NCBI GenBank assembly: GCA_038245785.1
Contig: JBBRSB010000012.1
Span: forward strand, 1-64,000
Direction of reading: 5' to 3'
Length of the DNA: 64,000 nucleotides
Source of the DNA: Gloeobacterales cyanobacterium
GTDB taxonomy: Bacteria > Cyanobacteriota > Cyanobacteriia > Gloeobacterales > PMM-0068
Shown: in pieces, positions 1 through 64,000 of the stretch
Layout of the letters: every line of letters begins with the position of its first letter
Numbering within the stretch: the stretch's first letter is position 1
Position numbers and translations under genes: made by a program
The notes under the pieces: generated by a model
The model's input: only the letters and a program-made list of their open reading frames with translations
The model's database searches: none
Told to the model about the DNA's origin: nothing

Positions 1-3
1 CTT

Positions 4-645
4 TTGTTGCTGACCTTTGGCCAATCTAATTCTTTATCTCAAATGAGTGAAAAACAGACACCGACCTTGGTGCAGCTAGAAGATGGCAAAGCAGTACGGG
101 TCGGAGCCATGGACTACAACGACCGTACACCACAGACGATTCGGCGTTTTGTGGGCGATACGATGACCATGCTGATGAACTGGAGCGGTACCCTTCCTCC
201 CACGAGCCCAGAAGAATCGAGAAATCCAAAACCAGACCCTGGTGTTTCTCTGGGGACGAAGAAAGTAGCGCAAGCTACCTGGCAGGCAGGCTTTGCTCTA
301 AGCGAAAACTTTCGGGGTGAATTTCTACAGCTAGTTGCTGACCTCATGCCTCAGGAAGTGTTCAAAGGGAATGCCCAAGCTGTTTTAGTCGTTAACTATA
401 TGTCTAACCCCACCAAGGTCGAGAATGGTAAATGGAAGATGAGCATGGTCGCCAATCTAATCATCTTTGCCAAAGGTGATAACGCTGGCAAAGCAATTTC
501 CTTCAATAAAGAAATTTTTGTCAAATCCGTAGAAGCTCCTAGAGTTCCTGCTGGAGCCTCTGAACTAGAAAAGGCAATCTATCAAGTCCGCCAGTCAGGT
601 CTAGAGATTTACGCTATTCGTGACCTCATTCGAGAGAACTTATAG
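4..645 (+). CDS. Cyanobacterial T4SS inner-membrane component, VirB8-like (5' part lies outside the window)
   Basis: PTLVQLEDG...FVGDTMTMLMNWSGTLP resembles proteins of cyanobacterial conjugation clusters; lies upstream of virB10-like and virD4. Confidence 0.6.
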   Translation: MLLTFGQSNSLSQMSEKQTPTLVQLEDGKAVRVGAMDYNDRTPQTIRRFVGDTMTMLMNWSGTLPPTSPEESRNPKPDPGVSLGTKKVAQATWQAGFALSENFRGEFLQLVADLMPQEVFKGNAQAVLVVNYMSNPTKVENGKWKMSMVANLIIFAKGDNAGKAISFNKEIFVKSVEAPRVPAGASELEKAIYQVRQSGLEIYAIRDLIRENL

Positions 646-955
646 AGAATTTATTTTTTATCTAGCTGTTTGAGATAAGTCATGGATTTCATCAAAATGT
701 ATATCCTGTTTATCCCAATAAATACCTAAAACAGATTTTAAATCTCATAGATAAAACCCTTAAATGCACGGATGCGATTAATTTATGAACTGATATTCTA
801 GTATTACTTTCAATCATTTATTCTATCTCTATCCATTAGAAATTAATGATTTTAAAGTTAGGTTTTCCTCAAGATTTATAAGATCTTAAGTTTGTAGTTT
901 TAGAGCTACAAATCCACTCATTAGACCGGGAATCAGCAGCTGAGAGGAGTGTTCG

Positions 956-2425
956 ATGGACCAGAAGTATGGTGACCAGACAAGTGGCAAGTCAAAACCT
1001 AATTTGAATCAGATGGCAAAATTAGTCGACCTTGAAACTATCTATGGGACTGAGTCTGCATTAGGTGGAGACCGTTCAGCGGCTCTGTCAGGCTTTGAAA
1101 ACAGTGACACAAGTGCAGAGGATAACTACAGCGCCCCTCCTTCTCTTCAAAAAGATCCTTACCAATCTCGAACTAAACAGCCGTTGTGGTCTAATCCTTT
1201 TGCTAAAGCTGGATTGGTTGGAACAGGAACCATGATTGCCGTGATTGCGACAAGTTCACTGCTGGGTGACATTACCAAAGAAACTGTAGCTCAACCAGTA
1301 CCTGAGAAACAGGAAGTAACTTCCTCCGCAAACATTCCTACTCCTGAAGAGGATAAAGGCAAGTTGTTAGCAGAGTTAGCGCTTGGTAAGCAACAGCAAA
1401 CCATATCTTCAATGAATAAGGCAAATCAGTCGATGTTTCCCAAACCAACATCTGTGGTTACTCGGCCTATGGTCCGCCCCATATCTTTTACCCGACCGAT
1501 TATTAGACAAGTCTATTCCGTTCCAGCCTATACACGGAGCGCTCCAATCCAGACTGCTATTTCCCAGAATATGGACCCGCAACAGCAGTGGCAAGCGCTG
1601 TCGCAAGCAGGCAGCTTTGGTCAAACTTCCAGCGGAGCCAATGGAATTGATAATTCTGGAGGATATAGGAACTTTTCCAATCCCAATCCGCAATTAGCCT
1701 CCCAAGTAACGAATAGCCCAGAGGAAGAGCCCCCGCTTTTGACAGGAAGATTACGGAGGTCCGTGATCACAGGCACTATGGCTCAGGGTTTGCTAGCAAC
1801 ACCTGTGATTTGGGAAGGCGCTAAACGAGGAGGCTATCAAAGCGACGCTGACAATGCTTCGGGTTCTTCTCCTGATGACGAAGACCGTTTCATTATTCAA
1901 CTCACTTCCTCCTTAAAAGCTTCAGATGGCAGTGAAGCATTACTTGTAGGCACCCCACTGGTAGTGAAAGTACGTTCGGTTTCTGGCAGTGGCACGCTCA
2001 AGCTTTCTACAGTTGCCGTGATCATTGAAGGTGAAGAAACCTCCCTCCCCCCAGGAACAATCAGTATTCGGGCATCCGGTGGTGGTCCTCTAACAGCTCG
2101 GAACATGCAGGACCGAGGGGCCGAGATTGCTTCCAGTGATGCCGGTGTTTTTGCCCTGGCAGGGATTAGTAAAGCCGCGTCTCTCTTTACTCGTGCTCAA
2201 TCCACCACGACTACCTCAGGATTTAGTTCTACGACTTCTAGCCAGAATCCTCCCCCAGATATTTTGGCCGGAATTTTAGAAGGGGGAACCAATGCCATTG
2301 TTAGCCAGATCCAAGCCCGCAATGAGAGAGCTATTCAGGAATCCTTGGCAAGACCAGATATTTGGATGCTTGCTGCCGGAACCTCTGTCCAAGTCTTTGT
2401 GAATAAATCGGTACCAAACCTATGA
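956..2425 (+). CDS. virB10: TrbI/VirB10 family T4SS core protein
   Basis: N-proximal TM (AGLVGTGTMIAVIA), Pro/Gln-rich linker, C-terminal beta domain ending LAAGTSVQVFVN; GAGGAG RBS. Confidence 0.75.
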   Translation: MDQKYGDQTSGKSKPNLNQMAKLVDLETIYGTESALGGDRSAALSGFENSDTSAEDNYSAPPSLQKDPYQSRTKQPLWSNPFAKAGLVGTGTMIAVIATSSLLGDITKETVAQPVPEKQEVTSSANIPTPEEDKGKLLAELALGKQQQTISSMNKANQSMFPKPTSVVTRPMVRPISFTRPIIRQVYSVPAYTRSAPIQTAISQNMDPQQQWQALSQAGSFGQTSSGANGIDNSGGYRNFSNPNPQLASQVTNSPEEEPPLLTGRLRRSVITGTMAQGLLATPVIWEGAKRGGYQSDADNASGSSPDDEDRFIIQLTSSLKASDGSEALLVGTPLVVKVRSVSGSGTLKLSTVAVIIEGEETSLPPGTISIRASGGGPLTARNMQDRGAEIASSDAGVFALAGISKAASLFTRAQSTTTTSGFSSTTSSQNPPPDILAGILEGGTNAIVSQIQARNERAIQESLARPDIWMLAAGTSVQVFVNKSVPNL

Positions 2426-4569
2426 AAAAAATCTGCGCACTATTGGCACTCAGCGTTTTTGTGGCACAAGTTGCTCAGGCTAGTCCTGTCCATAGCATCT
2501 TTGCTAGCCAAGCAGAGGGCAAAGGTGGACAACTGGCCAGCGTCGTTTTATGGCCTGGATACGGCACAAACTTGAATCTGATTCCAACGGGAGAAACAGT
2601 CAAGAAGGCCTGGCTAGATGACCCTTCTCGCGTCGCCATTGATTTTGATGGATGCTTAGGACACAGTGCTGGCAACAGCAGCGGAGGTGCGGATGGCTGC
2701 GGTGCTACGGTAATTCACCTAAGGCAAATTACCGGCGTGTCCTTCCCTGGCTTAGTCAGTTCTGCTAATTCCACTACCTTGCTCACTTTAATTGCAGAAG
2801 GTCCCCAAGGAAGAAAACTCTACCAATTCAAGGTTGTAGTGGGGAAAGGGACACCCGAGTACAACACGATGACTATTCAACCGGACTCTCAAGGGACACC
2901 CTATATTGAACTAGGGTTGCGCAAAGCCACCTTAGAAGATGTCCAGAAAGGGCTGACTATTGCTGAGTCCAAGAAATTAATTAGTCGTCGGGATGGGGCC
3001 TGGAGCAAAGTCCAAAACTTTCTAGCTCAAGTCCGAAATGGAGAATCGATCAATACTGCAGCCCAAGTGACTGGGGTCAATATGGCCATCATCACGAAGC
3101 TGGCTGAGTTAGGAACGGCAGAGCAGATGGCTCCCATGGCGTTGCCCTCAATCCCTAAACAACCTGAGATTGCACCACTACCATCTATCAAAACAGAGGC
3201 AGTCAAGCCAGCCATACTCCCAGTAACGGAAAAACCACTTCCTCCAGTAGAACGACCAGTCGTTGAGGCCTCGATATCAATTCCTGTTGTTGCTCCTATC
3301 AAGCCCTTAGCTAAACCCCTTGAGATTATTACTAAGGCTCCAGAAGTGGCTCTTGTCTCGGTAAAAGGGTTGAGCAAACCAATAGTGGCAAGCAATAAAA
3401 CAGATGTTGGCTATTGGCTTTTGGACAAAGGTCTAGCTGATTCTGAAGCGTGGTCTAAAGGCACAGATAGTCTGGATTATCAAGTCTTTTTTGACGTTCT
3501 GCAACGAGGGAAAGAAACAGGAATTTCATTCTCAGAAGCCCTAAAGATGGCTCAACGCCTCAGTCGCGTTAATGATGAAAGACTAGGTTCCCTTACTAGA
3601 ACATTAGCAGGAAGACGGATGGCACAGAAAAAAGAACAGAGTGCACCGCTAGCTTCACCCATTCCAGTAGTTAAAGCTATTGCTGCTATCTCTGCAAATA
3701 CTTCGCTTCCCCAGACACCGCTCCTAACACCAACTATAGAATCCACAGCTAGCTTTAAAGTCAGTACAGATAGACCCAGTGAAATTCTTGCACGTTTCCA
3801 AATTCCGATGAAAGAGGGAGGTGTGATTACCGCAGACAAATTATTAGATGTGCAACAGCGCATTTGGAATTGGAAAAAAGGAGCATATCGCCAGAAGTTA
3901 GGTAAATTTATAGCAACTTTGATTACTTCTCAAGGAATAGACAGAGAGCATTCTCTCCAGACCGCAGTGCAAGAATCTGGACTCTCCCTCAATGATGTAC
4001 AGTATTTAGCTAAAGCTTCTCAGTCGAAGGCCTCAGCTAATCAAAATTTTCCTGCTGAGCCTAAGCAGCTTGCTTCGTCCCCAATACAAGTACCCAGCAC
4101 AAAGACGATTTTGAGTCCTCAGCCAAACTTAGTATCAAAGTTCACTTTACCTACTACTTTAAACACTTCAGAAAAGAAAGTACCTTCAGCAATAAAGCCA
4201 GTTTTTACTACTATAAAAGTCACAACAGGCGCTAATCAAGAATCAATAGCTATAAATTCTGAAAAAACAGTAAAAATAGGATCTTTGGGCAGTACAGCCG
4301 ATACTCTTGTTAAGTTGAGAATCCCTTTGAAAGATGGGGGCTCCATCGGGGCAGAACAACTCTTGACCGTTCAAGAGAGAATCTGGAATTGGAAAGGGGG
4401 CTCAGTCCGCAAACAGTTAGGTAGCTTTATTGCAGCACTAACTGCTTCTGCCGCTCAAGGCGATGAAAAAGCGATCGAAACAGCAGTTAATCAGTCAGGG
4501 TTGTCTCTCAATGAAGTGCAATATCTCCTGAGCAAGACGATCACCCAAACTGTTTCTTCTAAAGAATAG
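2422..4569 (+). CDS. Secreted T4SS-associated protein (VirB9-position) with duplicated C-terminal helical domains
   Basis: Signal peptide MKKICALLALSVFVAQVAQA; LWPGYGTNLNLIPTGETVKKAWLDDPSR motif of cyanobacterial conjugation clusters; ATGA overlap with virB10. Confidence 0.6.
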   Translation: MKKICALLALSVFVAQVAQASPVHSIFASQAEGKGGQLASVVLWPGYGTNLNLIPTGETVKKAWLDDPSRVAIDFDGCLGHSAGNSSGGADGCGATVIHLRQITGVSFPGLVSSANSTTLLTLIAEGPQGRKLYQFKVVVGKGTPEYNTMTIQPDSQGTPYIELGLRKATLEDVQKGLTIAESKKLISRRDGAWSKVQNFLAQVRNGESINTAAQVTGVNMAIITKLAELGTAEQMAPMALPSIPKQPEIAPLPSIKTEAVKPAILPVTEKPLPPVERPVVEASISIPVVAPIKPLAKPLEIITKAPEVALVSVKGLSKPIVASNKTDVGYWLLDKGLADSEAWSKGTDSLDYQVFFDVLQRGKETGISFSEALKMAQRLSRVNDERLGSLTRTLAGRRMAQKKEQSAPLASPIPVVKAIAAISANTSLPQTPLLTPTIESTASFKVSTDRPSEILARFQIPMKEGGVITADKLLDVQQRIWNWKKGAYRQKLGKFIATLITSQGIDREHSLQTAVQESGLSLNDVQYLAKASQSKASANQNFPAEPKQLASSPIQVPSTKTILSPQPNLVSKFTLPTTLNTSEKKVPSAIKPVFTTIKVTTGANQESIAINSEKTVKIGSLGSTADTLVKLRIPLKDGGSIGAEQLLTVQERIWNWKGGSVRKQLGSFIAALTASAAQGDEKAIETAVNQSGLSLNEVQYLLSKTITQTVSSKE

Positions 4570-4604
4570 TTCTCACTTTTTATCAATGAATATAGAGAAA
4601 TAAA

Positions 4605-6245
4605 ATGCCAGAGCTATTTTATCAACTACGAGCAATACTGCTTTCTTCCAATGGATTATTATTAATAACCTGTGCAGTTGGCCTTGGCGCTATTTCTCTC
4701 TATGACAACCGTAAGAGTAAACTGGCTACGAGTCGCTGGAGCAATAGTAAAGAAAAGGGCGTCGCTCGTAGACAAGCCCAATACCAAATGAAGGAACGTC
4801 AGCGTAATGCTGTTGCGCTCTATGTTGGTAAACCAACCATGACTCAGTCGAGTAATCTCTACATTCCGGATGCTCAAAGAGGGGTTGCAGTCTGCGGTGG
4901 ACCTGGCTCTGGTAAAACATTCTCAGTGATTGACCCAGCCATTCGCTCTGCTATTGACCAAGGCTTTCCTACCATTGTTTATGACTTTAAATATCCTACG
5001 CAGACATCACGTATTGCAGGTTATGCAGCCAAGGCCGGCTATGAAGTGCGAGTTTTTGCACCAGGCTTTGAGGAATCTAGTGTCTGTAATCCATTAGACT
5101 TTTTGCGGGATGAAACGGATGCAGAAACTGCCCGTCAAATATCGGTAGTCCTCAATAAAAACTTTAAATTATCTAGCCAAAATACGGAGGATGCTTTCTT
5201 CTCAGTAGCCGGAGACCAACTGATTGAAGCAGTATTGATGCTTGCTAAAAGTACACCCTATAAAGATGTAATGATGTGCCAGTCCATATTAAGTATGGAT
5301 AGCTTAACGCAGCGATTACAGAATACTGAATTGAACTATTGGGTTAGAGCTAGTTTTGGCCAATTGCTTTCTGTTGCAGACTCAGAGAAGACGGTTGCCA
5401 GCATTATTGCTACTGCCAATAATGTCTTTACTCGATTTATGAAGAAGAATATTTTGGGAGCTTTCTGCGGTCAATCTACGCTCCCTATTGACCTAGAAGG
5501 TAAGCAGCTTCTGATCATTGGAATGGATAGGGAGAGACGTGATGTGGTCGGACCTTTATTAGCTACTGTTTTACATATGATTGTCACTCGCAATGTGGTA
5601 AAAAAGCGCAAAGACCCCTTGATTCTAGCCATAGATGAATTGCCGACTTTATACTTACCTTCTTTAAGCCAATGGTTGAATGAAAATCGAGAAGATGGAT
5701 TATGTACCATCTTGGGATTTCAGAATCTAGTTCAGTTAGAGAAGGTCTATGGTAAAGAACTTGCAAGGGCTATTGTTGGGGGCTGTGCGACTAAAGCGAT
5801 CTTCAATCCCCAGGAATATGATTCAGCTAAGTTATTTAGTGACTTCTTAGGGGATGAAGAAATCCATTATCGTCAGAAATCAAGAGGACGTAGTGGTGGT
5901 CAATCTAATGTAAGTACTTCTGATCAGGAAAAAACGAGAAAACTCTTTGAAGCAAGCCAATTTTTGAAACTCCCTTCCGGAAAGTGTATTCTCATCAACC
6001 CTGGCTATAGCAATGAAAATGAATCATCAATGCCCATAGAGCAGAAGGTGAAAATACCGCCAAGAGATTTAAAAGCCTTTAAGAAAAGTGAGCAGGAATG
6101 GGAAAAAGTAAAAGAACAATTAAAACGAAGTAGTGGTCAGAAATCGCCTAGTACAGAGGAATTAAAAAGGAGATATATAGCTAGTAATAGTCTATATCCT
6201 CTGCCAGAAAATAAATTTGAGGAGAATTTTATGAATGCTTTGTAA
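4605..6245 (+). CDS. virD4: Type IV coupling protein VirD4/TraG
   Basis: N-terminal TM, Walker A GGPGSGKT, YDFK, Walker B ILAIDELP, LGFQ motif. Confidence 0.9.
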   Translation: MPELFYQLRAILLSSNGLLLITCAVGLGAISLYDNRKSKLATSRWSNSKEKGVARRQAQYQMKERQRNAVALYVGKPTMTQSSNLYIPDAQRGVAVCGGPGSGKTFSVIDPAIRSAIDQGFPTIVYDFKYPTQTSRIAGYAAKAGYEVRVFAPGFEESSVCNPLDFLRDETDAETARQISVVLNKNFKLSSQNTEDAFFSVAGDQLIEAVLMLAKSTPYKDVMMCQSILSMDSLTQRLQNTELNYWVRASFGQLLSVADSEKTVASIIATANNVFTRFMKKNILGAFCGQSTLPIDLEGKQLLIIGMDRERRDVVGPLLATVLHMIVTRNVVKKRKDPLILAIDELPTLYLPSLSQWLNENREDGLCTILGFQNLVQLEKVYGKELARAIVGGCATKAIFNPQEYDSAKLFSDFLGDEEIHYRQKSRGRSGGQSNVSTSDQEKTRKLFEASQFLKLPSGKCILINPGYSNENESSMPIEQKVKIPPRDLKAFKKSEQEWEKVKEQLKRSSGQKSPSTEELKRRYIASNSLYPLPENKFEENFMNAL

Positions 6246-6310
6246 GAGAAAAATAGCATTGTTGAATAGTGTATTGGGAAGAAAATTATAAATTCAGGAG
6301 AACTACCGTA

Positions 6311-7387
6311 GTGAAATTGAAAAACTTGTTCTTGAGTAGTTTTGTAGGGCTGGGTTTACTCGCTTCCCTAAGTACAATTAGTTTGCAGACAGCTAAAGCT
6401 AGCGACACAATAGAAAAAAAAGCAGAGAAAAGCTTATTTGTCATTAATAAAGATGGCAAATACGGTTACATAGACCAGACAGGTAAGGTTGTTATCCAGC
6501 CACAGTTCACTAGCTCTTCTCCATTCTCTGATGGCTTTGCTCTAGTATCAAAGGGTAGTAAGTACGGATATATAGATTCAACTGGAGAGCTGATAATTCA
6601 ACCTCAATTTGATGATGCGCATCCATTCTCGGAAGGCTTAGCTCCAGTTAAAGTCGGCGATAAATATGGCTACATTGACTATACAGGGAAAGTTACTATT
6701 CAACCTCAATATGACCTGGCTGGTCCTTTTGAGGATGGATTGGCATTTGTTGAAGTCAATAGACGTATTGGTTATATCAATAAAAAGGGTGAAATGGTAA
6801 TTAGCCCTAAATTTGCCACCCTATGGCCTGAAGATGAAGATGATCCTTCCTTTTCTGAAGGATTGGCTCGAGTACAAATCGGTAGACAACGTGGCTATAT
6901 CAATACAACTGGAAAGTTAGCTATTAAGCCAACTTTCCAATCCGCACGTAGATTCTCCAATGGTATGGCAGCTATCAAAGTTGATGGCCTTTGGGGATAT
7001 ATTAATAAATTAGGCAAACTAGTTATTCAGCCAAAGTTTGATTCCGCTAAATTCTTTTCTGAGGGTTTAGCTGCAGTGTCTATCAATGGAAAAGAAGGGT
7101 ACATTGATAAAACAGGAAAATTTGTCATCAAGCCCCAGTATTCTATTGCTGAAGAGTTTTCTAAAGGATTAGCTCAAGTCAACATTGGAGGTGTGCAATA
7201 CCGCGTAGGATGGGAAGGTGGACAGTGGGGATATATAGATAAATTCGGTCGAGAAGTCATCCAAAAGAAATATGACGAGGCTGGTACATTTTATGGAGAT
7301 TTAGCACGAGTAGAAATAGATAATAAGTATGGTTATATCAATCAAAAAGGTAAATATATATGGGGGCCTGTAGAACTTTCTGAATAA
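6311..7387 (+). CDS. Secreted WG-repeat (KWG) protein; candidate immunity protein
   Basis: Many K-[YW]-G-Y-I-D-x-x-G...F-S-E-G-L-A units; Sec signal ending AKA; AGGAG at 6296-6300 supports GTG start at 6311. Confidence 0.85.
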   Translation: MKLKNLFLSSFVGLGLLASLSTISLQTAKASDTIEKKAEKSLFVINKDGKYGYIDQTGKVVIQPQFTSSSPFSDGFALVSKGSKYGYIDSTGELIIQPQFDDAHPFSEGLAPVKVGDKYGYIDYTGKVTIQPQYDLAGPFEDGLAFVEVNRRIGYINKKGEMVISPKFATLWPEDEDDPSFSEGLARVQIGRQRGYINTTGKLAIKPTFQSARRFSNGMAAIKVDGLWGYINKLGKLVIQPKFDSAKFFSEGLAAVSINGKEGYIDKTGKFVIKPQYSIAEEFSKGLAQVNIGGVQYRVGWEGGQWGYIDKFGREVIQKKYDEAGTFYGDLARVEIDNKYGYINQKGKYIWGPVELSE

Positions 7388-7449
7388 TATTTTGATCTAG
7401 ATATTTGATTTCGCGTATCGATACTTATCAACTTTTGGAGAATTAAGGG

Positions 7450-8670
7450 ATGCTAGACTTTACTAACGAGCAGAAACAAACAAGTGCTTTTGCTTTTGCA
7501 TTGCGCTGGGAGGGTGGATATGTGAATCATCCTAAGGATCGTGGAGGAGCGACTAACTTAGGGGTTACACAATTGGTCTATAACAAATATCGCCAGGACC
7601 AGGGCCAACCTGTTCAGACAGTCAGAAACATAACTAAGGAAGAAGCAAAGAGTATATATATTCATGGTTACTGGAATAAAGTTCAAGGAGATCGGTTGCC
7701 GACATTGACAGCCATTTCACTTGCAGACTTTGCTTATAATAGTGGGCCGACTCGTGCCATCCACGAGATGAAACGCTTCTTGCGCGACAATGGATATGAT
7801 ATTCCAATGACTGCTGAAGGTAATGCTGTAAAGCATGAGAGATTGGATTCTGAAACAATGGCAGCAGTAAAGGATTATGTCTCTAAGCATGGTGATGAAA
7901 AGTTAGCACGGGGCATTACTCTAGAACGAAGCCAATTCGTAAAAGCGATCGTTAAGGAAAAACCAAGTCAAGGAACTTTTCTAGATGGTTGGAATAATCG
8001 CATCGATGCTCTAGAAGTGTATATCCATAAATTGAATTCTGAAAAAACACAGCCTACTCAAAAAGTAACGTCAAATTCGACGCATCAATCTCAGACAGAT
8101 AATCTGCCATCACTTTCAGCAGAATCCCAAACTTTTGCTCAGGCGAGTCAGATGATCTTGGATAAGCGGGGACATTTAGAAGGGGATACTCAAGTTTATC
8201 GAGGGTATACCTATACTTTCCAGAAGCAAGCAGATACTCTGATAACCCAAAAGCATGGTCAGGAAATTTTTAAACAGGTTGGTAGCCAGGTTGTCACAGA
8301 CCAGGTAACTCCGGTGGACATGAAAGTTCTGCATGCTGTTACCCAAAATCTAGAAAAAAGTGAGCACTTGGTTAAAGATTTCGCTAAGGACGTTCAGCTA
8401 ATTCTAGATAAGCGGGGGCATGTAGAAAATGGCACCCAAGTATTCCATGGCAATACTTATACTTTTGAGAAAGATGGAGATACTTTGACAGTTCAGAAGA
8501 ACCAGCAAGAGATCTTTAAACAAGTTGGTGACCGCGTTGTTCATACTCAAGTGACCCAGCAAGATTTGGGAATACTGGATAATGTTGCCCAGGCTTTAGA
8601 GCAAAAAGGATCGCATACTCCTGAAGCCAACCAGCCTAAAACTCCAGTTGGTGCAAGCTTGGAGCGTTAA
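7450..8670 (+). CDS. GH108 family lysozyme with PG-binding helix and two tandem C-terminal repeats
   Basis: EGGYVNHPKDRGGATNLGVT GH108 signature, DFAYNSGP, FLDGWNNRI; no signal peptide. Confidence 0.9.
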   Translation: MLDFTNEQKQTSAFAFALRWEGGYVNHPKDRGGATNLGVTQLVYNKYRQDQGQPVQTVRNITKEEAKSIYIHGYWNKVQGDRLPTLTAISLADFAYNSGPTRAIHEMKRFLRDNGYDIPMTAEGNAVKHERLDSETMAAVKDYVSKHGDEKLARGITLERSQFVKAIVKEKPSQGTFLDGWNNRIDALEVYIHKLNSEKTQPTQKVTSNSTHQSQTDNLPSLSAESQTFAQASQMILDKRGHLEGDTQVYRGYTYTFQKQADTLITQKHGQEIFKQVGSQVVTDQVTPVDMKVLHAVTQNLEKSEHLVKDFAKDVQLILDKRGHVENGTQVFHGNTYTFEKDGDTLTVQKNQQEIFKQVGDRVVHTQVTQQDLGILDNVAQALEQKGSHTPEANQPKTPVGASLER

Positions 8671-8679
8671 TGACATTTG

Positions 8680-8710
8680 GAGGGACATTACTTCTGCAGT
8701 GCTGTCCCTC
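8680..8710 (+). terminator. Hairpin after lysozyme gene
   Basis: GAGGGACA...TGTCCCTC inverted repeat, weak U tail. Confidence 0.4.
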
Positions 8711-8741
8711 TATTCCCAAATAATAGGTGTGAGATAAATTG

Positions 8742-9899
8742 ATGAAACGGAAAGTATCGCTCTTGAGTCTAGCCGGAGCCTTATTTATTCTGACGGCTAC
8801 CCCTGGAATGACTCAGTCTCTTGGGTATAACTCGGTGCCGATTACACGATATAAAGGGGCTGCTATACCTGACTTCCAAAAAATTACCCTTGGCGGTCTC
8901 CCTCCTTTGACCGACAGTGGATCTTTTACCATTCCTGGTTCTCGAACCGTTGTCTTTAGACCTGGAGATAGACCCGTCAATGTGTTAACTCTTGGAAGTC
9001 TGAAAGATATTGGTGCTCCTAACTTAAACTTGGGTAGGGTTAGCCAGCTCACAGGCATTAATCTAGCAGACCAATCCCTAGCGAACTTTCCCCTCCTCAA
9101 AACTCAAAATGTTGGTAACTTGGTGGATGCTATTCCCGGTTTAGGCAACTTACCTATCCGAGAAGTGCAGCCGATTATGGACCTTTTACAGCAGAACAGC
9201 CCAGGGCAGAGTGGTTTGGGAGGCTTTGGTAATTTAGGAAGCCTAGGACAGGCTACAACGGTTTCTCAAGCAATTGAGCTAATTCCAGGATTTAAAAACG
9301 AAGTTCTTGGCAAACTGAATCTAAATGCTTACTCTCTACTTTCCTTAGATGGCATCACTAATGCAGCTTTAGGCAAATTTGGCGGAGCCTTCTCTGCAGA
9401 AATCAATAAGTTTACTGGTTTAGATAAAATACCTCTTTCTAAATTTCCTATTCCCCTTACCTTTTCAGGTGTTGTGGGAACGGTAGATGTAGTCTATGGC
9501 CCCAAAGAAGCAAGGCGAATGAATACGATTACAGGCAGCGACCAAGAAGGATTTAATGTTGCCTGTGCTCAACAATCTTGTTCCTATATTGAGTTGAGCG
9601 GTATTCCCTATGGGAAGCAATGGATTTCAGGAAAATCTCAGCAAGTTAGCGGTGGATTTGGGACTTTGAAGGCGCTGAATGGAGGTAAAGAACCAACCGG
9701 GAGACTGCCTTTTGGCGATTCTTTTAAGGTTGCACTTACAAAAGTAACAGAGTCTCAAGGAACTGCAGATTTTGGTGCCTATTTTCGTATATGCGCAACC
9801 CTACCTTGGGGAGAGTTTACCTGTTCGCCCTACTTTATTGGACCGGTTCCCTTCATTCCCTCAGTTCAAGAGAAAGATCCGATCTTCTTAGGACCCTAG
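8742..9899 (+). CDS. Secreted protein typical of cyanobacterial conjugation clusters
   Basis: Signal peptide; Leu/Pro-periodic middle; C-terminal CAQQSCSYIEL, GKQWISGK, GKEPTGRLPFG, FRIC...CSPYFIGPVP. Confidence 0.55.
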   Translation: MKRKVSLLSLAGALFILTATPGMTQSLGYNSVPITRYKGAAIPDFQKITLGGLPPLTDSGSFTIPGSRTVVFRPGDRPVNVLTLGSLKDIGAPNLNLGRVSQLTGINLADQSLANFPLLKTQNVGNLVDAIPGLGNLPIREVQPIMDLLQQNSPGQSGLGGFGNLGSLGQATTVSQAIELIPGFKNEVLGKLNLNAYSLLSLDGITNAALGKFGGAFSAEINKFTGLDKIPLSKFPIPLTFSGVVGTVDVVYGPKEARRMNTITGSDQEGFNVACAQQSCSYIELSGIPYGKQWISGKSQQVSGGFGTLKALNGGKEPTGRLPFGDSFKVALTKVTESQGTADFGAYFRICATLPWGEFTCSPYFIGPVPFIPSVQEKDPIFLGP

Positions 9900-9950
9900 T
9901 GATTGGTTCGATTTCTCAAAAATCTCTAAGCTTTAGACAGTCTCTCCCAA

Positions 9951-10904
9951 CTACGGGTTAATTTTTCTCAGCAAGTCAACGGTTTCTTGATAACGATTTT
10001 TATCACTTAGGGAAAGAAATAATTTTGCTGCTTTTTGTAGATCAGCCGTAGCACCTTGTTTGTCATCAAGCTGAACACGCGTATTTCCTAAATTGAAATA
10101 AGCATTGGCAAGTTCAAGCTTGGGGTTGGCATTCGACATTCGCCTGGGATCACTTTTGCCATTTCTCCGAGAACTATCGATTGAATTGTTCTGAGAGTAG
10201 CTGGACCTGTTTTGTCTGGGATTCCTGATTGGATTTGGGCCGAGACTCTGACCATCTCTTTGCTTAAAATGGTCTTCAGCCTCTTGATCATGTTGAAAGC
10301 TATCTATGATGCTCCGCTTAAGATTTTCGATCGCGCTTGGCTTGTTACTAAGAGGATTACGGAACCAACCCTTCTTCTTATAGCTGTTATAGGCAGCAGC
10401 GAACTCAGGATCTAGACGGAGGGCCTGATCAATATTTAGTCTTGGTTCCTCTGCTACTTCCCACTGATTACTAGACTGTTTGATATTCTTTGCAGACTCT
10501 CGGTTAATCTTATTGGCCACAGGACGGAGCAAGATATTAGAAACCAGGATGGCCAGTGAACCAATGAAGGCTTGAAATACAAATCCAGCCCCAGTCAAAC
10601 AACCCAGGGCCGCCGCACACCATAGGGTTGCGGCAGTATCTAGCCCACGAACACTGATTCCTTCGCGGAAGATTACTCCTCCTCCAAGAAAACCAATTCC
10701 AGAGACGACCTGAGCGGCAACACGGGTTGGACTGGAATCTCCCGGCGTCATAACGGATAGCATCACAAACATAGCGGCGCCAGTCGATACAAGAGCATTG
10801 GTTCTTAGTCCTGCCCCTCGTTGTCGCCACTGTCTTTCTAACCCAACGGTCCCGCCTAACAAGAGAGCAAGCCCAAGCCGAGCAGAGAATTCCAACCAGG
10901 TCAT
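9951..10904 (-). CDS. mgtC: MgtC/SapB family protein with C-terminal TPR motifs
   Basis: GLERQWRQRGAGLRTNALV, RVAAQVVSGIGFLGGGVI; TPR-like AYFNLGNTRVQLDDKQGATADLQKAA. Confidence 0.85.
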   Translation of the reverse strand: MTWLEFSARLGLALLLGGTVGLERQWRQRGAGLRTNALVSTGAAMFVMLSVMTPGDSSPTRVAAQVVSGIGFLGGGVIFREGISVRGLDTAATLWCAAALGCLTGAGFVFQAFIGSLAILVSNILLRPVANKINRESAKNIKQSSNQWEVAEEPRLNIDQALRLDPEFAAAYNSYKKKGWFRNPLSNKPSAIENLKRSIIDSFQHDQEAEDHFKQRDGQSLGPNPIRNPRQNRSSYSQNNSIDSSRRNGKSDPRRMSNANPKLELANAYFNLGNTRVQLDDKQGATADLQKAAKLFLSLSDKNRYQETVDLLRKINP

Positions 10905-11238
10905 CCCTCATCCCTCTAGTTTTTTTGTACTAACTGAACTGAAATGTTTCGGAACGCTCGCCTAGAGCGAGCATGAAGGAGAGAAAAGATAAAAACGGAC
11001 GCACTAGTTTAATAAGGTCTTTGGGCTCTACAAACCTTGAGAATGTGCCAATATGAGTCTTGCCAACAATAGTCATAATACGTACAGTCTTAATGAGAAG
11101 CTTGGTAGTATTAATATACTTAGATGCATAGTAACCAAAAATTGACCTAAAATCCCCTTTTTGAAGGGGTTGTAAGTATTTATAGGCTGCTATAGTGCTT
11201 TCCTCTCTACGTAGAACAGAGTGCATTTTAAAGCGAAA

Positions 11239-11279
11239 AGGTTAAGGAATGACTATCTAAAAGTTAAGGATAGGTTAAA
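11239..11279 (-). promoter_or_regulatory. Pho-box-like repeats (SphR/PhoB type)
   Basis: Minus strand TTTAACCT, CTTAACTT, CTTAACCT in 11-bp register (positions 11272, 11261, 11239). Confidence 0.55.
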
Positions 11280-11417
11280 AGACAATATGTCAACGCTAAT
11301 TACGCGGATATTTTCAATAATTGTTGTGGCTCGGATATTTAATATTTGATGGACGCGGTCTAATTAGTTAGAATACTTACTGTTAATGTCTTAATAGAAG
11401 GCTCTGGAGTCTTTGGC

Positions 11418-11981
11418 ATGGTGGTGAGCCGTCCTGATGCACTTAAAGAGACTTGGCGCTTGCACAGTGGCCTGCCAGTGCTGCTTAGGACTCTCCAGCC
11501 AACAGACTTTGCGCTCCATAAACAGTTTTTATACAATTGCTCTCGAGCATCTATCTATCAGCGTTTTTTCCAGGTTGCCGAGCATAGGAAAGTAACGGAC
11601 CAGCAAATTGCTCGCTATACAAACTTTGACCAAACGCGAGAACTGGCAATTGTTGCTGTTCAGCATCCCGCTCAAGATCAGGAGCTAGGGGTGGCAAGGC
11701 TGACTCAATCAGATAATGGGCTTGCTGAATTTGCAGTCATTGTGGCTGATGCCTGGCAAAGGCAAGGACTTGGACGTAAATTAATTGAAAAGATTATTGA
11801 AGTCGCTGCCCAACTGCATGTTCGTTCCTTACAGGGCTATGTGCTCAGTGACAATAAGGCAATGCTCAGGCTGTGTCATCAACTGGGTTTTAAAGTCCGC
11901 TGGCTCATGGGAGAGGGCATATATCAGGTGCAGATGGATCTATCTGTATCCAGACCTTCTCTCTACCGTTCATCAAACTGA
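11418..11981 (+). CDS. Stand-alone GNAT acetyltransferase (Pat/acyl-CoA-synthetase GNAT-domain-like)
   Basis: AEFAVIVADAWQRQGLGRKL, VLSDNKAMLRLCHQLGF. Confidence 0.85.
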   Translation: MVVSRPDALKETWRLHSGLPVLLRTLQPTDFALHKQFLYNCSRASIYQRFFQVAEHRKVTDQQIARYTNFDQTRELAIVAVQHPAQDQELGVARLTQSDNGLAEFAVIVADAWQRQGLGRKLIEKIIEVAAQLHVRSLQGYVLSDNKAMLRLCHQLGFKVRWLMGEGIYQVQMDLSVSRPSLYRSSN

Positions 11982-12112
11982 TCAGGCTCGAATGGACTTA
12001 AGACAGAGTCGTCGCCCGTACCGCACAATAGGTCTTATCTTTTTTATCAAGGTTTGGAAGAAACAGGTTCACCTTTTTCCGGATGATCTTCCGAAAGTTG
12101 TGCGAAATAATC

Positions 12113-15100
12113 ATGAATCTTGATCAGGCAAATAACGATCTAATAGCGCATTCTCATCCCACGCGTTGGCAGTTTTGGATCGATCGCGGCGGCACCTTTA
12201 CGGACCTCGTGGCCCAAAGTCCAGAAGGCAAAATCGTCGTTCACAAACTGTTGTCTGAAAACCCAGATCGGTATACGGATGCGGCCATTCAAGGGATTCG
12301 AGATGTTCTAGGGGTGCCTGCCGATTTGCCGATCCCAGCGGATCGGATTGCGGTTATTAAGATGGGAACAACCGTAGCCACTAATGCTCTGCTAGAGCGG
12401 AAGGGCGACCGTACTCTTTTGTTAATTACAAAAGGATTTCGGGATGCGTTGCGGATTGGGTATCAAAATCGTCCCAATATTTTCGCCCGTCAGATTGTGC
12501 TGCCAGAAATGCTCTATGAGCGGGTGATTGAAGTTGAGGAACGCTATACGGCTGAGGGGGAAGAATTAATGCCCGTGCGGATCAACGATAGGTTGATCCA
12601 ATCGCTGCAAGCCGCTTACGAAGAGGGGATTCGATCCTGTGCGATCGCTTTTCTCCATAGCTACCGATATCCTGAACACGAACGGCAGATTGCAGCAGTC
12701 GTGCGCGAAATTGGCTTTACGCAAATCTCTGTATCTCATCAAGTCAGTCCATTAATGAAGTTGGTCGGTCGCGGTGATACCACGGTGGTGGATGCCTACC
12801 TCTCTCCGATTCTCCGGCGATACGTAGCGCAGATTGCCACGGAATTAGGGCATGAGACCAAACTCTTGTTTATGCAATCTAATGGGGGCCTCACCGATGC
12901 TCGTCTTTTTCAGGGCAAAGACAGCATCCTCTCGGGTCCAGCGGGGGGGATTGTGGGTGCAGTCAAGACCAGCGCTATGGCAGGATTTGACAAGATCATT
13001 GGCTTTGATATGGGCGGCACTTCTACCGATGTCTCTCACTTCAAGGGCGAGTATGAGCGCACCTTCGAAACGGAAGTCGCTGGGGTGCGACTGCGTGCGC
13101 CAATGATGTCCATTCATACGGTGGCGGCAGGCGGTGGGTCGATGCTCGTCTTCGATGGTTCTCGCTATCGAGTCGGACCGGAATCGGCTGGAGCCTATCC
13201 CGGTCCCGCCTGCTACCGTCGAGGCGGTCCCTTAACGGTGACGGATTGTAATGTCATGGTGGGGAAGGTTCAGGCAGACTTTTTTCCCAAGGTGTTTGGT
13301 GCGGGCGGTGACTTGCCGCTTGATGCAGCCATTGTGCGCCAGAAGTTTACAGAATTAGCCGCAGAAATTGATCAGAAAGTGGCAGATACTGCGGGAGAGC
13401 TCCTGCGCATCCAACGAACTGGAGAGGATGTTGCTGCTGGGTTTCTGATGATTGCAATCGACAAAATGGCCAATGCCATCAAAAAGATCTCCATTCAACG
13501 CGGCTATGACGTGACGGAATACACGCTTTGCTGCTTTGGCGGTGCCGGAGGCCAGCACGCTTGTCTGATTGCTGAAGCGTTGGGCATGACTCAGATTTTC
13601 ATTCATCCTTTCGCTGGGGTACTGTCTGCCTATGGCATTGGATTGGCAGATCTGCGAACGCTGAAAGAAAAAGCTATGGAGGTGCGATTAACCCCAGAGG
13701 TGATGCCAACCTTACAGCGCGCCTTGGACACCCTGGAGGCAGAGGGACGGGTTGAGATTCGAGCACAGGAGGTAGAGGATATTTGCGTCCAGGTTCTGCT
13801 CAGAGCCCATCTCCGGTACGAAGGTACAGATTCTGCTTTGATGGTGGAATTTGCAGAAGTAGAAGCGATGAGATCGCAGTTTGAGCAGATCTATCGCCAG
13901 CGCTATGGCTTTACGATGTCTCATAAAGCCTTAATCGTGGAAGCGGTCTCTGTCGAGGTGATCGGACAGATGATCACCGTAGACGAACCTGTTCTGATAT
14001 CCGGCAGAACCACTCCTCTGAAACCAATCGCCACTGTTCAGATCTATACCAAAGGCAACTGGCACGAAACACCAATCTACCAGCGCCAAGACTTAAAACC
14101 AGACGATTGCATTGCTGGACCTGCCCTGATCATTGAACCCACGGGAACCAATGTGGTCGAACCGGGATGGTGTGCAGCATTAACGCTGAAAAATCATTTA
14201 ATTCTGAGCCGGGAAAGTAGACAGGCAACCTCTGCTACGGCCATGCTTCAAGGACAGAACTTAGCACCGACTAAACCTGATCCAGTGCTGCTAGAGATTT
14301 TCAATAATCTGTTTCGGGCGATCGCCGAACAGATGGGAATCACATTGCAAAACACCAGTTACTCAGTCAACATCAAGGAGCGGTTAGACTTCTCCTGTGC
14401 CATCTTTGACGGACAGGGGCAATTGGTTGCCAATGCACCTCACATCCCTGTGCACTTGGGATCAATGAGTGAGAGTATTCGCAGCCTGATTGAAGCAAAA
14501 GGCAACATGCTGAAGCCAGGTGATGTTTATCTTTCTAACAATCCCTATAACGGCGGTACTCATCTGCCCGATATTACGGTGATCACGCCCGTTTTCTCCG
14601 CTTCAGCGAATGGATCTCATCCTCTTCATCCTCTCTTCTACGTTGCCTCACGCGGACATCACGCCGACATTGGCGGTATCACCCCTGGCTCGATGCCGCC
14701 CCATAGCGTCACGATAGAGCAGGAAGGAATCATGTTCGACAATAGGCAACTGGTGGATCGAGGACAGTTCTTAGAAGCTGAAGTGCGGGACTGGTTGACG
14801 AGGGGAACCTATCCGGCCCGCAATCCAACGCAGAATGTGGCAGATCTTCAGGCGCAGGTCGCTGCCAACGAACGGGGTGTTGAAGAACTGCATCGGATGG
14901 TCGAACATTACGGACTAGAGACGGTACAGTCCTATATGCAGCATGTTCAGGATAATGCGGAAGAATCAGTGCGGCGGGTAATTGAGGTATTAAAAGATGG
15001 TCATTTTATCTATCCCACCGATGAAGGTAGTCAGATTCAGGTCAGCATTCAGATTAATTATCACGAGCGCTCTGCCCGCATCGACTTTAGCGGAACGTCT

Positions 15101-15835
15101 CCCCAACCCTTGAGCAACTTCAATGCACCTCTTGCCGTGTGTAAGGCCGCTGTTCTCTATGTCTTCCGAACGTTGGTGGAGGATGACATTCCGCTCAATG
15201 CAGGATGCCTCAAACCTCTAGAGATTATGGTTCCAGTGGGATGTCTACTAAATCCCCAACCTCCAGCAGCAGTGGTCGCAGGCAATGTGGAAACTTCCCA
15301 AGTGATTGTAGATGCCCTGTACGGTGCGCTGGGAGTGATGGCTGCTTCACAGGGCACCATGAATAATTTCACCTTCGGCAATGAGCAATACCAGTATTAC
15401 GAAACGATCTGCGGTGGTTCGGGGGCTGGCGTGAATTTTGATGGGGCGGATGCCATCCAAACCCACATGACCAACTCGCGCCTTACCGATCCAGAAGTGC
15501 TGGAATGGCGTTTCCCCGTACTGGTTGAAGAGTTTGCCATTCGTGCCCATAGCGGGGGTAAAGGACAATACAGGGGTGGAAATGGTGCCGTACGGCGGAT
15601 TCGGTTTCGGGAAGCGATGACGGCAGCAATTTTATCAGGACATCGAGTGATTCCACCCTTTGGCTTGGATGGGGGTGAAGCGGGGGCAATCGGTCGTAAC
15701 TCTGTGCAACGCAGCAATGGTGAGATCGAATGCCTGGGTAGTAGCGCTGAAGTTCAGATGCAGCCCGGTGATCTGTTTGTGATTGAAACACCCGGAGGCG
15801 GAGGCTTTGGGCCATTAGACATACTTAAAGGCTGA
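12113..15835 (+). CDS. oplA: 5-oxoprolinase (fused hydantoinase A/B)
   Basis: WIDRGGTFTD, GTTVATNALLERKG, DMGGTSTD, SVNIKERLDFSCA, ETPGGGG. Confidence 0.92.
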   Translation: MNLDQANNDLIAHSHPTRWQFWIDRGGTFTDLVAQSPEGKIVVHKLLSENPDRYTDAAIQGIRDVLGVPADLPIPADRIAVIKMGTTVATNALLERKGDRTLLLITKGFRDALRIGYQNRPNIFARQIVLPEMLYERVIEVEERYTAEGEELMPVRINDRLIQSLQAAYEEGIRSCAIAFLHSYRYPEHERQIAAVVREIGFTQISVSHQVSPLMKLVGRGDTTVVDAYLSPILRRYVAQIATELGHETKLLFMQSNGGLTDARLFQGKDSILSGPAGGIVGAVKTSAMAGFDKIIGFDMGGTSTDVSHFKGEYERTFETEVAGVRLRAPMMSIHTVAAGGGSMLVFDGSRYRVGPESAGAYPGPACYRRGGPLTVTDCNVMVGKVQADFFPKVFGAGGDLPLDAAIVRQKFTELAAEIDQKVADTAGELLRIQRTGEDVAAGFLMIAIDKMANAIKKISIQRGYDVTEYTLCCFGGAGGQHACLIAEALGMTQIFIHPFAGVLSAYGIGLADLRTLKEKAMEVRLTPEVMPTLQRALDTLEAEGRVEIRAQEVEDICVQVLLRAHLRYEGTDSALMVEFAEVEAMRSQFEQIYRQRYGFTMSHKALIVEAVSVEVIGQMITVDEPVLISGRTTPLKPIATVQIYTKGNWHETPIYQRQDLKPDDCIAGPALIIEPTGTNVVEPGWCAALTLKNHLILSRESRQATSATAMLQGQNLAPTKPDPVLLEIFNNLFRAIAEQMGITLQNTSYSVNIKERLDFSCAIFDGQGQLVANAPHIPVHLGSMSESIRSLIEAKGNMLKPGDVYLSNNPYNGGTHLPDITVITPVFSASANGSHPLHPLFYVASRGHHADIGGITPGSMPPHSVTIEQEGIMFDNRQLVDRGQFLEAEVRDWLTRGTYPARNPTQNVADLQAQVAANERGVEELHRMVEHYGLETVQSYMQHVQDNAEESVRRVIEVLKDGHFIYPTDEGSQIQVSIQINYHERSARIDFSGTSPQPLSNFNAPLAVCKAAVLYVFRTLVEDDIPLNAGCLKPLEIMVPVGCLLNPQPPAAVVAGNVETSQVIVDALYGALGVMAASQGTMNNFTFGNEQYQYYETICGGSGAGVNFDGADAIQTHMTNSRLTDPEVLEWRFPVLVEEFAIRAHSGGKGQYRGGNGAVRRIRFREAMTAAILSGHRVIPPFGLDGGEAGAIGRNSVQRSNGEIECLGSSAEVQMQPGDLFVIETPGGGGFGPLDILKG

Positions 15836-15870
15836 TAGAAACCAAGCAAAACTGATACGCTCAGAAGACT

Positions 15871-18375
15871 ATGACTTCTCTTCGTCGGACAACTCCCCCT
15901 GAACTTTTAGCGCCTTGTGGTGGCTGGGAACAACTGAAAGCAGCCATAAATTGTGGTGCGGATGCTGTTTACTTTGGACTAACTGATTTTAATGCACGGG
16001 CACGGGCCAATAACTTCACCCTGGAAGAGTTGCCTATGGTGATGGAAACGCTTCACACTCAGGGAGTTCTGGGATTGGTCACCCTCAATACCCTCGTTTT
16101 TGACCGGGAGCTAAAAAAATTAGAAACCTATATTCGTGAAATTGCCCGTAATCGGGTCGATGCTGTCATTGTGCAAGACATTGGGGTTATCCAGCTGATT
16201 CGGGAAGTGGCTCCAGATCTGGAGATTCATGGTTCTACCCAGATGACAATCACCTCTGCCGAAGGAGCCGAACTGGCCCGTCGTTGGGGTGTGAAACGGG
16301 TAGTACTCGCCCGCGAACTGTCGCTTAAAGAAATCGCTCAAATCTGTGCCCAGACGAGTCAAGAGATAGAAGTTTTTGTGCATGGAGCTTTGTGCGTCTC
16401 CTATTCCGGCCAATGTTTTTCCAGTGAAGCCTGGGGCGGGCGTTCAGCCAATCGAGGAGCCTGTGCTCAAGCCTGTCGCTTACCCTACGATCTCCTCTGT
16501 GATGGGGAAGTGACGGACTTAGGTCCCTATCAGTATTTATTAAGCCCTCAAGACTTGATGGCTGTCCGCCAAATTCCAGAACTCGTGGCTATGGGCGTGG
16601 ATTGCTTCAAAATCGAAGGCCGCTTAAAAGGTCCAGAGTATGTCGCCCTCACCACTCAGACCTACCGTAAAGCGATTGACGATGCCTGGGCAGGTCGCCC
16701 TTTAGATTTTTCCCGCCAAGAAGAACGGGATTTAGAACAGGTTTTTTCCCGTGGTCTGACCCCTGGTTTTTTAGAAGGTACGCGCCATCAGCGTTTAGTT
16801 CAAGGCAGAGCCCCTAGGCATCGAGGAGTGCAAATCGGGGTCGTGCGCGGAACCACGCAGCGAGGCGTGTTCGTAGAACTGCAAGAGACTGTACGACGCG
16901 GTGATGGTCTGGTTTTTGACGCTGCTGACCCTCAATCGCAGGAGGAAGGGGGACGGATCTGGGGAATTTATGATCATGGGCAAGCGCTGGAAGAAGGAGC
17001 TCAAGGTTCCACGCTCGAACTGCGTTTCGGGCCTGGAGAAGTCCAACTTAAACGGGTCCAGGCAGGCGATTGGGTCTGGCGTACGGATGATCCTCAACTC
17101 AGCAAACGACTGAGGGCGCTTGCGGAACAACCTGCCAACTTTCACAAGGAGCCGATTCAGATTACCGTTTCCGGTACATTAGGTCGTCCCCTGGTGCTAA
17201 CGGCGGAAGATGCTAAAGGTCATCTTGTAGTAAGTAGCGGGGAATTTTTGCTACAACCCGCTCAGCGCCACGGATTAGACCAAACTAAATTGGAAGCAGA
17301 GCTATCTCGCCTGGGAGATACTCCCTTTAGTTTAGGGAAGCTAACGCTGGAGCTGTCGGAAGGGCTATTTTGTCCTCTTTCTGAGCTGTCTCGTTTACGG
17401 CACAGCCTGATAGAGCAACTGTTAACCATCCGAAAAACACCTCTCACCATCACGCTTGGCCAGAATGTTCTAGAAACCCTGCATCAGCCCTTGACCGCCG
17501 ATAATTTGCCAGAGACCACGGTCGCGCTTCATCTCCTCTGTCGTACGCCAGAGCAACTGGAGGCCGCACTGGATTTGGCCGTGCCCGTTATCTACTTAGA
17601 CTACTTAGAACTTTATGGCCTCAAGGATTCTGTCCAAAAAATTCAAGCCCAGGGTCTAAAAGCGATAGTCGCCTCACCCAGAATCCATAAACCGAACGAA
17701 GAGCGGATCTGGAAATTTCTCTTGGGCCTCAAATCCGATGGGCTTTTGGTACGCAATCCTGGCCTCCTCCAAACGTTGGCCGAGCTGGAATCCCAAGGCA
17801 TGGAACTGCCGACCCGGATTGGGGATTTTTCTTTGAATGCTGCCAATGGCATCACAGCTCAAACGCTCCTCGCCATGGGGCTAGAACGGATCACGCCCAC
17901 CTATGACCTCAATGCCCAACAAATCAGAGATCTAGCACAGTATGTTCCTCCCCAGAAACTGGAAATTGTCCTCCAGCACCACTTGCCTGTCTTCCACACA
18001 GAACACTGTGTTTTCGCTCGCTTCCTTTCTGAAGGGGATGACCATACCAATTGTGGTCATCCTTGCGAAAAGCATCGTGTAGCCCTCCAAGACCGCACGG
18101 GCCTTGTCCATCCCGTAGTCGCAGATGTGGGCTGTCGCAATACTGTTTTCCATGGTCAAGCGCAATCCGGTGCAGACTTCTGGTCAAAATTTATAGACAC
18201 TGGCATCACCGATTACCGTCTGGAGTTTGTGCACGAATCCAATCAGGATGTGCGCAATATATATGCTTGTTATCAAGAAGCGCTACAGACCAAAATGCCC
18301 GGCAAAAAGCTGTGGCAAAATCTACAAAGGCTGTTACCCAATGGCCTTACCCGAGGCTCTTATGTGATGGCCTAG
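15871..18375 (+). CDS. U32 family protein with long C-terminal extension (RlhA-like)
   Basis: PELLAP, EVFVHGALCVSYSGQC, SANRGACAQACRLPY, KIEGR. Confidence 0.85.
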   Translation: MTSLRRTTPPELLAPCGGWEQLKAAINCGADAVYFGLTDFNARARANNFTLEELPMVMETLHTQGVLGLVTLNTLVFDRELKKLETYIREIARNRVDAVIVQDIGVIQLIREVAPDLEIHGSTQMTITSAEGAELARRWGVKRVVLARELSLKEIAQICAQTSQEIEVFVHGALCVSYSGQCFSSEAWGGRSANRGACAQACRLPYDLLCDGEVTDLGPYQYLLSPQDLMAVRQIPELVAMGVDCFKIEGRLKGPEYVALTTQTYRKAIDDAWAGRPLDFSRQEERDLEQVFSRGLTPGFLEGTRHQRLVQGRAPRHRGVQIGVVRGTTQRGVFVELQETVRRGDGLVFDAADPQSQEEGGRIWGIYDHGQALEEGAQGSTLELRFGPGEVQLKRVQAGDWVWRTDDPQLSKRLRALAEQPANFHKEPIQITVSGTLGRPLVLTAEDAKGHLVVSSGEFLLQPAQRHGLDQTKLEAELSRLGDTPFSLGKLTLELSEGLFCPLSELSRLRHSLIEQLLTIRKTPLTITLGQNVLETLHQPLTADNLPETTVALHLLCRTPEQLEAALDLAVPVIYLDYLELYGLKDSVQKIQAQGLKAIVASPRIHKPNEERIWKFLLGLKSDGLLVRNPGLLQTLAELESQGMELPTRIGDFSLNAANGITAQTLLAMGLERITPTYDLNAQQIRDLAQYVPPQKLEIVLQHHLPVFHTEHCVFARFLSEGDDHTNCGHPCEKHRVALQDRTGLVHPVVADVGCRNTVFHGQAQSGADFWSKFIDTGITDYRLEFVHESNQDVRNIYACYQEALQTKMPGKKLWQNLQRLLPNGLTRGSYVMA

Positions 18376-18451
18376 GAACGCCCCTCTGCCTCCATAGCGT
18401 AGCTTCTCGGAGAGTATTTTGGGGGGTTCCACACTTTCATAAAAGAAACTA

Positions 18452-21400
18452 CTAGCCAACCGTAATTCCTTCCAAGACTTCGTCAGATTGTTCGTAGAGC
18501 CCTTGGAGTTTTTCTAAGGTGACTTCATCCGGTTTCCAGAAACCTCGGCCATGAGCTTCTAGCATTCTGCCGACGATATTGCGGAAAGCTTCTGGATTGG
18601 CTTTCTGTAGTTTTTTTGCCATCTCGGCATCCAGGGCATAGGTTTCGGCCGACTGGTCATAGACCCATTCATCTTTGAAATCGACCGTTCCACCCCAGCC
18701 GACCAGGGCTGTCATCCGCTGGGAGATTTCGAAAGCTCCACCAGAGCCCTGATTGGCCATTGCTTCAGCCCATTTAGGGTTCAGCAGTTTTGAGCGGTAT
18801 TCCAGACGCAGGAGGTCTTCCAGTTTGCGAGGCGTGGTGTCCTTGGAGAAGCTTTCGATAAAGCTCGTGGCGATCGGTGCGCGAGGCGCATGGCCATGCG
18901 CCCTTACGAGCTCTGCGGCGCGTTTGAGGCCCCCAGTGTTGGCGTAGTACTCCTGGATGTCGGTGAGACCATATTCTACGGAGTCGATTTCTTGGACGAT
19001 GTGGTCCGTAGTCTGTAGTAGGGTTTTGAGGATTTCGGGACGGGCTTGACCTTTGTCTTTACGGCCATAGCTAAAGGTATTGCGTCCCTGCCAGGTCTGG
19101 CCTAGTTCTTCCCCGGATTCCCAATTGGAAGATACTACTTGGTCATTTACCAAAGAACCGAAGTCTCCAGCAGGATTGGAGAACAGACGAGCGGTAGGAT
19201 TCTCTACGCCTTGTGCTTTGAGGGCAAGGGCATGTTTGCGAATGAAATTCTCGGTTTCAGGCTCATCAGCTTCTGCAGCTCGTTGGAATAGATCATCCAA
19301 AAGTTCGAGGATATTGACAAAACTATCTCGGAAAATACCCGATAGATTAGCCAGTACGTCAATTCGGGGATGGTCTAGCTCTGAGAGCGGTTTCAGGCCA
19401 TAGCGGACAATCCGGCCCGTACCTTCTTTCATCGGTTCTGCTCCCACCAGCTCCAAGAGAATGCCTAGAGATTCACCCTTCGTTTTGATCGCATCCAATC
19501 CCCACAGCATCACCGCAACTGTCTCAGGATAGGAACCCTGCTCAACCTGATGTTGAACCAAAATTTTTCGGGCCACTGCTCGGCCTCGTTCAAAGGCCGC
19601 AGGGGAAGGCATACGGTAGGGGTCTAGAGCATGAATATTCCGGCCTGTGGGCAGAACGCCAGGACCATCGCGTAACAGGTCGCCCCCAGGTGCAGGAAGA
19701 ATATATTCTCCATTCAGTCCTCGCAATAAATTCGTCAACTCATCGGTGGTTTGCGTGAGCAGGTCTCTAATCTGTAAGGCTTCCTCTAGCTTGGGCGTTT
19801 TTCCGTTGAGTTCAAACTGTTGGTGGATGCGCGCACTGTCTGTACCTGCCGCAATTTCTGTGATTAAGGATTCTGGTAATTCTTCTCCAAAATAGGCGTT
19901 TAGATAGCCCTTCAGTTCTTCGGCATCCGGTGGTTGACCGAGAATGTGTAAACCTGAGGAGAATAGACGGTCTTCGAGGACCTGCAAGTACTCGTAAAGC
20001 TTTACTAGATAGTTATCAAAGGCATGGGCACTAAAGAGGTGCATATTCTCTTGTGTAAAAGCAATGCCCAAGTGCCGAGCCTCTTCAAAAGGACAATCTT
20101 CCTCTAATCCCGTATCGATAATTTTTTTAAGAATCGCTTCTTTGAGGACGTAATTTTTCTCAGGGTCTTCTCGATATTCAGCCATCAAATCTCGAAGGGT
20201 GACTAACTCTTTGTAAAGCCCCGCCCGCCCATAGGGTGGAACATTATGGGAAATCAAAACCCCGTAGCCCCGACGCTTGGCCAACATCGACTCTGAGGGA
20301 TTATTCGCCGCGTAGATATAGAGATTTGGCAAATTTCCCAAAAGAATATCGGGCCAGGAATAGCCTGTATTGCCCAAGGGAGCACCTGGAAGCCACTCAA
20401 AAGTGCCATGCATCCCGAAGTGAACCACTGCATCAGCCTTGAATCCATGCTGTAGCCATTGGTAAAAAGCGGCGTATTGGGGATGGGGCGTGAGGTCGCG
20501 TTCAAACATCAAGCGCATCGGGTCGCCCAGAATACCTAGGGGAGGCTGTACCCCAATCCAGACATTGCCTAGCTGCACACCGCCTAAAAGAAACTGGTCA
20601 CCATAGGTCTTGATGCCTGAAGCTGTCAGCGGTCCCCAATATTTTTCGATGCGATGGGAGCGGAGATAACCCAGCCACTTTTCTAGAGTCCGGGCATTGA
20701 CCATTGCTCGAACAGGCTCTCCTTCTCTAGAAGGCACCGTAGATTCATCTGCTTCTCTAATTCGGTTAATTAAGTCTTCTCCATTCTCAGGAATATCGCC
20801 CACATCGTAGCCTTGCTCTTTGAGGGCATGGAGAAATTTCACCAGCGATTTGGGGACATTGAGCAGAGCCGCTGTTCCCGTTGCTCCATAGCCCGGAGGA
20901 AATCCATAGAGCACCACCGCAATCTGCCTTTTGGCGGGAGGCTTCTGTCTGAGGGAAATCCAGTGATTGAGTCGTCCAGTCAGACGCGCGGCCCGTTCGG
21001 GAATGAGATAAATTTTTTCTCCAACCAAACCACCAAGCGGCACCGGATCGATTGCTCCATCGAGTTCTGGCAGCGCATACAAGACCACACTCTGTAAACC
21101 GCCAATGCCCTGGCGCGTCCAGGAATGAATGTCTTGAATCAACAACGGCGCAGAAACTAGATAGGGCACATTCTTGGCTCCAAGAATTCGCTTTGCTACT
21201 TCTACCTGTCGGCCTGCTTCCATCGAACCAGCAGGGCCACCGACCAAAGGAAAACCAATCGTAGAGACAATCGCATGAACCTTAGCGGCTTCGGTCGAAA
21301 GTGATTTAAGTTCTGCCTTGCCTTGCTTACGTTGAGCGATTTCATGGTCCGTTGTCATCCAATCACGAACCGCCACATGCCCTTCCACGCCGTTGATAAA

Positions 21401-22204
21401 GATGGGCAAGGGAATGATCTCATCCTCTTCAAAACGGCGAATCAATTGGGGAATATAAGGCTGCTCAGTAATCACATGCTTGCGATAGAGCAAAATTCCA
21501 GTTACAGGCCAGTCTTTCGTTTCTGGTTTGGCTTGGTGATACCACTGGATATATTGTTTGGGAGATTCAAAGTAACCGGAATAATCAGGATGCAACAATC
21601 CCATGTTGGGAATGGTTATGGGCTCCGGAATTTTCCCCACTTTCAGTCCCAAATACTCTTCGGCTAGGACCCAGAACAAAGCGGCTACATTATTTGTGCC
21701 CCCTGCATTCCAGTAGCCGTAGATAACCAGCCAATTGCGCAGATCCTGTACTTTCTTTCCCGGAATAAATTTAAGTAGTTTGGGGCCAATTTTCAAAAAG
21801 CTGAGATAGCCCGCCAATCGGTCTTCCTCGCGTCCTTGGCTAAATTTATCGAGAATGAACTTAATCGGTGCAGGCATACCCTTCAGTTGAGCCCCGATCG
21901 CAAAAGCGCCCAACTGAGTCATGCTCATCAGCTCCAGGGCTGATTCAAAAATCAGGCGAATCGGAATCGTCGCCATCTGCTCTCTCAGCCAAAGCACTTG
22001 GTCGTAGTCAAAAAGTAGACTGCCAAAAAATACCTGAGCATCCTGGAGGGCTGCTTCTACAGCCTTTGGGTCGCTCGTGATGTCCCGGTCACTGAACACC
22101 TGAATATCTAATTCCGGGCAGCGCTTCTGGGCAAACCGGGCGGCCTCACGATACAACCCTGCGTTAAAGGATTCAAACCCTGCAATCAAAACGATACGTT
22201 TCAT
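18452..22204 (-). CDS. bchH: Magnesium chelatase subunit H (BchH/ChlH-type)
   Basis: HFGMHGT, YAANNPSE, LPTGRNIHALDP, SKLLNPKW. Confidence 0.9.
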   Translation of the reverse strand: MKRIVLIAGFESFNAGLYREAARFAQKRCPELDIQVFSDRDITSDPKAVEAALQDAQVFFGSLLFDYDQVLWLREQMATIPIRLIFESALELMSMTQLGAFAIGAQLKGMPAPIKFILDKFSQGREEDRLAGYLSFLKIGPKLLKFIPGKKVQDLRNWLVIYGYWNAGGTNNVAALFWVLAEEYLGLKVGKIPEPITIPNMGLLHPDYSGYFESPKQYIQWYHQAKPETKDWPVTGILLYRKHVITEQPYIPQLIRRFEEDEIIPLPIFINGVEGHVAVRDWMTTDHEIAQRKQGKAELKSLSTEAAKVHAIVSTIGFPLVGGPAGSMEAGRQVEVAKRILGAKNVPYLVSAPLLIQDIHSWTRQGIGGLQSVVLYALPELDGAIDPVPLGGLVGEKIYLIPERAARLTGRLNHWISLRQKPPAKRQIAVVLYGFPPGYGATGTAALLNVPKSLVKFLHALKEQGYDVGDIPENGEDLINRIREADESTVPSREGEPVRAMVNARTLEKWLGYLRSHRIEKYWGPLTASGIKTYGDQFLLGGVQLGNVWIGVQPPLGILGDPMRLMFERDLTPHPQYAAFYQWLQHGFKADAVVHFGMHGTFEWLPGAPLGNTGYSWPDILLGNLPNLYIYAANNPSESMLAKRRGYGVLISHNVPPYGRAGLYKELVTLRDLMAEYREDPEKNYVLKEAILKKIIDTGLEEDCPFEEARHLGIAFTQENMHLFSAHAFDNYLVKLYEYLQVLEDRLFSSGLHILGQPPDAEELKGYLNAYFGEELPESLITEIAAGTDSARIHQQFELNGKTPKLEEALQIRDLLTQTTDELTNLLRGLNGEYILPAPGGDLLRDGPGVLPTGRNIHALDPYRMPSPAAFERGRAVARKILVQHQVEQGSYPETVAVMLWGLDAIKTKGESLGILLELVGAEPMKEGTGRIVRYGLKPLSELDHPRIDVLANLSGIFRDSFVNILELLDDLFQRAAEADEPETENFIRKHALALKAQGVENPTARLFSNPAGDFGSLVNDQVVSSNWESGEELGQTWQGRNTFSYGRKDKGQARPEILKTLLQTTDHIVQEIDSVEYGLTDIQEYYANTGGLKRAAELVRAHGHAPRAPIATSFIESFSKDTTPRKLEDLLRLEYRSKLLNPKWAEAMANQGSGGAFEISQRMTALVGWGGTVDFKDEWVYDQSAETYALDAEMAKKLQKANPEAFRNIVGRMLEAHGRGFWKPDEVTLEKLQGLYEQSDEVLEGITVG

Positions 22205-22328
22205 AGGCGATTGCCGTGTTCTACTTCCCCGATCTTATCTAGGAATCCAGGAAGCGGCCTGCTATTGTTCAATCCAGACCCCAGATGAGGTAGGCACCTC
22301 GCTGCCGACCACACAAAAGGACACAAAA

Positions 22329-22808
22329 ATGATTCGTGAAACCAGATCCGACGACTCAGCTGCACTTCTCGCGATAGTTGGGAGTAGCGGCCAGTTCGAC
22401 GCCAACGGTCTTGCGCACGTTAAAGAAACGTTGGCTAACTACCTTGAAGGAAAAAGTGAAGATCTCTGGTTCACCGCTGACGACGATGAACCGATAGGAG
22501 TCGCTTACTGTGCACCAGAGCCAGTTACAGACGGGACATGGAATTTGCTCATGCTCTGGACAAGGCATGATCGGCACGGCCAAGGCCATGGTTCCGCTCT
22601 CGTTAGCCATGTAGAAAAGGTACTTGCCGAGCGAGGAGTACGTTTATTGATTGTAGAAACATCTGGCTCAGCTGACTTCGAGACCGCACGAGCGTTTTAT
22701 AACCGTTGTGGCTTCACGAAGGAGGCGCGAATCCAAGATTTCTTCGCTGCTGGCGACGACAAAATTGTCTATACCAAGCCACTTTCAAGAAAGAGCACAG
22801 CAGGCTAA
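22329..22808 (+). CDS. GNAT acetyltransferase
   Basis: HGQGHGSAL, VETSG...ARAFYNRCGF. Confidence 0.85.
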   Translation: MIRETRSDDSAALLAIVGSSGQFDANGLAHVKETLANYLEGKSEDLWFTADDDEPIGVAYCAPEPVTDGTWNLLMLWTRHDRHGQGHGSALVSHVEKVLAERGVRLLIVETSGSADFETARAFYNRCGFTKEARIQDFFAAGDDKIVYTKPLSRKSTAG

Positions 22809-22964
22809 AAAGTCGTTCCGGAAGGTTGTTGTCCTGCGTACTCAACGCATGGATCGCACACTTGGCTCGTGGCAATATATCCGGGACAGATTAATCTAGC
22901 AAATAAGCGTAAGCAGATCTGATGCGACCCAGAAAAGAAAGGCATTGACCTAATAAATGGTTTT

Positions 22965-23597
22965 ATGATTCGTCCCGCCATGCCCCGCAAACTACTATTT
23001 CTTCCAGGCGCTTCGGGCAACACCCAGTTTTGGCGGCCGGTTGCCGATCTACTTAGTTACTCAGCAGAAAAAACTCATCTGGGTTGGCCGGGGTTGGGCT
23101 CCACCCCAACTGATCCAAGCATTAATGGCATACATGGCCTTGTAGCCAGGGTCGTAGCCCAAATCGATCGCCCTACCGCGCTTATTGCACAGTCAATGGG
23201 TGGCGTCATTGCTATACGTGCCGCCCTGGAAAGGCCAGACCGTATAACGCATCTTGTTTTGACAGTGACCTCTGGCGGTGTAGATATTTCAGACCTTGGC
23301 GCATAAGACTGGCGACCATTGTTCCATGAATCACATCCGTCGCTGCCTCGCTGGCTCTCAGACTACAACGAGAACCTGGAGCCTAAGCTCCCAAAAATCA
23401 CCGCGCCGACACTGCTCCTCTGGGGCGATGCCGATCCGATCAGCCCTATCAGCGTCGGTCAACGATTGGCATCATTGCTACCGAACGCCAAATTGCATAT
23501 TCTCCCTGGTGGAAACCACGATCTGGCAAGCGTGTTCGCCCATAAGGTTGCGCCGCTCATCAACGAGCATCTTTCCAAGCGCAGTTTCAATTTCTAA
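22965..23597 (+). pseudogene. Alpha/beta hydrolase interrupted by an in-frame TAA (23304-23306)
   Basis: AQSMGG nucleophile before the stop; PTLLLWGDADP and GGNH continue in the same frame after it. Confidence 0.8.
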
Positions 23598-23888
23598 ACA
23601 CAATGAAAAAGTGTCTCTATCTTTTTGCTTTTGAGCTAAGTTGCTATCTACAAATGTATTTAGCTCATCAAAGATAAACTTTATGTCTTCATCAAAATTG
23701 GTATGGTTCATAGCAAAACCTCACAGAGAAAGAACTTCTATGCAGGTATAACCTGTATAGATTTAAATTACGTTTATGGCCAGCGACATGGCAGGCAATC
23801 CTCAGATCAAGTGCATCAACACTCAGCTAAAATAAGGCAGTGTTGTCTAACCAGGCTAGGGTTTCAGTGGTTCTCTAGGGTAAAAATT

Positions 23889-24107
23889 ATGTTAGATGAA
23901 GCAACGCTTGAACGTCGATTGGCAACCCTGGAGCAGGAAGTTGCTGAACTTAAACACAAATTGGGTAGTGATGTAGCCTCCAGCAACTGGCTCAACAAAC
24001 TGATTGGCTCAGTCTCTGACGAACCTGCTTTTCTTGAAGCTCTTGAATATGGGCGTTCTTTTCGTCAAGCTGATAAACCTGCTGACGAGAGCGACGAACA
24101 AGCGTGA
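23889..24107 (+). CDS. Putative antitoxin (VapB position)
   Basis: 72 aa, coiled-coil LERRLATLEQEVAELK, acidic tail; GTGA overlap with the PIN gene. Confidence 0.7.
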   Translation: MLDEATLERRLATLEQEVAELKHKLGSDVASSNWLNKLIGSVSDEPAFLEALEYGRSFRQADKPADESDEQA

Positions 24108-24532
24108 GATACTTGCTCGACACTGACCACATTAGCTTCTTACAAAGGCGTTCATGCTCAGAGTTTACAAACTTAGTCGCTCGGATTGCCCGACGCTCCC
24201 CCGCAGATTTTGCTTTGTGCGTTGTCAGTTTTCATGAGCAAGTTCTTGGTGCTCATACCTTTATCAATCGTGCCCAAACCAAGGCTGACGTAATTCGTGG
24301 ATATACATTACTGCTAGAGACGTTTCAGGGATTTTCATCGGCTCCCGTGCTACCTTTCGATGCTGTAGCAATCGAAGTTTTTGATAAATTGCGGACACAG
24401 AAGATTCGTATATCGACCATGGATTTACGAATAGCAGCAATCTCACTTTCGCGAAATTTAGTGCTCCTAACCCGAAACATTAAAGACTTCAGCAAAGTGC
24501 CAGGATTAGTGATAGAGGATTGGACATCTTGA
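24104..24532 (+). CDS. vapC: VapC family PIN toxin
   Basis: YLLDTD, E, MDLRIAA, TRNIKDF. Confidence 0.9.
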   Translation: MRYLLDTDHISFLQRRSCSEFTNLVARIARRSPADFALCVVSFHEQVLGAHTFINRAQTKADVIRGYTLLLETFQGFSSAPVLPFDAVAIEVFDKLRTQKIRISTMDLRIAAISLSRNLVLLTRNIKDFSKVPGLVIEDWTS

Positions 24533-24811
24533 TGTTTGCAGGTTGTGTTGTGCTCTAGTCTCCATTCATTAGTTCCCTGCCAATAAACATATAATCTGGA
24601 GTAGAAAAAAAGCTAATGCAAATTAGCCCAATTTTAGCCCAATCCCCTATCCTTAATTAATCTGTCGTTATATCTATAACTACTTCCTGGAGGAGCATCT
24701 GGGCTTTAGATAGCTATGGTTGCGGACAAAGAAATGAATTATCCCAATTAATGCAAAAAGCACCACTTTTGAGAGTGCTGCTAATGGCTGAAACTGTATC
24801 CTGGAAAGGCT

Positions 24812-24884
24812 TACGCCCGGTTGGATTCGAACCAACGACCTACCGCTTAGAAGGCGGTTGCTCTATCCACTGAGCTACGGGCGC
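24812..24884 (-). tRNA. tRNA-Arg (TCT)
   Basis: GCGCCCG/CGGGCGT acceptor stem, AGCTCAGTGGATAGAGC D arm, ACCGC-CTTCTAA-GCGGT anticodon arm, GGTTCGAATCC T arm; no encoded CCA. Confidence 0.97.
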
Positions 24885-24896
24885 ACGTTCTTCATC

Positions 24897-25955
24897 TTAC
24901 GGCAGACGCAGGGCTTGTTGAAGACGAGAAAGAAAACAGTTGTTTTCGGCAGGAGTTCCTATGGTGGCGCGCAAGCCACCGCCCGTCGCTCGGATAAGGG
25001 TACCTTGCTGCCATAACTCCTTGTATATCTGCTGTGCACTGTGATCCAGACAGCGAAAGTAATGAAAATTAGCGGTGGAAGGCCAAACTTTCACCCCTGT
25101 TAGTTGTTGGAGACGCTGGAAGACGCGGGTTCGTTCTTTTTTGATTTCTTCTAAGGCTGCCAAAAGTTCGGTTCGGTTATCCAGGGCGAGTAACGCTGCT
25201 AATTCGCTTATGGAAGGAAGATTGTAGGGTAGGCGGACCTTCTCTAGGGCTTGTATAACTATCGGAGTAGCTAGAACATAGCCAACGCGATAGGCAGCAA
25301 GCCGAAAAGCCTTTGAGAATGTGCGCATCACCACCAGATTCGGATGATGAGCCAGTCGGGATACTAGATTCATATCCGCAAACTCAAAATAGGCTTCATC
25401 CAAAACTACTAAAGTCTCAGGCCCAATCTGGAGCAGCTTTTCTAGCTCTTGGGGTGTCAGGGCTGTCCCAGTCGGAGAGTTGGGTGTGGGCAGAAAGACA
25501 ACACGAATCGGATGCTCTCTGAGCACATCCTCTAGACGGTCCAGATCTAGATGGAAATCATCGTCCCGGCCAATATCAAAGCAAGGAACGCCTAAAGTTT
25601 GAGCTACCAAGCGATAAACAGAGAAAGTAGGGTCTGCCACGAGAACAGCTCCCCGGTTTTCTAAACAGGTCGCAATAATCAAAGAACGGATCAGCTCATC
25701 GGAGCCATTGCCAATAGAAACTTGGTTTGCTTCCACTTGAGCATAGGCGGCGATCGATTGCTTGAGCTTGTGATAACCAGCATCAGGGTAGCGATTCGAC
25801 TGGATTTCCCGCTGGCTGAGGATGTGCAGTTTCTCTTGGAACCAACTGGGCAGGTCATAGGGAAATTCGTTGGCGTCTAGTTTGTCAGCTCCCTGAGGAT
25901 CATGGGTTTCGTAGGCGGCCAGCTGCACAAGACTGGGACGAAGGGCGTCAAGCAT
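24897..25955 (-). CDS. hisC: Histidinol-phosphate aminotransferase
   Basis: KLDANE, GNGSDELI, PNSPTG, DEAY, RTFSKAFRLAAYRVGY. Confidence 0.92.
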   Translation of the reverse strand: MLDALRPSLVQLAAYETHDPQGADKLDANEFPYDLPSWFQEKLHILSQREIQSNRYPDAGYHKLKQSIAAYAQVEANQVSIGNGSDELIRSLIIATCLENRGAVLVADPTFSVYRLVAQTLGVPCFDIGRDDDFHLDLDRLEDVLREHPIRVVFLPTPNSPTGTALTPQELEKLLQIGPETLVVLDEAYFEFADMNLVSRLAHHPNLVVMRTFSKAFRLAAYRVGYVLATPIVIQALEKVRLPYNLPSISELAALLALDNRTELLAALEEIKKERTRVFQRLQQLTGVKVWPSTANFHYFRCLDHSAQQIYKELWQQGTLIRATGGGLRATIGTPAENNCFLSRLQQALRLP

Positions 25956-26098
25956 GGAAATAGGAAAAGGGTAACGGTATAAAGCTTAACGCACCAGGGC
26001 TCTGCGATTATGATTCTGTAAGATCGGAGTCCTATTATTGGCAGACTTCCCAGCTAATATGATTCATGTGATAAGCGTATGGGAACTGAACGGAAAAG

Positions 26099-27244
26099 AT
26101 GACTGAGGAATATGTCCCTGGTTTAGCGGGTGTCCCAGCGACCCGTTCTAACATTAGTTATGTAGATGGACAAAAAGGGCTCTTAGAGTACCGAGGGATT
26201 TCCATCGAGCAACTGGCTGAGCATAGTAGCTTTTTGGAAACCTCCTACCTCTTGATTTTTGGCCATTTGCCGACACATGAAGAGCTGAAAACGTTTACTG
26301 AAGAAGTCCAGAGCCACCGCCAGGTCAAATTTCGCATCCGGGACATGATTAAGTCTTTTCCCGAATCCGGACATCCGATGGATGCACTCCAGTCTTGCGT
26401 GGCAGCCCTAGGAATGTTTTATCCCCTAGGTACTCAGAAAGTAACGGATGAATCCTATATTCGAGAGGCAGCGGTTCGCCTATTGGCAAAACTGCCGACG
26501 ATGGTAGCAATGTTTCATCGAATGCGTCAGGGCGATGACCCGATTTTGCCCAGAGATGACTTGGACCATAGCGCCAATTTCCTCTATATGCTCACAGGGA
26601 AGGAACCTTCCCTGGAAGCGGCCCGCGTCTTTGATGTCTGCTTGATTCTCCATGCAGAACACACTGTCAATGCCTCTACTTTTTGCTCCTTAGTCACAGC
26701 CTCAACCTTGGCTGATCCCTACACAGTGATTACTGCCGCCATTGGAACGCTGTCCGGCCCTTTGCATGGCGGTGCCAACGAAGAAGTGGTAGCGATGTTG
26801 CATCAGATTAGTTCTCCGGAGAAAGCGCTGAGTTTTCTGAAAGAGCGCCTCAAAAATAAAGAGAAAATCATGGGATTGGGCCATCGCGTTTACAAAGTCA
26901 AAGACCCACGGGCTACCGTGCTCCAGACCTTGGCGATGCAGCTTTTCGAAAAGTATGGACATAGTGATTTGTACGATGTGGCCCTGGCGATAGAAGAACA
27001 TGCTCAAGACCTTTTGGCAGAGAAAGGGGTCTATCCCAACATCGACTTCTACAGTGGAATTGTCTATGACAAGATGGGGATCGAGGAAGACCTCTTTGCC
27101 CCCGTATTTGCGATATCGCGGGTAGCTGGCTGGCTGGCCCATTGGCGGGAGCAGTTGGGGGAAAACCGAATTTTTCGACCAACCCAGATCTATACCGGGA
27201 AGAGAGAAATGCCCTATATTCCCTTGGAAGAACGCGTGGATTAG
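26099..27244 (+). CDS. gltA: Citrate synthase
   Basis: LHAEH, GPLHGGANE, MGLGHRVYK, YPNIDFYSG. Confidence 0.95.
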   Translation: MTEEYVPGLAGVPATRSNISYVDGQKGLLEYRGISIEQLAEHSSFLETSYLLIFGHLPTHEELKTFTEEVQSHRQVKFRIRDMIKSFPESGHPMDALQSCVAALGMFYPLGTQKVTDESYIREAAVRLLAKLPTMVAMFHRMRQGDDPILPRDDLDHSANFLYMLTGKEPSLEAARVFDVCLILHAEHTVNASTFCSLVTASTLADPYTVITAAIGTLSGPLHGGANEEVVAMLHQISSPEKALSFLKERLKNKEKIMGLGHRVYKVKDPRATVLQTLAMQLFEKYGHSDLYDVALAIEEHAQDLLAEKGVYPNIDFYSGIVYDKMGIEEDLFAPVFAISRVAGWLAHWREQLGENRIFRPTQIYTGKREMPYIPLEERVD

Positions 27245-27328
27245 TCCTCCCGAACTTTGGCTGTATATCTGGTCTCTAGACATGGTAAAACTTCTGCAGA
27301 AGAGACCTCTCAAGAAAGCCAGGTTTAC

Positions 27329-28048
27329 ATGAAACTGCCCATAAATTCCAGGATTTTGAAAAGTGCTACGCTGTTGCTGTTCTGTTCTGGACTGGCTTTG
27401 ACCCCACCTTCTTTTGCGGAAACTCCGGCGCGCACTTTGACGGTGACGGGGCGGAGTGAAGTGTCTGCTCCAGTGAGCGAAGCCATTATGAATTTGGGGG
27501 TTCAGGTCGAAGGCTCCACCGCCGATAAAGTGCAAGATGAATTGCGCAATAAGGTCAATCGCTTGGTTGAAGTGCTCAAAGCTGCCTCTGTAGAAGGTCT
27601 TAAGACGACGACCGTACAGCTCTATACCCGCTATCGGTCTGTCAAAGATACACAGGTGATCGATGGCTATACAGGACAAAATAGCGTCAGCTTCCGGGTT
27701 CCTGTAGCGAAATCAGGAGAAATTCTCGATGCGGCGGTACGTGCAGGCGCCAATCAAGTCGGTGGCATTCAATTCGATCTCAGTCGTGGCGATTCAGAAA
27801 AAGCGCGGAGTCAGGCTTTGAAACAAGCAGTCCAAGATGCTCAGAGCCAAGCCCAGGTTGTTCTAGAGTCCTTGAGCCTAAAGGTTAAGGAGATTCGGAC
27901 GATCCAGGTTCAAGCTGGAGGCGTAGAACCACCGCGCCCCTATGAAAATCAAATGGCTAAAGCAGCAATGGCTGATTCCGCCCCCACGACTGTAGCTGGT
28001 GGGGACGCTAAGGTATCCGCTTCCGTCACCTTGGAAATTAGTTATTGA
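27329..28048 (+). CDS. SIMPL/DUF541 periplasmic protein
   Basis: Signal peptide, RTLTVTG, LDAAVRAGANQVGGIQF. Confidence 0.85.
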   Translation: MKLPINSRILKSATLLLFCSGLALTPPSFAETPARTLTVTGRSEVSAPVSEAIMNLGVQVEGSTADKVQDELRNKVNRLVEVLKAASVEGLKTTTVQLYTRYRSVKDTQVIDGYTGQNSVSFRVPVAKSGEILDAAVRAGANQVGGIQFDLSRGDSEKARSQALKQAVQDAQSQAQVVLESLSLKVKEIRTIQVQAGGVEPPRPYENQMAKAAMADSAPTTVAGGDAKVSASVTLEISY

Positions 28049-28714
28049 TTACTTCGAAATTCGCTGAGTAGATACCGCTTTTGCAACTTCTGTTTTCTTT
28101 TCAGCCTTAGCCTTGAAGTACTCAATCACCACAGGAATTACGGAAACGAGAATAACAATCGCGATCGCATAGTGGATATTCTTTTCGAAATCAGGAATAG
28201 TTTTACCTAAGAAATAGGCACCCATCGTCAGAGGCCAGATCCAGACAAAGGCTCCTATAACGCTATAGGGAAGAAAACGACGATAGTCCATCTGGGTGAT
28301 GCCAGCCACTACAGGCGTAAACGTGCGGGCAATCGGGATAAATTGCGCTAAGATAATTGCTTTTCCGCCATTCTTTTCATAGAAAGCCTGGGCCTTTTGG
28401 ATGTTCGCTTTCGAGAATAAGAGAGAATCTTCTTTATTAAACAGCGCTGGACCGGCCTTGCGACCGATGAAATAGCCTGTGGAGTTACCCATGATCGAGG
28501 CTGCGGTCAAGGCCAGGCATACCGTCCAAACGTTTAGCAGACCCTGAGAAGCAGCCAGTCCAGCAGCAACTAAAAGGGAATCACCGGGAAGAAAGAACCC
28601 AACCAAGAGTCCAGTTTCGGCAAAGACGATGGCAAAAAGGATGAAAGGTCCACCCCATCGAATTAGGCCTTCGACGTCATAGAGCTGCTTGATCGCTTCT
28701 ATCAGAGATTCCAA
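28049..28714 (-). CDS. dedA: DedA family membrane protein
   Basis: FAETGLLVGFFLPGDSLL, FIPIARTF. Confidence 0.9.
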   Translation of the reverse strand: MESLIEAIKQLYDVEGLIRWGGPFILFAIVFAETGLLVGFFLPGDSLLVAAGLAASQGLLNVWTVCLALTAASIMGNSTGYFIGRKAGPALFNKEDSLLFSKANIQKAQAFYEKNGGKAIILAQFIPIARTFTPVVAGITQMDYRRFLPYSVIGAFVWIWPLTMGAYFLGKTIPDFEKNIHYAIAIVILVSVIPVVIEYFKAKAEKKTEVAKAVSTQRISK

Positions 28715-28774
28715 CGTACTTCCTCCACCCAGATGTAGATATTCTTAATCTAGCTTAAAGTTTCAGTGCGAACG

Positions 28775-30190
28775 CTAGCAGGCCAGTTCTGGATCTAAAC
28801 GTACTTCTACGCCGAGATGCTCTAGAAGATTGAGTCCCTCTGGGGTTCCATCAATCCTACCGTCACTGTCTAACCAAAATACGTAGATATCCAGGTCCGC
28901 CAAAAAGGCAGCGTAATCGCCTAGGGGTGGGCGATCAAAAATAGCTGCTTTATAGATGGGGTATCCGGCCTCTTTCCAAGGGGTTACAGCGAAGCGCTCG
29001 AAATAGAGGAGTTGACCCAAAGTTTCTCGAATCACCTCAGCCATATCCTGATGGCCTAAGATCTTGACTTCCGCCAATAGAACGAGAGACTCATCTACGG
29101 CTAGAAAATCGAAGGTATCGGCATCTTCTCGGACTTCCTTGCCAGCCAAACGGAACCAACGTCGGAAGTTCTTGAGGAGCTGATCGTGTTCTGTGGTGCG
29201 CTCCAGTTGGCGACGGCGACGACGTTCTGCCAGCAGGGGATCGCGGGTAAGCGCTGAAGGAATGCCGCTGCGTTGGTATTGAGGCAATTCCTCAGGGTCT
29301 AAAACTAGCCTTCCACCGTGGGGCCGGGGACGGTCCATCTTGCGAGGCATGTGTGTGAACGTCAGAACCTCAGAATGTCCATGCGCTTGCGGTGGATACT
29401 GGGCTTCTCTTAACCAGATTTGATTGAGCGGATGTTCGGGATCAACATCAAACAATTCTTGCCAGAGGGCTTCTGAAAAATGGAAATCCTCACGCATCTG
29501 CTCTGGGGTAATCGTAGAGCGACCTTTCTGTAGGCGTTGATTGCCAAAATAGACAAACTGAGCCACAGGGTGGAAGGGGAGTGGTTTGTGGGCAGGCACT
29601 AAATAGTGCCACATCAAGGGGCTCCAGTCGCCCCGATGGACTTCTGCATGGATGCCTCGTCCCAAAATTTGGAGAAACTTGGGTAAACCGGGCTGCCAAC
29701 CACAGGGGTTGCCATCAAAACCGCATTTCTGGCGTCCCTGGTCAATGGTCAAGGGCGTTGAGGCGTCATAGACCCGAAAGGGACAAAGATCTCGGTCTGA
29801 TTCTAAAAACTCAATATTTTTCCAAAAGTTCAAAGCCTGTGCATGACAGCCAATGCCTTGCTGTCCGTTGGAGGCTTTATGCCAGCGGGTATGGTCTTCT
29901 ATGGATAGAGCCCGAGGCACGCCGTGGGAGTCTTGGTTAAACAGGGGCCAGATCGCTGCTGCGGGCAGTAAGGGATGTTCTTTCTGACTAAACTTGCTGC
30001 ACAAGAGGGCGAGATCTTCTAGGGAAAGATGGAGCTGCTCACTACCTACTTGTGGGATCTCCGCTTGGAAATACTGAACAGCTAAAGCCACTTCCAAAGC
30101 TCTAGGCTTACACTCGGGGGTCTGGTCCAAATAGCGACGCAACAGGCGAGAAGCTTCAACAAATAGGTCGTAGCGCTGGAGATATGCCAT
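28775..30190 (-). CDS. Uncharacterised protein with C-terminal PD-(D/E)XK-like nuclease domain
   Basis: FDFLA...AEVK...IRETLGQLLYF; four-Cys cluster in the N-terminal half. Confidence 0.55.
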   Translation of the reverse strand: MAYLQRYDLFVEASRLLRRYLDQTPECKPRALEVALAVQYFQAEIPQVGSEQLHLSLEDLALLCSKFSQKEHPLLPAAAIWPLFNQDSHGVPRALSIEDHTRWHKASNGQQGIGCHAQALNFWKNIEFLESDRDLCPFRVYDASTPLTIDQGRQKCGFDGNPCGWQPGLPKFLQILGRGIHAEVHRGDWSPLMWHYLVPAHKPLPFHPVAQFVYFGNQRLQKGRSTITPEQMREDFHFSEALWQELFDVDPEHPLNQIWLREAQYPPQAHGHSEVLTFTHMPRKMDRPRPHGGRLVLDPEELPQYQRSGIPSALTRDPLLAERRRRRQLERTTEHDQLLKNFRRWFRLAGKEVREDADTFDFLAVDESLVLLAEVKILGHQDMAEVIRETLGQLLYFERFAVTPWKEAGYPIYKAAIFDRPPLGDYAAFLADLDIYVFWLDSDGRIDGTPEGLNLLEHLGVEVRLDPELAC

Positions 30191-30193
30191 TGG

Positions 30194-30481
30194 TTACCAC
30201 GTACCCTCTTTGCCACTCAAAAGCCATTCCACAGAGACTCCCAGGGCTTTAGCAAAGCCAACAAGCTCCCAATCCGTTACCCGGCGGCGTTCGTTCTCCA
30301 CCTGTCCAATTTTCACGTAGTCCAGCTCGACGCCATAGCAAGCAAGTTTACCCGCTAAGTCATCTTGGGTTAGTAAAAGCCGTTCACGCATCCAACGTAC
30401 TCTGGGTCCGATCAGGTTTACCTTGCGCTCTGGGCGCAGGGGTCTCTTGGCATCATCATACGTTCGATTTTGAAAATCCAT
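30194..30481 (-). CDS. XRE family HTH regulator
   Basis: NLIGPRVRWMR...TQDDLA...VENERRRVTDWEL...ALGVSVEWLL. Confidence 0.85.
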   Translation of the reverse strand: MDFQNRTYDDAKRPLRPERKVNLIGPRVRWMRERLLLTQDDLAGKLACYGVELDYVKIGQVENERRRVTDWELVGFAKALGVSVEWLLSGKEGTW

Positions 30482-30651
30482 AGAGGTGATGATCGAAAAT
30501 CCTACAGAGCGACAAACTGATTCTTCTCTATTCTATGAAAAAGTAATGTTAAATCCTATGAATATCTACAGAGGCTATGATCGATTTTCGATTACTAAGA
30601 ATTCTTTCTTTTCTATAAACTGGCATAAATGGCACAGAGGCACAGGTTCTC

Positions 30652-31680
30652 ATGTATGTAGAACAGATGACTGATGAAGAAGCCAAGGCTCTTGGAACAG
30701 GACGGGTCAGCAAACTGCACGATCTTCGTCGCCCTATGAAAGACGACTCCGTTGACCTATATCTTAATGAGATTGGTCGTATCTCACGCGTGACTCCAGA
30801 GGAAGAGATCCAATTATCGCGCCAGATCCAAGCCAAAATAGTGCTGGAAGCTACCCATGCAACGCTTAGCGAAACGCTGGGCCGTTGTCCGACTGAGACA
30901 GAATTAGAAGAAGCTACGGGTCTTACTCCTGCTAAGCAGCAGCGTGTACTGCGTCAAGGCAGTTGGGCACAACGCAAGTTGGTGAATGCTAACCTCCGCT
31001 TGGTTGTTTCTGTGGCGAAAAAATATCTTAGTCGGGGCGTCCCTTTTCTTGATTTGATTCAGGAAGGGAATATCGGCCTGATGCGGGCTACCGAGAAATT
31101 TGATCCAGAAAAGGGCTATCGCTTTAGCACCTATGCCACCTGGTGGATTCGCCAAGGAATTACAAGGGCACTTGCAAACCAAGCCCGTACGATTCGACTT
31201 CCGATCCATGTGGTGGATAAAGTCCGCCGGATGAAGCAAGCAATCCGTCAGTTTAGCCAAGAGCATGGTCGCAGACCCAATGAAATAGAATTAGCAGCCT
31301 TAATGGAACTCAAGGTTAAAAAGCTCCAGCAGCTTCAGCAAGCAGCACGTCTACCTGTTTCTTTAGATATGCCCGTGGGCAACGAAGGCGATAGTGCGCT
31401 GGGAGAACTCTTAGAGGACCAGCATGGCGATGAACCTTTGGAAGCCCTGATTTATCATGCCCTGAAGTCAGATCTCTATCAGGGGTTCAACCAGCTCAAG
31501 CCTTTGGAGCAAGATGTCCTGACCCTCCGCTACGGTCTGAATGGGGATACGGCCTATAGCTTGGCGGAAGTGGGCAGCCACTATGACCTGACCCGTGAGC
31601 GCATCCGCCAAATCGAAACGGAGGCACTGCGCAAGCTGCGTAAGACCAATCAAAATCTAAGGTTTTACGTTCGGGTTTAA
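30652..31680 (+). CDS. Sigma-70 factor, RpoD/group-2-like
   Basis: [54 protein letters not shown]. Confidence 0.92.
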
Positions 31681-31746
31681 GACGGCTGCCTAAGTTTGCC
31701 CTCGAACCGTTTATAGTCAAGTCAGTTGAATGTGAGACGGGCGGCG

Positions 31747-32469
31747 ATGGCTGATACGGACAAAGGGCAAAAGCTTTACGAGGGTAAAGCTAAGGTCATC
31801 TACAGTACGGAAGATCCTGGGATAGTCCGTGCTTATTTTAAAGACGATGCTACGGCCTTTAATGCGCTAAAAAAAGGCACGATTACCAATAAAGGCACGG
31901 TTAATGCTACGGTTTCTACGCGTCTATTTAAGCTTTTGGCCGCAGAAGGGATTCGTACCCATTTTGTAGACCAGCCTGCGCCCAATGAGCTACGGCTAGA
32001 GCGGCTAGCAATGCTCCCTTTGGAAGTGGTGGTGCGCAATATTGCGGCGGGGAGCCTGTGTAAACGGTATGGAATCGCTTCTGGACAGATTTTGGAAGAA
32101 CCGCTGGTTGAATTTTTTTACAAGGCCGATGAGCTGCAAGACCCGATGCTCAACGATGACCATGTCACCCAAGTTTTAAAGATTGTCAGCAAGCCTGAAC
32201 TCCAGCAGATTAAAGACCTTACCCTCAAAATCAATCAGGTTCTGCAAGCTTTCTTTTTGCGCTGCAATCTCCGCCTCGTAGACTTTAAATTAGAATATGG
32301 CTGGGATACAGACCATAATCTTGTTTTGGGCGATGAGATCAGCCAGGATAACTGTCGGCTTTGGGATGTGACGGATAATCGAGTTCTGGATAAGGACCGC
32401 TTCCGGATGGATATGGGCGATGTAGAAAGTTCTTATCAGGAAGTGATGAAGAGAGTTTTAGAAGCCTAG
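31747..32469 (+). CDS. purC: SAICAR synthetase
   Basis: LYEGKAK, LVDFKLEYG, DKDRFR. Confidence 0.95.
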   Translation: MADTDKGQKLYEGKAKVIYSTEDPGIVRAYFKDDATAFNALKKGTITNKGTVNATVSTRLFKLLAAEGIRTHFVDQPAPNELRLERLAMLPLEVVVRNIAAGSLCKRYGIASGQILEEPLVEFFYKADELQDPMLNDDHVTQVLKIVSKPELQQIKDLTLKINQVLQAFFLRCNLRLVDFKLEYGWDTDHNLVLGDEISQDNCRLWDVTDNRVLDKDRFRMDMGDVESSYQEVMKRVLEA

Positions 32470-32574
32470 GGCACTCAATCAGGTTTCTTAACAAGGCCGT
32501 AGGCATCTTAGTCAGTAACATTGATGGGGGCTATGGCTAGGAGTTTTGGGCCCTTAATCAGGTTTAATGAATTC

Positions 32575-33354
32575 ATGCGCATCTTAGTTAGTAATGATGA
32601 CGGGGTTTATGCACCGGGAGTTAGGACACTGGTTCAGGCTCTGGTGCAGGAAAATCACGAAGTTACGGTAGTCTGCCCTGACCGAGAACGTTCTGCTACC
32701 GGGCATGCGCTCACGCTCCATAAACCACTCAGGGTGGACCGCATTGATAACCTCTTCTCCCCTGAAGCACTGGTCTATGCCGTCAGTGGAACCCCTTCTG
32801 ATTGCGTGAAATTAGGTCTAGATGCCCTGCTAGAGCAAAAACCAGACATCGTGATTTCTGGCATCAATCGGGGCGCTAATCTTGGAACCGATGTTCTCTA
32901 CTCTGGGACAGTGTCGGCGGCGATGGAAGGAACGATGGAAGGCTTTCCTAGTTTGGCGGTTTCTCTGGTGAGCTACAGTGCCTACGACTTCGAGCCCGCC
33001 GCTCGATTTGTCACTCGCTTTATTCAAGACTTAGCTCAAAAGCCAGTCAGCGGTGGTTTTCTGCTCAATATTAATGTCCCCGCTATTGCCGAGGAAGACC
33101 TCTGTGGTCATGTCCTCACCCAACTAGGCGTGCGACGATACACCGATATTTTTGAAAAACGGATTGACCCTAGAGGCAAAGTCTATTACTGGTTGGCGGG
33201 TGTTGCCCAAGAAGCCGAAGAAAAACCAGGTACTGACGTGTGGGCTGTGCGCAGTAACTATATTTCAATCACGCCACTCCACTTTGACCTTTCCGATGCT
33301 CCTGGATTTAACCGCTGGATGGATTGGGGCTTAAATACTTCTCCAATGGCGTGA
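32575..33354 (+). CDS. surE: 5'/3'-nucleotidase SurE
   Basis: ILVSNDDG, GTPSDCV, SGINRGANLG, YSGTVSAA. Confidence 0.95.
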   Translation: MRILVSNDDGVYAPGVRTLVQALVQENHEVTVVCPDRERSATGHALTLHKPLRVDRIDNLFSPEALVYAVSGTPSDCVKLGLDALLEQKPDIVISGINRGANLGTDVLYSGTVSAAMEGTMEGFPSLAVSLVSYSAYDFEPAARFVTRFIQDLAQKPVSGGFLLNINVPAIAEEDLCGHVLTQLGVRRYTDIFEKRIDPRGKVYYWLAGVAQEAEEKPGTDVWAVRSNYISITPLHFDLSDAPGFNRWMDWGLNTSPMA

Positions 33355-33361
33355 ATGGATC

Positions 33362-34102
33362 TCAGGCCGCTGGTTTTTCAAAAATCAGCAGGTGTTGATA
33401 GGGGAGAAAATCCTTGGTTTCTTTCCAGATTAAATTAACGGCGGCCATCTCTTTGCGGACTTGGTCTTGGGTCATTTTATGGACCGCTTTAATCGGCACA
33501 TTCGAGTCTTCGCCGCGATATTCGATCAGGGCTACCCGCCCGCCTGGTTTGAGTGATTTAACCACGGCCTGCATCACTTCCCGAGGATAAGACAGCTCAT
33601 GGTAGGTGTCGACGAGCAAAGCTAGATCGACGGCGGATGTTGGTAAATTTGGGTTGGTAATCGTGCCTTGAATAGGCTCAACATTAGTGATTTTGCGGTC
33701 TTTTGTCAGTCCTTTGAGGACTTTGACCATTTCTGGTTGGACATCGACGGCTAAAACCTTTCCTTGAGGGACCACGGGGCTAATGCGAAATGTGAAATAG
33801 CCTGTGCCTGCTCCAATATCCGCAACCACATCGGTCGGTTTTAGATTTAAGCTCTTAATCACCTGGTCTGGTTTCTCCGTGACTTCACGACTAGAGCGTT
33901 CTAACCAAGCGGCTCCATCAAAGCCCATTACGTGAGCAATCTCACGACCCATGTAAAACTTGCCGATGCCGTCGGGATCATGGAGGGTTTTCTCTTCGTA
34001 TACCGGAGCGGTGGGAGAAACGGAGACAGGGGCTGAAGTTGCACCACAGGCAGCCAACACAAACCCTAGAAAGATTAGGGACAGATGTTTTTTTAATCGC
34101 AT
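33362..34102 (-). CDS. Class I SAM-dependent methyltransferase with lipoprotein-like signal
   Basis: VADIGAGTGY motif I; N-terminal ...FVLAAC. Confidence 0.85.
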   Translation of the reverse strand: MRLKKHLSLIFLGFVLAACGATSAPVSVSPTAPVYEEKTLHDPDGIGKFYMGREIAHVMGFDGAAWLERSSREVTEKPDQVIKSLNLKPTDVVADIGAGTGYFTFRISPVVPQGKVLAVDVQPEMVKVLKGLTKDRKITNVEPIQGTITNPNLPTSAVDLALLVDTYHELSYPREVMQAVVKSLKPGGRVALIEYRGEDSNVPIKAVHKMTQDQVRKEMAAVNLIWKETKDFLPYQHLLIFEKPAA

Positions 34103-34111
34103 ATCCAGATT

Positions 34112-34660
34112 CTACGGCTGCTTAGCCCAAGCTGCCTGCATTTGCTCAAGCACTTGCTCTGGATTGATCAGTTGTCCCTTGTAGCGTAGAGTCCAATGAA
34201 GATGAGGCCCTGTACTTCTTCCAGTAGATCCAACAGCGGCGATTATCTGTCCTGCTTCAACAACATTGCCTGCTTCCACGGCCACGGCTTGAATATGACA
34301 ATACAGATGGGTCCAAGGCCCTGACTCAACCGCTATGTGCCATCCACAGCGAGAGTCGTACTCCACTTTTTTGACCGTGCCTCCAGCCCAAGAACGAATA
34401 TAGGAGCCAGCCGGAGCAGCAAGGTCTAGACCATTATGAAATTCTTGTCCTTCTCCGCCAGTAGCCGAAGGGCGATAGCCAAAACGGGAAGAGATACGAG
34501 AGAAATTATCTACGGGAAAAGAAACGGTCCGCCAAAGATTTTGGTTTGGGTCCGTGGGATTTTGGTCTGCATAGGCAGGTCTACTCACCAAAAAGGTACT
34601 CAAAAGAAGCCAGAGTAGCGCACTCCTATAAATTACGTATTTCACTACCTCACGCCTCAC
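34112..34660 (-). CDS. M23 family peptidase
   Basis: HNGLD, GRSTGPHLH. Confidence 0.9.
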   Translation of the reverse strand: MRREVVKYVIYRSALLWLLLSTFLVSRPAYADQNPTDPNQNLWRTVSFPVDNFSRISSRFGYRPSATGGEGQEFHNGLDLAAPAGSYIRSWAGGTVKKVEYDSRCGWHIAVESGPWTHLYCHIQAVAVEAGNVVEAGQIIAAVGSTGRSTGPHLHWTLRYKGQLINPEQVLEQMQAAWAKQP

Positions 34661-34719
34661 CCTTGGAAAGGGGTCCCGATTATATAGGACGCTCTGTTAG
34701 GATACCCCTACAAAGCACT

Positions 34720-34741
34720 AAAAAACCTCCTATGTAGGAGG
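34720..34741 (-). terminator. Intrinsic terminator
   Basis: CCTCCTA/TAGGAGG stem followed by a T run on the minus strand. Confidence 0.7.
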
Positions 34742-34764
34742 CTTTCTAGACTATATCAGGGAGC

Positions 34765-35523
34765 TTAGGTTCCTGGCTTGAAGTTACCAACAAAGTAACC
34801 TTCAACTTCTACCTCACCCTTACCTGCGACCCCAGAGGCTTGATCCGAAACAAAAGTCCCAGAAATTTCACCCTTCTCAGCATTAATGTTTCTTACCTGG
34901 AAAGTGATTTTGCCCTCGCCACTTTCCCGTTCTCTAGACTCCGCTGTCCCTTTTTCCGCGACCTTAGGGCTGTAGGCATAGAAAGCCGTGGACTGATCAT
35001 AGCCAGCATCTGCGCCCCGTCCACGAGAATCGGTATAGCCCAAACCTCTGAGTGGAGGAACAGTAATAGACCCGACAAGGTTGGTGGAAGTATCTATCTG
35101 ACTAGCCACTGCGCCACTTGCTTGCAGGGCATTAATCGTAAAATTAAAGGGAATACGTTCGCTACCCTGCTGCAAGGTCGCTTGCGTACCGTGACGACCC
35201 CCTGCATAGGTGAAAGAAACTTTGCCGGAGGCATCCTTGGAAAGTTCGGCGCTTACTGGACCAAGGGGAGAGGTGTTTCCCCAGATAATTTTGGCGAGCT
35301 TGCCTTCATACTTGGCCGTACGTGCTTCCATACAGAGGTTGGTGGTCTTTAGGACCGTGCCAGGCGCCAGGGTGATAGAACCCCGACCTTCACTGGCTTT
35401 AGGACAATGGACATTACCGTAGACCGGCACTGCTGTGGATCCGATGCTACGGTCAGAACTGCAACTGGTTAGGGCCAAAGCTCCAAAACCAAAAATTAGA
35501 ACAGCGAGTACCGGGCTCTTCAT
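34765..35523 (-). CDS. Hypothetical lipoprotein
   Basis: Lipobox LALTSC; followed by a terminator. Confidence 0.7.
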   Translation of the reverse strand: MKSPVLAVLIFGFGALALTSCSSDRSIGSTAVPVYGNVHCPKASEGRGSITLAPGTVLKTTNLCMEARTAKYEGKLAKIIWGNTSPLGPVSAELSKDASGKVSFTYAGGRHGTQATLQQGSERIPFNFTINALQASGAVASQIDTSTNLVGSITVPPLRGLGYTDSRGRGADAGYDQSTAFYAYSPKVAEKGTAESRERESGEGKITFQVRNINAEKGEISGTFVSDQASGVAGKGEVEVEGYFVGNFKPGT

Positions 35524-35752
35524 TGGGCATCAACCTCTTACTGCAATCAGGGGGAGCGCTACAAGTCTTCATTAAAAAATAATCTGCCGCCATATGGCGA
35601 ATCTTAAAGGGATATTGCAAATTACTTTACAGAATCATCAATATCGTACATCAGGAAGTTGTAACTGTTACACAAATCTAGATACAGGGCTTAATGCTAC
35701 TTTTCTCATAGGATATTAGAAATGAAAGCTATTCAAGAATAAAGGAGCGGGC

Positions 35753-35923
35753 ATGGACCGTAAAGTAATCGAAGTAAAAATTGAAGCCATTAGAGAGAAA
35801 CGTAGCTTTGTTGTTTCCTTATTGGAGCGGACAGATTTGAGTGCTTCTCTTCAAAGTGATGTGCGAGAGGCCCTCAATGAGATCGATGACCTCCTCGCAG
35901 AGTATGAGCAGATGTTCTTCTAG
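35753..35923 (+). CDS. 56-aa small helical protein (not in ORF track)
   Basis: AAAGGAG RBS; MDRKVIEVKIEAIREKRSFVVSLLERTDLSASLQSDVREALNEIDDLLAEYEQMFF. Confidence 0.7.
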   Translation: MDRKVIEVKIEAIREKRSFVVSLLERTDLSASLQSDVREALNEIDDLLAEYEQMFF

Positions 35924-35938
35924 GCAATCCCAAAAGAC

Positions 35939-36067
35939 TTACAGCCTGATGTGCTCGCCACCCACCTTGAGGATTCCGAAGCCCAAAGCCATTGCTCCTA
36001 TGGTCAAGACAAACATCCCAACCCCGATGCCAATAATTTCAGACACAGGAATACTAGCGATTAGCAT
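35939..36067 (-). CDS. petM: PetM-like cytochrome b6f small subunit (42 aa, not in ORF track)
   Basis: MLIASIPVSEIIGIGVGMFVLTIGAMALGFGILKVGGEHIRL: EI...single TM...ALGF-x-x-LK pattern. Confidence 0.65.
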   Translation of the reverse strand: MLIASIPVSEIIGIGVGMFVLTIGAMALGFGILKVGGEHIRL

Positions 36068-36133
36068 GACTCACCCCCATAACAATGCCTCTTAAGATAA
36101 CGCCCTTTTTGCCTAAGGCGCATTCCTGCCAAT

Positions 36134-36162
36134 AAAAATGCTGCGGAGGAAGTTCCGCAGCA
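36134..36162 (-). terminator. Intrinsic terminator of peroxiredoxin gene
   Basis: TGCTGCGGA/TCCGCAGCA stem plus T run on the minus strand. Confidence 0.75.
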
Positions 36163-36280
36163 CACTCCAAACCAAGATTCTGCAGCTCTGTTGTTTAAGA
36201 ATAAGTTTCTTGAACAATGATTGCACAATAGTAATATCCCATTTTTTCGGACCTAAAGTTTACAACTCGAGGCAATTTCC

Positions 36281-37015
36281 TCAGGCGACCCCTAGGTAAG
36301 CGGCTAGATCCTCAGATCCACCAATCAGTTTGCCATCAATAAATACCTGTGGAACCGTCATTGCGCCCGTAACAGCTCGGACAGAACGAGTCGTCACATC
36401 TTTGCCGACCGTGATTTCTTCGTAATCTAAGCCATGCTCCTGCAGCATAGTTTTAGCTTTGGCACAGAAGGGGCATCCTACTTTGGCGAACAAAGAAACT
36501 ACTTTAGGCTTGGCCGCTTCGGGGTTGATGTAACGGAGCATAGTTTGAGCATCCGATACCTTGAAAGGGTCTCCTGGTTCTTCTGGTTCAATAAACATTT
36601 TGTCGACGACTCCGTCTTTCACCAGCATGGAATAGCGCCACGACCGTTTGCCAAAGCCCAAGTCTGTCTTGTCCACCAGCATGCCCATGCCTTCTGTGAA
36701 CTCTCCATTGCCATCGGGAATCAAGGTTACATGCTCTGCTTCCTGATCTTTTGCCCATTCGTTCATGACAAAAGTGTCATTGACGGACATGCAAACGATC
36801 TTATCCACGCCATTCTCTTTGAAAACTTTAGCCAGTTCGTTATAGCCAGGCAGGTGGGTAGAGGAGCAAGTCGGGGTAAAAGCGCCTGGCAAGGAGAAAA
36901 CAACGACATTTTTGTCTGTAAATAGGTCATCAGTCGTTATATCAACCCATTGGTTATTTTGGCGGGTACGAAAAGTAACGTTAGGAACTTTTTGGCCTTC
37001 TTGATTCAGTAACAT
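36281..37015 (-). CDS. Peroxiredoxin-glutaredoxin hybrid (Prx5-Grx)
   Basis: [15 protein letters not shown]-terminal CPFC and TVPQVF. Confidence 0.92.
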
Positions 37016-37067
37016 GCGATTTCACTCCTGATGGGGCTTAACAAATTACAACAAATGCATCTAGTTA

Positions 37068-37090
37068 AGCGTACTCATTATGAGTATGCT
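37068..37090. promoter_or_regulatory. 7-1-7 palindromic operator upstream of the peroxiredoxin
   Basis: AGCGTACTCAT-T-ATGAGTATGCT. Confidence 0.55.
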
Positions 37091-37173
37091 CCGTCAAGTT
37101 GGATTAGGGCAGGGATTGGAAAAGATGCCCCGTCTCAGGAGTAGGCTTGTTAGATAGTATTGCTTTCTGAATT

Positions 37174-37620
37174 ATGTTAGACGCTCAAGGTTGGTTTTGG
37201 GTCGCTCATCCCATCTATCCCCACGATACGGACTACGGCGGCGTGGTTTCTCATCGGGCCATTGTTCAGTGGCTAGAGATGGCCCGGATTCAATTTGCAG
37301 CGGCTGCAGGGTCTTCTCTCTCGGAATTAGTGCAGCAAGGGATTGACCTCCCGGTCACTGCTTTAAATGTGACCTACACCAAAGCAATCCCCTACGGCAC
37401 CGAAATCCTTCTGGGAACTCAACTAGTACAACTGAAAGGGCCTCGCTTGGCCTGGTGCTATCGGGTTAAAGACGCGACAGAGACTACTTATGTGCAGGGA
37501 CAGAGCGACCATGCCATCGTTCAGGTGGTGGATGGAGGCTGGCGTCCTAGTCGGCGGATCCCAGAAGTTTTGGAGCAGTCTCTGCGGCCCTTTCTCGTGG
37601 TCCCCCAAGAACCAATCTAA
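37174..37620 (+). CDS. YbgC/4HBT-like acyl-CoA thioesterase
   Basis: HDTDYGGVVSH...WLEMAR. Confidence 0.8.
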   Translation: MLDAQGWFWVAHPIYPHDTDYGGVVSHRAIVQWLEMARIQFAAAAGSSLSELVQQGIDLPVTALNVTYTKAIPYGTEILLGTQLVQLKGPRLAWCYRVKDATETTYVQGQSDHAIVQVVDGGWRPSRRIPEVLEQSLRPFLVVPQEPI

Positions 37621-37702
37621 AATGTTCACTAAGCCACAAAAGTCTGCAGATCTCTAGGGTATGTTTGAGGGATATAGGATAGGAAGCAGTGAGAACGAAG
37701 CC

Positions 37703-37897
37703 ATGACTAAGAGCAATACTAAGGGCGATCTATCAGCACCTTCTAATGGCAACACGTGGGAATCTCTAAAGAAAGCTATTGTCAAAAGCTCTGGGTTCCT
37801 TAGATGGCAAGAGGCCAAGAACTTCAAAGTATCTGTGACCGACGAGGAACGGGTGCGCCTCTACTTAAGGGAGACGCTTCAGACCTTAGCTTATTGA
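37703..37897 (+). CDS. Small conserved cyanobacterial protein
   Basis: TWESLKKAIVKSSGFLRW...YLRETLQTLAY. Confidence 0.7.
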   Translation: MTKSNTKGDLSAPSNGNTWESLKKAIVKSSGFLRWQEAKNFKVSVTDEERVRLYLRETLQTLAY

Positions 37898-37924
37898 ATT
37901 TCGGCTTGCTAGGACTTTCTAGAC

Positions 37925-39205
37925 CTAGACTTTGGACTTGCTAACAGCCCAGTCCTTACCAATTTTTACCGTTACATCAGAGAGAATATTGCCGGTGGCT
38001 TCTACCTTGATGTCTCCAAGCCCTAGTTCCTGTTGAACAAGTTCAGCAGGCGCTTTCTCGCCCTGTTGCGCGACGATCTCAGTATGCCAAATCGGGTCTA
38101 TCTGGTCACTCAAGGCTCCAAGGTTTGTAAATCCCTGCTTTCTAAGATACTTTCTGGCTCTCTGCAAAGCTGTAGGGTCACCGCTGCAGTTCTGTAAGAC
38201 GATGCGAATCTGACTAGGACGTAGCTCTGCGAGTTGAGTCTGGTTATCTCCCCAGGCAAAATATTGGTTTACAAGACCAGGAATTCTACTTTCCGTAGGG
38301 AGCCAGTAGCTAGCATTAAACTCTCCGGGACGGCTAAAGCGCCCTGGCAGCATGACAAGCTGTAGGTCTCTATCTGGTTTGACCCTAAGACCAAACTGAG
38401 CAAGGGACAGTAAATCTTCTAGCGATAGATCCGTATCAATATTTGCTTTGAGGACTTCGACAATTTGAGGTAAGCGGGTGAGTACATCGGGGCTGGCCAC
38501 TTTTTGGGCCAAAGCTTTAATTACTTGCTGTTGACGCTGGACACGACCGATATCCCCTAATTCATCGTGACGGAAGCGCATGAATTTTTGGGCATCAAGA
38601 CCGCCTAAGGTCTGCCATCCTTGGGAAATGTTGATATAGAGATGCTGGGAATCGTCGTTGTACTTGATCGCTTTTGGAAGGTAGACCCGAACACCTCCTA
38701 CGGCATTAACCAAATCAATGACCCCTAGGGTATTGATCCGCACATAGCGGTCAATCGGGACATCGTTCAAATTCTGGCTAATCGTTGGGGCCGCCAGCAG
38801 AATGCCTCCCCGCTGGTTTGCTTCGTTTGCCTTGCGTTTGCCTACTCCTTCGATGGTGAAACGACTATCGCGGGGAACGGACAGCACGTTGACTTTATTT
38901 TGCTCTGGGTCTAAGTGAGCCAGGAGAATCGTATCGGAGCGTCCATCAAGGGAGCTGGTTGCAGCTTTAAACCCGGTCTTAGTGGCGGATTTGCTAGCTA
39001 CTACGTCGGTTCCAAGAACCAGGATATTCATCGAGCGGTCTAGACGATTTCCACCGGAGCGCAACTTTTCAAGGACTGCTTGTTGTTCAGGTTTGAGGCT
39101 ACTAAAGGGGCGCGTATTGGGTAGCCACATAGCGGCCAAGGCACCTAGAGAAACAAATAGACAAAAGCAGGGGACCGCAAAAAGTAGCCAGCGTTTCATG
39201 AACAA
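37925..39205 (-). CDS. LCP (LytR/CpsA/Psr) family protein
   Basis: GRSDTILL, SVPRDS, RFRHDELGDIGRVQRQQ. Confidence 0.9.
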   Translation of the reverse strand: MFMKRWLLFAVPCFCLFVSLGALAAMWLPNTRPFSSLKPEQQAVLEKLRSGGNRLDRSMNILVLGTDVVASKSATKTGFKAATSSLDGRSDTILLAHLDPEQNKVNVLSVPRDSRFTIEGVGKRKANEANQRGGILLAAPTISQNLNDVPIDRYVRINTLGVIDLVNAVGGVRVYLPKAIKYNDDSQHLYINISQGWQTLGGLDAQKFMRFRHDELGDIGRVQRQQQVIKALAQKVASPDVLTRLPQIVEVLKANIDTDLSLEDLLSLAQFGLRVKPDRDLQLVMLPGRFSRPGEFNASYWLPTESRIPGLVNQYFAWGDNQTQLAELRPSQIRIVLQNCSGDPTALQRARKYLRKQGFTNLGALSDQIDPIWHTEIVAQQGEKAPAELVQQELGLGDIKVEATGNILSDVTVKIGKDWAVSKSKV

Positions 39206-39438
39206 AGTCTCGAATACCCAAGATGGGCGAGTGATGTACCGATATGGACGTGGTATTCAACGAGCAGGTTGCCCATAAAAATTTAGTTAGGTGAGGTTAG
39301 GCGGTTAAACGGTATGCTGCGCCAAGAGAAATGCGTACTTTCTAGACGGATTATAACGCAGCGCTAGGGTTGTTCTGTGTCGAAATTAGCCGAAGCTGCA
39401 TCAGTCAAAGCCAAATTAGTGAAGGGAGAAGTAAAGTA

Positions 39439-40389
39439 ATGCAGGCTGTAATCGTTGCTGGTGGGAAAGGGACTCGTCTACGTCCGCTTACCTATGCCAC
39501 CCCGAAACCTATGATTCCCCTTTTTGACCGTCCTTTCTTACAGGTGCTCGTCGAAAGGTGCCGGGAAGTGGGGATCACGGACATTCTTCTGAATGTCCGC
39601 TATGGAGCTGAGCATATTCAGCGTTATTTCCAGGACGGTAGTCCATTCGGGGTCAAAGTCCGCTACAGCTTGGAAACAGAGGCTTTAGATACCTGTGGTG
39701 CGGTCAAGCTGGCGGAAGAATATTTCACGGGGGAGACCCTGCTGGTTTTCAATGCCGATATTCTGACTAATCTGGATCTAAGAGCGCTGATCGCGGCCCA
39801 TCAGTCAGCGCAAGCAAAAGCAACTATTGCTCTTTATCGCGTGCAAGACCCCACAGCTTACGGTCTGGTAGAGCTTGAGCCAGCAACAACGGCAGCACAA
39901 CCTGTCCGCGCCTTCCGCGAAAAACCAACGGCAGAGGAGGCCGCTCTCCTGGGCATCGATACGATCAATGCAGGCACTTACGTGATGGAGCCAGAAGTTT
40001 TTCTGGAAGTGCCTGCGGGTGAACCTTGGAGTATGGAGCGTCAACTGTTCCCCTCTCTGGTCAGCAAAGGAGCCGTTTTTGGATTTCCCTATGAAGGCTA
40101 TTGGATGGATATTGGCAATCCCCAAAAATATCTGCAGGCGCATCTGGATATTCTCTCTGGCGACATGCCCTATTCGCTGGAAGCCCAAGAGATGGCTCCT
40201 CAGGTTTGGGTAGCAGAAGGGGTAGAAATTGCTCCTGAAGCCAAACTCCAAGGTCCTTGCTATATCGGCCCCTATAGTCAGATAGGTCCCAAGGCGGTGA
40301 TCCCAGCGAATACGCTGGTGGGGAGAGGAGCCCTGATCAATAGTGCGTTGACGCCTGGAGTCTATCCAGCGGGGACCTGGGTTTATTAA
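39439..40389 (+). CDS. NDP-sugar pyrophosphorylase (mannose-1-P guanylyltransferase-like)
   Basis: AGGKGTRLRPLT...PKP, FREKP, YWMDIG. Confidence 0.88.
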   Translation: MQAVIVAGGKGTRLRPLTYATPKPMIPLFDRPFLQVLVERCREVGITDILLNVRYGAEHIQRYFQDGSPFGVKVRYSLETEALDTCGAVKLAEEYFTGETLLVFNADILTNLDLRALIAAHQSAQAKATIALYRVQDPTAYGLVELEPATTAAQPVRAFREKPTAEEAALLGIDTINAGTYVMEPEVFLEVPAGEPWSMERQLFPSLVSKGAVFGFPYEGYWMDIGNPQKYLQAHLDILSGDMPYSLEAQEMAPQVWVAEGVEIAPEAKLQGPCYIGPYSQIGPKAVIPANTLVGRGALINSALTPGVYPAGTWVY

Positions 40390-40392
40390 AGG

Positions 40393-40722
40393 ACCCCTCA
40401 GTCCCTACGGGACAGCTCCCCACCCTGCGGGAAGGCTTCGCCTACGAAGGGGAGACTTCTCTGAGACTAGAGAAAGCTGCGGGTGCAGAGTTAGAACTGG
40501 ATATATGCCGAATGCGCGGTAGCCCTACTCTTGCTGAGCATAAGTCCTGGCAGCACTTGCTCCTATAGTAATTCTCGAAAGTCTAAGTCTGCGAGTAGTC
40601 CGCTTCAGACATGAGGAAGTGAGCTGTCGCTTTGGCAGCGTCTGTGCCCAAATCCAAGTGCTCTATCTGCTTCCAGAAGAGGCTCCCCTCCCAGGGGAGC
40701 TGTCCCGTAGGGACTGAGGGGT
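40393..40722. mobile_element. REP-bounded element: 29-bp perfect inverted repeats flanking a DUF559-like gene remnant
   Basis: ACCCCTCAGTCCCTACGGGACAGCTCCCC at 40393-40421 and its exact reverse complement at 40694-40722. Confidence 0.75.
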
Positions 40723-40763
40723 TGGCCTGTAGACTGTAAATGTCGGCTCTTTGTAAAGTACAC

Positions 40764-41981
40764 ATGATCCCCGTAGAAGAAGCCCAGGCTCTGGTTTTAG
40801 GCTCGATAAAGCCTCTTGGCACTGAACGGGTGGATTTATTTTCTGCTCTAAATCGAGTTTTGGCAGAACCTGTTTTTTCGTCCCTTGATTTTCCGCGCTG
40901 GCATAGTTCAGTCATGGATGGCTATGCTGTTCGCTCCGACGACTTGAGAACAACGCCTGTAAACCTTCCCATTGTGGAAGAAATCTCTGCTGGAACTATT
41001 CCTAAACATCAACTGGCCGCAGGGGAAACAAGTCGTATCTTCACCGGAGCGATGATGCCGGAGGGAGCCGATGCGGTCGTGATTCAAGAGAATACGACGG
41101 CTAACCCCGATGGCACCGTGTGCATTCTTAAGCCCATAAAAGCTGGGGCCAATACGGTGAGGCAAGGAGCGCATCTAAAAGCAGGAGATTTGCTCATGCC
41201 CGCCGGAACCGTGCTGCATGCTCCAGAAATTGGCATTCTCAGCAGTGTTGGTCAAAGTTTTGTATCCGTCTATCGTCGCCCGGTGGTGGCGATTCTGTCT
41301 ACAGGCAATGAGTTGGTTGCCCTTGGTTCTGAGATTGGCTCCGGACAAATTATCGACTCGAATCAGTATGCTTTAGCGGCTCAAGTCATTGAAGCAGGAG
41401 CGATCCCCCGCTTGTTAGGTGTTGTGAAGGATGACATTCCATCGCTAAAAAAGGCAATCCAACAGGTTTTAGACGCTGATTTCATTCTCAGCTCTGGGGG
41501 CGTTTCGGTGGGAGATTATGACCATGTGAAGCCCGTTCTCCAGGAGTTGGGGGCCGAAATTCTTTTTCAGAAAATTCGGGTCAAACCAGGAAAACCGCTT
41601 ACTTTTGCCTTGTTGAATGGGGTCGCTTACTGGGGCCTGCCAGGAAATCCTGTCTCTTGCTTAGTAGGCTTCTGGTTAACTGTTTATCCAGCGATTCGCA
41701 AGAGTATGGGCTATCCCGAAAGCCTGCAAAAACTCCCAGTGGTCTCTGCAAGCCTGACCGAAACGGCGGAAGGCACAGGCGAAAGAGAAACCTATAGCCG
41801 AGGAGTCTTATTTCAACAGGAAGAAAAGCTCTATTTCACCCCTCGCTCTTCCCATGCTTCCGGTAATCAGGTGAACCTACAGGGCATTAACGGTTTTGGC
41901 ATTGTTCCGGTGGGGATTGAAAAAATTGACAAGAATATGGAAATTCGTGTTCTTCAAGTCGCAGCTGTCCAAGTCCGCTAA
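40764..41981 (+). CDS. moeA: Molybdopterin molybdenumtransferase
   Basis: SVMDGYA, RIFTGA, STGNEL, SGGVSVGDYD, LPGNPVS. Confidence 0.95.
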   Translation: MIPVEEAQALVLGSIKPLGTERVDLFSALNRVLAEPVFSSLDFPRWHSSVMDGYAVRSDDLRTTPVNLPIVEEISAGTIPKHQLAAGETSRIFTGAMMPEGADAVVIQENTTANPDGTVCILKPIKAGANTVRQGAHLKAGDLLMPAGTVLHAPEIGILSSVGQSFVSVYRRPVVAILSTGNELVALGSEIGSGQIIDSNQYALAAQVIEAGAIPRLLGVVKDDIPSLKKAIQQVLDADFILSSGGVSVGDYDHVKPVLQELGAEILFQKIRVKPGKPLTFALLNGVAYWGLPGNPVSCLVGFWLTVYPAIRKSMGYPESLQKLPVVSASLTETAEGTGERETYSRGVLFQQEEKLYFTPRSSHASGNQVNLQGINGFGIVPVGIEKIDKNMEIRVLQVAAVQVR

Positions 41982-42029
41982 AACAGCTACCACAGCCTGT
42001 TAGTATCGGGTTGCTTCTATTCCCGCTTC

Positions 42030-43598
42030 ATGGCTGATCGCCCTGCGCCCAAGTCTCTATTAAGAGCTGCCTCTCTAATCGTGGTGGTCACGTTGCTGAG
42101 CAAAGTGGCTGGCTTAGTGCGAGCACAAGCGATGACGGCCCAATACGGCCTGTCTCCAGCACTCGACGCGTTCAATCTCGCCTACAGCCTTCCCGCCTTT
42201 TTTCTAATTATTCTGGGGGGAGTCAATGGCCCTTTCCACAGTGCGATTGTCAGCGTGTTATCTAAAGATTCTGAAGACAAAGTACGGGCCATCGAAACTC
42301 TAAATACGCTAGTCGCTTTAGCTTTTGGTGCGGCTACTGTCGGCATCATGGCTGCTGCCCCGTGGATTGTCGGTTTTGTTGCTCAAGGAGCGTCGGCAGA
42401 GGTCCAGACTATCGCTGTGCAAGATATGAGAATTATGGCCCCTCTTGCTTTCATTGCTGGACAAGTGGGGCTGGGCTTCGGAGTACTGACTACGGCCAAT
42501 AGCTATATCCTGCCTTCCTTGAGTCCTATCCTCTCCAGTGGCGCTGTCATTGTCGCTATTTTGTTTTTTGCCAAGGACTATGGGGCACAAGTGCTGGCTT
42601 GGGGGACTTTGGCTGGAGCACTGCTGCAATGGTTTGCCCAGATCCCTTTGCAATGGAAGTTAGGCTTGGGCTCTGTGCGGCCTCGTCTCGATTGGCGCTT
42701 ACCCCAAGTTCGTCAGGTGATGAAGCTGATGGCCCCTGCCACCTTGAGTTCTATGCTGGCTAACTTAAATACCTATACCGATCAGTATTTCGCCTCTTTT
42801 CTCGGAGCTGGAGTAATTGGGGGCCTGCCTACTGCTAATTTGTTGGTGCAAACCCCACAAGGTATTTTGTCTAATGCCTTTTTGATTCCACTCTTGCCTG
42901 TCTATAGTCGCCTGAGTGGAGAGGAAGACCGCCCTGAGCTGCTTACTAAGATTCGGCAGGGGTTGCTTACCTTGGCTATAGGAGTGCTGCCGCTCATGGC
43001 TTTTTGCATAGCCTTGAGTGAGCCAATTGTCCAAATTATTTATCAGCGTGGAGCATTTGACCCAAAAGCGACGCAGTTAGTATCTGGTCTATTTACTGCC
43101 GGTACGGTGGGAATGTTCAGCTTTTTGGGCCGAGATTTGATGATTCGACTCTTCTACGTATTAGGAGATGGCAAAACGCCCTTGATCATGAGCTTTCTGG
43201 GAATTGCTTCAAATCTTGCCTTGGATTTTCTATTTGTTAAATGGATAGGGGCACCCGGAATTCCTTTGGCAACGGCTGGTGTGACCACGATCACCTTTGT
43301 TGGACTAGCCTGGTTATTTAGAAAGAAAGTAGGGCCTTTGGGATGGCGCTCAGGTCTGGTGGGACCTTTAGCGATTCTGGCTTTAGGCGCAGGGATCACA
43401 GGCCTTCTAACATGGGGCGCTTACATAGGGCTACAAAATTTCTGGCCCATAGAAAACTTTTTCGCCGTACTGACCAAACTCCTGATCGCTCTGGGCGTTG
43501 GGCTCGCCAGTCAAGTCCTGTGGCTATGGCGTTTAGATTTTCCGGAAATCACGCTCTTTAAAAATCAAATACTGCGCCGCTTCAAAAAAACTGTCTAG
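42030..43598 (+). CDS. murJ: Lipid II flippase MurJ
   Basis: LSKVAGLVR, GGVNGPFHSA, YQRGAFD; multi-TM. Confidence 0.92.
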   Translation: MADRPAPKSLLRAASLIVVVTLLSKVAGLVRAQAMTAQYGLSPALDAFNLAYSLPAFFLIILGGVNGPFHSAIVSVLSKDSEDKVRAIETLNTLVALAFGAATVGIMAAAPWIVGFVAQGASAEVQTIAVQDMRIMAPLAFIAGQVGLGFGVLTTANSYILPSLSPILSSGAVIVAILFFAKDYGAQVLAWGTLAGALLQWFAQIPLQWKLGLGSVRPRLDWRLPQVRQVMKLMAPATLSSMLANLNTYTDQYFASFLGAGVIGGLPTANLLVQTPQGILSNAFLIPLLPVYSRLSGEEDRPELLTKIRQGLLTLAIGVLPLMAFCIALSEPIVQIIYQRGAFDPKATQLVSGLFTAGTVGMFSFLGRDLMIRLFYVLGDGKTPLIMSFLGIASNLALDFLFVKWIGAPGIPLATAGVTTITFVGLAWLFRKKVGPLGWRSGLVGPLAILALGAGITGLLTWGAYIGLQNFWPIENFFAVLTKLLIALGVGLASQVLWLWRLDFPEITLFKNQILRRFKKTV

Positions 43599-43846
43599 AT
43601 GGCAACCAAATCAAAACGGTAGTTCTCAATCACTGGATTGGCCAAAAGCTTGTCGCTGATTTGGTCTACCTGTTGGCGGGCAAGCTCTTCACTGTCCGCT
43701 TCTAACTCCATCTGCACATACTTGCCGACCCGCACTTCCTCAACTTGGGCATAGCCCATTTGCTGGAGGCCAGCACGGACGGCTACGCCCTGGGGATCAA
43801 GGACAGAGGGGCGCAGAGTAATTTGGACAGTGGCACGAAATTTCAT
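43595..43846 (-). CDS. purS: FGAM synthase subunit PurS
   Basis: VLDPQG, VRVGK, LLANPVIE. Confidence 0.95.
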   Translation of the reverse strand: MKFRATVQITLRPSVLDPQGVAVRAGLQQMGYAQVEEVRVGKYVQMELEADSEELARQQVDQISDKLLANPVIENYRFDLVAI

Positions 43847-43949
43847 GAAAGCATCTTAGCGAAGTCAAACTGTATCGTGACATATTCCTGACCAGGGTCG
43901 AGTAGTTAAGGTTAGGATCTTGAATAGTAAATGAAATGGGCTAAAAATC

Positions 43950-44270
43950 ATGAAAGGCAAGCAACAGCTATTTTTTCCCCATCTCGTTGGCTCTAAGTGG
44001 ACGGCAACGCAGTCTATCCAAGGATGGCGGCACTATCAGGTGCATGCCCGAGAAGACCGTAAACCCTTTACCTTTGCCTTGATGCGCTCTGTGGTGGATG
44101 AAAAAGTTCAGTTTTGGGTGAATGCTAAAGTGCTTAAAGACCGAAGCCAATGGGAGGCAGGCTGGAAAGAGATTGTTTTAGTCGAACCTTGCAGCGTAGT
44201 AGGCCGTCAAGAAGAAGTACTAGACAAGCCAAATGAGCGTAGTACAATCCAGAGCGTCACTCAACCCTAA
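43950..44270 (+). CDS. Trp-rich conserved protein (TIGR02450-like)
   Basis: LVGSKWTA...GWRHYQV...FWVNA...W.AGW. Confidence 0.75.
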   Translation: MKGKQQLFFPHLVGSKWTATQSIQGWRHYQVHAREDRKPFTFALMRSVVDEKVQFWVNAKVLKDRSQWEAGWKEIVLVEPCSVVGRQEEVLDKPNERSTIQSVTQP

Positions 44271-44273
44271 ACC

Positions 44274-44513
44274 ATGAAGCAATATTGGGACAACTTTCTA
44301 CTCTGGGTCATGGCCGCGATTGGCCTTTTTTTCCTATGGTTTGTGGTGGCTGTTGTTGGCAATACCCTAGGACTCAATTTGGGTCTTGCTCTGTGGCGTT
44401 CTTTGTGGACTCCGGTGATTAATCCCTTGCTTGGGATTTTCTTTCTCGGCGTATTAGTCAGCTTTGTCTCAAACAAACTCAAGCAGGTTTTGGGTTCTCA
44501 AGGGCGCACTTGA
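44274..44513 (+). CDS. Small membrane protein
   Basis: Two hydrophobic segments; 3 bp after the previous gene. Confidence 0.6.
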   Translation: MKQYWDNFLLWVMAAIGLFFLWFVVAVVGNTLGLNLGLALWRSLWTPVINPLLGIFFLGVLVSFVSNKLKQVLGSQGRT

Positions 44514-44614
44514 TACAGTTAGTGTACCTGCACGGTCTCGGTTTAAATGAGGTATCTTTATTGGGCTTACCATCATTATTTCTATATGAATCTTCAAATT
44601 AATTCTATGGAGCC

Positions 44615-45109
44615 TTGGGCGTGAATTCCGGCAATGGTAATGATAATCTCCCTCCGGCAATTCCTCCCTCCAAAGGGAATGTACCTGGGCAAACGCCAAA
44701 ATCAGATGCGAGAAGAAAAAATAAGCGGGCTAAACAGTCTGGCCAGAAAATCACGCCCTCAGAGCCTGTTCTTCCAGAGATAAAGCAGCGGTCCAATCCG
44801 CCTTCTCCACCTTCTGTTCCTCCTCCTTCATCTATCCCTTTTGCTCAACAGCCCAAGCCTGCTGAACTGCCTAAACCTCGTCCAACAAAGCCTTATCCGT
44901 TCAAATTAGTAATTACGCTGCTCGTAATTTTCCTCATTGCTTTGGCGGGTTTTGGTTTATTTTCGCTGGTGAGTCCTGACGGGAGAAGCATTAAAGTTTT
45001 TACAGAGCCTACGGCTGACCAATTAGACCTGACAAAGCAGTCCAATCTATCCGTTCCTGCTTCTCTTGTGTCTAATCCATCGGTGGCACCCAAAGGCCAG
45101 AAAAACTGA
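44615..45109 (+). CDS. Pro-rich single-TM hypothetical protein
   Basis: Pro-rich N-terminus, TM LVITLLVIFLIALAGFGLF. Confidence 0.55.
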   Translation: MGVNSGNGNDNLPPAIPPSKGNVPGQTPKSDARRKNKRAKQSGQKITPSEPVLPEIKQRSNPPSPPSVPPPSSIPFAQQPKPAELPKPRPTKPYPFKLVITLLVIFLIALAGFGLFSLVSPDGRSIKVFTEPTADQLDLTKQSNLSVPASLVSNPSVAPKGQKN

Positions 45110-45128
45110 AGTATAGCTCTGCCAAATT

Positions 45129-45779
45129 TTAGATATGACCGCTCTCAATAGCCCAGCGCGTTAATTCTGTCCGGTTGGTCAGCGTAGTTTTTTGGAGCAT
45201 ATTGCTGACATGGCTTTCCACGGTTCGCTGAGAGACGCCCATTTCTTTGGCAATCTCTTTGTTGGACAGCCCACGAGCCACATAGCGGAGTACTTTCCCT
45301 TCCGTGGTGGTGAGTTCCACATCAAACTGAATAGCGATGGCTGGTTCACCCAAATTTCGCCATCCATCTTGACCACTACCTGACGTCTGTACATGCTCAG
45401 AACGGCGGAGCAAGGCTTCCGTCAAAGCTACCAACTCATCAGGCTCAAAAGGCTTTACCAAATAGGCATCTCCGCCTTCCTTGAGCCCTCTAATTCGGTC
45501 ATTGACCTCTCCCTTAGCAGAAAGAAAAATAACAGGAAGAACTTCCCGACCAGGCATTGCTCGCAGCGTGCGCACGAACTCATACCCATCCATTTGGGGC
45601 ATCATGACGTCACAAACAATCAAGTCAGGAGGACGAGACTCGCGTGCGAGTCGACCTAGAACTTCGATGCCTTGCTTTCCGTTAGCCGCTCGGCTCAATT
45701 GATAACCTCGCTCTTCTAGAAAGTCTCCCATCAGAAGTAGGAATCGCGTGTCATCGTCTATAAGCAGAAGGTGTTTCAT
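45129..45779 (-). CDS. NarL/LuxR-family response regulator
   Basis: LLIDDD, CDVMMP, KPF; HTH GLSNKEIA...RTVESHVSN. Confidence 0.92.
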   Translation of the reverse strand: MKHLLLIDDDTRFLLLMGDFLEERGYQLSRAANGKQGIEVLGRLARESRPPDLIVCDVMMPQMDGYEFVRTLRAMPGREVLPVIFLSAKGEVNDRIRGLKEGGDAYLVKPFEPDELVALTEALLRRSEHVQTSGSGQDGWRNLGEPAIAIQFDVELTTTEGKVLRYVARGLSNKEIAKEMGVSQRTVESHVSNMLQKTTLTNRTELTRWAIESGHI

Positions 45780-46820
45780 ATTTCTGTTAGCCCATCGACA
45801 TCTAAGTAAGGTGTAATCATTTGAGAAAGTTTGAGGAGCTGTATGGTCTATCAAGCATGAAAAGTCGATTGGATCCCGCTAGTGGAGAGAAAACCGATGG
45901 CGGCCCCTGTTGAATGGCCTGGATGCCTCATATCTTATGGTTAAACCAGTCCTAATGTCCAAATCCTTTTGCAAGGAGCTGGAATCATTTTCAAGACCAC
46001 GAACTTGCTCTTGAAAATGTTTGCAGATGGTTCGAGCGGGATAGGACATGGATGCTACTCTTGGTTCCGTTAATTTAGCCAAGGAGAAGAAACTTATCTA
46101 ACCAGCTAGGCCTCATGATTTTTCGAAGCTATCCAACGGTGGTTGGGAGCATGCGAAAAGGTTGGTGTTGCTGGTTTCCACTCTGCGAGGATACATGTAT
46201 TGTTCCCTCATTTTTGGGAATATTAACATTAGTTGGTAAAAATTTGAATCCTTTTGAGTGAGTAGAGGATTAATTTTTCATTTATTTTAGGAAAGATTAT
46301 GCCTTGCAGGAATGGAACTTAATACTGAGCCTATTGTGATGAACACAAATATTCTGTAACTATGGCTGCAAGAGAAGTCTTCTTTGCGTGTGCAGTTGTC
46401 AGAATGATCAATAGTTCGACTAAAGTTTTAGATACTTACCTTATGCGATAGACAATTTCTATTTTGACAATAGAATAACTTGATATCACGAAATTAAAAT
46501 TGAATATATGAAAAATATCCAGTAGAAATTCATTCAATCAGCTTAGCTGATTAGTTCACTTTTATCCTCCCTAAGCAGTTAGTTTGCAAAACTCCATATT
46601 CCTCTATGACTCTATGTATCCATCACTACACGGAGTGCGCTTTCTTCTTTAACTGATTCTTCGGGTTAATAGCAGGTTAACTAAAATTCAGAAATACTGA
46701 GCGCATTTTTGCTCTGTCCCTACCTGTCACTACTCAGCACAAGTTACAACGAGTTTTGTGAAGATTGTGCTAAGAGCTTATACAAAGTACTATCTCTTTT
46801 TTGCTCTGTGCTCTTCGTCT

Positions 46821-47609
46821 TTACTTGCTATTTCGATAAAAAGTTTCTAAACTCGCTGGATCTCCGATGAATCTCCAATGCCAGGGTTCATAGCTAACCC
46901 CTTGCTTATTATCTTTGGGGAAAGACATCTCGAAACCAAAGCGGCCTGCATTGTGCTGTAGCCATTCAAAGGCCTTTGTCGTTTCAAAGGTCGGTTCTAC
47001 ATGAGTCTCTGGATAGCTGCCATCTCCAACATCCAGTGCATACCCCGTATGGTGTTCACTATAGCCTGGGGGCGCACTAACCTTGGTCACTTCTATGGCT
47101 TGCCCCATCTTGCCCAGATTGCGGTCAAAGAGACCCTGCTGATAGGCTTTGTCCCGAAAGCCGGAAACAACGACTAAATCTATGCCATCTCTCGTGGCAG
47201 CTCGCTGCATTTCTAAGAATTTGTCAGCGGCCATGGCTCGTAGCATGACCACCTTGCCCTTCGTTTTGGAGACGACGGTCAAGCTAGACAAAGGAGCATC
47301 TGCGTATCGATGGTGACCCAATAGGGTATCAGGGTCCGACGATGCACTGGAGGTAGCGGCAGGGGTGGTTGTCGGTGTCGCAGGCTGAGGCGCGACAGAG
47401 CTAGGCGGACTGGGTACAGAAGCGGTAGGGGAAGAGCTTGAAGGTGGAGAAGCACTAGACAGAAAAAAAGCTATGGCAACGCCTGCGATGCCCACCCCTA
47501 GGCCTATCCAAACTAAAGAAGAGGTGCTTTTCTTTCCTACGGCTCTCTGTGGGGATTTTCTCGCAGCGGCCTCTCGACGAGCTACGGGAATTTCTTGGAA
47601 ATCTTTCAT
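46821..47609 (-). CDS. M15B/VanY D,D-carboxypeptidase
   Basis: SGFR, APPGYSEHHTGYALD, YEPWHWR. Confidence 0.9.
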   Translation of the reverse strand: MKDFQEIPVARREAAARKSPQRAVGKKSTSSLVWIGLGVGIAGVAIAFFLSSASPPSSSSPTASVPSPPSSVAPQPATPTTTPAATSSASSDPDTLLGHHRYADAPLSSLTVVSKTKGKVVMLRAMAADKFLEMQRAATRDGIDLVVVSGFRDKAYQQGLFDRNLGKMGQAIEVTKVSAPPGYSEHHTGYALDVGDGSYPETHVEPTFETTKAFEWLQHNAGRFGFEMSFPKDNKQGVSYEPWHWRFIGDPASLETFYRNSK

Positions 47610-48064
47610 GTCACGATGCTCAGAACGTCTTCCGCGTGCGTTTCAGCTTTGACTTTAGACCAGATATGCGCAATCTTACCGTCTTCATCAATCAGAAAGG
47701 TAGAGCGGTTGACGCCCATGTAGGTTTTGCCCATAAACTTTTTTTCTCCCCAAACGCCGTATGCTCGGGCAATGGCTGCATCGGGGTCCGATAAGAGCGG
47801 AAAAGGAAGGGTGTATTTTTGTGTAAATTTTTGGTGCGCAGCCACAGAATCTTTGCTCACGCCTAGGACGATAATGCCTTGATCCTGATAACGAGACCAT
47901 TGGTCTCTAAATCCACAGGCTTCTTTGGTGCAACCAGGGGTATCGTCTTTGGGATAAAAGTAAAGGACCACTTTTTTACCCTGTAACTGCTCTAGAGCAA
48001 TTTCTTCTCCCGTGGTTGTCAAAGCTTTGAAGGCTGGGGCTGGAACGCCAATATTTAGAGGCAT
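47606..48064 (-). CDS. bcp: Peroxiredoxin Q / BCP
   Basis: YFYPKDDTPGCTKEAC. Confidence 0.95.
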   Translation of the reverse strand: MPLNIGVPAPAFKALTTTGEEIALEQLQGKKVVLYFYPKDDTPGCTKEACGFRDQWSRYQDQGIIVLGVSKDSVAAHQKFTQKYTLPFPLLSDPDAAIARAYGVWGEKKFMGKTYMGVNRSTFLIDEDGKIAHIWSKVKAETHAEDVLSIVT

Positions 48065-48134
48065 GAAACATTAGATGAGTTCCCAAATAGTATAACCTCC
48101 AACCTCTAACGCTATAGGTAGCGATTTAGCTTAG

Positions 48135-49628
48135 TTACCTGGAAATCTGCGTTCCAGGAAAATAAAATTGCAAGATCTTCTGATAGTTCCAGCCCCGATT
48201 GGCTAAGGTGTAGGCTCCGTATTGGCTCAACCCAATGCCATGTCCCCAACCTCCGCCTGTAAATACAAAAGAACCCTCTGACGTACGGTCTACAAAGAAA
48301 AGTGAGCTTGGAAGTTTATCGATAACAGCCACAATGGCATCCTTGCCAAGGGTGAACTTTGCACTGTCGGTTTGGACTTCAAGGGCCAGAACCCTACCAC
48401 TGCTGGAACGCTGGGTGACTTGAATATTCTGAATAGTGGTGAAGGGGGAAGTCGAGATGCCTACGCTACTCAAGTTCTCCAAAAATGAGTTCATCAAACC
48501 TTGATTTGAATAGGTTCGCTTCCAACGAAATCCAGGCCAAGAGGCTTCATTGAGCAGTGGAGCACTTCCCAAAAATTGGCGGACATCTTGTTCTCGGTCC
48601 AAGCGTGCAAAGTTCAGTTGGGGAATCTTGAGGGGTGTATCAAAAATAGACCTCAGATACGGACGGTCTATCCCTTGCCAAAGGTCCGTATAGTTCGCGG
48701 TCCTTCCCCCATTCGAGGAGGTGTACAGGGCATCCACGAGCTGTCCTTGGTAGCTTATCGTTTGGCCTCTTGTTTGGCGGACCGCTTTATCCATGAGGGG
48801 AGTCAATCCCCCAATCCCTCTGTACACCTGACAATTAGGAGTAGCACAGAGTTCATAGCCATCAATAGCAAATCGATGACGATTTTTGAGGACGTAGGTG
48901 CGGGCGATGACGGCCTGAGCTTTAATCGCTTCAAATGGTGGATTCGCACTCAGTTCATAGGGAACCACCCCCCGGATATAAGATTCCAAATCTACGGTAT
49001 TGATCACGGTGTATGTTCCGTAGGAGTTAGGCTCTACGGACAAAGTTCCTGGATAGGTATAGCGTCCATACTTAATCTTGCCGCTAGTGCTAAAAATTTC
49101 TAGCTTGGGGCCACTGTACTGAAGTCCATCGGCATTCCAGGCAAGCAAAGGGCTTTCGTTGCGGATGATCGCCTCAATGCGGGCTGGATATCCTTGTTGC
49201 TGAAGCTTGGGCAGTATGGATTCTCTCAGAGGCGTATCTCGAAAAATCTTACGGTCTGCCCACACCTGCCAGCGTTTGGGGCGCGCCACTTCCACAGGGA
49301 TGCCTGCCTTGCGGAGATTGCTTGCTACCAAATCTGCATCTTCGAAGCTGCGGTATGAACTAATTACCAAACGACTGAGATCTTGGGGGGTCGGTAAAGG
49401 GGTTAAAGGAGCTTCTAAGGTGATTGCTTTTGCATTGATAGGAGCGGACTGCTCAGGAAACCTTAGCAATAGGATCCCACCATCACCCGCCTGGATCGTC
49501 GCTCGGTCTTGGGGGCCAAACCATTGCTGAATACCAATGCGTAAAGTTTCTGCTTGGCTTGGCTGCGCCAGGGCTAGGAAACACCATAGAGCAGTCCAGA
49601 ATGGACTTTTGAAGAATGGAGATTTCAC
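48135..49628 (-). CDS. SpoIID/LytB domain protein
   Basis: YIRGVVPYE, KAQAVIARTY, CQVY, GWGHGIGLSQYGA. Confidence 0.9.
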   Translation of the reverse strand: MKSPFFKSPFWTALWCFLALAQPSQAETLRIGIQQWFGPQDRATIQAGDGGILLLRFPEQSAPINAKAITLEAPLTPLPTPQDLSRLVISSYRSFEDADLVASNLRKAGIPVEVARPKRWQVWADRKIFRDTPLRESILPKLQQQGYPARIEAIIRNESPLLAWNADGLQYSGPKLEIFSTSGKIKYGRYTYPGTLSVEPNSYGTYTVINTVDLESYIRGVVPYELSANPPFEAIKAQAVIARTYVLKNRHRFAIDGYELCATPNCQVYRGIGGLTPLMDKAVRQTRGQTISYQGQLVDALYTSSNGGRTANYTDLWQGIDRPYLRSIFDTPLKIPQLNFARLDREQDVRQFLGSAPLLNEASWPGFRWKRTYSNQGLMNSFLENLSSVGISTSPFTTIQNIQVTQRSSSGRVLALEVQTDSAKFTLGKDAIVAVIDKLPSSLFFVDRTSEGSFVFTGGGWGHGIGLSQYGAYTLANRGWNYQKILQFYFPGTQISR

Positions 49629-49659
49629 GTCTCTCTTTACAAGAACAGGAGTTGCCTTG

Positions 49660-50574
49660 TTACTCTAACGCAGCGATGGCCTTCCCGGCAGGACTCGTAG
49701 CGAATGTGATCAAGGCTTTAGTCGCTTCTGTTGAGGTGGGACTGTAGACATAGTAGAGGACACTAATAAGCGGATATTGGGGAGATCCGGGGAGTGTTTC
49801 ATCCAAAGGTAAGGTGCGAATAGATTGCTGGGTCTTGATTTGACTGTAGTTGACATAACTGATGCCATTCGCTCTCAGTTTTTGCAGGACTTTGGTGCTT
49901 CCACTACTTTCCATCGTGATCCAGTTAGGACCATTACCAAAATCACGACCGCCTAAAATAGCTTTCTGGAAGGTTTGATAGGTGCCTGTATTCGGGGGAC
50001 GATTGATGACGTACAAAGGCAAGTGTACGCCACCCATCTGAGCCCAATTCGTTACTTTACCGAGGAAAATATTTTGCAGTTGTGCTGTGGTCAGTCCCTT
50101 CTTGAAGGGGTTCTGTCTCCCTACAAGAAGGGCAATAGCATCGGTTTTTACGGGGACTGCCACTAGCCCTAGGGCTTCTTCTCTTGACGTTAGAGGGCGA
50201 GCAATAGCCGCTACATCGGCTCGACCGGCGATCAGCGATTGAATCGCTTCGAGACTTGAACTTGTCTTCCACGAATACTTGACTCCTGGATAGCGTTTTA
50301 TAAAAGCTTGACCCAATTGCTTGTTGAAGGTGACTAAACTTGAAGCGCTATCAATTGAGACAGAGCTTCCTGCAGGAAGCTCTGTAGGTAGATTTGGGGC
50401 CGTAGAAACTTCGAGTGAGTCTACAGCAGGAGTACTGGCTTTCTTCAGATTCGACAAGTTCTGGACATTCGTGATGTAGTAATACATCCCTGCTCCCAAG
50501 AGCAGCAGCAGTATCAGTAGGATGTCAAAAACGTTTAGGGGAGAGCCACTTTTGGTGTTTTTAGAACGGCTCAC
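49660..50574 (-). CDS. PstS-like substrate-binding protein with N-terminal anchor
   Basis: DVAAIARPL, GLTTAQLQNIFLGKVTNW, NRPPNTGT. Confidence 0.75.
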   Translation of the reverse strand: MSRSKNTKSGSPLNVFDILLILLLLLGAGMYYYITNVQNLSNLKKASTPAVDSLEVSTAPNLPTELPAGSSVSIDSASSLVTFNKQLGQAFIKRYPGVKYSWKTSSSLEAIQSLIAGRADVAAIARPLTSREEALGLVAVPVKTDAIALLVGRQNPFKKGLTTAQLQNIFLGKVTNWAQMGGVHLPLYVINRPPNTGTYQTFQKAILGGRDFGNGPNWITMESSGSTKVLQKLRANGISYVNYSQIKTQQSIRTLPLDETLPGSPQYPLISVLYYVYSPTSTEATKALITFATSPAGKAIAALE

Positions 50575-50680
50575 GACTAATCCTATAGTGACTTTTTATA
50601 AGCATCATGGGAGCAATGTCTATGCAATCCCCACTCTAGCTGCTCTAGCGTGCAAACCTCCATAATTGGCTAAGGCTCCG

Positions 50681-51529
50681 TTAATCTTCTTCTGGTTCTT
50701 CCCTATGCTCAGGAACTCGTTCTAAGGATGCTTCTATGAAATTCGTCAACTCTTTTACCTGGGGATGGGGCTCTATTTGATGAATTTGGACAAGAGCTTC
50801 TGCTAAGGTCAGGTCAGAGCGATAGAGCAGACGATGGGCGAGGCGCAGTAGCCGATAACCTTCGATATCTCCACGCGGTGAGATGCCAATGCGCGATAGA
50901 CCAATGGTATTCAGGCAGCGTACCCGAGCTGGTACATCTGCCGCCAGCATGAAAGGTGGTATATCCTGACGAACCGTGGCCTTGCCTCCGATCATCACCC
51001 CTCGACCAATCCAGACATTTGGAAAGACAAACGCCAGTCCGCCCAGGATAGCTCTGGGAGCAACGCGGACGTGCGCTCCTAGATTCACCCAATTAACCAT
51101 TACGACGTTATCAGCGACCTGTGCTCCATAGCCGATGAATACATACCCCATGAGAAGGTTATCGTCTCCAATCAAGGTGTCTTGACCAGGCCCACGCTCA
51201 ATAATCACGTGTTCGCGAATGTAATTTCGAGAACCTAAGATCACTTTTCCGGCAACGGCTTCTTGCTCAGACAATTCCGTTTCAGACGTTTCATCCGCCG
51301 TGATAATAGTAGTAATAGCCCCTACCATCGCTCCAGGATAAATTTGGTTGTTTTCTCCGAGGATGGTGCCCTGACCAATTACAGCGCGGTGGGCAATTAC
51401 CGTTCCTGAGTCAATGATTACGTCCGCTTCAATAACAGCATTTGCCCCGACCCGGACGTTGGGATGGAGTTGGGCCGATGGATGAACCACCGCAGTGGGG
51501 TGGATGAGGGATTCGGTTGAAAAAGTCAC
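50681..51529 (-). CDS. LpxA-like hexapeptide-repeat protein lacking catalytic residues
   Basis: IHPTAVVHPSA start, IREHVIIERG, QDIPPF, LNTIGL; the catalytic H-x-x-H-D segment reads F-x-x-Y-G. Confidence 0.75.
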   Translation of the reverse strand: MTFSTESLIHPTAVVHPSAQLHPNVRVGANAVIEADVIIDSGTVIAHRAVIGQGTILGENNQIYPGAMVGAITTIITADETSETELSEQEAVAGKVILGSRNYIREHVIIERGPGQDTLIGDDNLLMGYVFIGYGAQVADNVVMVNWVNLGAHVRVAPRAILGGLAFVFPNVWIGRGVMIGGKATVRQDIPPFMLAADVPARVRCLNTIGLSRIGISPRGDIEGYRLLRLAHRLLYRSDLTLAEALVQIHQIEPHPQVKELTNFIEASLERVPEHREEPEED

Positions 51530-51545
51530 CTCATGATCCTAACGC

Positions 51546-52544
51546 CTAGCGGAACATACTGCTGACAGAAGAATCTTCATGGATGCGTGAAATTGCCTCA
51601 CCTAGGAGATTTGCAACCGAGAGCACCTGGAGTTGGGGAAAACGGCGCGATGGAGGGATCGGCAAAGTGTTGGTGACGATCACTTCTGTGAAGATCCCTG
51701 TGGAGAGCCTGGATACGGCAGGCCCAGAGAATACAGCATGAGTAGCACAGGCATAGACTTCTCGAGCACCTTCTGCCATCAAAGCCCTGGCTGACTCTGT
51801 AATCGTACCGGCCGTATCGATCATGTCATCGACCAAAATAGCGATCTTGCCCTCGACTTCTCCAATTACATTCATTGCTTCGGCTACGTTATGAGCTTGA
51901 CGACGCTTATCTACGATCGCCAGCGGTGCGTCATCCAATTTCTTCGCAAAAGCACGGGCGCGGGCTACCCCTCCCACATCAGGGGAGACCACCACTACAT
52001 CTTCTAGATGTTTGCTTTTGATGTAATCAATGATCACGGGGGAGCCATAGACATGATCTACAGGAATATCAAAATAAGCTTGGATCTGCGCTGAGTGGAG
52101 ATCCATAGCCAAAATACGGCTTACTCCAGCCTTGGTAATCAAGTTGGCCACCAATTTGGCAGCAATGGATTCTCTGCCTGCGGTTTTGCGGTCTGCGCGT
52201 GCATAGCCGTAGTAGGGAATCACGGCGGTGATCTGCCGTGCAGATGCTCTCTTACACGCATCGATCATCAGTAACAATTCCATCAGGTGGTCATTGACGG
52301 GTTCACAGGTAGGCTGGATCAGGTAAACATCACAACCCCTTACCGACTCCTGAATCTGGACGTATAGTTCTCCATCTGCGAAAGCTTTGCGGACTAGCGG
52401 TCCTGGGTCCATACCCAGATAGCGGGCTACCATCAGGGCTAGGTCTGGATTGGCTGATCCGGAGAAGACCCGAAGCCTGTCATCTCCAATAAAAGAAGCG
52501 GCTGTAATGGAACTAGGATCGAAGCGCGTAGCAGAGCGAATCAC
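51546..52544 (-). CDS. prs: Ribose-phosphate pyrophosphokinase
   Basis: PYYGYARADRK, DLHS, VSPDVGG, VDDMIDTAGT. Confidence 0.97.
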   Translation of the reverse strand: MIRSATRFDPSSITAASFIGDDRLRVFSGSANPDLALMVARYLGMDPGPLVRKAFADGELYVQIQESVRGCDVYLIQPTCEPVNDHLMELLLMIDACKRASARQITAVIPYYGYARADRKTAGRESIAAKLVANLITKAGVSRILAMDLHSAQIQAYFDIPVDHVYGSPVIIDYIKSKHLEDVVVVSPDVGGVARARAFAKKLDDAPLAIVDKRRQAHNVAEAMNVIGEVEGKIAILVDDMIDTAGTITESARALMAEGAREVYACATHAVFSGPAVSRLSTGIFTEVIVTNTLPIPPSRRFPQLQVLSVANLLGEAISRIHEDSSVSSMFR

Positions 52545-52923
52545 AGGAGGTATTCCTATAGAAGGGTTAGACTAGCGGGACTAGAGTGGTACCCTCGAAA
52601 TTTTTGCTGGTTACCCAGAAACAGACAAAATAGGCCCCAAAAATCATACCTTCTCTCTGCATGCTTCGTAATGCTGCATGAACAAAGCTTTAAGTGAGGC
52701 TGATTGGGGGTCTGGAACACAGAAATTTATCCTAGAAGCCCTATATTTTCTTAACAAGCGGAACTTTTCTGAGTTTCACCTGTCCCCTGTATGCTCAGGA
52801 CGAGTTAATCTTCGCACAGAAGAGCCTATATACCGTTACATTTTTTGATGAAATTTTCATAGAGCGCTATGGGTAGCTTATTCTGTCTCACTAGGGGATA
52901 GTGACCCCCTAGATCTGAGGAGT

Positions 52924-54192
52924 GTGCTGATGAGGCCGATAAGAGGGATCAGAAAGCAGATCATTATGGCTGCTCTAGCTATCGGCAGTCTGGCTGGAGC
53001 TTCTAATGCCAGCCCGCTGATCCTAGTTAATCAAAATACAGGAAATTTAGTCCAAGATTGGCGTGAAAGGGATTCTCTCAAACAGGCTATAGCCTATAGT
53101 TTGCAATATCTAGAGGGGCCTAAGTCCCAGAAGGATTTTCCTCTGGCTGGGGTGAGTCATGACTGGGCAAAATCCAGTCTGGAACGTTTGCGAACACTCT
53201 TAGATGCTTGTCGCTCCGGCTGGGAATTCAGCGATCAGGTCCAACGAGAATTTCAGCTTTATGTTAATCCGGATGCCGGTGTCACACCTCCTCCCTCATC
53301 TATAGCACCGATTCCATCAAATCCTGAAACATCTAACGCCACCCCTACGATTCCCACTCCAACTCCGGTTATTGCTGCGCCCAATCCAGGCTCGATGCTC
53401 TATACAGCCTATTTTGAGCCTATTTATGAAGCCCGGACTGAGCCGAGTCCACCCTTTATCTATCCTCTATACCGTCTGCCGCCTGATTTAGTCCTCGATA
53501 GTCGGGGAAAAGCTCTAGGTCAATCGACTCCCCATGGGATTGTGCCCTATCCTACCCGCCAGCAAATTGAAGAAGGGGGCCTTCTCAAAGGATTAGAGCT
53601 TGCCTATCTCAGTAGCCCGATGGAGGTATTTCTGGCCCAAGTTCAGGGGTCTGTTCGGTTGATTTTGCCTGAAGGTGGAGCATTACGCCTGGGCTATGCT
53701 GGTAAATCAGGCCGTCCCTACCGTAGTTTAGGCCAAGCCCTTATCCAAGCCGGGAAAATGACCAAGAAAGAAGTTTCTCTTGAGCGGATCAAGCGCTACT
53801 TTCAAGAACATCCTGAAGAATTCAATACCTATGCCTACCAAAATGAAAGCTACGTTTTCTTTGCCCCAAAACCAAACACGCCTGAAGGTCCAAAAGGTAG
53901 CCTTGGGGTCCCTTTGACGGCGATGCGTTCTTTCGCCTCAGATAAGGCCATATTTCCCTACGGTCTGCCTGCGCTCATAGATACCTATATTGAAGGACGT
54001 CCCTTCCGACGCTTGATGCTGAACCAGGATACAGGAGGAGCGATTATTGGTCCTTCCCGAGCTGATTTATTTGTGGGTACAGGGCCAGAAGCTGGCCAGA
54101 TTGCTGGGGGTGTCAAAAATTCTGGAAAATTCTATTTTCTTCTTCTGAAGCAACCCAAGCCCAGTGCGAGTTTTACTTCCGCTACTCCATAG
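52924..54192 (+). CDS. mltA: Lytic transglycosylase MltA
   Basis: TAYFEP, QVQGS, NESYVFF, QDTGGAI...RADLF. Confidence 0.9.
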   Translation: MLMRPIRGIRKQIIMAALAIGSLAGASNASPLILVNQNTGNLVQDWRERDSLKQAIAYSLQYLEGPKSQKDFPLAGVSHDWAKSSLERLRTLLDACRSGWEFSDQVQREFQLYVNPDAGVTPPPSSIAPIPSNPETSNATPTIPTPTPVIAAPNPGSMLYTAYFEPIYEARTEPSPPFIYPLYRLPPDLVLDSRGKALGQSTPHGIVPYPTRQQIEEGGLLKGLELAYLSSPMEVFLAQVQGSVRLILPEGGALRLGYAGKSGRPYRSLGQALIQAGKMTKKEVSLERIKRYFQEHPEEFNTYAYQNESYVFFAPKPNTPEGPKGSLGVPLTAMRSFASDKAIFPYGLPALIDTYIEGRPFRRLMLNQDTGGAIIGPSRADLFVGTGPEAGQIAGGVKNSGKFYFLLLKQPKPSASFTSATP

Positions 54193-54219
54193 AGGCGCAA
54201 TATCTCGCGCCTCTATGGA
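54186..54219. terminator. 13-bp-stem hairpin between convergent mltA and infB
   Basis: TCCATAGAGGCGC-N8-GCGCCTCTATGGA. Confidence 0.7.
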
Positions 54220-54223
54220 AGGG

Positions 54224-57082
54224 TTATAGGTTACGCTTTTGGGTAACCATTCTATAGACTTCGATCAAGTCGCCTTCTCTCCAGTCACTAAAGGCCGTTC
54301 GGATACCGCACTCAAAGCCAGCATTGACTTCTTTAACATCCTCTTGGAAGCGTCTGAGCGAATCTAGATAGCCTTCATAGACCACTTCTTTGCCCCGACG
54401 GACGCGGATATTACTATTGCGGCTAATCTTGCCTTCCTTGACCATGCAGCCTGCTACAGCGCCTTTGGCAATGGAGATAATCTGGCGCACTTCAGCTACG
54501 CCTAGAGATTCCTCTACCATCTCAGGTTCTAGCTTTCCGGCCATGGCATCGCGCACATCCTCGAGGAGCTTGTAAATCACGTCATATTCCTGAATAGTGA
54601 CGTGGGAACGCTCTGCTGCAACCCTTGCCGAAGTACCCAGTGTGGTGTTGAAGCCGAGAATAATCGCTCCTGAAGCCGCTGCAAGGTCAACGTCCGCTTC
54701 GGAAACATCACCAGCGGCCGAAAGTAGGATTTTGAGCTGGACTTGATCTTGGGGTAACTGGCCCAAAGAGCCAAGAATTGCCTCGACAGAACCCTGCATG
54801 TCGCCTTTGACGATCAGGTTCAGTTCTTTGAGGTCTCCTTCCTTCGCCTGCGAAGAAAGCATTCCCAGCGTAACCCGACTGGTCGCCATAGCCTGGGCCA
54901 AACGGTTTTCCCGTTGCCCCAGAGCCCGCTTTTCAGCTTCTAGTCGAGCTTCTCGCTCATCGGCATAGACGGCCAGTTCATCGCCAACGCCCGGTACATC
55001 GGAGAATCCTAAGACTTTTACAGGCATGGAAGGGCCTGCACTCTCTACGATGCCACCGCGATCATCAAATAAGGCGCGCACCTTACCGTAGACAGAGCCC
55101 ACGACAAAGGGATCACCAACGCGGAGGGTTCCGTTTTGGACCAAGATAGTCGCCACCGGACCTTGGGCTTTGTCCAGGTTTGCTTCAATCACCGTTCCTT
55201 TAGCCCGACGGTCTGGGTTGGCTGAAAGTTCTTGAACATCCGCTACCAGCACGATCATTTCAAGCAATTTATCCAGATTGAGCTGAGATTTGGCTGAGAC
55301 GGGAACCATGACGGTATCTCCACCCCATTCTTCCGCTAGCAATCCTTGCTCAGAAAGTTCCTGCTTGACTCGGTCTTGGTTCGCTTCAGGTTTATCGATT
55401 TTGTTGATGGCAACAATCATCGGTACCCCAGCGGCCCGCGCGTGGGAAATAGCTTCCTTCGTTTGAGGCATCACACCGTCATCAGCCGCCACCACCAGGA
55501 TAGTGATATCGGTGACTTTGGCTCCCCGAGCGCGCATGGCAGTGAAGGCTTCGTGACCAGGGGTGTCCAGGAAAACGATTTGGCGGGGTTGACCTTCTAC
55601 TTCAACATCGATGTGGTAAGCGCCAATGTGCTGGGTAATACCTCCAGCCTCGCCTTGGGCTACTTTGGTCCGACGGATAGCGTCTAGCAGGGAGGTCTTT
55701 CCGTGGTCGACGTGGCCCATGATCGTGACGACTGGAGGACGGATCACCAAGTGATCCAGATCTTCTACATCCAACATTTCGGTTTTCTTGGCCGCTGCTT
55801 CACGCTCGGCAAATTCCACCTCGTAGCCAAGCTGTGTGGCGACCAGCTCAGCGGTCTCCATGTCCAAGGTCTGGTTGATGGTAACGGGGATGCCCTTGAG
55901 GAAGAGGACCTTAATCACTTCGGTGTTGGAGACCTTCATCAGTTCGGCCAAATCTTTAACGGTCAGGTTTCCACCCAAGGTAATGCTGGTTGGCTTTGCC
56001 TCTTCTACCGGTCTACGGTCTCGACGGCGCTGACTTGCTGAGCTAGAACCTCGTTTCTTGGTAGTAGTGAATCGAGTGGCCGCAACAGGAGCCGGTGCGT
56101 TTGGATTAGCCTTGGCCGTAGGTCGAGAAATTGGACGCGCCAGTAAAGACTGCTCGTTCAAAGCCTTGGCGGCTTCTAGCTCTACGGCATCGTCATCTTC
56201 CCCAACAACCTTCGCCTTTAAGCGCTTAGGTGGTTTAGGTGCCTTGGCAGGAGATGCTCCCGCTTTCCCACGACGCTCGGATTCAGTTTCCTCAGCGACA
56301 GCCGACAGCCGACGGATAGGCGGCAGGGGCTCTTCAGCCGATTTGATAATTCTGGGGACCTTCACCGCGCCAGTTTGGGGTTGAGGTGCCTCAACTTTGA
56401 CTGGACTGATTGGAGTCGGGGCTGTTGGAGCCTTGGGAGCCACGGGCGCTTGTGGAGCGGTAGGAATTTGTGGCGACGCTGGAACTCGTGCAGCAATTGT
56501 CGGTGCGGGGGTCGTGGGGGCAGCAGGAGGAGCTACAGGAGCAGGAGTGATTGGTGTCTGAGGAGCTACGGGAACCACGGGAGCACGGGGAGGCTCAACC
56601 GATGGCACTTCTACTTCTTTTTTGGCTGCTGGCTGCACTGGCAGAGGAACCGCAGTGCTAATACTGCTACCACGCTCCGGAGCGCTGGGTTCATTAGCCA
56701 CTTGGCGCGCTGTCGGTGGGGAAACAGATGCTATCGGTTGAGGCGGTTCCACCACTTCTAGCGGAGCGACGGGAGGTTGTGCCGGACGAGTGGGAAGGCC
56801 AACAATTACATTGCGCTTGATAGAGACAATTTGCGGTGCTTTTGGCTTTGCCACTCCGGCTATCCCTGCTTTTTGCGGTGGTATACCTGCTGCCCCTTGT
56901 GGTTTTTGGGCAGTTCTGCGGCCACTCACGATAACCTGTTTGATGCGTTCTACATCTTCATGGCTAATCGTGCTGCTATGACTTTTATAGACAATCTTGA
57001 GCGCATCGCAGATAGCCAAGATATCTTTGCTGTCGCGGTTGAGCTCGCGTGCTAAGTCGTAAATTCGTTTTTTTTCGTTCAT
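54224..57082 (-). CDS. infB: Translation initiation factor IF-2
   Basis: [17 protein letters not shown]; Pro-rich N-terminal region. Confidence 0.98.
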
Positions 57083-57120
57083 GAACTGTCCTCGACGTAC
57101 TTCCCCTTACTACCTGCGTT

Positions 57121-57441
57121 TCAATGAATGCTGTTTATGTCTGCCCCCGACCTCTGTACTGTCTCTTGGAAAAAGGAAGAGTCGGTGCAGGGATGATGTT
57201 GAGCCTGTTCCCAGAGGGCTTTGAGGATGTCAGGAGGGACTGGAGCTTTTAAAGCTTTAGCCAATCGCCCTTTACGCTCTACCCCTTTTAGGCAGTCTAC
57301 TCTAGGACAGAGATATACGGAACGCCCCATACCTCCACCCAATTGTACTGTTTGGCTGGGCCATGACCGCACCACCTTCAAAAAAGAAGATTTGTGCTCA
57401 ACCTTGCGACAGCTCAAGCAACGACGATAATTTTTCTTCAA
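57121..57441 (-). CDS. ylxR: YlxR/RnpM family protein
   Basis: RRCLSCR, GRSVYLC; between nusA and infB. Confidence 0.88.
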   Translation of the reverse strand: MKKNYRRCLSCRKVEHKSSFLKVVRSWPSQTVQLGGGMGRSVYLCPRVDCLKGVERKGRLAKALKAPVPPDILKALWEQAQHHPCTDSSFFQETVQRSGADINSIH

Positions 57442-57446
57442 GTAGG

Positions 57447-58595
57447 TTACTGTGTCTCCGCTTGATAATACTCAGAAGCTTTTTTGATATCTATTTTCCA
57501 TCCTGTTAGGCGGGCGGCTAACCGTACATTTTGCCCCTCTTTGCCGATCGCTAGAGAGAGCTGATCGTCTGGTACTACGACATGGGCCTGACGGGCTTCT
57601 GGATCGACCAAACGGACTTCTGCCACTCTAGCAGGAGAGAGCGCATTCGCAATGTAGGTTGCCGGATCCGGAGACCAGCGAACTACGTCAATTTTCTCCC
57701 CTCTGAGTTCGTTGACTACTGCTTGAATACGGGATCCTCTAGCTCCAATACAGGCCCCCACAGGGTCCACATCGCGCTCCAAAGTATCTACTGCTATTTT
57801 AGTGCGTGGACCAACGGTGCGGGTAGGGGGGTTTGCCTCACGGGCTACAGCAACAATCCGCACCACTTCGTCTTCGATTTCTGGGACTTCGTTGGCGAAG
57901 AGATAGACCACCAGACCAGCATCTGCGCGGGAAACGGAAAGCTGGGGACCGCGACGGGAACCTTCCCAAACTTTTTTCAAGAAGACCTTGATCACCGAGC
58001 CAATCCGGTAGGGCTCGTTGGGCAGTTGCTCATTCTTTGGAAGTTCAGCTTCCACTTCTGGACGACCAAAACCAGAGCTGACACTGACAATTACAGAGCG
58101 GTTTTCAAAGCGAGTGACACGGCCTTGTAAGACTGTATTTTCTTGATCCCGAAACTCTTCTTGAATGAGCTGACGGGAATAGTCCCTCAATTTTTGATTA
58201 AGGACTTGTTTGGTCTGAATCGCTGCCATGCGACCAAATTCTTGTTTGTCAGGGGTGACATCTACCAGGACCTGATAGCCTGGCTCTGCCCCAGGATCTA
58301 CCTCTAGAACTTCTTCTAAAGCAATCTCATGGTCTGTATTTTCTACTTCTTCGACAATCGTTTTTGTGGCCAGTACGCGAAAGCCTTGGTTTTCTAGATC
58401 TAGATCCACATCAAAATTTAGAAAATATTCATCGTCGAAAATGGCATCTTTTTCTTTGTAGGTCTTGCGAAAACGTTCATAGCCTTTCTGTAGGGCTTCA
58501 CGCAAAGCATCGGAAACAGCACTTTTAGGTAAATTTCGTTCGCGGCTGATGCCATCAATCAGTTCGTTGATTCCAGGGAGGGGGATCAGGGACAT
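57447..58595 (-). CDS. nusA: Transcription factor NusA
   Basis: FGRMAAIQTKQV, DPVGACIG, LSLAIGKEGQN. Confidence 0.97.
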   Translation of the reverse strand: MSLIPLPGINELIDGISRERNLPKSAVSDALREALQKGYERFRKTYKEKDAIFDDEYFLNFDVDLDLENQGFRVLATKTIVEEVENTDHEIALEEVLEVDPGAEPGYQVLVDVTPDKQEFGRMAAIQTKQVLNQKLRDYSRQLIQEEFRDQENTVLQGRVTRFENRSVIVSVSSGFGRPEVEAELPKNEQLPNEPYRIGSVIKVFLKKVWEGSRRGPQLSVSRADAGLVVYLFANEVPEIEDEVVRIVAVAREANPPTRTVGPRTKIAVDTLERDVDPVGACIGARGSRIQAVVNELRGEKIDVVRWSPDPATYIANALSPARVAEVRLVDPEARQAHVVVPDDQLSLAIGKEGQNVRLAARLTGWKIDIKKASEYYQAETQ

Positions 58596-58631
58596 AGGGT
58601 CCTCCAATTATGTAGTTGTCTTGTTGTTTCA

Positions 58632-59114
58632 CTAACGGGTGAGCAGTACTTGAGTGACTTGGGCGCGCGGTAAGGTTACCTTACGGCCTTGGATCATTAC
58701 GATCACTGCATCCTCAGTTCGTTCCAGTAGTTTTCCATTCCACTCACTTTTGTCCTTAATCGGAGGACTTACCTGAATGGCTACGGAAAAACCCCGAAAC
58801 ACCTGAAATTCACGGTCAGTAGTCAGGTTGCGGTCTGCACCAGGGCTGGACACTTCCAGAACATAGGCTTCTGGAAGAAGATGTTCTGCCCCATCCAGTA
58901 TCGGTTCTATCGCTCTACTAACCCGCTCACAATCGGCTAGTCCCGTATCTTGCTGAGGGTTGCGGATATCGATCCGAAGGATGGGTGGACTGTGGTGGGT
59001 TTGGTGCTGTAGACCGACTAGCTCCAAGCTTAGAGCAGCAACGGTGGGTTCGAGAAGCTGCCAAAGGGCTTGGACGTAGGGAGGTAGGTCTGCAGAACCG
59101 GAGGAAGTAGCCAT
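58632..59114 (-). CDS. rimP: Ribosome maturation factor RimP
   Basis: DCERVS, YVLEVSSPG. Confidence 0.93.
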   Translation of the reverse strand: MATSSGSADLPPYVQALWQLLEPTVAALSLELVGLQHQTHHSPPILRIDIRNPQQDTGLADCERVSRAIEPILDGAEHLLPEAYVLEVSSPGADRNLTTDREFQVFRGFSVAIQVSPPIKDKSEWNGKLLERTEDAVIVMIQGRKVTLPRAQVTQVLLTR

Positions 59115-59137
59115 AAAATAAGGTGGGTTTCCCCACC
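59115..59137 (-). promoter_or_regulatory. rimP leader hairpin
   Basis: GGTGGG-GAAA-CCCACC then TTATTTT directly before the rimP ATG. Confidence 0.6.
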
Positions 59138-59225
59138 CCGTAGCAGCCCTTTAGAGGGCTGTAAAGAGCTATGAACCGAGTTTACCTTGAAAAAGGGTGA
59201 TTTCCCAAGGCTTGAGGTTTATCGT

Positions 59226-60161
59226 TTATTCAGTAGCTGAGACTTCAGCCAACGCCGCTTCCGTTTGAGCTAGCTGTTCGGCTTCCATCTTTTCACGATA
59301 GCGAGCTGCCCGCTCTTCGGCATTGGCAAAAACCGCTTCTTGGTCTTGGACCATCTCACCAGGGGTTTCTTCCAGCTGCTTGGTAGAAAGGCTAATGCGT
59401 CCCCGCTCAGCATCTAGATCGATAACCATAACTTTGATTTCCTGACCGACGGTAAAGACGGAATGAGGGGTCTCAATATGGTCATGGGAAATTTCAGAGA
59501 TGTGTAGCAGTCCAGAAACGCCACCGATATCTATAAAGGCACCGTAGGGCTTGATCCCACGGACACGACCAATAACGACTTGACCTTGCTCCAGACGGTT
59601 CATCCGCTTCTCAACCAGCGCACGACGATGAGAGAGCACAAGGCGGTTGCGCTCTTCGTCCACTTCTAAGAATTTCAGAGGCAATTCCTGATCAATCAGG
59701 TCTTCCTTTGGTTCCTTGGTGCTCAAGTGTGAACCAGGGATAAATCCTCTCAGTCCTTCGATGCGGACCAAGGCTCCACCACGGTTAACTGCGAAAATCT
59801 TGGCGCGGACGGTGGAATCTTCCGATTGGAGTTTCCGAACACGCTCCCAAGCTTTCATGTACTCAATGCGACGGATAGAGAGGGTTAGCTGACCCTCTTC
59901 GTTCTCATCAGAAAGAATAAAAAATTCTCGGGCCTCGCCCTCTTCCATCACTTTGCGGGGATCATCCACCCGGTTGATGGACATTTCTTGTACGGGGAGA
60001 TAGGCAGCTGTCTTAGCTCCAATATCGATCAGGGCTCCACCCGGCTCTAAGCTAAATACGGTGCCTTCTACAATGTCGCCAGGGCTAAATGTGTAGTCAT
60101 ACTGGGGAAGTAACTTCTCAAAGTCTTCGCGAGTAAATCCAATGTCTGTGGCTTGAGCCAA
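59226..60161 (-). CDS. rpsA: 30S ribosomal protein S1 (cyanobacterial three-S1-domain type)
   Basis: IDIGAKT, NRGG, KPYGAFIDIGGVSGLLHISEIS; TTG start with AGGAGG. Confidence 0.95.
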   Translation of the reverse strand: MAQATDIGFTREDFEKLLPQYDYTFSPGDIVEGTVFSLEPGGALIDIGAKTAAYLPVQEMSINRVDDPRKVMEEGEAREFFILSDENEEGQLTLSIRRIEYMKAWERVRKLQSEDSTVRAKIFAVNRGGALVRIEGLRGFIPGSHLSTKEPKEDLIDQELPLKFLEVDEERNRLVLSHRRALVEKRMNRLEQGQVVIGRVRGIKPYGAFIDIGGVSGLLHISEISHDHIETPHSVFTVGQEIKVMVIDLDAERGRISLSTKQLEETPGEMVQDQEAVFANAEERAARYREKMEAEQLAQTEAALAEVSATE

Positions 60162-60333
60162 GGTTTCCTCCTAAGGGAGTCTCATTACTAGGGGTTTACG
60201 TTGCGCCAAAATTCAGAGGCACAGCCTAACAAATATAGAACATGTTGAGCCCTCTTGGAAAGAGAAGCGGTCTTAAGGATAGGTCTAAGCAAAGACATGC
60301 CTTCTTCTTAGCTATCAAAGATTTACTGGATTT

Positions 60334-60846
60334 TCACTTGGTTTTCTTGAAGGTGGATGTCTGTCCAGGTTGGGCTTGAGCATAGGGAATGGCGTGTCCT
60401 CCAGACAAAGCCTTCAAATTGGTATCAAAAATCTTGCTGGTCTGTTCACCAATCAAGTTGCCTAAGATTTTCCCATTCGCATCGATAAAAACGTAGTGGG
60501 GAATTCCGCTAACTTGATAGCGTTCTGCCTCTGGAACCCATTTTTCATTATCAACATTCAGGGCCACAAAATTAACTTTGCTCCGGTATTTTTCTTCCAT
60601 TGCCGCTATAGTCGGCGCCATGCTGTTGCATGAGGTGCACCATTCAGCGTAAAACTCCACTAAGCTCGGCTTACCGTTAGTCTGTGCTTGTTCTAAAGGA
60701 ATAGCTCGCTCTGCCACCTTCGCAGCAGTGAGTGTTTGAGCATCATTGCGGGTGGCGAAAAAGAGCCCGGCACTTACCGCTGCTGCAGCCAACGCCAGGG
60801 AGATATTCCGAATCTTATTGTCCGTGTTAGGAGAACTCTGGGTCAT
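60334..60846 (-). CDS. Membrane-anchored thioredoxin-like protein (TxlA/HCF164-like)
   Basis: EFYAEWCTSC, GIPHYVF. Confidence 0.8.
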   Translation of the reverse strand: MTQSSPNTDNKIRNISLALAAAAVSAGLFFATRNDAQTLTAAKVAERAIPLEQAQTNGKPSLVEFYAEWCTSCNSMAPTIAAMEEKYRSKVNFVALNVDNEKWVPEAERYQVSGIPHYVFIDANGKILGNLIGEQTSKIFDTNLKALSGGHAIPYAQAQPGQTSTFKKTK

Positions 60847-60896
60847 AGATGCTGCAAAAAGGAATATGTCCTAGTGTAAGCATTTCCTTTCCCTAC

Positions 60897-60922
60897 TACC
60901 CCCTCCCTAGGGGGATGGGATA
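60897..60922. promoter_or_regulatory. CsoR-type operator 1
   Basis: TACCCCCTCCCTAGGGGGATGGGATA: C-tract/G-tract pseudo-palindrome upstream of csoR. Confidence 0.75.
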
Positions 60923-60953
60923 ATATAGAGCTATAAATCCATTCCAAAAATTT

Positions 60954-61217
60954 ATGCTTTCTGAAGTAAAGAAGAACACGCTTCGACGTTTGGCTACCAT
61001 TCGTGGGCATTTAGATGCTGTGACTAGAATGGTGGATGAAGAACAGTACTGCATTGATATTTTGCATCAGATAAGGGCGATTGAAGCTTCTCTGGAGAAT
61101 GCCAAGCAGGTCATGGTAGAAGGGCATCTCAAGACTTGTTTTACCCATGCCCTTGCAGAGGGAGCAGGGGAAAAAGCGATCGATGAGCTGATGAAAGTCC
61201 TAAAGAGTAATCGTTAA
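60954..61217 (+). CDS. csoR: CsoR/RcnR family metal sensor
   Basis: RRLATIRGH, YCIDILHQI, HLKTC (C-H-C ligands). Confidence 0.9.
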   Translation: MLSEVKKNTLRRLATIRGHLDAVTRMVDEEQYCIDILHQIRAIEASLENAKQVMVEGHLKTCFTHALAEGAGEKAIDELMKVLKSNR

Positions 61218-61233
61218 TTCTGATTGTGATCAA

Positions 61234-61258
61234 TATCCCCCCCCTAGGGGAGGGGATG
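61234..61258. promoter_or_regulatory. CsoR-type operator 2
   Basis: TATCCCCCCCCTAGGGGAGGGGATG between csoR and copA. Confidence 0.75.
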
Positions 61259-61283
61259 CTAGACGTCCCAAAGCGAGGTCAAG

Positions 61284-63809
61284 ATGAAGACGGTTCGGAA
61301 GTTCCAAATAGAAGGTATGAAGTGCCAGGGATGCGTCAGTGCTGTTCAGGGCGGGATCTCAGCGCTACCTGGAGTGGAAGTCGCTCAGGTCAATCTAGAT
61401 CAAAAAATGCTGACGGTGCAGGCTGCTCCCAGTCTCACGAATCAGGCTATAAGCGCCAAAGTTACCGAACTGGGTTTTGAAGCTTCTCCCCTATCTTCCT
61501 TAGATGATTCAGATGCTGCGGATGAAGATTCGGAAGACCATCCTAGCCAGCCCTCAAGACCTGATACTGCTATTTTCCCGGTTTCTGAGCGGCTGACTTT
61601 TTCGATTCAAGGGATGAGCTGCACAGCTTGTGCTCAAAATATCGAACGGGGAGTTTCCCAACTCCCAGGGGTATCTCGTGCAGAGGTAAACTTTGCCACC
61701 GAACAGATGACGGTCTATCTCGAGGCGCTCGCTGCTGACCTTGTATCCTCAGTCGTCCAAAAAGTTCAGGATTTGGGTTATCAAGCGGCTCCTCAGATTT
61801 CCGAGGTTCAGACCGTTTCTGAGGAAAAGGAATCAGAAGAAGCCCAACAATCTAAGCAATCATTTTGGTGGTTGCTCTACAGCGCGATATTGACAGTCCC
61901 AATTGTGCTCTTGATGTTTGGGATGTCTGCAGAGCTGTCAGTCATGACTGCTGGGATGCAAGGGAATCTTGGGATTTCCTGGCAAATGGGACTATCTTTC
62001 ACTTTGACCACACTTCTACAGTTCACGGCTGGTTGGACATTTTATCGGGGGGCTTATAAAGCGCTGCGTAACGGCTATGCCAACATGGATGTGCTCGTTG
62101 CCCTGGGCATTACTGCAGCCTATGGCTGGAGCGTAGGAGCCACCTTTTTCTATCCTGGCCCGGTGTTCTACGAAACCGCCGCCATGCTGATCACGTTTAT
62201 CCGGGCCGGTAAGTGGCTAGAAGCACGGGCCAAAGGTCGGGCCAACCGTGCCCTGCGTTCGCTCCTGCATCTACAAGCGCAACGGGCTCAGATTTTGACG
62301 ACTACGGGAGAAGTATTGGATATTCCTGCCTCGGAAGTGCAGGTGGGAGCGCGGGTGCTTGTGCGCTCTGGAGGACAGATTCCCGTAGATGGAATAGTCA
62401 CAGAAGGTCAATCAACGGTGGATGAATCGATGCTGACTGGGGAATCTCTACCTGCCGTTAAAAATGTCCAGGACTCGGTTACAGCGGGGACGATCAACCA
62501 AGGAGGACGCCTGGTAATCGAAGCTACCCGCGTCGGTGGTGATACCGTCCTGCAACAGATTGTGCGTTTGGTTCAAGAAGCGCAATCTGATAAGGCCCCG
62601 ATTCAGAAACTGGTGGACCAGGTGAGTAATGTGTTCGTGCCCTTGGTCTTGTTGGTGGCTTTGCTGACTTTTAGTATTTGGTATTTTTGGGCGGGGGCGA
62701 CCCTCTTCTTTGCGTTGAGCCAGACGATCGCCGTACTCGTGATCGCCTGTCCTTGCGCGCTTGGACTGGCGACGCCTACGGCCTTGGTAGTCGGTTCTGG
62801 CATGGGATTAGAGCGGGGGATTCTCTTTAAGAAAATCTCTAGTCTGGAATCTTTGGCTGACTTGGATTGCGTCATCCTGGATAAGACGGGGACCCTGACG
62901 GAAGGAAAGTTTCAGGTTACGGATTTAATAACTGAACAAGCGGTAGACGAACTCTTGCAGACTGCGGCGACTCTTGAACAGTACAGTAGCCATCCTTTAG
63001 CCCGTTCGATTATGCAGAAGGCTCAAGGGCTGGCGCTCGATCCTGTGGAGGACTTTGCCGAAATCCAAGGCCAGGGCTGTTCTGGTCAGATCAACGGAGA
63101 ACCTCACTACGTCGGTCGCCAAGATTTCATCGAAGCGCAAGGAATTTCAACGCCCCCTTGGCTAGCGCGTTACCAAGCGCTGACTGCAGCCGGAAAAACT
63201 GTAATTTTCGTGGCCCGAGGACGAGAAATCCTGGGTCTGATCGCGCTAGCAGATCAGATTAAACCGCAGGCCGCTGAAGCCGTCCGTCGCTTAAGCAATC
63301 TGGGCCTGAAGGTGGTAATGCTGACCGGCGATAACAAGTCGGTGGCTCAATCGGTGGCCAAAGCTCTCGCTATTACTGAATTCCAGGCTGAGGTGCTGCC
63401 CGCAGAAAAGCTGCAATGGGTCAAACATTACCAAGCTCAGGGTCTAAAAACGGTCATGGTCGGGGATGGTATCAATGACAGCCCAGCCTTGGCCCAGGCG
63501 GATCTGGGCATGGCTATCGGTTCCGGCACTGATGTAGCCAAAGAAACCGGAGATATCATTCTTACTAGAAGCAACCCGTTGGATGTAGAACGGGCGATCC
63601 GGCTAGGACGTGCGACGTTATCTAAAGTGAAACAAAATCTGTTCTGGGCGTTTTTCTACAACGTGGTCGGCATTCCGATCGCGGCAGGCGTCTTTTACCT
63701 GCCGCTTGGATTAACGCTCAAACCAGAATTGGCTGGACTCGCCATGGCTTTGAGTTCCATCACTGTGGTAAGCAATGCGCTGTTACTCCGCCGGGCCTCG
63801 TTTGATTAG
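61284..63809 (+). CDS. copA: P1B-1 Cu(I)-transporting ATPase
   Basis: Two GMxCxxC HMA domains, TGES, CPC, DKTGT, GDGIND, YN and MALSS. Confidence 0.93.
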
Positions 63810-63824
63810 ATAGGACTCACACTT

Positions 63825-64000
63825 TCACCGTCCTTCAGGCATTCCATAGACTGAAGTGGGTGCATAAATGGGTCCGCCCATCGGATTTCCAGAATAGTTG
63901 TCGGTTTTGATAATGTAGGCTCTGAGATCGTTGAGGTCGATGTACTGGTCAGCAGCATTGCGTAGTTCCCGAGCAATCATGCCATCGGTGGCTACAACCG
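63825..64000 (-). CDS. labA: NYN-domain LabA-like protein (3' end only)
   Basis: Minus-strand translation VVATDGMIARELRNAADQYIDLNDLR...GR*. Confidence 0.75.
   Translation of the reverse strand, partial: VVATDGMIARELRNAADQYIDLNDLRAYIIKTDNYSGNPMGGPIYAPTSVYGMPEGR

Follow-up and report, generated by a model that had tools for sequence, protein, structure and literature searches.

An antibacterial type IV secretion system (T4SS) has been described in Xanthomonadales (X-T4SS, with its X-Tfe/X-Tfi pairs). It is chromosomal and without a linked relaxase, and it combines varied peptidoglycan-hydrolase heads (GH19, M23, SLT, glucosaminidase, and PG-binding) with one conserved C-terminal domain; a secreted gene lies upstream of each, one pair lies within the vir locus, and small genes encode the C-terminal domain only (PMC6536674). 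In Bartonella and other alphaproteobacteria, the BID signal, a four-helix bundle, is similarly a single C-terminal domain common to relaxases and toxins (VbhT, PezT/Zeta toxins, and Beps), frequently present more than once and with a short tail behind it, as set out in the available part of PMC6509941. For the cyanobacterial conjugative class MPF-C, typified by plasmid alpha of Nostoc PCC 7120 (pCC7120alpha), the sections of PMC4027160 drawn on here know of no experimental study and list no VirB1. Additionally, GH108 muramidases that lack a signal peptide are exported by holins (TtsA-like, or secretion activator, proteins).

The DNA analysed here (the window; positions 1 to 64,000 of contig JBBRSB010000012.1, assembly GCA_038245785.1) is from a Gloeobacterales cyanobacterium. 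Its initial annotation proposed that a virD4 gene, a WG-repeat immunity gene, and a GH108 muramidase effector form an interbacterial T4SS module. The locus and its relatives share these features with the X-T4SS, the small genes being P0099-P0101, except that a secreted upstream gene was seen at the loci of G000, G402, and G403 but not beside the orphan genes of six Gloeobacter-family genomes. In contrast, its machine is MPF-C, whereas that of the X-T4SS is the canonical 12-gene class A; the muramidase C-terminal domain (CTD) has a predicted helix-six strands-helix order and no PF20410 match, whereas the Xanthomonas domain (XVIPCD) is alpha-alpha-beta-beta-beta in the available text of PMC8740702; and the CTD is often tandem, the candidate inhibitor in the window has no lipobox, and there is one pair per genome here. 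As on MPF-C conjugative plasmids, a CTD-bearing gene follows virD4, but the locus is chromosomal and without a linked relaxase, and here that gene bears a wall hydrolase. Unlike the BID signal, the CTD is predicted to be alpha/beta, and its cargo would act on peptidoglycan rather than in the cytoplasm. Compared to the holin-exported muramidases, the catalytic family and the missing signal peptide are the same, but there is no adjoining holin gene, the CTD is an extra tandem domain, and the head is exchangeable. One further source, PMC13756078, was set aside because the "T4SS" in the portion seen denotes type IV pilus genes.

Gene content and setting of the secretion locus

The locus spans contigs C13 and C12, whose ends overlap by exactly 141 bp. 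Eight class genes of pCC7120alpha, together with VirB4 (52%) and VirD4 (54%), have homologues across the two contigs by BLASTP, in nearly the pCC7120alpha order. On the plus strand of C12, a VirB8-like gene (1..645) has its 5' end on the adjoining C13 and is 37% identical to its pCC7120alpha MPF-C counterpart; the VirB8 label is provisional, drawn from gene order and the part of PMC4027160 at hand. It is followed by a VirB10/TrbI-like core-complex gene (956..2425), homologous to the annotated TrbI/VirB10 of pCC7120alpha and with a PF03743 match under the cut-off (E 6.7e-7), and by a VirB9-like gene (2422..4569), of which residues 1-236 are 34% identical to the product of the pCC7120alpha gene after virB10. 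The VirB9-like protein has a long C-terminal extension with two more helical repeats (residues 445-536 and 617-714), and these repeats recur in four other proteins of the same genome. Three of those four have, by eye, a DnaJ-like N-terminus.

The coupling-protein gene virD4 (4605..6245) is 54% identical to its pCC7120alpha counterpart and matches PF10412, PF12696, and PF02534, with E values of 7e-31 for TrwB_AAD_bind and 5e-25 for T4SS-DNA_transf; its translation has the Walker A motif GGPGSGKT. Beyond the muramidase lies a conserved MPF-C gene with a signal peptide (8739..9899, plus strand), 38% identical to the pCC7120alpha gene beside virD4 and matched by 119 plasmid records. A gene for an LprI lysozyme inhibitor is present near the left end of the cluster. 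Promoter and terminator scans gave results at or below chance. The canonical class A set (VirB1-VirB11 and VirD4) was not found, as the VirB1, VirB5, VirB7, and VirB11 families had no match among the cluster ORFs scanned, and the locus instead fits MPF-C gene for gene; a T6SS sheath had no match over the cut-off. By gene content, this Gloeobacterales genome has a complete MPF-C T4SS in its chromosome, in agreement with the conjugation-type system annotated initially.

The genome is 98% complete in 255 contigs, and housekeeping genes surround the T4SS locus. No relaxase was found on C12 or C13: a TrwC match is present only on C49 and a MOBP match only on C86, the Mob_Pre, MobA_MobL, and TraI_2 profiles had no match in the genome, and its Replic_Relax search was run without a positive control. 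Similarly, none of the 12 tyrosine-recombinase matches in the genome, sought as an integrase at an element border, is on C12 or C13. In phylogenetic trees, VirD4 and VirB4 of G000, the same-genus genome G402, and G403 fall among plasmid systems (the VirB4 tree being a quick one with a midpoint root only); the trees are compatible with either one or two domestications for the chromosomal systems of these three genomes and of the Gloeobacter family. In genomes of the Gloeobacter family (f45), T4SS genes are divided among separate chromosomal sites.

The candidate immunity protein and the muramidase head

Two genes follow virD4 on the same strand, and all three ORFs were found as annotated. The WG-repeat gene (6269..7387; PF14903) is separated from virD4 by 23 nt, or by 65 nt if it starts at the likelier GTG at 6311, which is preceded by AGGAG; a further 62 nt separate it from the muramidase ORF (7450-8670). 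Signal peptides of both proteins were judged from hydropathy and by eye. The WG protein (WG_beta_rep, 349 bits, 8 stretches) has a basic-hydrophobic-AKA N-terminus with a best 11-residue hydropathy of 2.05 and no lipobox cysteine, consistent with the annotated Sec signal and with a candidate periplasmic immunity protein. Its gene has the lowest GC in the operon (38.5%). No second WG gene was found in this genome, and no WG gene at all in G402. The protein has no relative in the PDB by sequence, and no report of an immunity role for WG repeats was found in the literature. A search for WG homologues was dominated by generic repeat proteins, and the query itself was not among the matches.

The muramidase head, with a PG_binding_3-like subdomain, occupies 7450..8049 on the plus strand. 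Glyco_hydro_108 (PF05838) matches residues 15-99 (E 6e-26), PG_binding_3 falls slightly under the cut-off, and solved relatives include 7DNP (E 4e-19) and 6V40/6V3Z. The protein retains E21 and the EGGY..P.D.GG.TN.G.T motif, and an alignment of 63 sequences has 13 invariant columns; the EGGY motif, catalytic Glu, and PG_binding_3 subdomain place it, at the sequence level, in GH108. As annotated, no signal peptide was detected (best hydropathy 0.78), and because the stop-to-stop frame is only 407 codons, no upstream extension could supply one.

Structural modelling predicts that the WG protein binds the GH108 domain, as the initial annotation required of an immunity protein. The WG protein is placed on the conserved GH108 cleft with a score of 0.66, versus 0.01 for the best of three controls; with our own alignments, the 0.66 mark is a rough one here; among solved complexes, 116 of 157 attained it, compared to 2 of 215 mismatched pairs. 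Model runs share at least 83% of contacts, and partner pLDDT is at least 87. Of the 28 GH108 positions conserved at 90% or more, nine lie in the predicted interface. The WG contacts include two non-repeat insertion loops (185-194 and 309-317); on the enzyme, W20 is inside the confident interface residues and the catalytic E21 is outside them.

Exchange of heads on a shared C-terminal domain

The muramidase ends in two CTD units of 82 residues each (8122..8367 and 8368..8613, plus strand), which are 54% identical and thus bear out the annotated duplication. Unit 1 is a candidate T4SS export signal. A low-complexity tail (8614..8670) ending in LER and the stop codon follows, and a C-terminal [LMIVA]ER is present in 10 of the 13 hydrolase-CTD proteins listed, the exceptions being P0092, P0094, and P0098; the tail may have a role in export. 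The modelled CTD is alpha/beta (pLDDT 94). It had no Pfam or PDB-sequence match, Foldseek returned nothing at E <= 0.001, and the best VIA-align hit had Z 5.1 (rmsd 2.8, 65 aligned); fold searches and the Atlas left the domain unnamed, which does not imply a new fold. The XVIPCD profile PF20410 matched 0 of 1 genome at E 0.1, a cut-off that no control genome passed either, and the BID profile PF17841 had no match over the cut-off and none on C12.

Nine of the 14 genomes of the order matched in a search with the window CTD, and the same nine have virB4; the other five lack both. Only one CTD protein is present in the window's genome, which alone matched in a single-sequence search of 401 genomes of the phylum. 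A profile built solely from hydrolase CTDs matched the C-terminal end of a TrwC (MOBF) relaxase at 27 bits and plasmid proteins at 22-43 bits, versus at most 2.4 for shuffles. The CTD ends plasmid proteins encoded after virD4 and is also present on PIN-domain proteins; it was undetected on two MOBP-type and two MOBF-like relaxases, on MobV of pCC7120alpha, and on the relaxases of the window's genome. Because it co-occurs with virB4 and ends a MOBF relaxase and post-virD4 plasmid proteins, the CTD is probably an MPF-C export signal. The CTD is not homologous to XVIPCD, with which the initial annotation drew its parallel, and is not specific to effectors: plasmid-borne MPF-C proteins end in it as well. 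Several matches were rejected: one in G248 (E 0.0015) inside a PAS sensor kinase, one in L005 outside any ORF, the repeat proteins P0093 and P0097, a DnaB match on C15, and the plasmid match H1. Searches of viral contigs with the CTD, and of genome contigs with P0094, yielded no further locus; the A4 search returned only the contig of G402, and a metagenome scan gave a single short contig, whose CTD gene appears to be truncated.

Comparison of loci shows that 6246..8132, comprising the candidate immunity gene and the catalytic head, is an exchangeable cassette. In G402, the same operon has a signal-bearing PdaC/RsiV-like gene and a GH19-CTD gene in place of the WG and GH108-CTD genes; no DNA is similar between 6205 and 8133, versus 73-78% similarity on both sides. 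A metagenome run (X2) contains a contig joint from 6247 to 8133, and contigs of two other runs have loose ends at 6247 (X5) and 8133 (X4); the sequence of one metagenome loose end is identical to the linker in the GH19-CTD protein P0013. Bins without coverage in these runs were left out of the evidence. The RsiV-like protein of G402 matches 3CYG (E 1.6e-5), the structure that the lysozyme inhibitor RsiV resembles most according to the part of PMC5014341 consulted, which adds that not all RsiV-like proteins bind lysozyme. In P0013-P0018, CTDs 58-89% identical lie behind GH19, M23 plus PG-binding plus GH73, and VgrG3-like heads, and more distant CTDs lie behind SLT, M23-only, and GH46-like heads. 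Heads from at least seven Pfam hydrolase families share the CTD. The T4SS locus of G403 encodes two CTD proteins, each after secreted genes (WG and WD40; a lipoprotein), and a 312-aa protein of G403 gave no usable fold from its single sequence (pLDDT 32). The cultured relative Anthocerotibacter panamensis has the system with two candidate pairs.

In f45, six genomes have a CTD hydrolase at a distance from the T4SS genes; its head is of the M23 type in five genomes and GH46-like in the sixth. In the loci read, none of its immediate neighbours was seen to be a signal-peptide gene on the same strand. The M23-CTD version looks like a housekeeping gene, because its chromosomal neighbours stay similar across species. 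The variable effector/immunity pairs that the initial annotation proposed to survey are seen in part: a change of head is accompanied by a change of the secreted gene upstream, but the f45 orphans have no inhibitor neighbour.

Candidate function and alternatives

Overall, head and partner exchange in the sequences and the modelled WG-GH108 complex support the initial proposal, and the probable explanation is an antibacterial T4SS with an origin separate from that of the Xanthomonas system. A conjugation-derived MPF-C system fixed in the chromosome would have been put to interbacterial antagonism. The muramidase, having no Sec signal, would be synthesised in the cytoplasm, and its tandem CTD and LER tail, borrowed from plasmid MPF-C substrates, would recruit it to VirD4. 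On contact with a Gram-negative cell, it would be delivered to the periplasm of that cell, where it would cut peptidoglycan. The Sec-exported WG protein would block the enzyme cleft in the producer periplasm, as modelled, and so guard against leakage or attack by kin. Strains diversify, as the sequences show, when recombination places a new inhibitor and enzyme-head block after the virD4 stop and before the CTD; each new head thereby inherits the candidate export signal. Counting against a weapon, the window's genome has one CTD protein versus several pairs per X-T4SS species (PMC6536674), the f45 CTD hydrolases are orphans, most relaxases tested lack the CTD, and only the assembled loci of G000, G402, and G403 pair a hydrolase-CTD gene with a secreted gene upstream.

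It is unlikely, though less so than the other alternatives, that the hydrolase is a VirB1-like remodeller that opens the producer's own peptidoglycan for the channel, via or beside the T4SS, and is only restrained by its secreted neighbour. Such a role is vacant, since MPF-C has no recognised VirB1 in the available text of PMC4027160. The missing signal peptide, which the initial annotation took to set the muramidase apart from VirB1-type hydrolases, does not do so by itself, because the VirB1 proteins of the X-T4SS likewise have none (PMC6536674). Orphan M23-CTD genes conserved in five f45 genomes may keep self-wall remodelling as an ancestral role. GH108 relatives also include holin-exported self-wall muramidases, with NF040573 scoring 55.8 bits against a cut-off of 240, and those of the 6V40/6V3Z type presumably have a TtsA-type role. 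However, an assembly factor is not expected to swap unrelated heads together with a secreted partner between strains of one genus, and an enzyme dependent on the T4SS for export could hardly help build it. G000, G402, and G403 each have a different head, and the f45 T4SS loci that were read have none, so that, as initially supposed, the hydrolase is not an invariably conserved VirB1 equivalent. Nor is it a general growth hydrolase, because five of the 14 order genomes lack virB4 and the CTD together.

The machine is a standard conjugative one, its VirD4 and VirB4 group with plasmid systems, plasmid proteins bear the CTD, and MOBF and MOBP relaxases are present elsewhere in the genome. It could thus mobilise DNA in trans, with the hydrolase co-delivered to loosen the recipient wall or acting as a VbhT-like toxin secondary to plasmid transfer. 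This is very unlikely: neither relaxase has a detectable CTD or is on the T4SS contigs, where no integrase of the tyrosine-recombinase type was found, and the f45 T4SS is split over chromosomal sites. Least probable is contact-independent release or a non-bacterial target, that is, lysis of nearby cells for nutrients in the medium or mat, or GH19/GH46-like attack on fungal or algal chitin or chitosan. The GH19 and GH46 families do include chitinases and chitosanases, and PMC13600162 reportedly describes a bacteria-killing T4SS that is employed against fungi. However, the GH108, GH73, M23, VgrG3-like, and SLT heads and the PG-binding domains indicate peptidoglycan, the GH19 head is best matched among solved structures by phage endolysins, and a producer would require a periplasmic inhibitor only where the enzyme endangers its own wall.

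A broader account, with about even chances of holding, is that a cyanobacteria-specific MPF-C T4SS was domesticated in Gloeobacterales into a polymorphic antibacterial weapon, independently of Xanthomonas and Bartonella. In that account, the CTD is a general MPF-C translocation signal (on relaxases, plasmid cargo, PIN-domain toxins in Nostocaceae-like genomes, and wall hydrolases), and WG_beta_rep is a muramidase-inhibitor scaffold with specificity in its inserted loops. If the weapon reading is true, a further conjugation machine would have independently become an antibacterial weapon, in the earliest-branching order of oxygenic cyanobacteria. The CTD would give the MPF-C class, so far uncharacterised, a candidate export signal, so that MPF-C substrates could be listed across cyanobacteria, and the very large WG-repeat family would gain a candidate function. 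The loci would also provide a natural swap series of enzyme/inhibitor pairs.

The three-gene module and its predicted complex

As the initial annotation had described, virD4, which encodes the coupling protein (4605-6245), is followed by genes for a WG-repeat protein (6269-7387; translation probably starts at 6311) and a GH108 muramidase (7450-8670). The predicted difference in export signals was also borne out: the N-terminus of the WG protein shows a basic-hydrophobic-AKA stretch that lacks a lipobox cysteine, and the muramidase has no hydrophobic N-terminus, its 407-codon reading frame leaving no room for a 5' extension. The GH108 catalytic motif and Glu21 are intact. Among GH108 relatives, 6V40/6V3Z have a TtsA-type role. 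The duplicated C-terminal domain consists of two 82-residue units (CTD; residues 225-388, 54% identical), for which searches of Pfam, NCBIfam, and PHROG gave nothing convincing.

Complex prediction, one of the checks initially proposed, favors binding. The GH108 domain (residues 1-200) with the WG protein (residues 50-372) scored 0.66, compared to 0.01 for the best control; in calibration, 116 of 157 solved complexes attained the score mark, as did 2 of 215 mismatched pairs, counts that are rough here (own alignments). At least 83% of contacts were common to the runs, with partner pLDDT of at least 87. Of 28 GH108 positions with at least 90% conservation, nine (T40, Q41, N97, G99, G124, F177, G180, W181, and R184) are among the confident contacts, as is W20, which adjoins Glu21. 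The tightest contacts on the WG side come from the two loops that interrupt its repeats. A sequence search of the PDB found no WG relatives, which makes it less likely that the prediction reproduces a solved complex. The model supports binding of GH108 by the WG protein.

Further along, the gene for an MgtC-family membrane domain fused to a TPR-like C-terminal part (9951-10904) runs convergently toward the T4SS operon's end. GNAT genes of similar look, judged by eye, lie near the effector here (11418-11981) and in G412 of the Gloeobacter family (L023:10244-10774), perhaps a trace of older synteny.

Exchange of the enzyme and its secreted neighbor

Gene order in the same-genus genome G402 is that of the window, but the interval between virD4 and the CTD is occupied by a PdaC-domain gene with a signal sequence, followed by a GH19 head. 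The flanking DNA is 73-78% similar to the window as far as 6205 and again from 8133 onward, and no similarity remains in between; no WG gene was found in G402, compared to a single one in the window's genome (G000). The PdaC-domain partner matches 3CYG, the structure that most resembles the lysozyme inhibitor RsiV, although one RsiV-like protein tested in that study did not bind lysozyme (PMC5014341). In Anthocerotibacter panamensis (G403), the gene for a 903-residue M23/PG-binding protein, which carries three CTDs, is preceded by one WG and one WD40 gene. Additionally, virD4 is followed there by a lipoprotein gene and a gene for a 312-residue protein with one CTD (L020:6093-7506), a candidate second effector pair. 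The head of the latter is papain/NlpC-P60-like, with apparently Ser where Cys would be expected; Atlas places it near TseH/SPM/papain-like domains as a lead only (TM 0.63 to SPM).

Metagenome contigs from four of the 12 runs listed, drawn from three studies, were compared at 80% likeness. In run X2, one contig runs along WG-GH108 and another connects 6247 with 8133, its shorter side being 47 letters long. In run X4, a contig departs from the window ahead of 8133, and translation of the 30 letters at this loose end gives exactly the linker of the GH19-CTD protein P0013; in run X5, the loose end lies after 6247 and is unlike both assembled loci. These joints coincide with the junctions found independently in G402, although at 80% likeness other organisms are possible sources. 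By sequence comparison, the enzyme head and the upstream secreted gene are exchanged together at this locus.

The CTD as a putative export signal

Full-length GH108-CTD proteins make up 12 of 89 homologues (query counted), and six match the C-terminal half only (58-89% identity), with GH19 (3), M23+PG-binding+GH73 (2), or VgrG3-like (1) heads. A representative CTD search gave 13 matches, two of which, repeat proteins, were rejected as CTD proteins and dropped. Further CTD proteins are M23-only, SLT+PG-binding+M23, GH19-like+PG-binding, GH46-like, or CTD-only. None of the 17 checked, including the window's, has a signal-like N-terminus; the only 11-residue hydropathy score above 2, in P0090, was rejected as a signal, being a short valine run within its M23 domain. 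Ten of 13 hydrolase-CTD proteins inspected end in [LMIVA]ER. Small CTD-only ORFs (89-191 aa; L075, L080, L090, L091, L093, and L026 in Gloeobacter-family genomes; P0099-P0101), some conserved across species, recall the XVIPCD-only genes of Xanthomonas and could be regulators or decoys.

The window's CTD alone detects 9 of 14 genomes of the order, and virB4 was found in the same nine, although kin genomes are not independent; the five genomes without matches are 91-95% complete but assembled in fragments, and one of them has virD4-virB10 pieces. Phylum-wide, the CTD profile matches 17 of 301 genomes. To exclude profile drift, a profile was built solely on 31 units taken from hydrolase-bearing proteins and run against 18 proteins: 11 gave 17-70 bits near their C-termini, compared to ≤2.4 for shuffles, one scored weakly at 7.7, and the other six did not score. 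Four of these six are relaxases, two MOBP-type and two MOBF-like, of which Pfam confirms one and the rest were labeled by eye. Among the 11 that scored are a TrwC relaxase-helicase with 27 bits, a plasmid-borne Strawberry-notch helicase of Gloeobacter morelensis (G406; 38), an ORF directly 3' of a Mob_Pre relaxase (35), two proteins adjoining virD4 (22 and 43), and a PIN-domain protein (30). Genes just 3' of virD4 on three annotated plasmids also score, weakly on pCC7120alpha, whose MobV gave no score. The predicted fold (helix-six strands-helix, pLDDT 94) has no clear PDB match, and its topology is unlike XVIPCD (PMC8740702) and BID (PMC6509941); profiles of these two domains did not match either. 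The CTD looks like the MPF-C export signal, and we infer that it binds VirD4.

Chromosomal-looking HTH_17 + PIN_3 pairs in family-f7 cyanobacteria, in which the PIN protein ends in a CTD (L095, L096, L099, L100, and L102; genomes G240, G180, G065, G208, and G050), are candidate T4SS-delivered or domesticated toxin-antitoxins.

The secretion machine and the role of the locus

The first 141 bases of the window's contig (C12) are the end of C13, and together the two contigs hold homologues of eight class genes, VirB4, and VirD4 of the reference MPF-C locus, which lies on Nostoc PCC 7120 plasmid alpha (pCC7120alpha). Housekeeping flanks include citrate synthase, a group 1-type sigma factor, psbO, infB, and nusA, and none of the 12 integrase hits falls on either contig. 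The genome's relaxases lie elsewhere (MOBF on C49, MOBP on the 4-kb contig C86), no CTD was found on either, and searches for Mob_Pre, MobA_MobL, and TraI_2 found none. C86 (3954 bp) also carries ParA-like and MobA-like genes and resembles a Bacteroidota conjugative transposon; it is possibly a contaminating contig. G402, G403, and G406 belong to the same order, Gloeobacterales, the species names of G403 and G406 coming from identical proteins; in a quick VirB4 tree without a real root, G000, G402, and G403 group together (support 97) among plasmid systems, apart from the Gloeobacter-family clade.

Several neighboring genes were also observed. A signal-bearing LprI lysozyme-inhibitor gene on C13 (L001:8132-8590), ~1.2 kb past the first T4SS gene toward the cluster's left end, is a possible orphan immunity gene. 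Amid the MPF-C genes, a 235-aa secreted protein (L001:1627-2334, C13), 51% identical to that of G402 compared to 70-92% for neighboring genes and not found in three plasmid loci, is possibly a pilus-tip or kin-recognition factor. In the VirB9-like protein (2422-4569), a helical domain occurs twice within a long extension. Four other membrane proteins encoded in G000 (C4:160564-161727, C11:37575-38624, C49:6822-8036, and C19:19493-20974) terminate in the same domain, and three of these have a DnaJ-like N-terminus by eye.

Variable candidate effector/immunity pairs, for which a survey was initially proposed, are present in G402 and G403, whereas hydrolase-CTD genes of the Gloeobacter family are orphans: M23 in five genomes, near bioF/rplY-type genes, and GH46-like in G412. 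No secreted same-strand neighbor was seen in the loci read, and this arrangement is in keeping with a housekeeping or VirB1-like role; these six genomes have chromosomal-looking T4SSs split into separate pieces. X-T4SS VirB1 likewise has no signal peptide (PMC6536674). The single CTD protein of G000 is a further point against antagonism, and the paired exchange seen in the same-genus genome G402 is a point for it.

No description of an antibacterial T4SS in cyanobacteria was found in the full-text literature (main texts, few subscription journals), in agreement with the initial statement of novelty. The proposed likeness to the Xanthomonas killing systems is supported for the candidate effector/immunity organization. 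Because the machine is MPF-C and the C-terminal domain and inhibitor scaffolds are different, the locus is not a member of the X-T4SS family; it works like an X-T4SS effector/immunity module built outside that family, and interbacterial antagonism is its probable role.

Follow-up and report, generated by a model that had tools for sequence, protein, structure and literature searches.

In the genome of a Gloeobacterales cyanobacterium, an open reading frame two genes 3′ of a gene for a VirD4 coupling protein codes for a muramidase that ends in two copies of a 75-aa unit and has no signal peptide, which raises the question of what this C-terminal module does and how the enzyme could reach peptidoglycan. 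The original prediction was that the module is an export tag for a type IV secretion system (T4SS), analogous to XVIPCD or to the tandem BID domains of Bartonella effectors. The window is the whole stretch of DNA analysed, 64,000 nucleotides long, and coordinates refer to it.

A signal-less muramidase with a tandem module in a T4SS cluster

The carrier gene (7450-8670, forward strand) lies among the following features:

1..645, forward: 3′ part of a conserved T4SS-locus gene, continuing on contig C13 (141-base exact overlap)
956..2425, forward: VirB10/TrbI-like protein (E 7e-7, under the curated cut-off; orthologue annotated TrbI/VirB10)
2422..4569, forward: secreted 715-aa T4SS-locus protein (adjoins VirB10 in related loci; no Pfam family)
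4605..6245, forward: VirD4 coupling protein (TrwB_AAD_bind, E 7e-31; TraG-D_C; T4SS-DNA_transf)
6247..8133, forward: swappable cassette of partner gene and catalytic domain (DNA homology breakpoints; contig joint)
6269..7387, forward: WG-repeat protein with 8 repeats and an N-terminal hydrophobic segment (likely start GTG at 6311)
7450..8040, forward: GH108 muramidase and PG_binding_3 regions, EGGY intact, signal peptide absent (Pfam and PDB matches)
8041..8133, forward: Ser/Thr/Gln-rich linker, residues 198-228 (right-hand edge of the swapped cassette)
8134..8358, forward: module copy 1, residues 229-303 (predicted helix, six-stranded beta-meander, helix)
8380..8604, forward: module copy 2, residues 311-385 (predicted to share one continuous helix with copy 1; pLDDT 97 for this unit)
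8605..8670, forward: C-terminal tail of 21 aa ending GASLER, plus stop (predicted disordered, pLDDT 41-60)
8739..9899, forward: secreted 386-aa T4SS-locus protein (conserved in related loci; some orthologues with an M23 extension)

The window begins at a contig end, and its positions 1-141 overlap exactly, over 141 bases, with the reverse strand of contig C13 (C13:1-141), which supplies virB2-like, virB3-like, virB4-like and virB6-like genes, named by similarity and gene order and matching nothing in Pfam. Since C13 joins the window and brings in these genes, the cluster is complete from virB2 to VirD4. It looks chromosomal, and housekeeping genes follow the 386-aa gene. The locus resembles MPF_C, the cyanobacterial conjugative T4SS class (PMC4027160), in that VirB4, VirB3, VirB6, VirB10-like and VirD4 genes are ordered as on Nostoc plasmids, but unlike the MPF_C plasmid loci it has housekeeping flanks and no adjacent relaxase. 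The accessible part of the paper defining MPF_C (PMC4027160) reports no experimental study of the class as of 2014 and describes no substrate signal or effector; our own literature search, with subscription papers mostly outside it, found for this class no substrate signal, effector or description of this domain or system. A relaxase search with five queries, MOBV not among them, found a MOBF on contig C49 and a MOBP on contig C86, neither beside the T4SS cluster.

Several further observations concern this cluster and its surroundings. The MOBF relaxase-helicase-primase gene on C49 (15.6 kb, likely a separate mobile element) has 1578 codons, an Arg/Gln-rich tail and no module, and has in its vicinity a gene similar to the C-terminal repeats of the 715-aa protein. 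The latter combines a long, Pro-rich central part with two C-terminal blocks, similar to each other, that are missing from its 270-290-aa orthologues. Straight after the cluster, 9951-10904 on the reverse strand codes for an MgtC family protein fused to a TPR-like tail, and at 22965-23634 an alpha/beta hydrolase is apparently split across two short overlapping ORFs. A scan for promoters and terminators gave a signal no better than chance.

The carrier is a protein of 406 aa ending in KTPVGASLER, in which Pfam places GH108 at residues 15-99 (E 6e-26) and PG_binding_3 at residues 134-184 (E 7e-5, slightly short of the cut-off), and its N-terminal 197 aa match solved GH108 proteins at E 4e-19 to 2e-8. 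Both marks of GH108 membership, the PF05838 match and the EGGY motif, are present; we take the Glu of this motif to be catalytic, and the motif is retained in 11 of 12 GH108-type relatives. Judged by sequence, the GH108 region is likely a toxin domain. Solved GH108 proteins (PF05838 + PF09374; PDB 7DNP, 2IKB, 6V40 and 2NR7) are 166-199 aa long and have no such C-terminal module.

The tandem repeat was confirmed as predicted: 44 of 75 residues and 143 of 225 bases are identical between the two units at a period of 82 aa, shifts of 81 or 83 yielding scattered matches only, and 2000 shuffles of unit 2 reached at best 16 identities (mean 5.9). The predicted Ser/Thr/Gln linker ahead of unit 1 was also borne out, these three residues making up 55% of residues 198-228. 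An AlphaFold2 model of unit 2, computed from a 62-row alignment, has a mean pLDDT of 97 and consists of one helix, six short strands and one helix; in a model of the tandem, the last helix of unit 1 merges into the first of unit 2 (helix 63-97) and the final ~20 residues are disordered. Positions Y27, D62, G13, G24, L9 and L36 are the best conserved and look to be so for structural reasons.

The module is a real, undescribed domain family. No family of Pfam, NCBIfam or PHROG covers it, Pfam matched neither the tandem nor any of 12 units, and no NCBIfam family was common to the 62 rows. Identity with a cell-wall-binding family, which the original prediction had named as evidence against itself, was not seen in any of the three collections. 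A sequence search of solved structures with the module returned chance matches only, and reversed sequences, used as a profile control, gave no match. The ESM Atlas returned one cyanobacterial cluster at 0.77, which we treat as a lead only. With the single-unit model, Foldseek against the PDB and viral models found nothing at E≤0.001 and VIA-align over 48,161 chains gave a best Z of 4.8 with none ≥5, searches that say nothing for fold novelty or for distance from any family.

Carriers of the module and their link to VirD4

A 12-row profile matched 183 clusters (50% identity) among 1.84 billion representatives, 150 of which were listed, and of these best 150 of 183 matches 144 kept the domain on iteration, while the other six (P0031, P0094, P0117, P0135, P0145 and P0161) lost it and were dropped. 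Among the matches listed, the last copy of the module ends no more than 35 aa from the C-terminus in 129 of 144 carriers (median 17.5), as it does in 79 of 81 further carriers, and a hydrophobic stretch of transmembrane length occurs in a single one of the 144 listed, compared with 26% of 1950 background ORFs. Pfam matched 34 of the 143 listed carriers that were scanned and none of the remaining 109. The 34 named carriers among the matches listed comprise 13 wall hydrolases or binders, 13 helicase-type proteins (Strawberry-notch/SNF2 proteins or parts thereof), five relaxases (two MOBF, two MOBP, one MOBQ) and three primases. Further carriers came to light at individual loci: PIN toxins, Nostoc plasmid proteins of 1.5-1.7 kaa, a MOBP relaxase, and a module that lies behind a broken MOBV relaxase. 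The module is thereby shown to be portable, ending cytoplasmic proteins that are otherwise unrelated, and the C-terminal fusions to diverse toxins and relaxases that the original prediction had expected from a profile search of this genome and other cyanobacteria were indeed found.

Every match that carried an organism name was cyanobacterial, most matches having no name. In a plasmid collection the unit of this carrier had no match, and a more central family member matched nine records, all cyanobacterial. A metagenome scan yielded one relevant locus, a module remnant without a catalytic domain on a 2.9-kb contig; a second match was not confirmed by the profile. In a 72-row tree, whose 76 columns are too few for deep forks, 27 of 29 hydrolase-borne units grouped together (90/90, branch drawn open), and one MOBQ and one MOBP relaxase fell into one strongly supported clade, a sign of module exchange. 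The tails that follow the module contain 13% Gln compared with 5% in the background and have a mean net charge of +0.26 (58 positive and 38 negative of 120); a tail pattern, devised post hoc and thus descriptive, was found in 71 of the 144 carriers among the matches listed and in 33 of 1950 background ORFs.

Some carrier types deserve separate mention. Fusions of a PIN_3 toxin to the module occur at seven loci (L013, L014, L016, L017, L019, L025 and L026), and several of the genomes show no VirD4. The 1.5-1.7 kaa Nostoc plasmid proteins ending in the module (L024, L027-L030, L034, L037, L038; P0179-P0258) form a large family with no Pfam domain and often lie 12-23 kb from VirD4 on the same contig. 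A second family, conserved, of 370-850 aa and with no informative Pfam domain, is encoded one or two genes before or after VirD4 in cyanobacterial conjugative loci (L123-L128, L131-L133, L135, L143) and may be a transferred protein or an adaptor. Three secreted WD40 propellers of one family carry the module in mid-protein (L170:7948-9921; P0242, P0257), and Gloeobacter-type genomes contain free-standing module-only ORFs of 105-133 aa (L073, L075, L081, L082, L084, L085), which may be remnants or decoys.

Occurrence of the module follows one clade of VirD4. NCBI gives Anthocerotibacter and Gloeobacter as the source of proteins encoded in genomes of this order, which points to Gloeobacterales. 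Of 14 genomes of the order, 10 match this VirD4 over its full length, and the module is present in nine of these ten, the exception being an assembly in 530 contigs (G013), and in none of the four others, in which VirB4 also had no match. In a sample of 300 genomes, with at most 15 candidates scored per genome, the module was found in 10 of 12 genomes with a close-clade VirD4 (16 of the other 288), in 4 of 19 with a more distant VirD4 and in 12 of 269 with neither, counts that overstate the association because kin are not independent. A carrier lies no more than two genes from VirD4 in 10 of 14 close-clade loci, four of these being weak matches; none adjoins VirD4 in five loci of the second, distant clade, and none is near it in seven Gloeobacter-type chromosomal VirD4 loci. 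VirB4 lies elsewhere on the genome in all five Gloeobacter-type genomes tested. The Gloeobacter-type T4SS is chromosomal and split (L052-L065), with a VirB10-VirD4 block, VirB4 elsewhere and, at yet another site, a gene for an M23 protein with the module (Glr0398 in G. violaceus).

Independence of VirD4, the other finding that was to speak against a tag, was observed in part: of the 26 carrier genomes in the 300-genome sample, 12 had no VirD4 at 1e-40, and in 11 of those a profile found none at 1e-5. These genomes, mostly drafts although two (G180 and G322) are in two contigs, hold PIN fusions, large plasmid-type proteins, one relaxase or remnants. The further idea that the module could be used to find the whole effector repertoire was not borne out here. 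Three profiles found no carrier in this genome beyond ORF 7450-8670, and the module is absent from several candidate substrates, namely this genome's MOBF and MOBP relaxases, the MobF encoded on plasmid gamma of Nostoc PCC 7120 and, in the T4SS locus of genome G326, an effector-like gene.

Exchange of the catalytic domain together with the upstream gene

Among 17 close relatives of the carrier, whose last 178 aa (the module part) are 58-93% identical to it, 11 have a GH108 N-terminus and six an unrelated one: chitinase/GH19-like in three, GH73 and M23 with a PG-binding domain in two, and a VgrG3-like muramidase in one. One relative (P0003) is 90% identical over these 178 aa and 22% identical over the N-terminus. 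In G002, a genome of the same genus, VirD4 is followed by a gene for an RsiV-like protein with a signal peptide, a two-module enzyme that resembles GH19 (E 3.5e-5, short of the cut-off) and the same 386-aa gene. DNA homology between the two loci ends at 6205 and restarts at 8148. Contigs from two public sequencing runs of different studies, aligned at 80% likeness and thus possibly from related species rather than alleles, break at similar places: in run X2 a contig connects 6247 with 8133 through a different sequence, its shorter side measuring 47 bases, and in run X5 one contig departs at 6247 into another gene. Both runs also contain the WG-GH108 form. As the breakpoints coincide with the stop of VirD4 and the start of the module, the exchanged unit comprises the partner gene and the catalytic domain. 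The locus comparisons thereby show that relatives exchange the upstream signal-peptide gene and the catalytic domain jointly, as a cassette, and keep the module.

The adjacent exported gene changes with the toxin, the pairs being WG and GH108 in this genome, RsiV-like and GH19-like in G002, lipoprotein-like and SLT-M23 in G326, and WG and WD40 with M23-PG-binding in G003. The G002 partner matches PdaC and, weakly, DUF3298, and its best PDB match is 3CYG (E 1.7e-5). According to the accessible part of PMC5014341, RsiV, which has PdaC and DUF3298 domains and 3CYG as its best structural match, inhibits lysozyme. WG genes had no match in G002, and the one at 6269..7387 is the only one in this genome. 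In G003, the WG and WD40 signal-peptide genes precede a 935-aa M23/PG-binding protein with three modules, VirD4, and a 317-aa one-module protein (L045:1554-2504) whose lead domain resembles TseH-like clusters, a lead only. In G326, the gene after the lipoprotein-like one codes for an SLT/M23 protein bearing two modules; another contig carries a VirD4 with 75% identity to the one studied here. The T4SS locus of G326 also contains a homologue of the 317-aa protein that has the tail only and is preceded by a small secreted gene (L177:17824-18696). A scan of genome contigs with a single protein as query returned this G326 locus along with two loci from outside the cyanobacteria, both module-free.

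A module-free cluster in G003 (L162:4782-12000), which resembles a second array of toxins and immunity proteins, codes in order for PdaC-like, GH19-like and PdaC-like proteins, a 277-aa protein, a pesticin-type lysozyme, a WG protein and a 1592-aa protein; with its GH19-like gene flanked by PdaC-like genes and its lysozyme gene followed by a WG gene, it repeats both partner-enzyme pairings. Of eight other WG loci opened, this cluster is the only one where these checks found a hydrolase neighbour. No partner gene is evident beside the Gloeobacter-type M23 carriers or the G012 carrier, whose neighbours are housekeeping genes. WG repeats were not found described as immunity proteins in the literature, and the accessible part of PMC8855297, which deals with these repeats, is silent on function. 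The sequence and placement of the WG protein point to a likely role as a periplasmic immunity protein.

Proposed export and killing, and the competing explanations

All 18 hydrolase carriers are without an N-terminal hydrophobic segment, compared with six of six ordinary M23 proteins of this genome that have one, so that another route to peptidoglycan is needed. From what is established about conjugation, passage through a T4SS is what relaxases, primases, helicases, toxin-antitoxin toxins and signal-less wall hydrolases would have in common. We therefore read the module and the tail as a two-part substrate signal, of which the 21-aa tail would likely be the second half, and the cassette as a toxin with its periplasmic immunity. 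A signal-less hydrolase with a C-terminal module is here encoded together with a T4SS, as expected of an effector-immunity pair. The predicted XVIPCD- or BID-like tag has good comparative backing in the toxin and relaxase fusions, in the C-terminal position in 129 of 144 carriers among the matches listed and in the association with one VirD4 clade; the carrier genomes in which no VirD4 was matched do not fit. Taken alone, a role as a type IV export tag is quite probable. That the tag also serves an antibacterial system with a periplasmic immunity gene appears somewhat more probable than the contrary.

According to the mechanism that we propose, VirD4 or a VirD4-bound adaptor would recognise the module, and the tail would go first in translocation. 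The signal-less muramidase would be delivered to the periplasm of a touched cell and cut peptidoglycan there, while its Sec-exported partner would block it in the producer's own periplasm. Relaxases, helicases and primases, which the same machine would move in conjugation, would share the tag and are its probable source, as is the case for BID in alphaproteobacteria.

The same tag could instead send a VirB1-like helper that opens the donor or recipient wall for assembly or transfer, the upstream gene limiting self-damage. The hydrolase gene does sit within the T4SS cluster, PDB entries related to GH108 bear the name secretion activator, the M23 carriers of Gloeobacter-type genomes are conserved in a housekeeping setting where no immunity gene is evident, and, as orthologues of the 386-aa gene have an M23 extension in some other cyanobacteria and not here, a separate hydrolase could fill that role. 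A helper gives no reason, however, for four unrelated catalytic families at module identities of 58-93%, each with a different exported partner, nor for the second G003 carrier beside VirD4, with its different and TseH-like (lead only) first domain; we regard it as unlikely. A distinctly improbable explanation is that the tail is the true signal and the folded module, making no contact with VirD4, a docking or stabilising unit for a relaxosome protein or for the VirD4-adjacent adaptor family. It would account for the similar tails of module-free proteins (this genome's MOBF relaxase and the G326 effector-like gene), for loci in which a module-bearing protein adjoins VirD4 and the relaxase is module-free, and for conserved positions that look structural, but the swap boundary is the start of the module and not that of the tail, the hydrolases keep two or three copies of the module, and this locus has no separate adaptor-like carrier.

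Explanations that dispense with export fare worse. A muramidase with tandem repeats at its C-terminus has the arrangement usual for wall-binding domains, and the 27 of 29 hydrolase-borne units that cluster in the tree, on an open branch, would suit a repeat holding the hydrolase to its substrate. Nevertheless, relaxases, helicases, primases and PIN toxins, all cytoplasmic, end in members of this one family, the hydrolase-type and wide-family profiles match at 99.7% (some rows being shared), the enzymes already have PG_binding_1 or PG_binding_3, and no wall-binding family matches, leaving this explanation only the slimmest chance. A nucleic-acid-binding or general interaction unit of mobile elements, spread by gene fusion, is very unlikely, even though most of the named distant carriers act on DNA and the module persists in genomes without VirD4 and within a secreted WD40 protein: the units here are neutral and acidic (net charges 0 and -4, the tail having +1), the strict C-terminal position would go unexplained, and signal-less wall hydrolases would be left with no route to their substrate.

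Our preferred reading, a type IV tag, invites comparison with two known ones. The XVIPCD system has wall hydrolases as cargo and an upstream exported immunity gene, and Pfam includes an XVIPCD model. No profile match links XVIPCD and the module, which is often tandem and also found on relaxases. In the accessible part of PMC8740702, the XVIPCD of the Xanthomonadales X-T4SS (X-Tfe/X-Tfi) is likewise a C-terminal folded unit of ~80 aa with a flexible Gln-rich tail on antibacterial effectors, but its topology is alpha-alpha-beta-beta-beta, in contrast to the helix, six strands and helix predicted here. BID, as described in the accessible parts of PMC6509941 and PMC5675462, likewise occurs as C-terminal copies with a tail across relaxases, toxin-antitoxin toxins and effectors (Bartonella effectors, the VbhT toxin, alphaproteobacterial relaxases). 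The module is shared in the same way by MOBF, MOBP and MOBQ relaxases, PIN toxins and hydrolases and is sometimes tandem, the PIN_3 fusions recalling VbhT, a toxin with BID; wall hydrolases among the cargo set it apart. In BID four helices form a bundle and the tail is positively charged (PMC6509941), whereas the module is predicted to be mostly beta and the tails of its family are near neutral. As its predicted topology differs from both published ones, the module is probably neither; by every comparative test run it works like BID and XVIPCD, and it belongs to neither by sequence or predicted topology. The accessible part of PMC12419801 mentions a VirD4-binding domain in no detail. PMC13756078, which concerns type IV pili and was set aside, calls the Gloeobacterales early-branching.

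The broadest proposal is tentative and falls a little short of even probability: that in Gloeobacterales an MPF_C machine for conjugation became a weapon against bacteria, chromosomally encoded and dependent on contact, whose swappable hydrolase and immunity cassettes are loaded through a helix-meander-helix tag derived from relaxases and other conjugative cargo, the module being a third independent folded tag beside XVIPCD and BID and the system the first bacteria-killing T4SS in the phylum. An export tag for an antibacterial toxin, which the module likely is, would give cyanobacteria a secretion signal and a weapon that are both new. If the killing role is true, contact-dependent warfare would extend to early-branching cyanobacteria, the WG-repeat and RsiV-like proteins would be muramidase immunity families, and the module would offer a tag for protein delivery between cyanobacteria. 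The profile lists candidate substrates at once, in 183 clusters of which most have no known domain, and substrate choice by the cyanobacterial T4SS class becomes testable on Nostoc PCC 7120 plasmid gamma, where the module-bearing PCC7120DELTA_RS01080, a member of the 370-850-aa family, lies two genes after VirD4, and on the small mobilisable plasmid pC of Crocosphaera ATCC 51142, where the module is on the MobQ relaxase.
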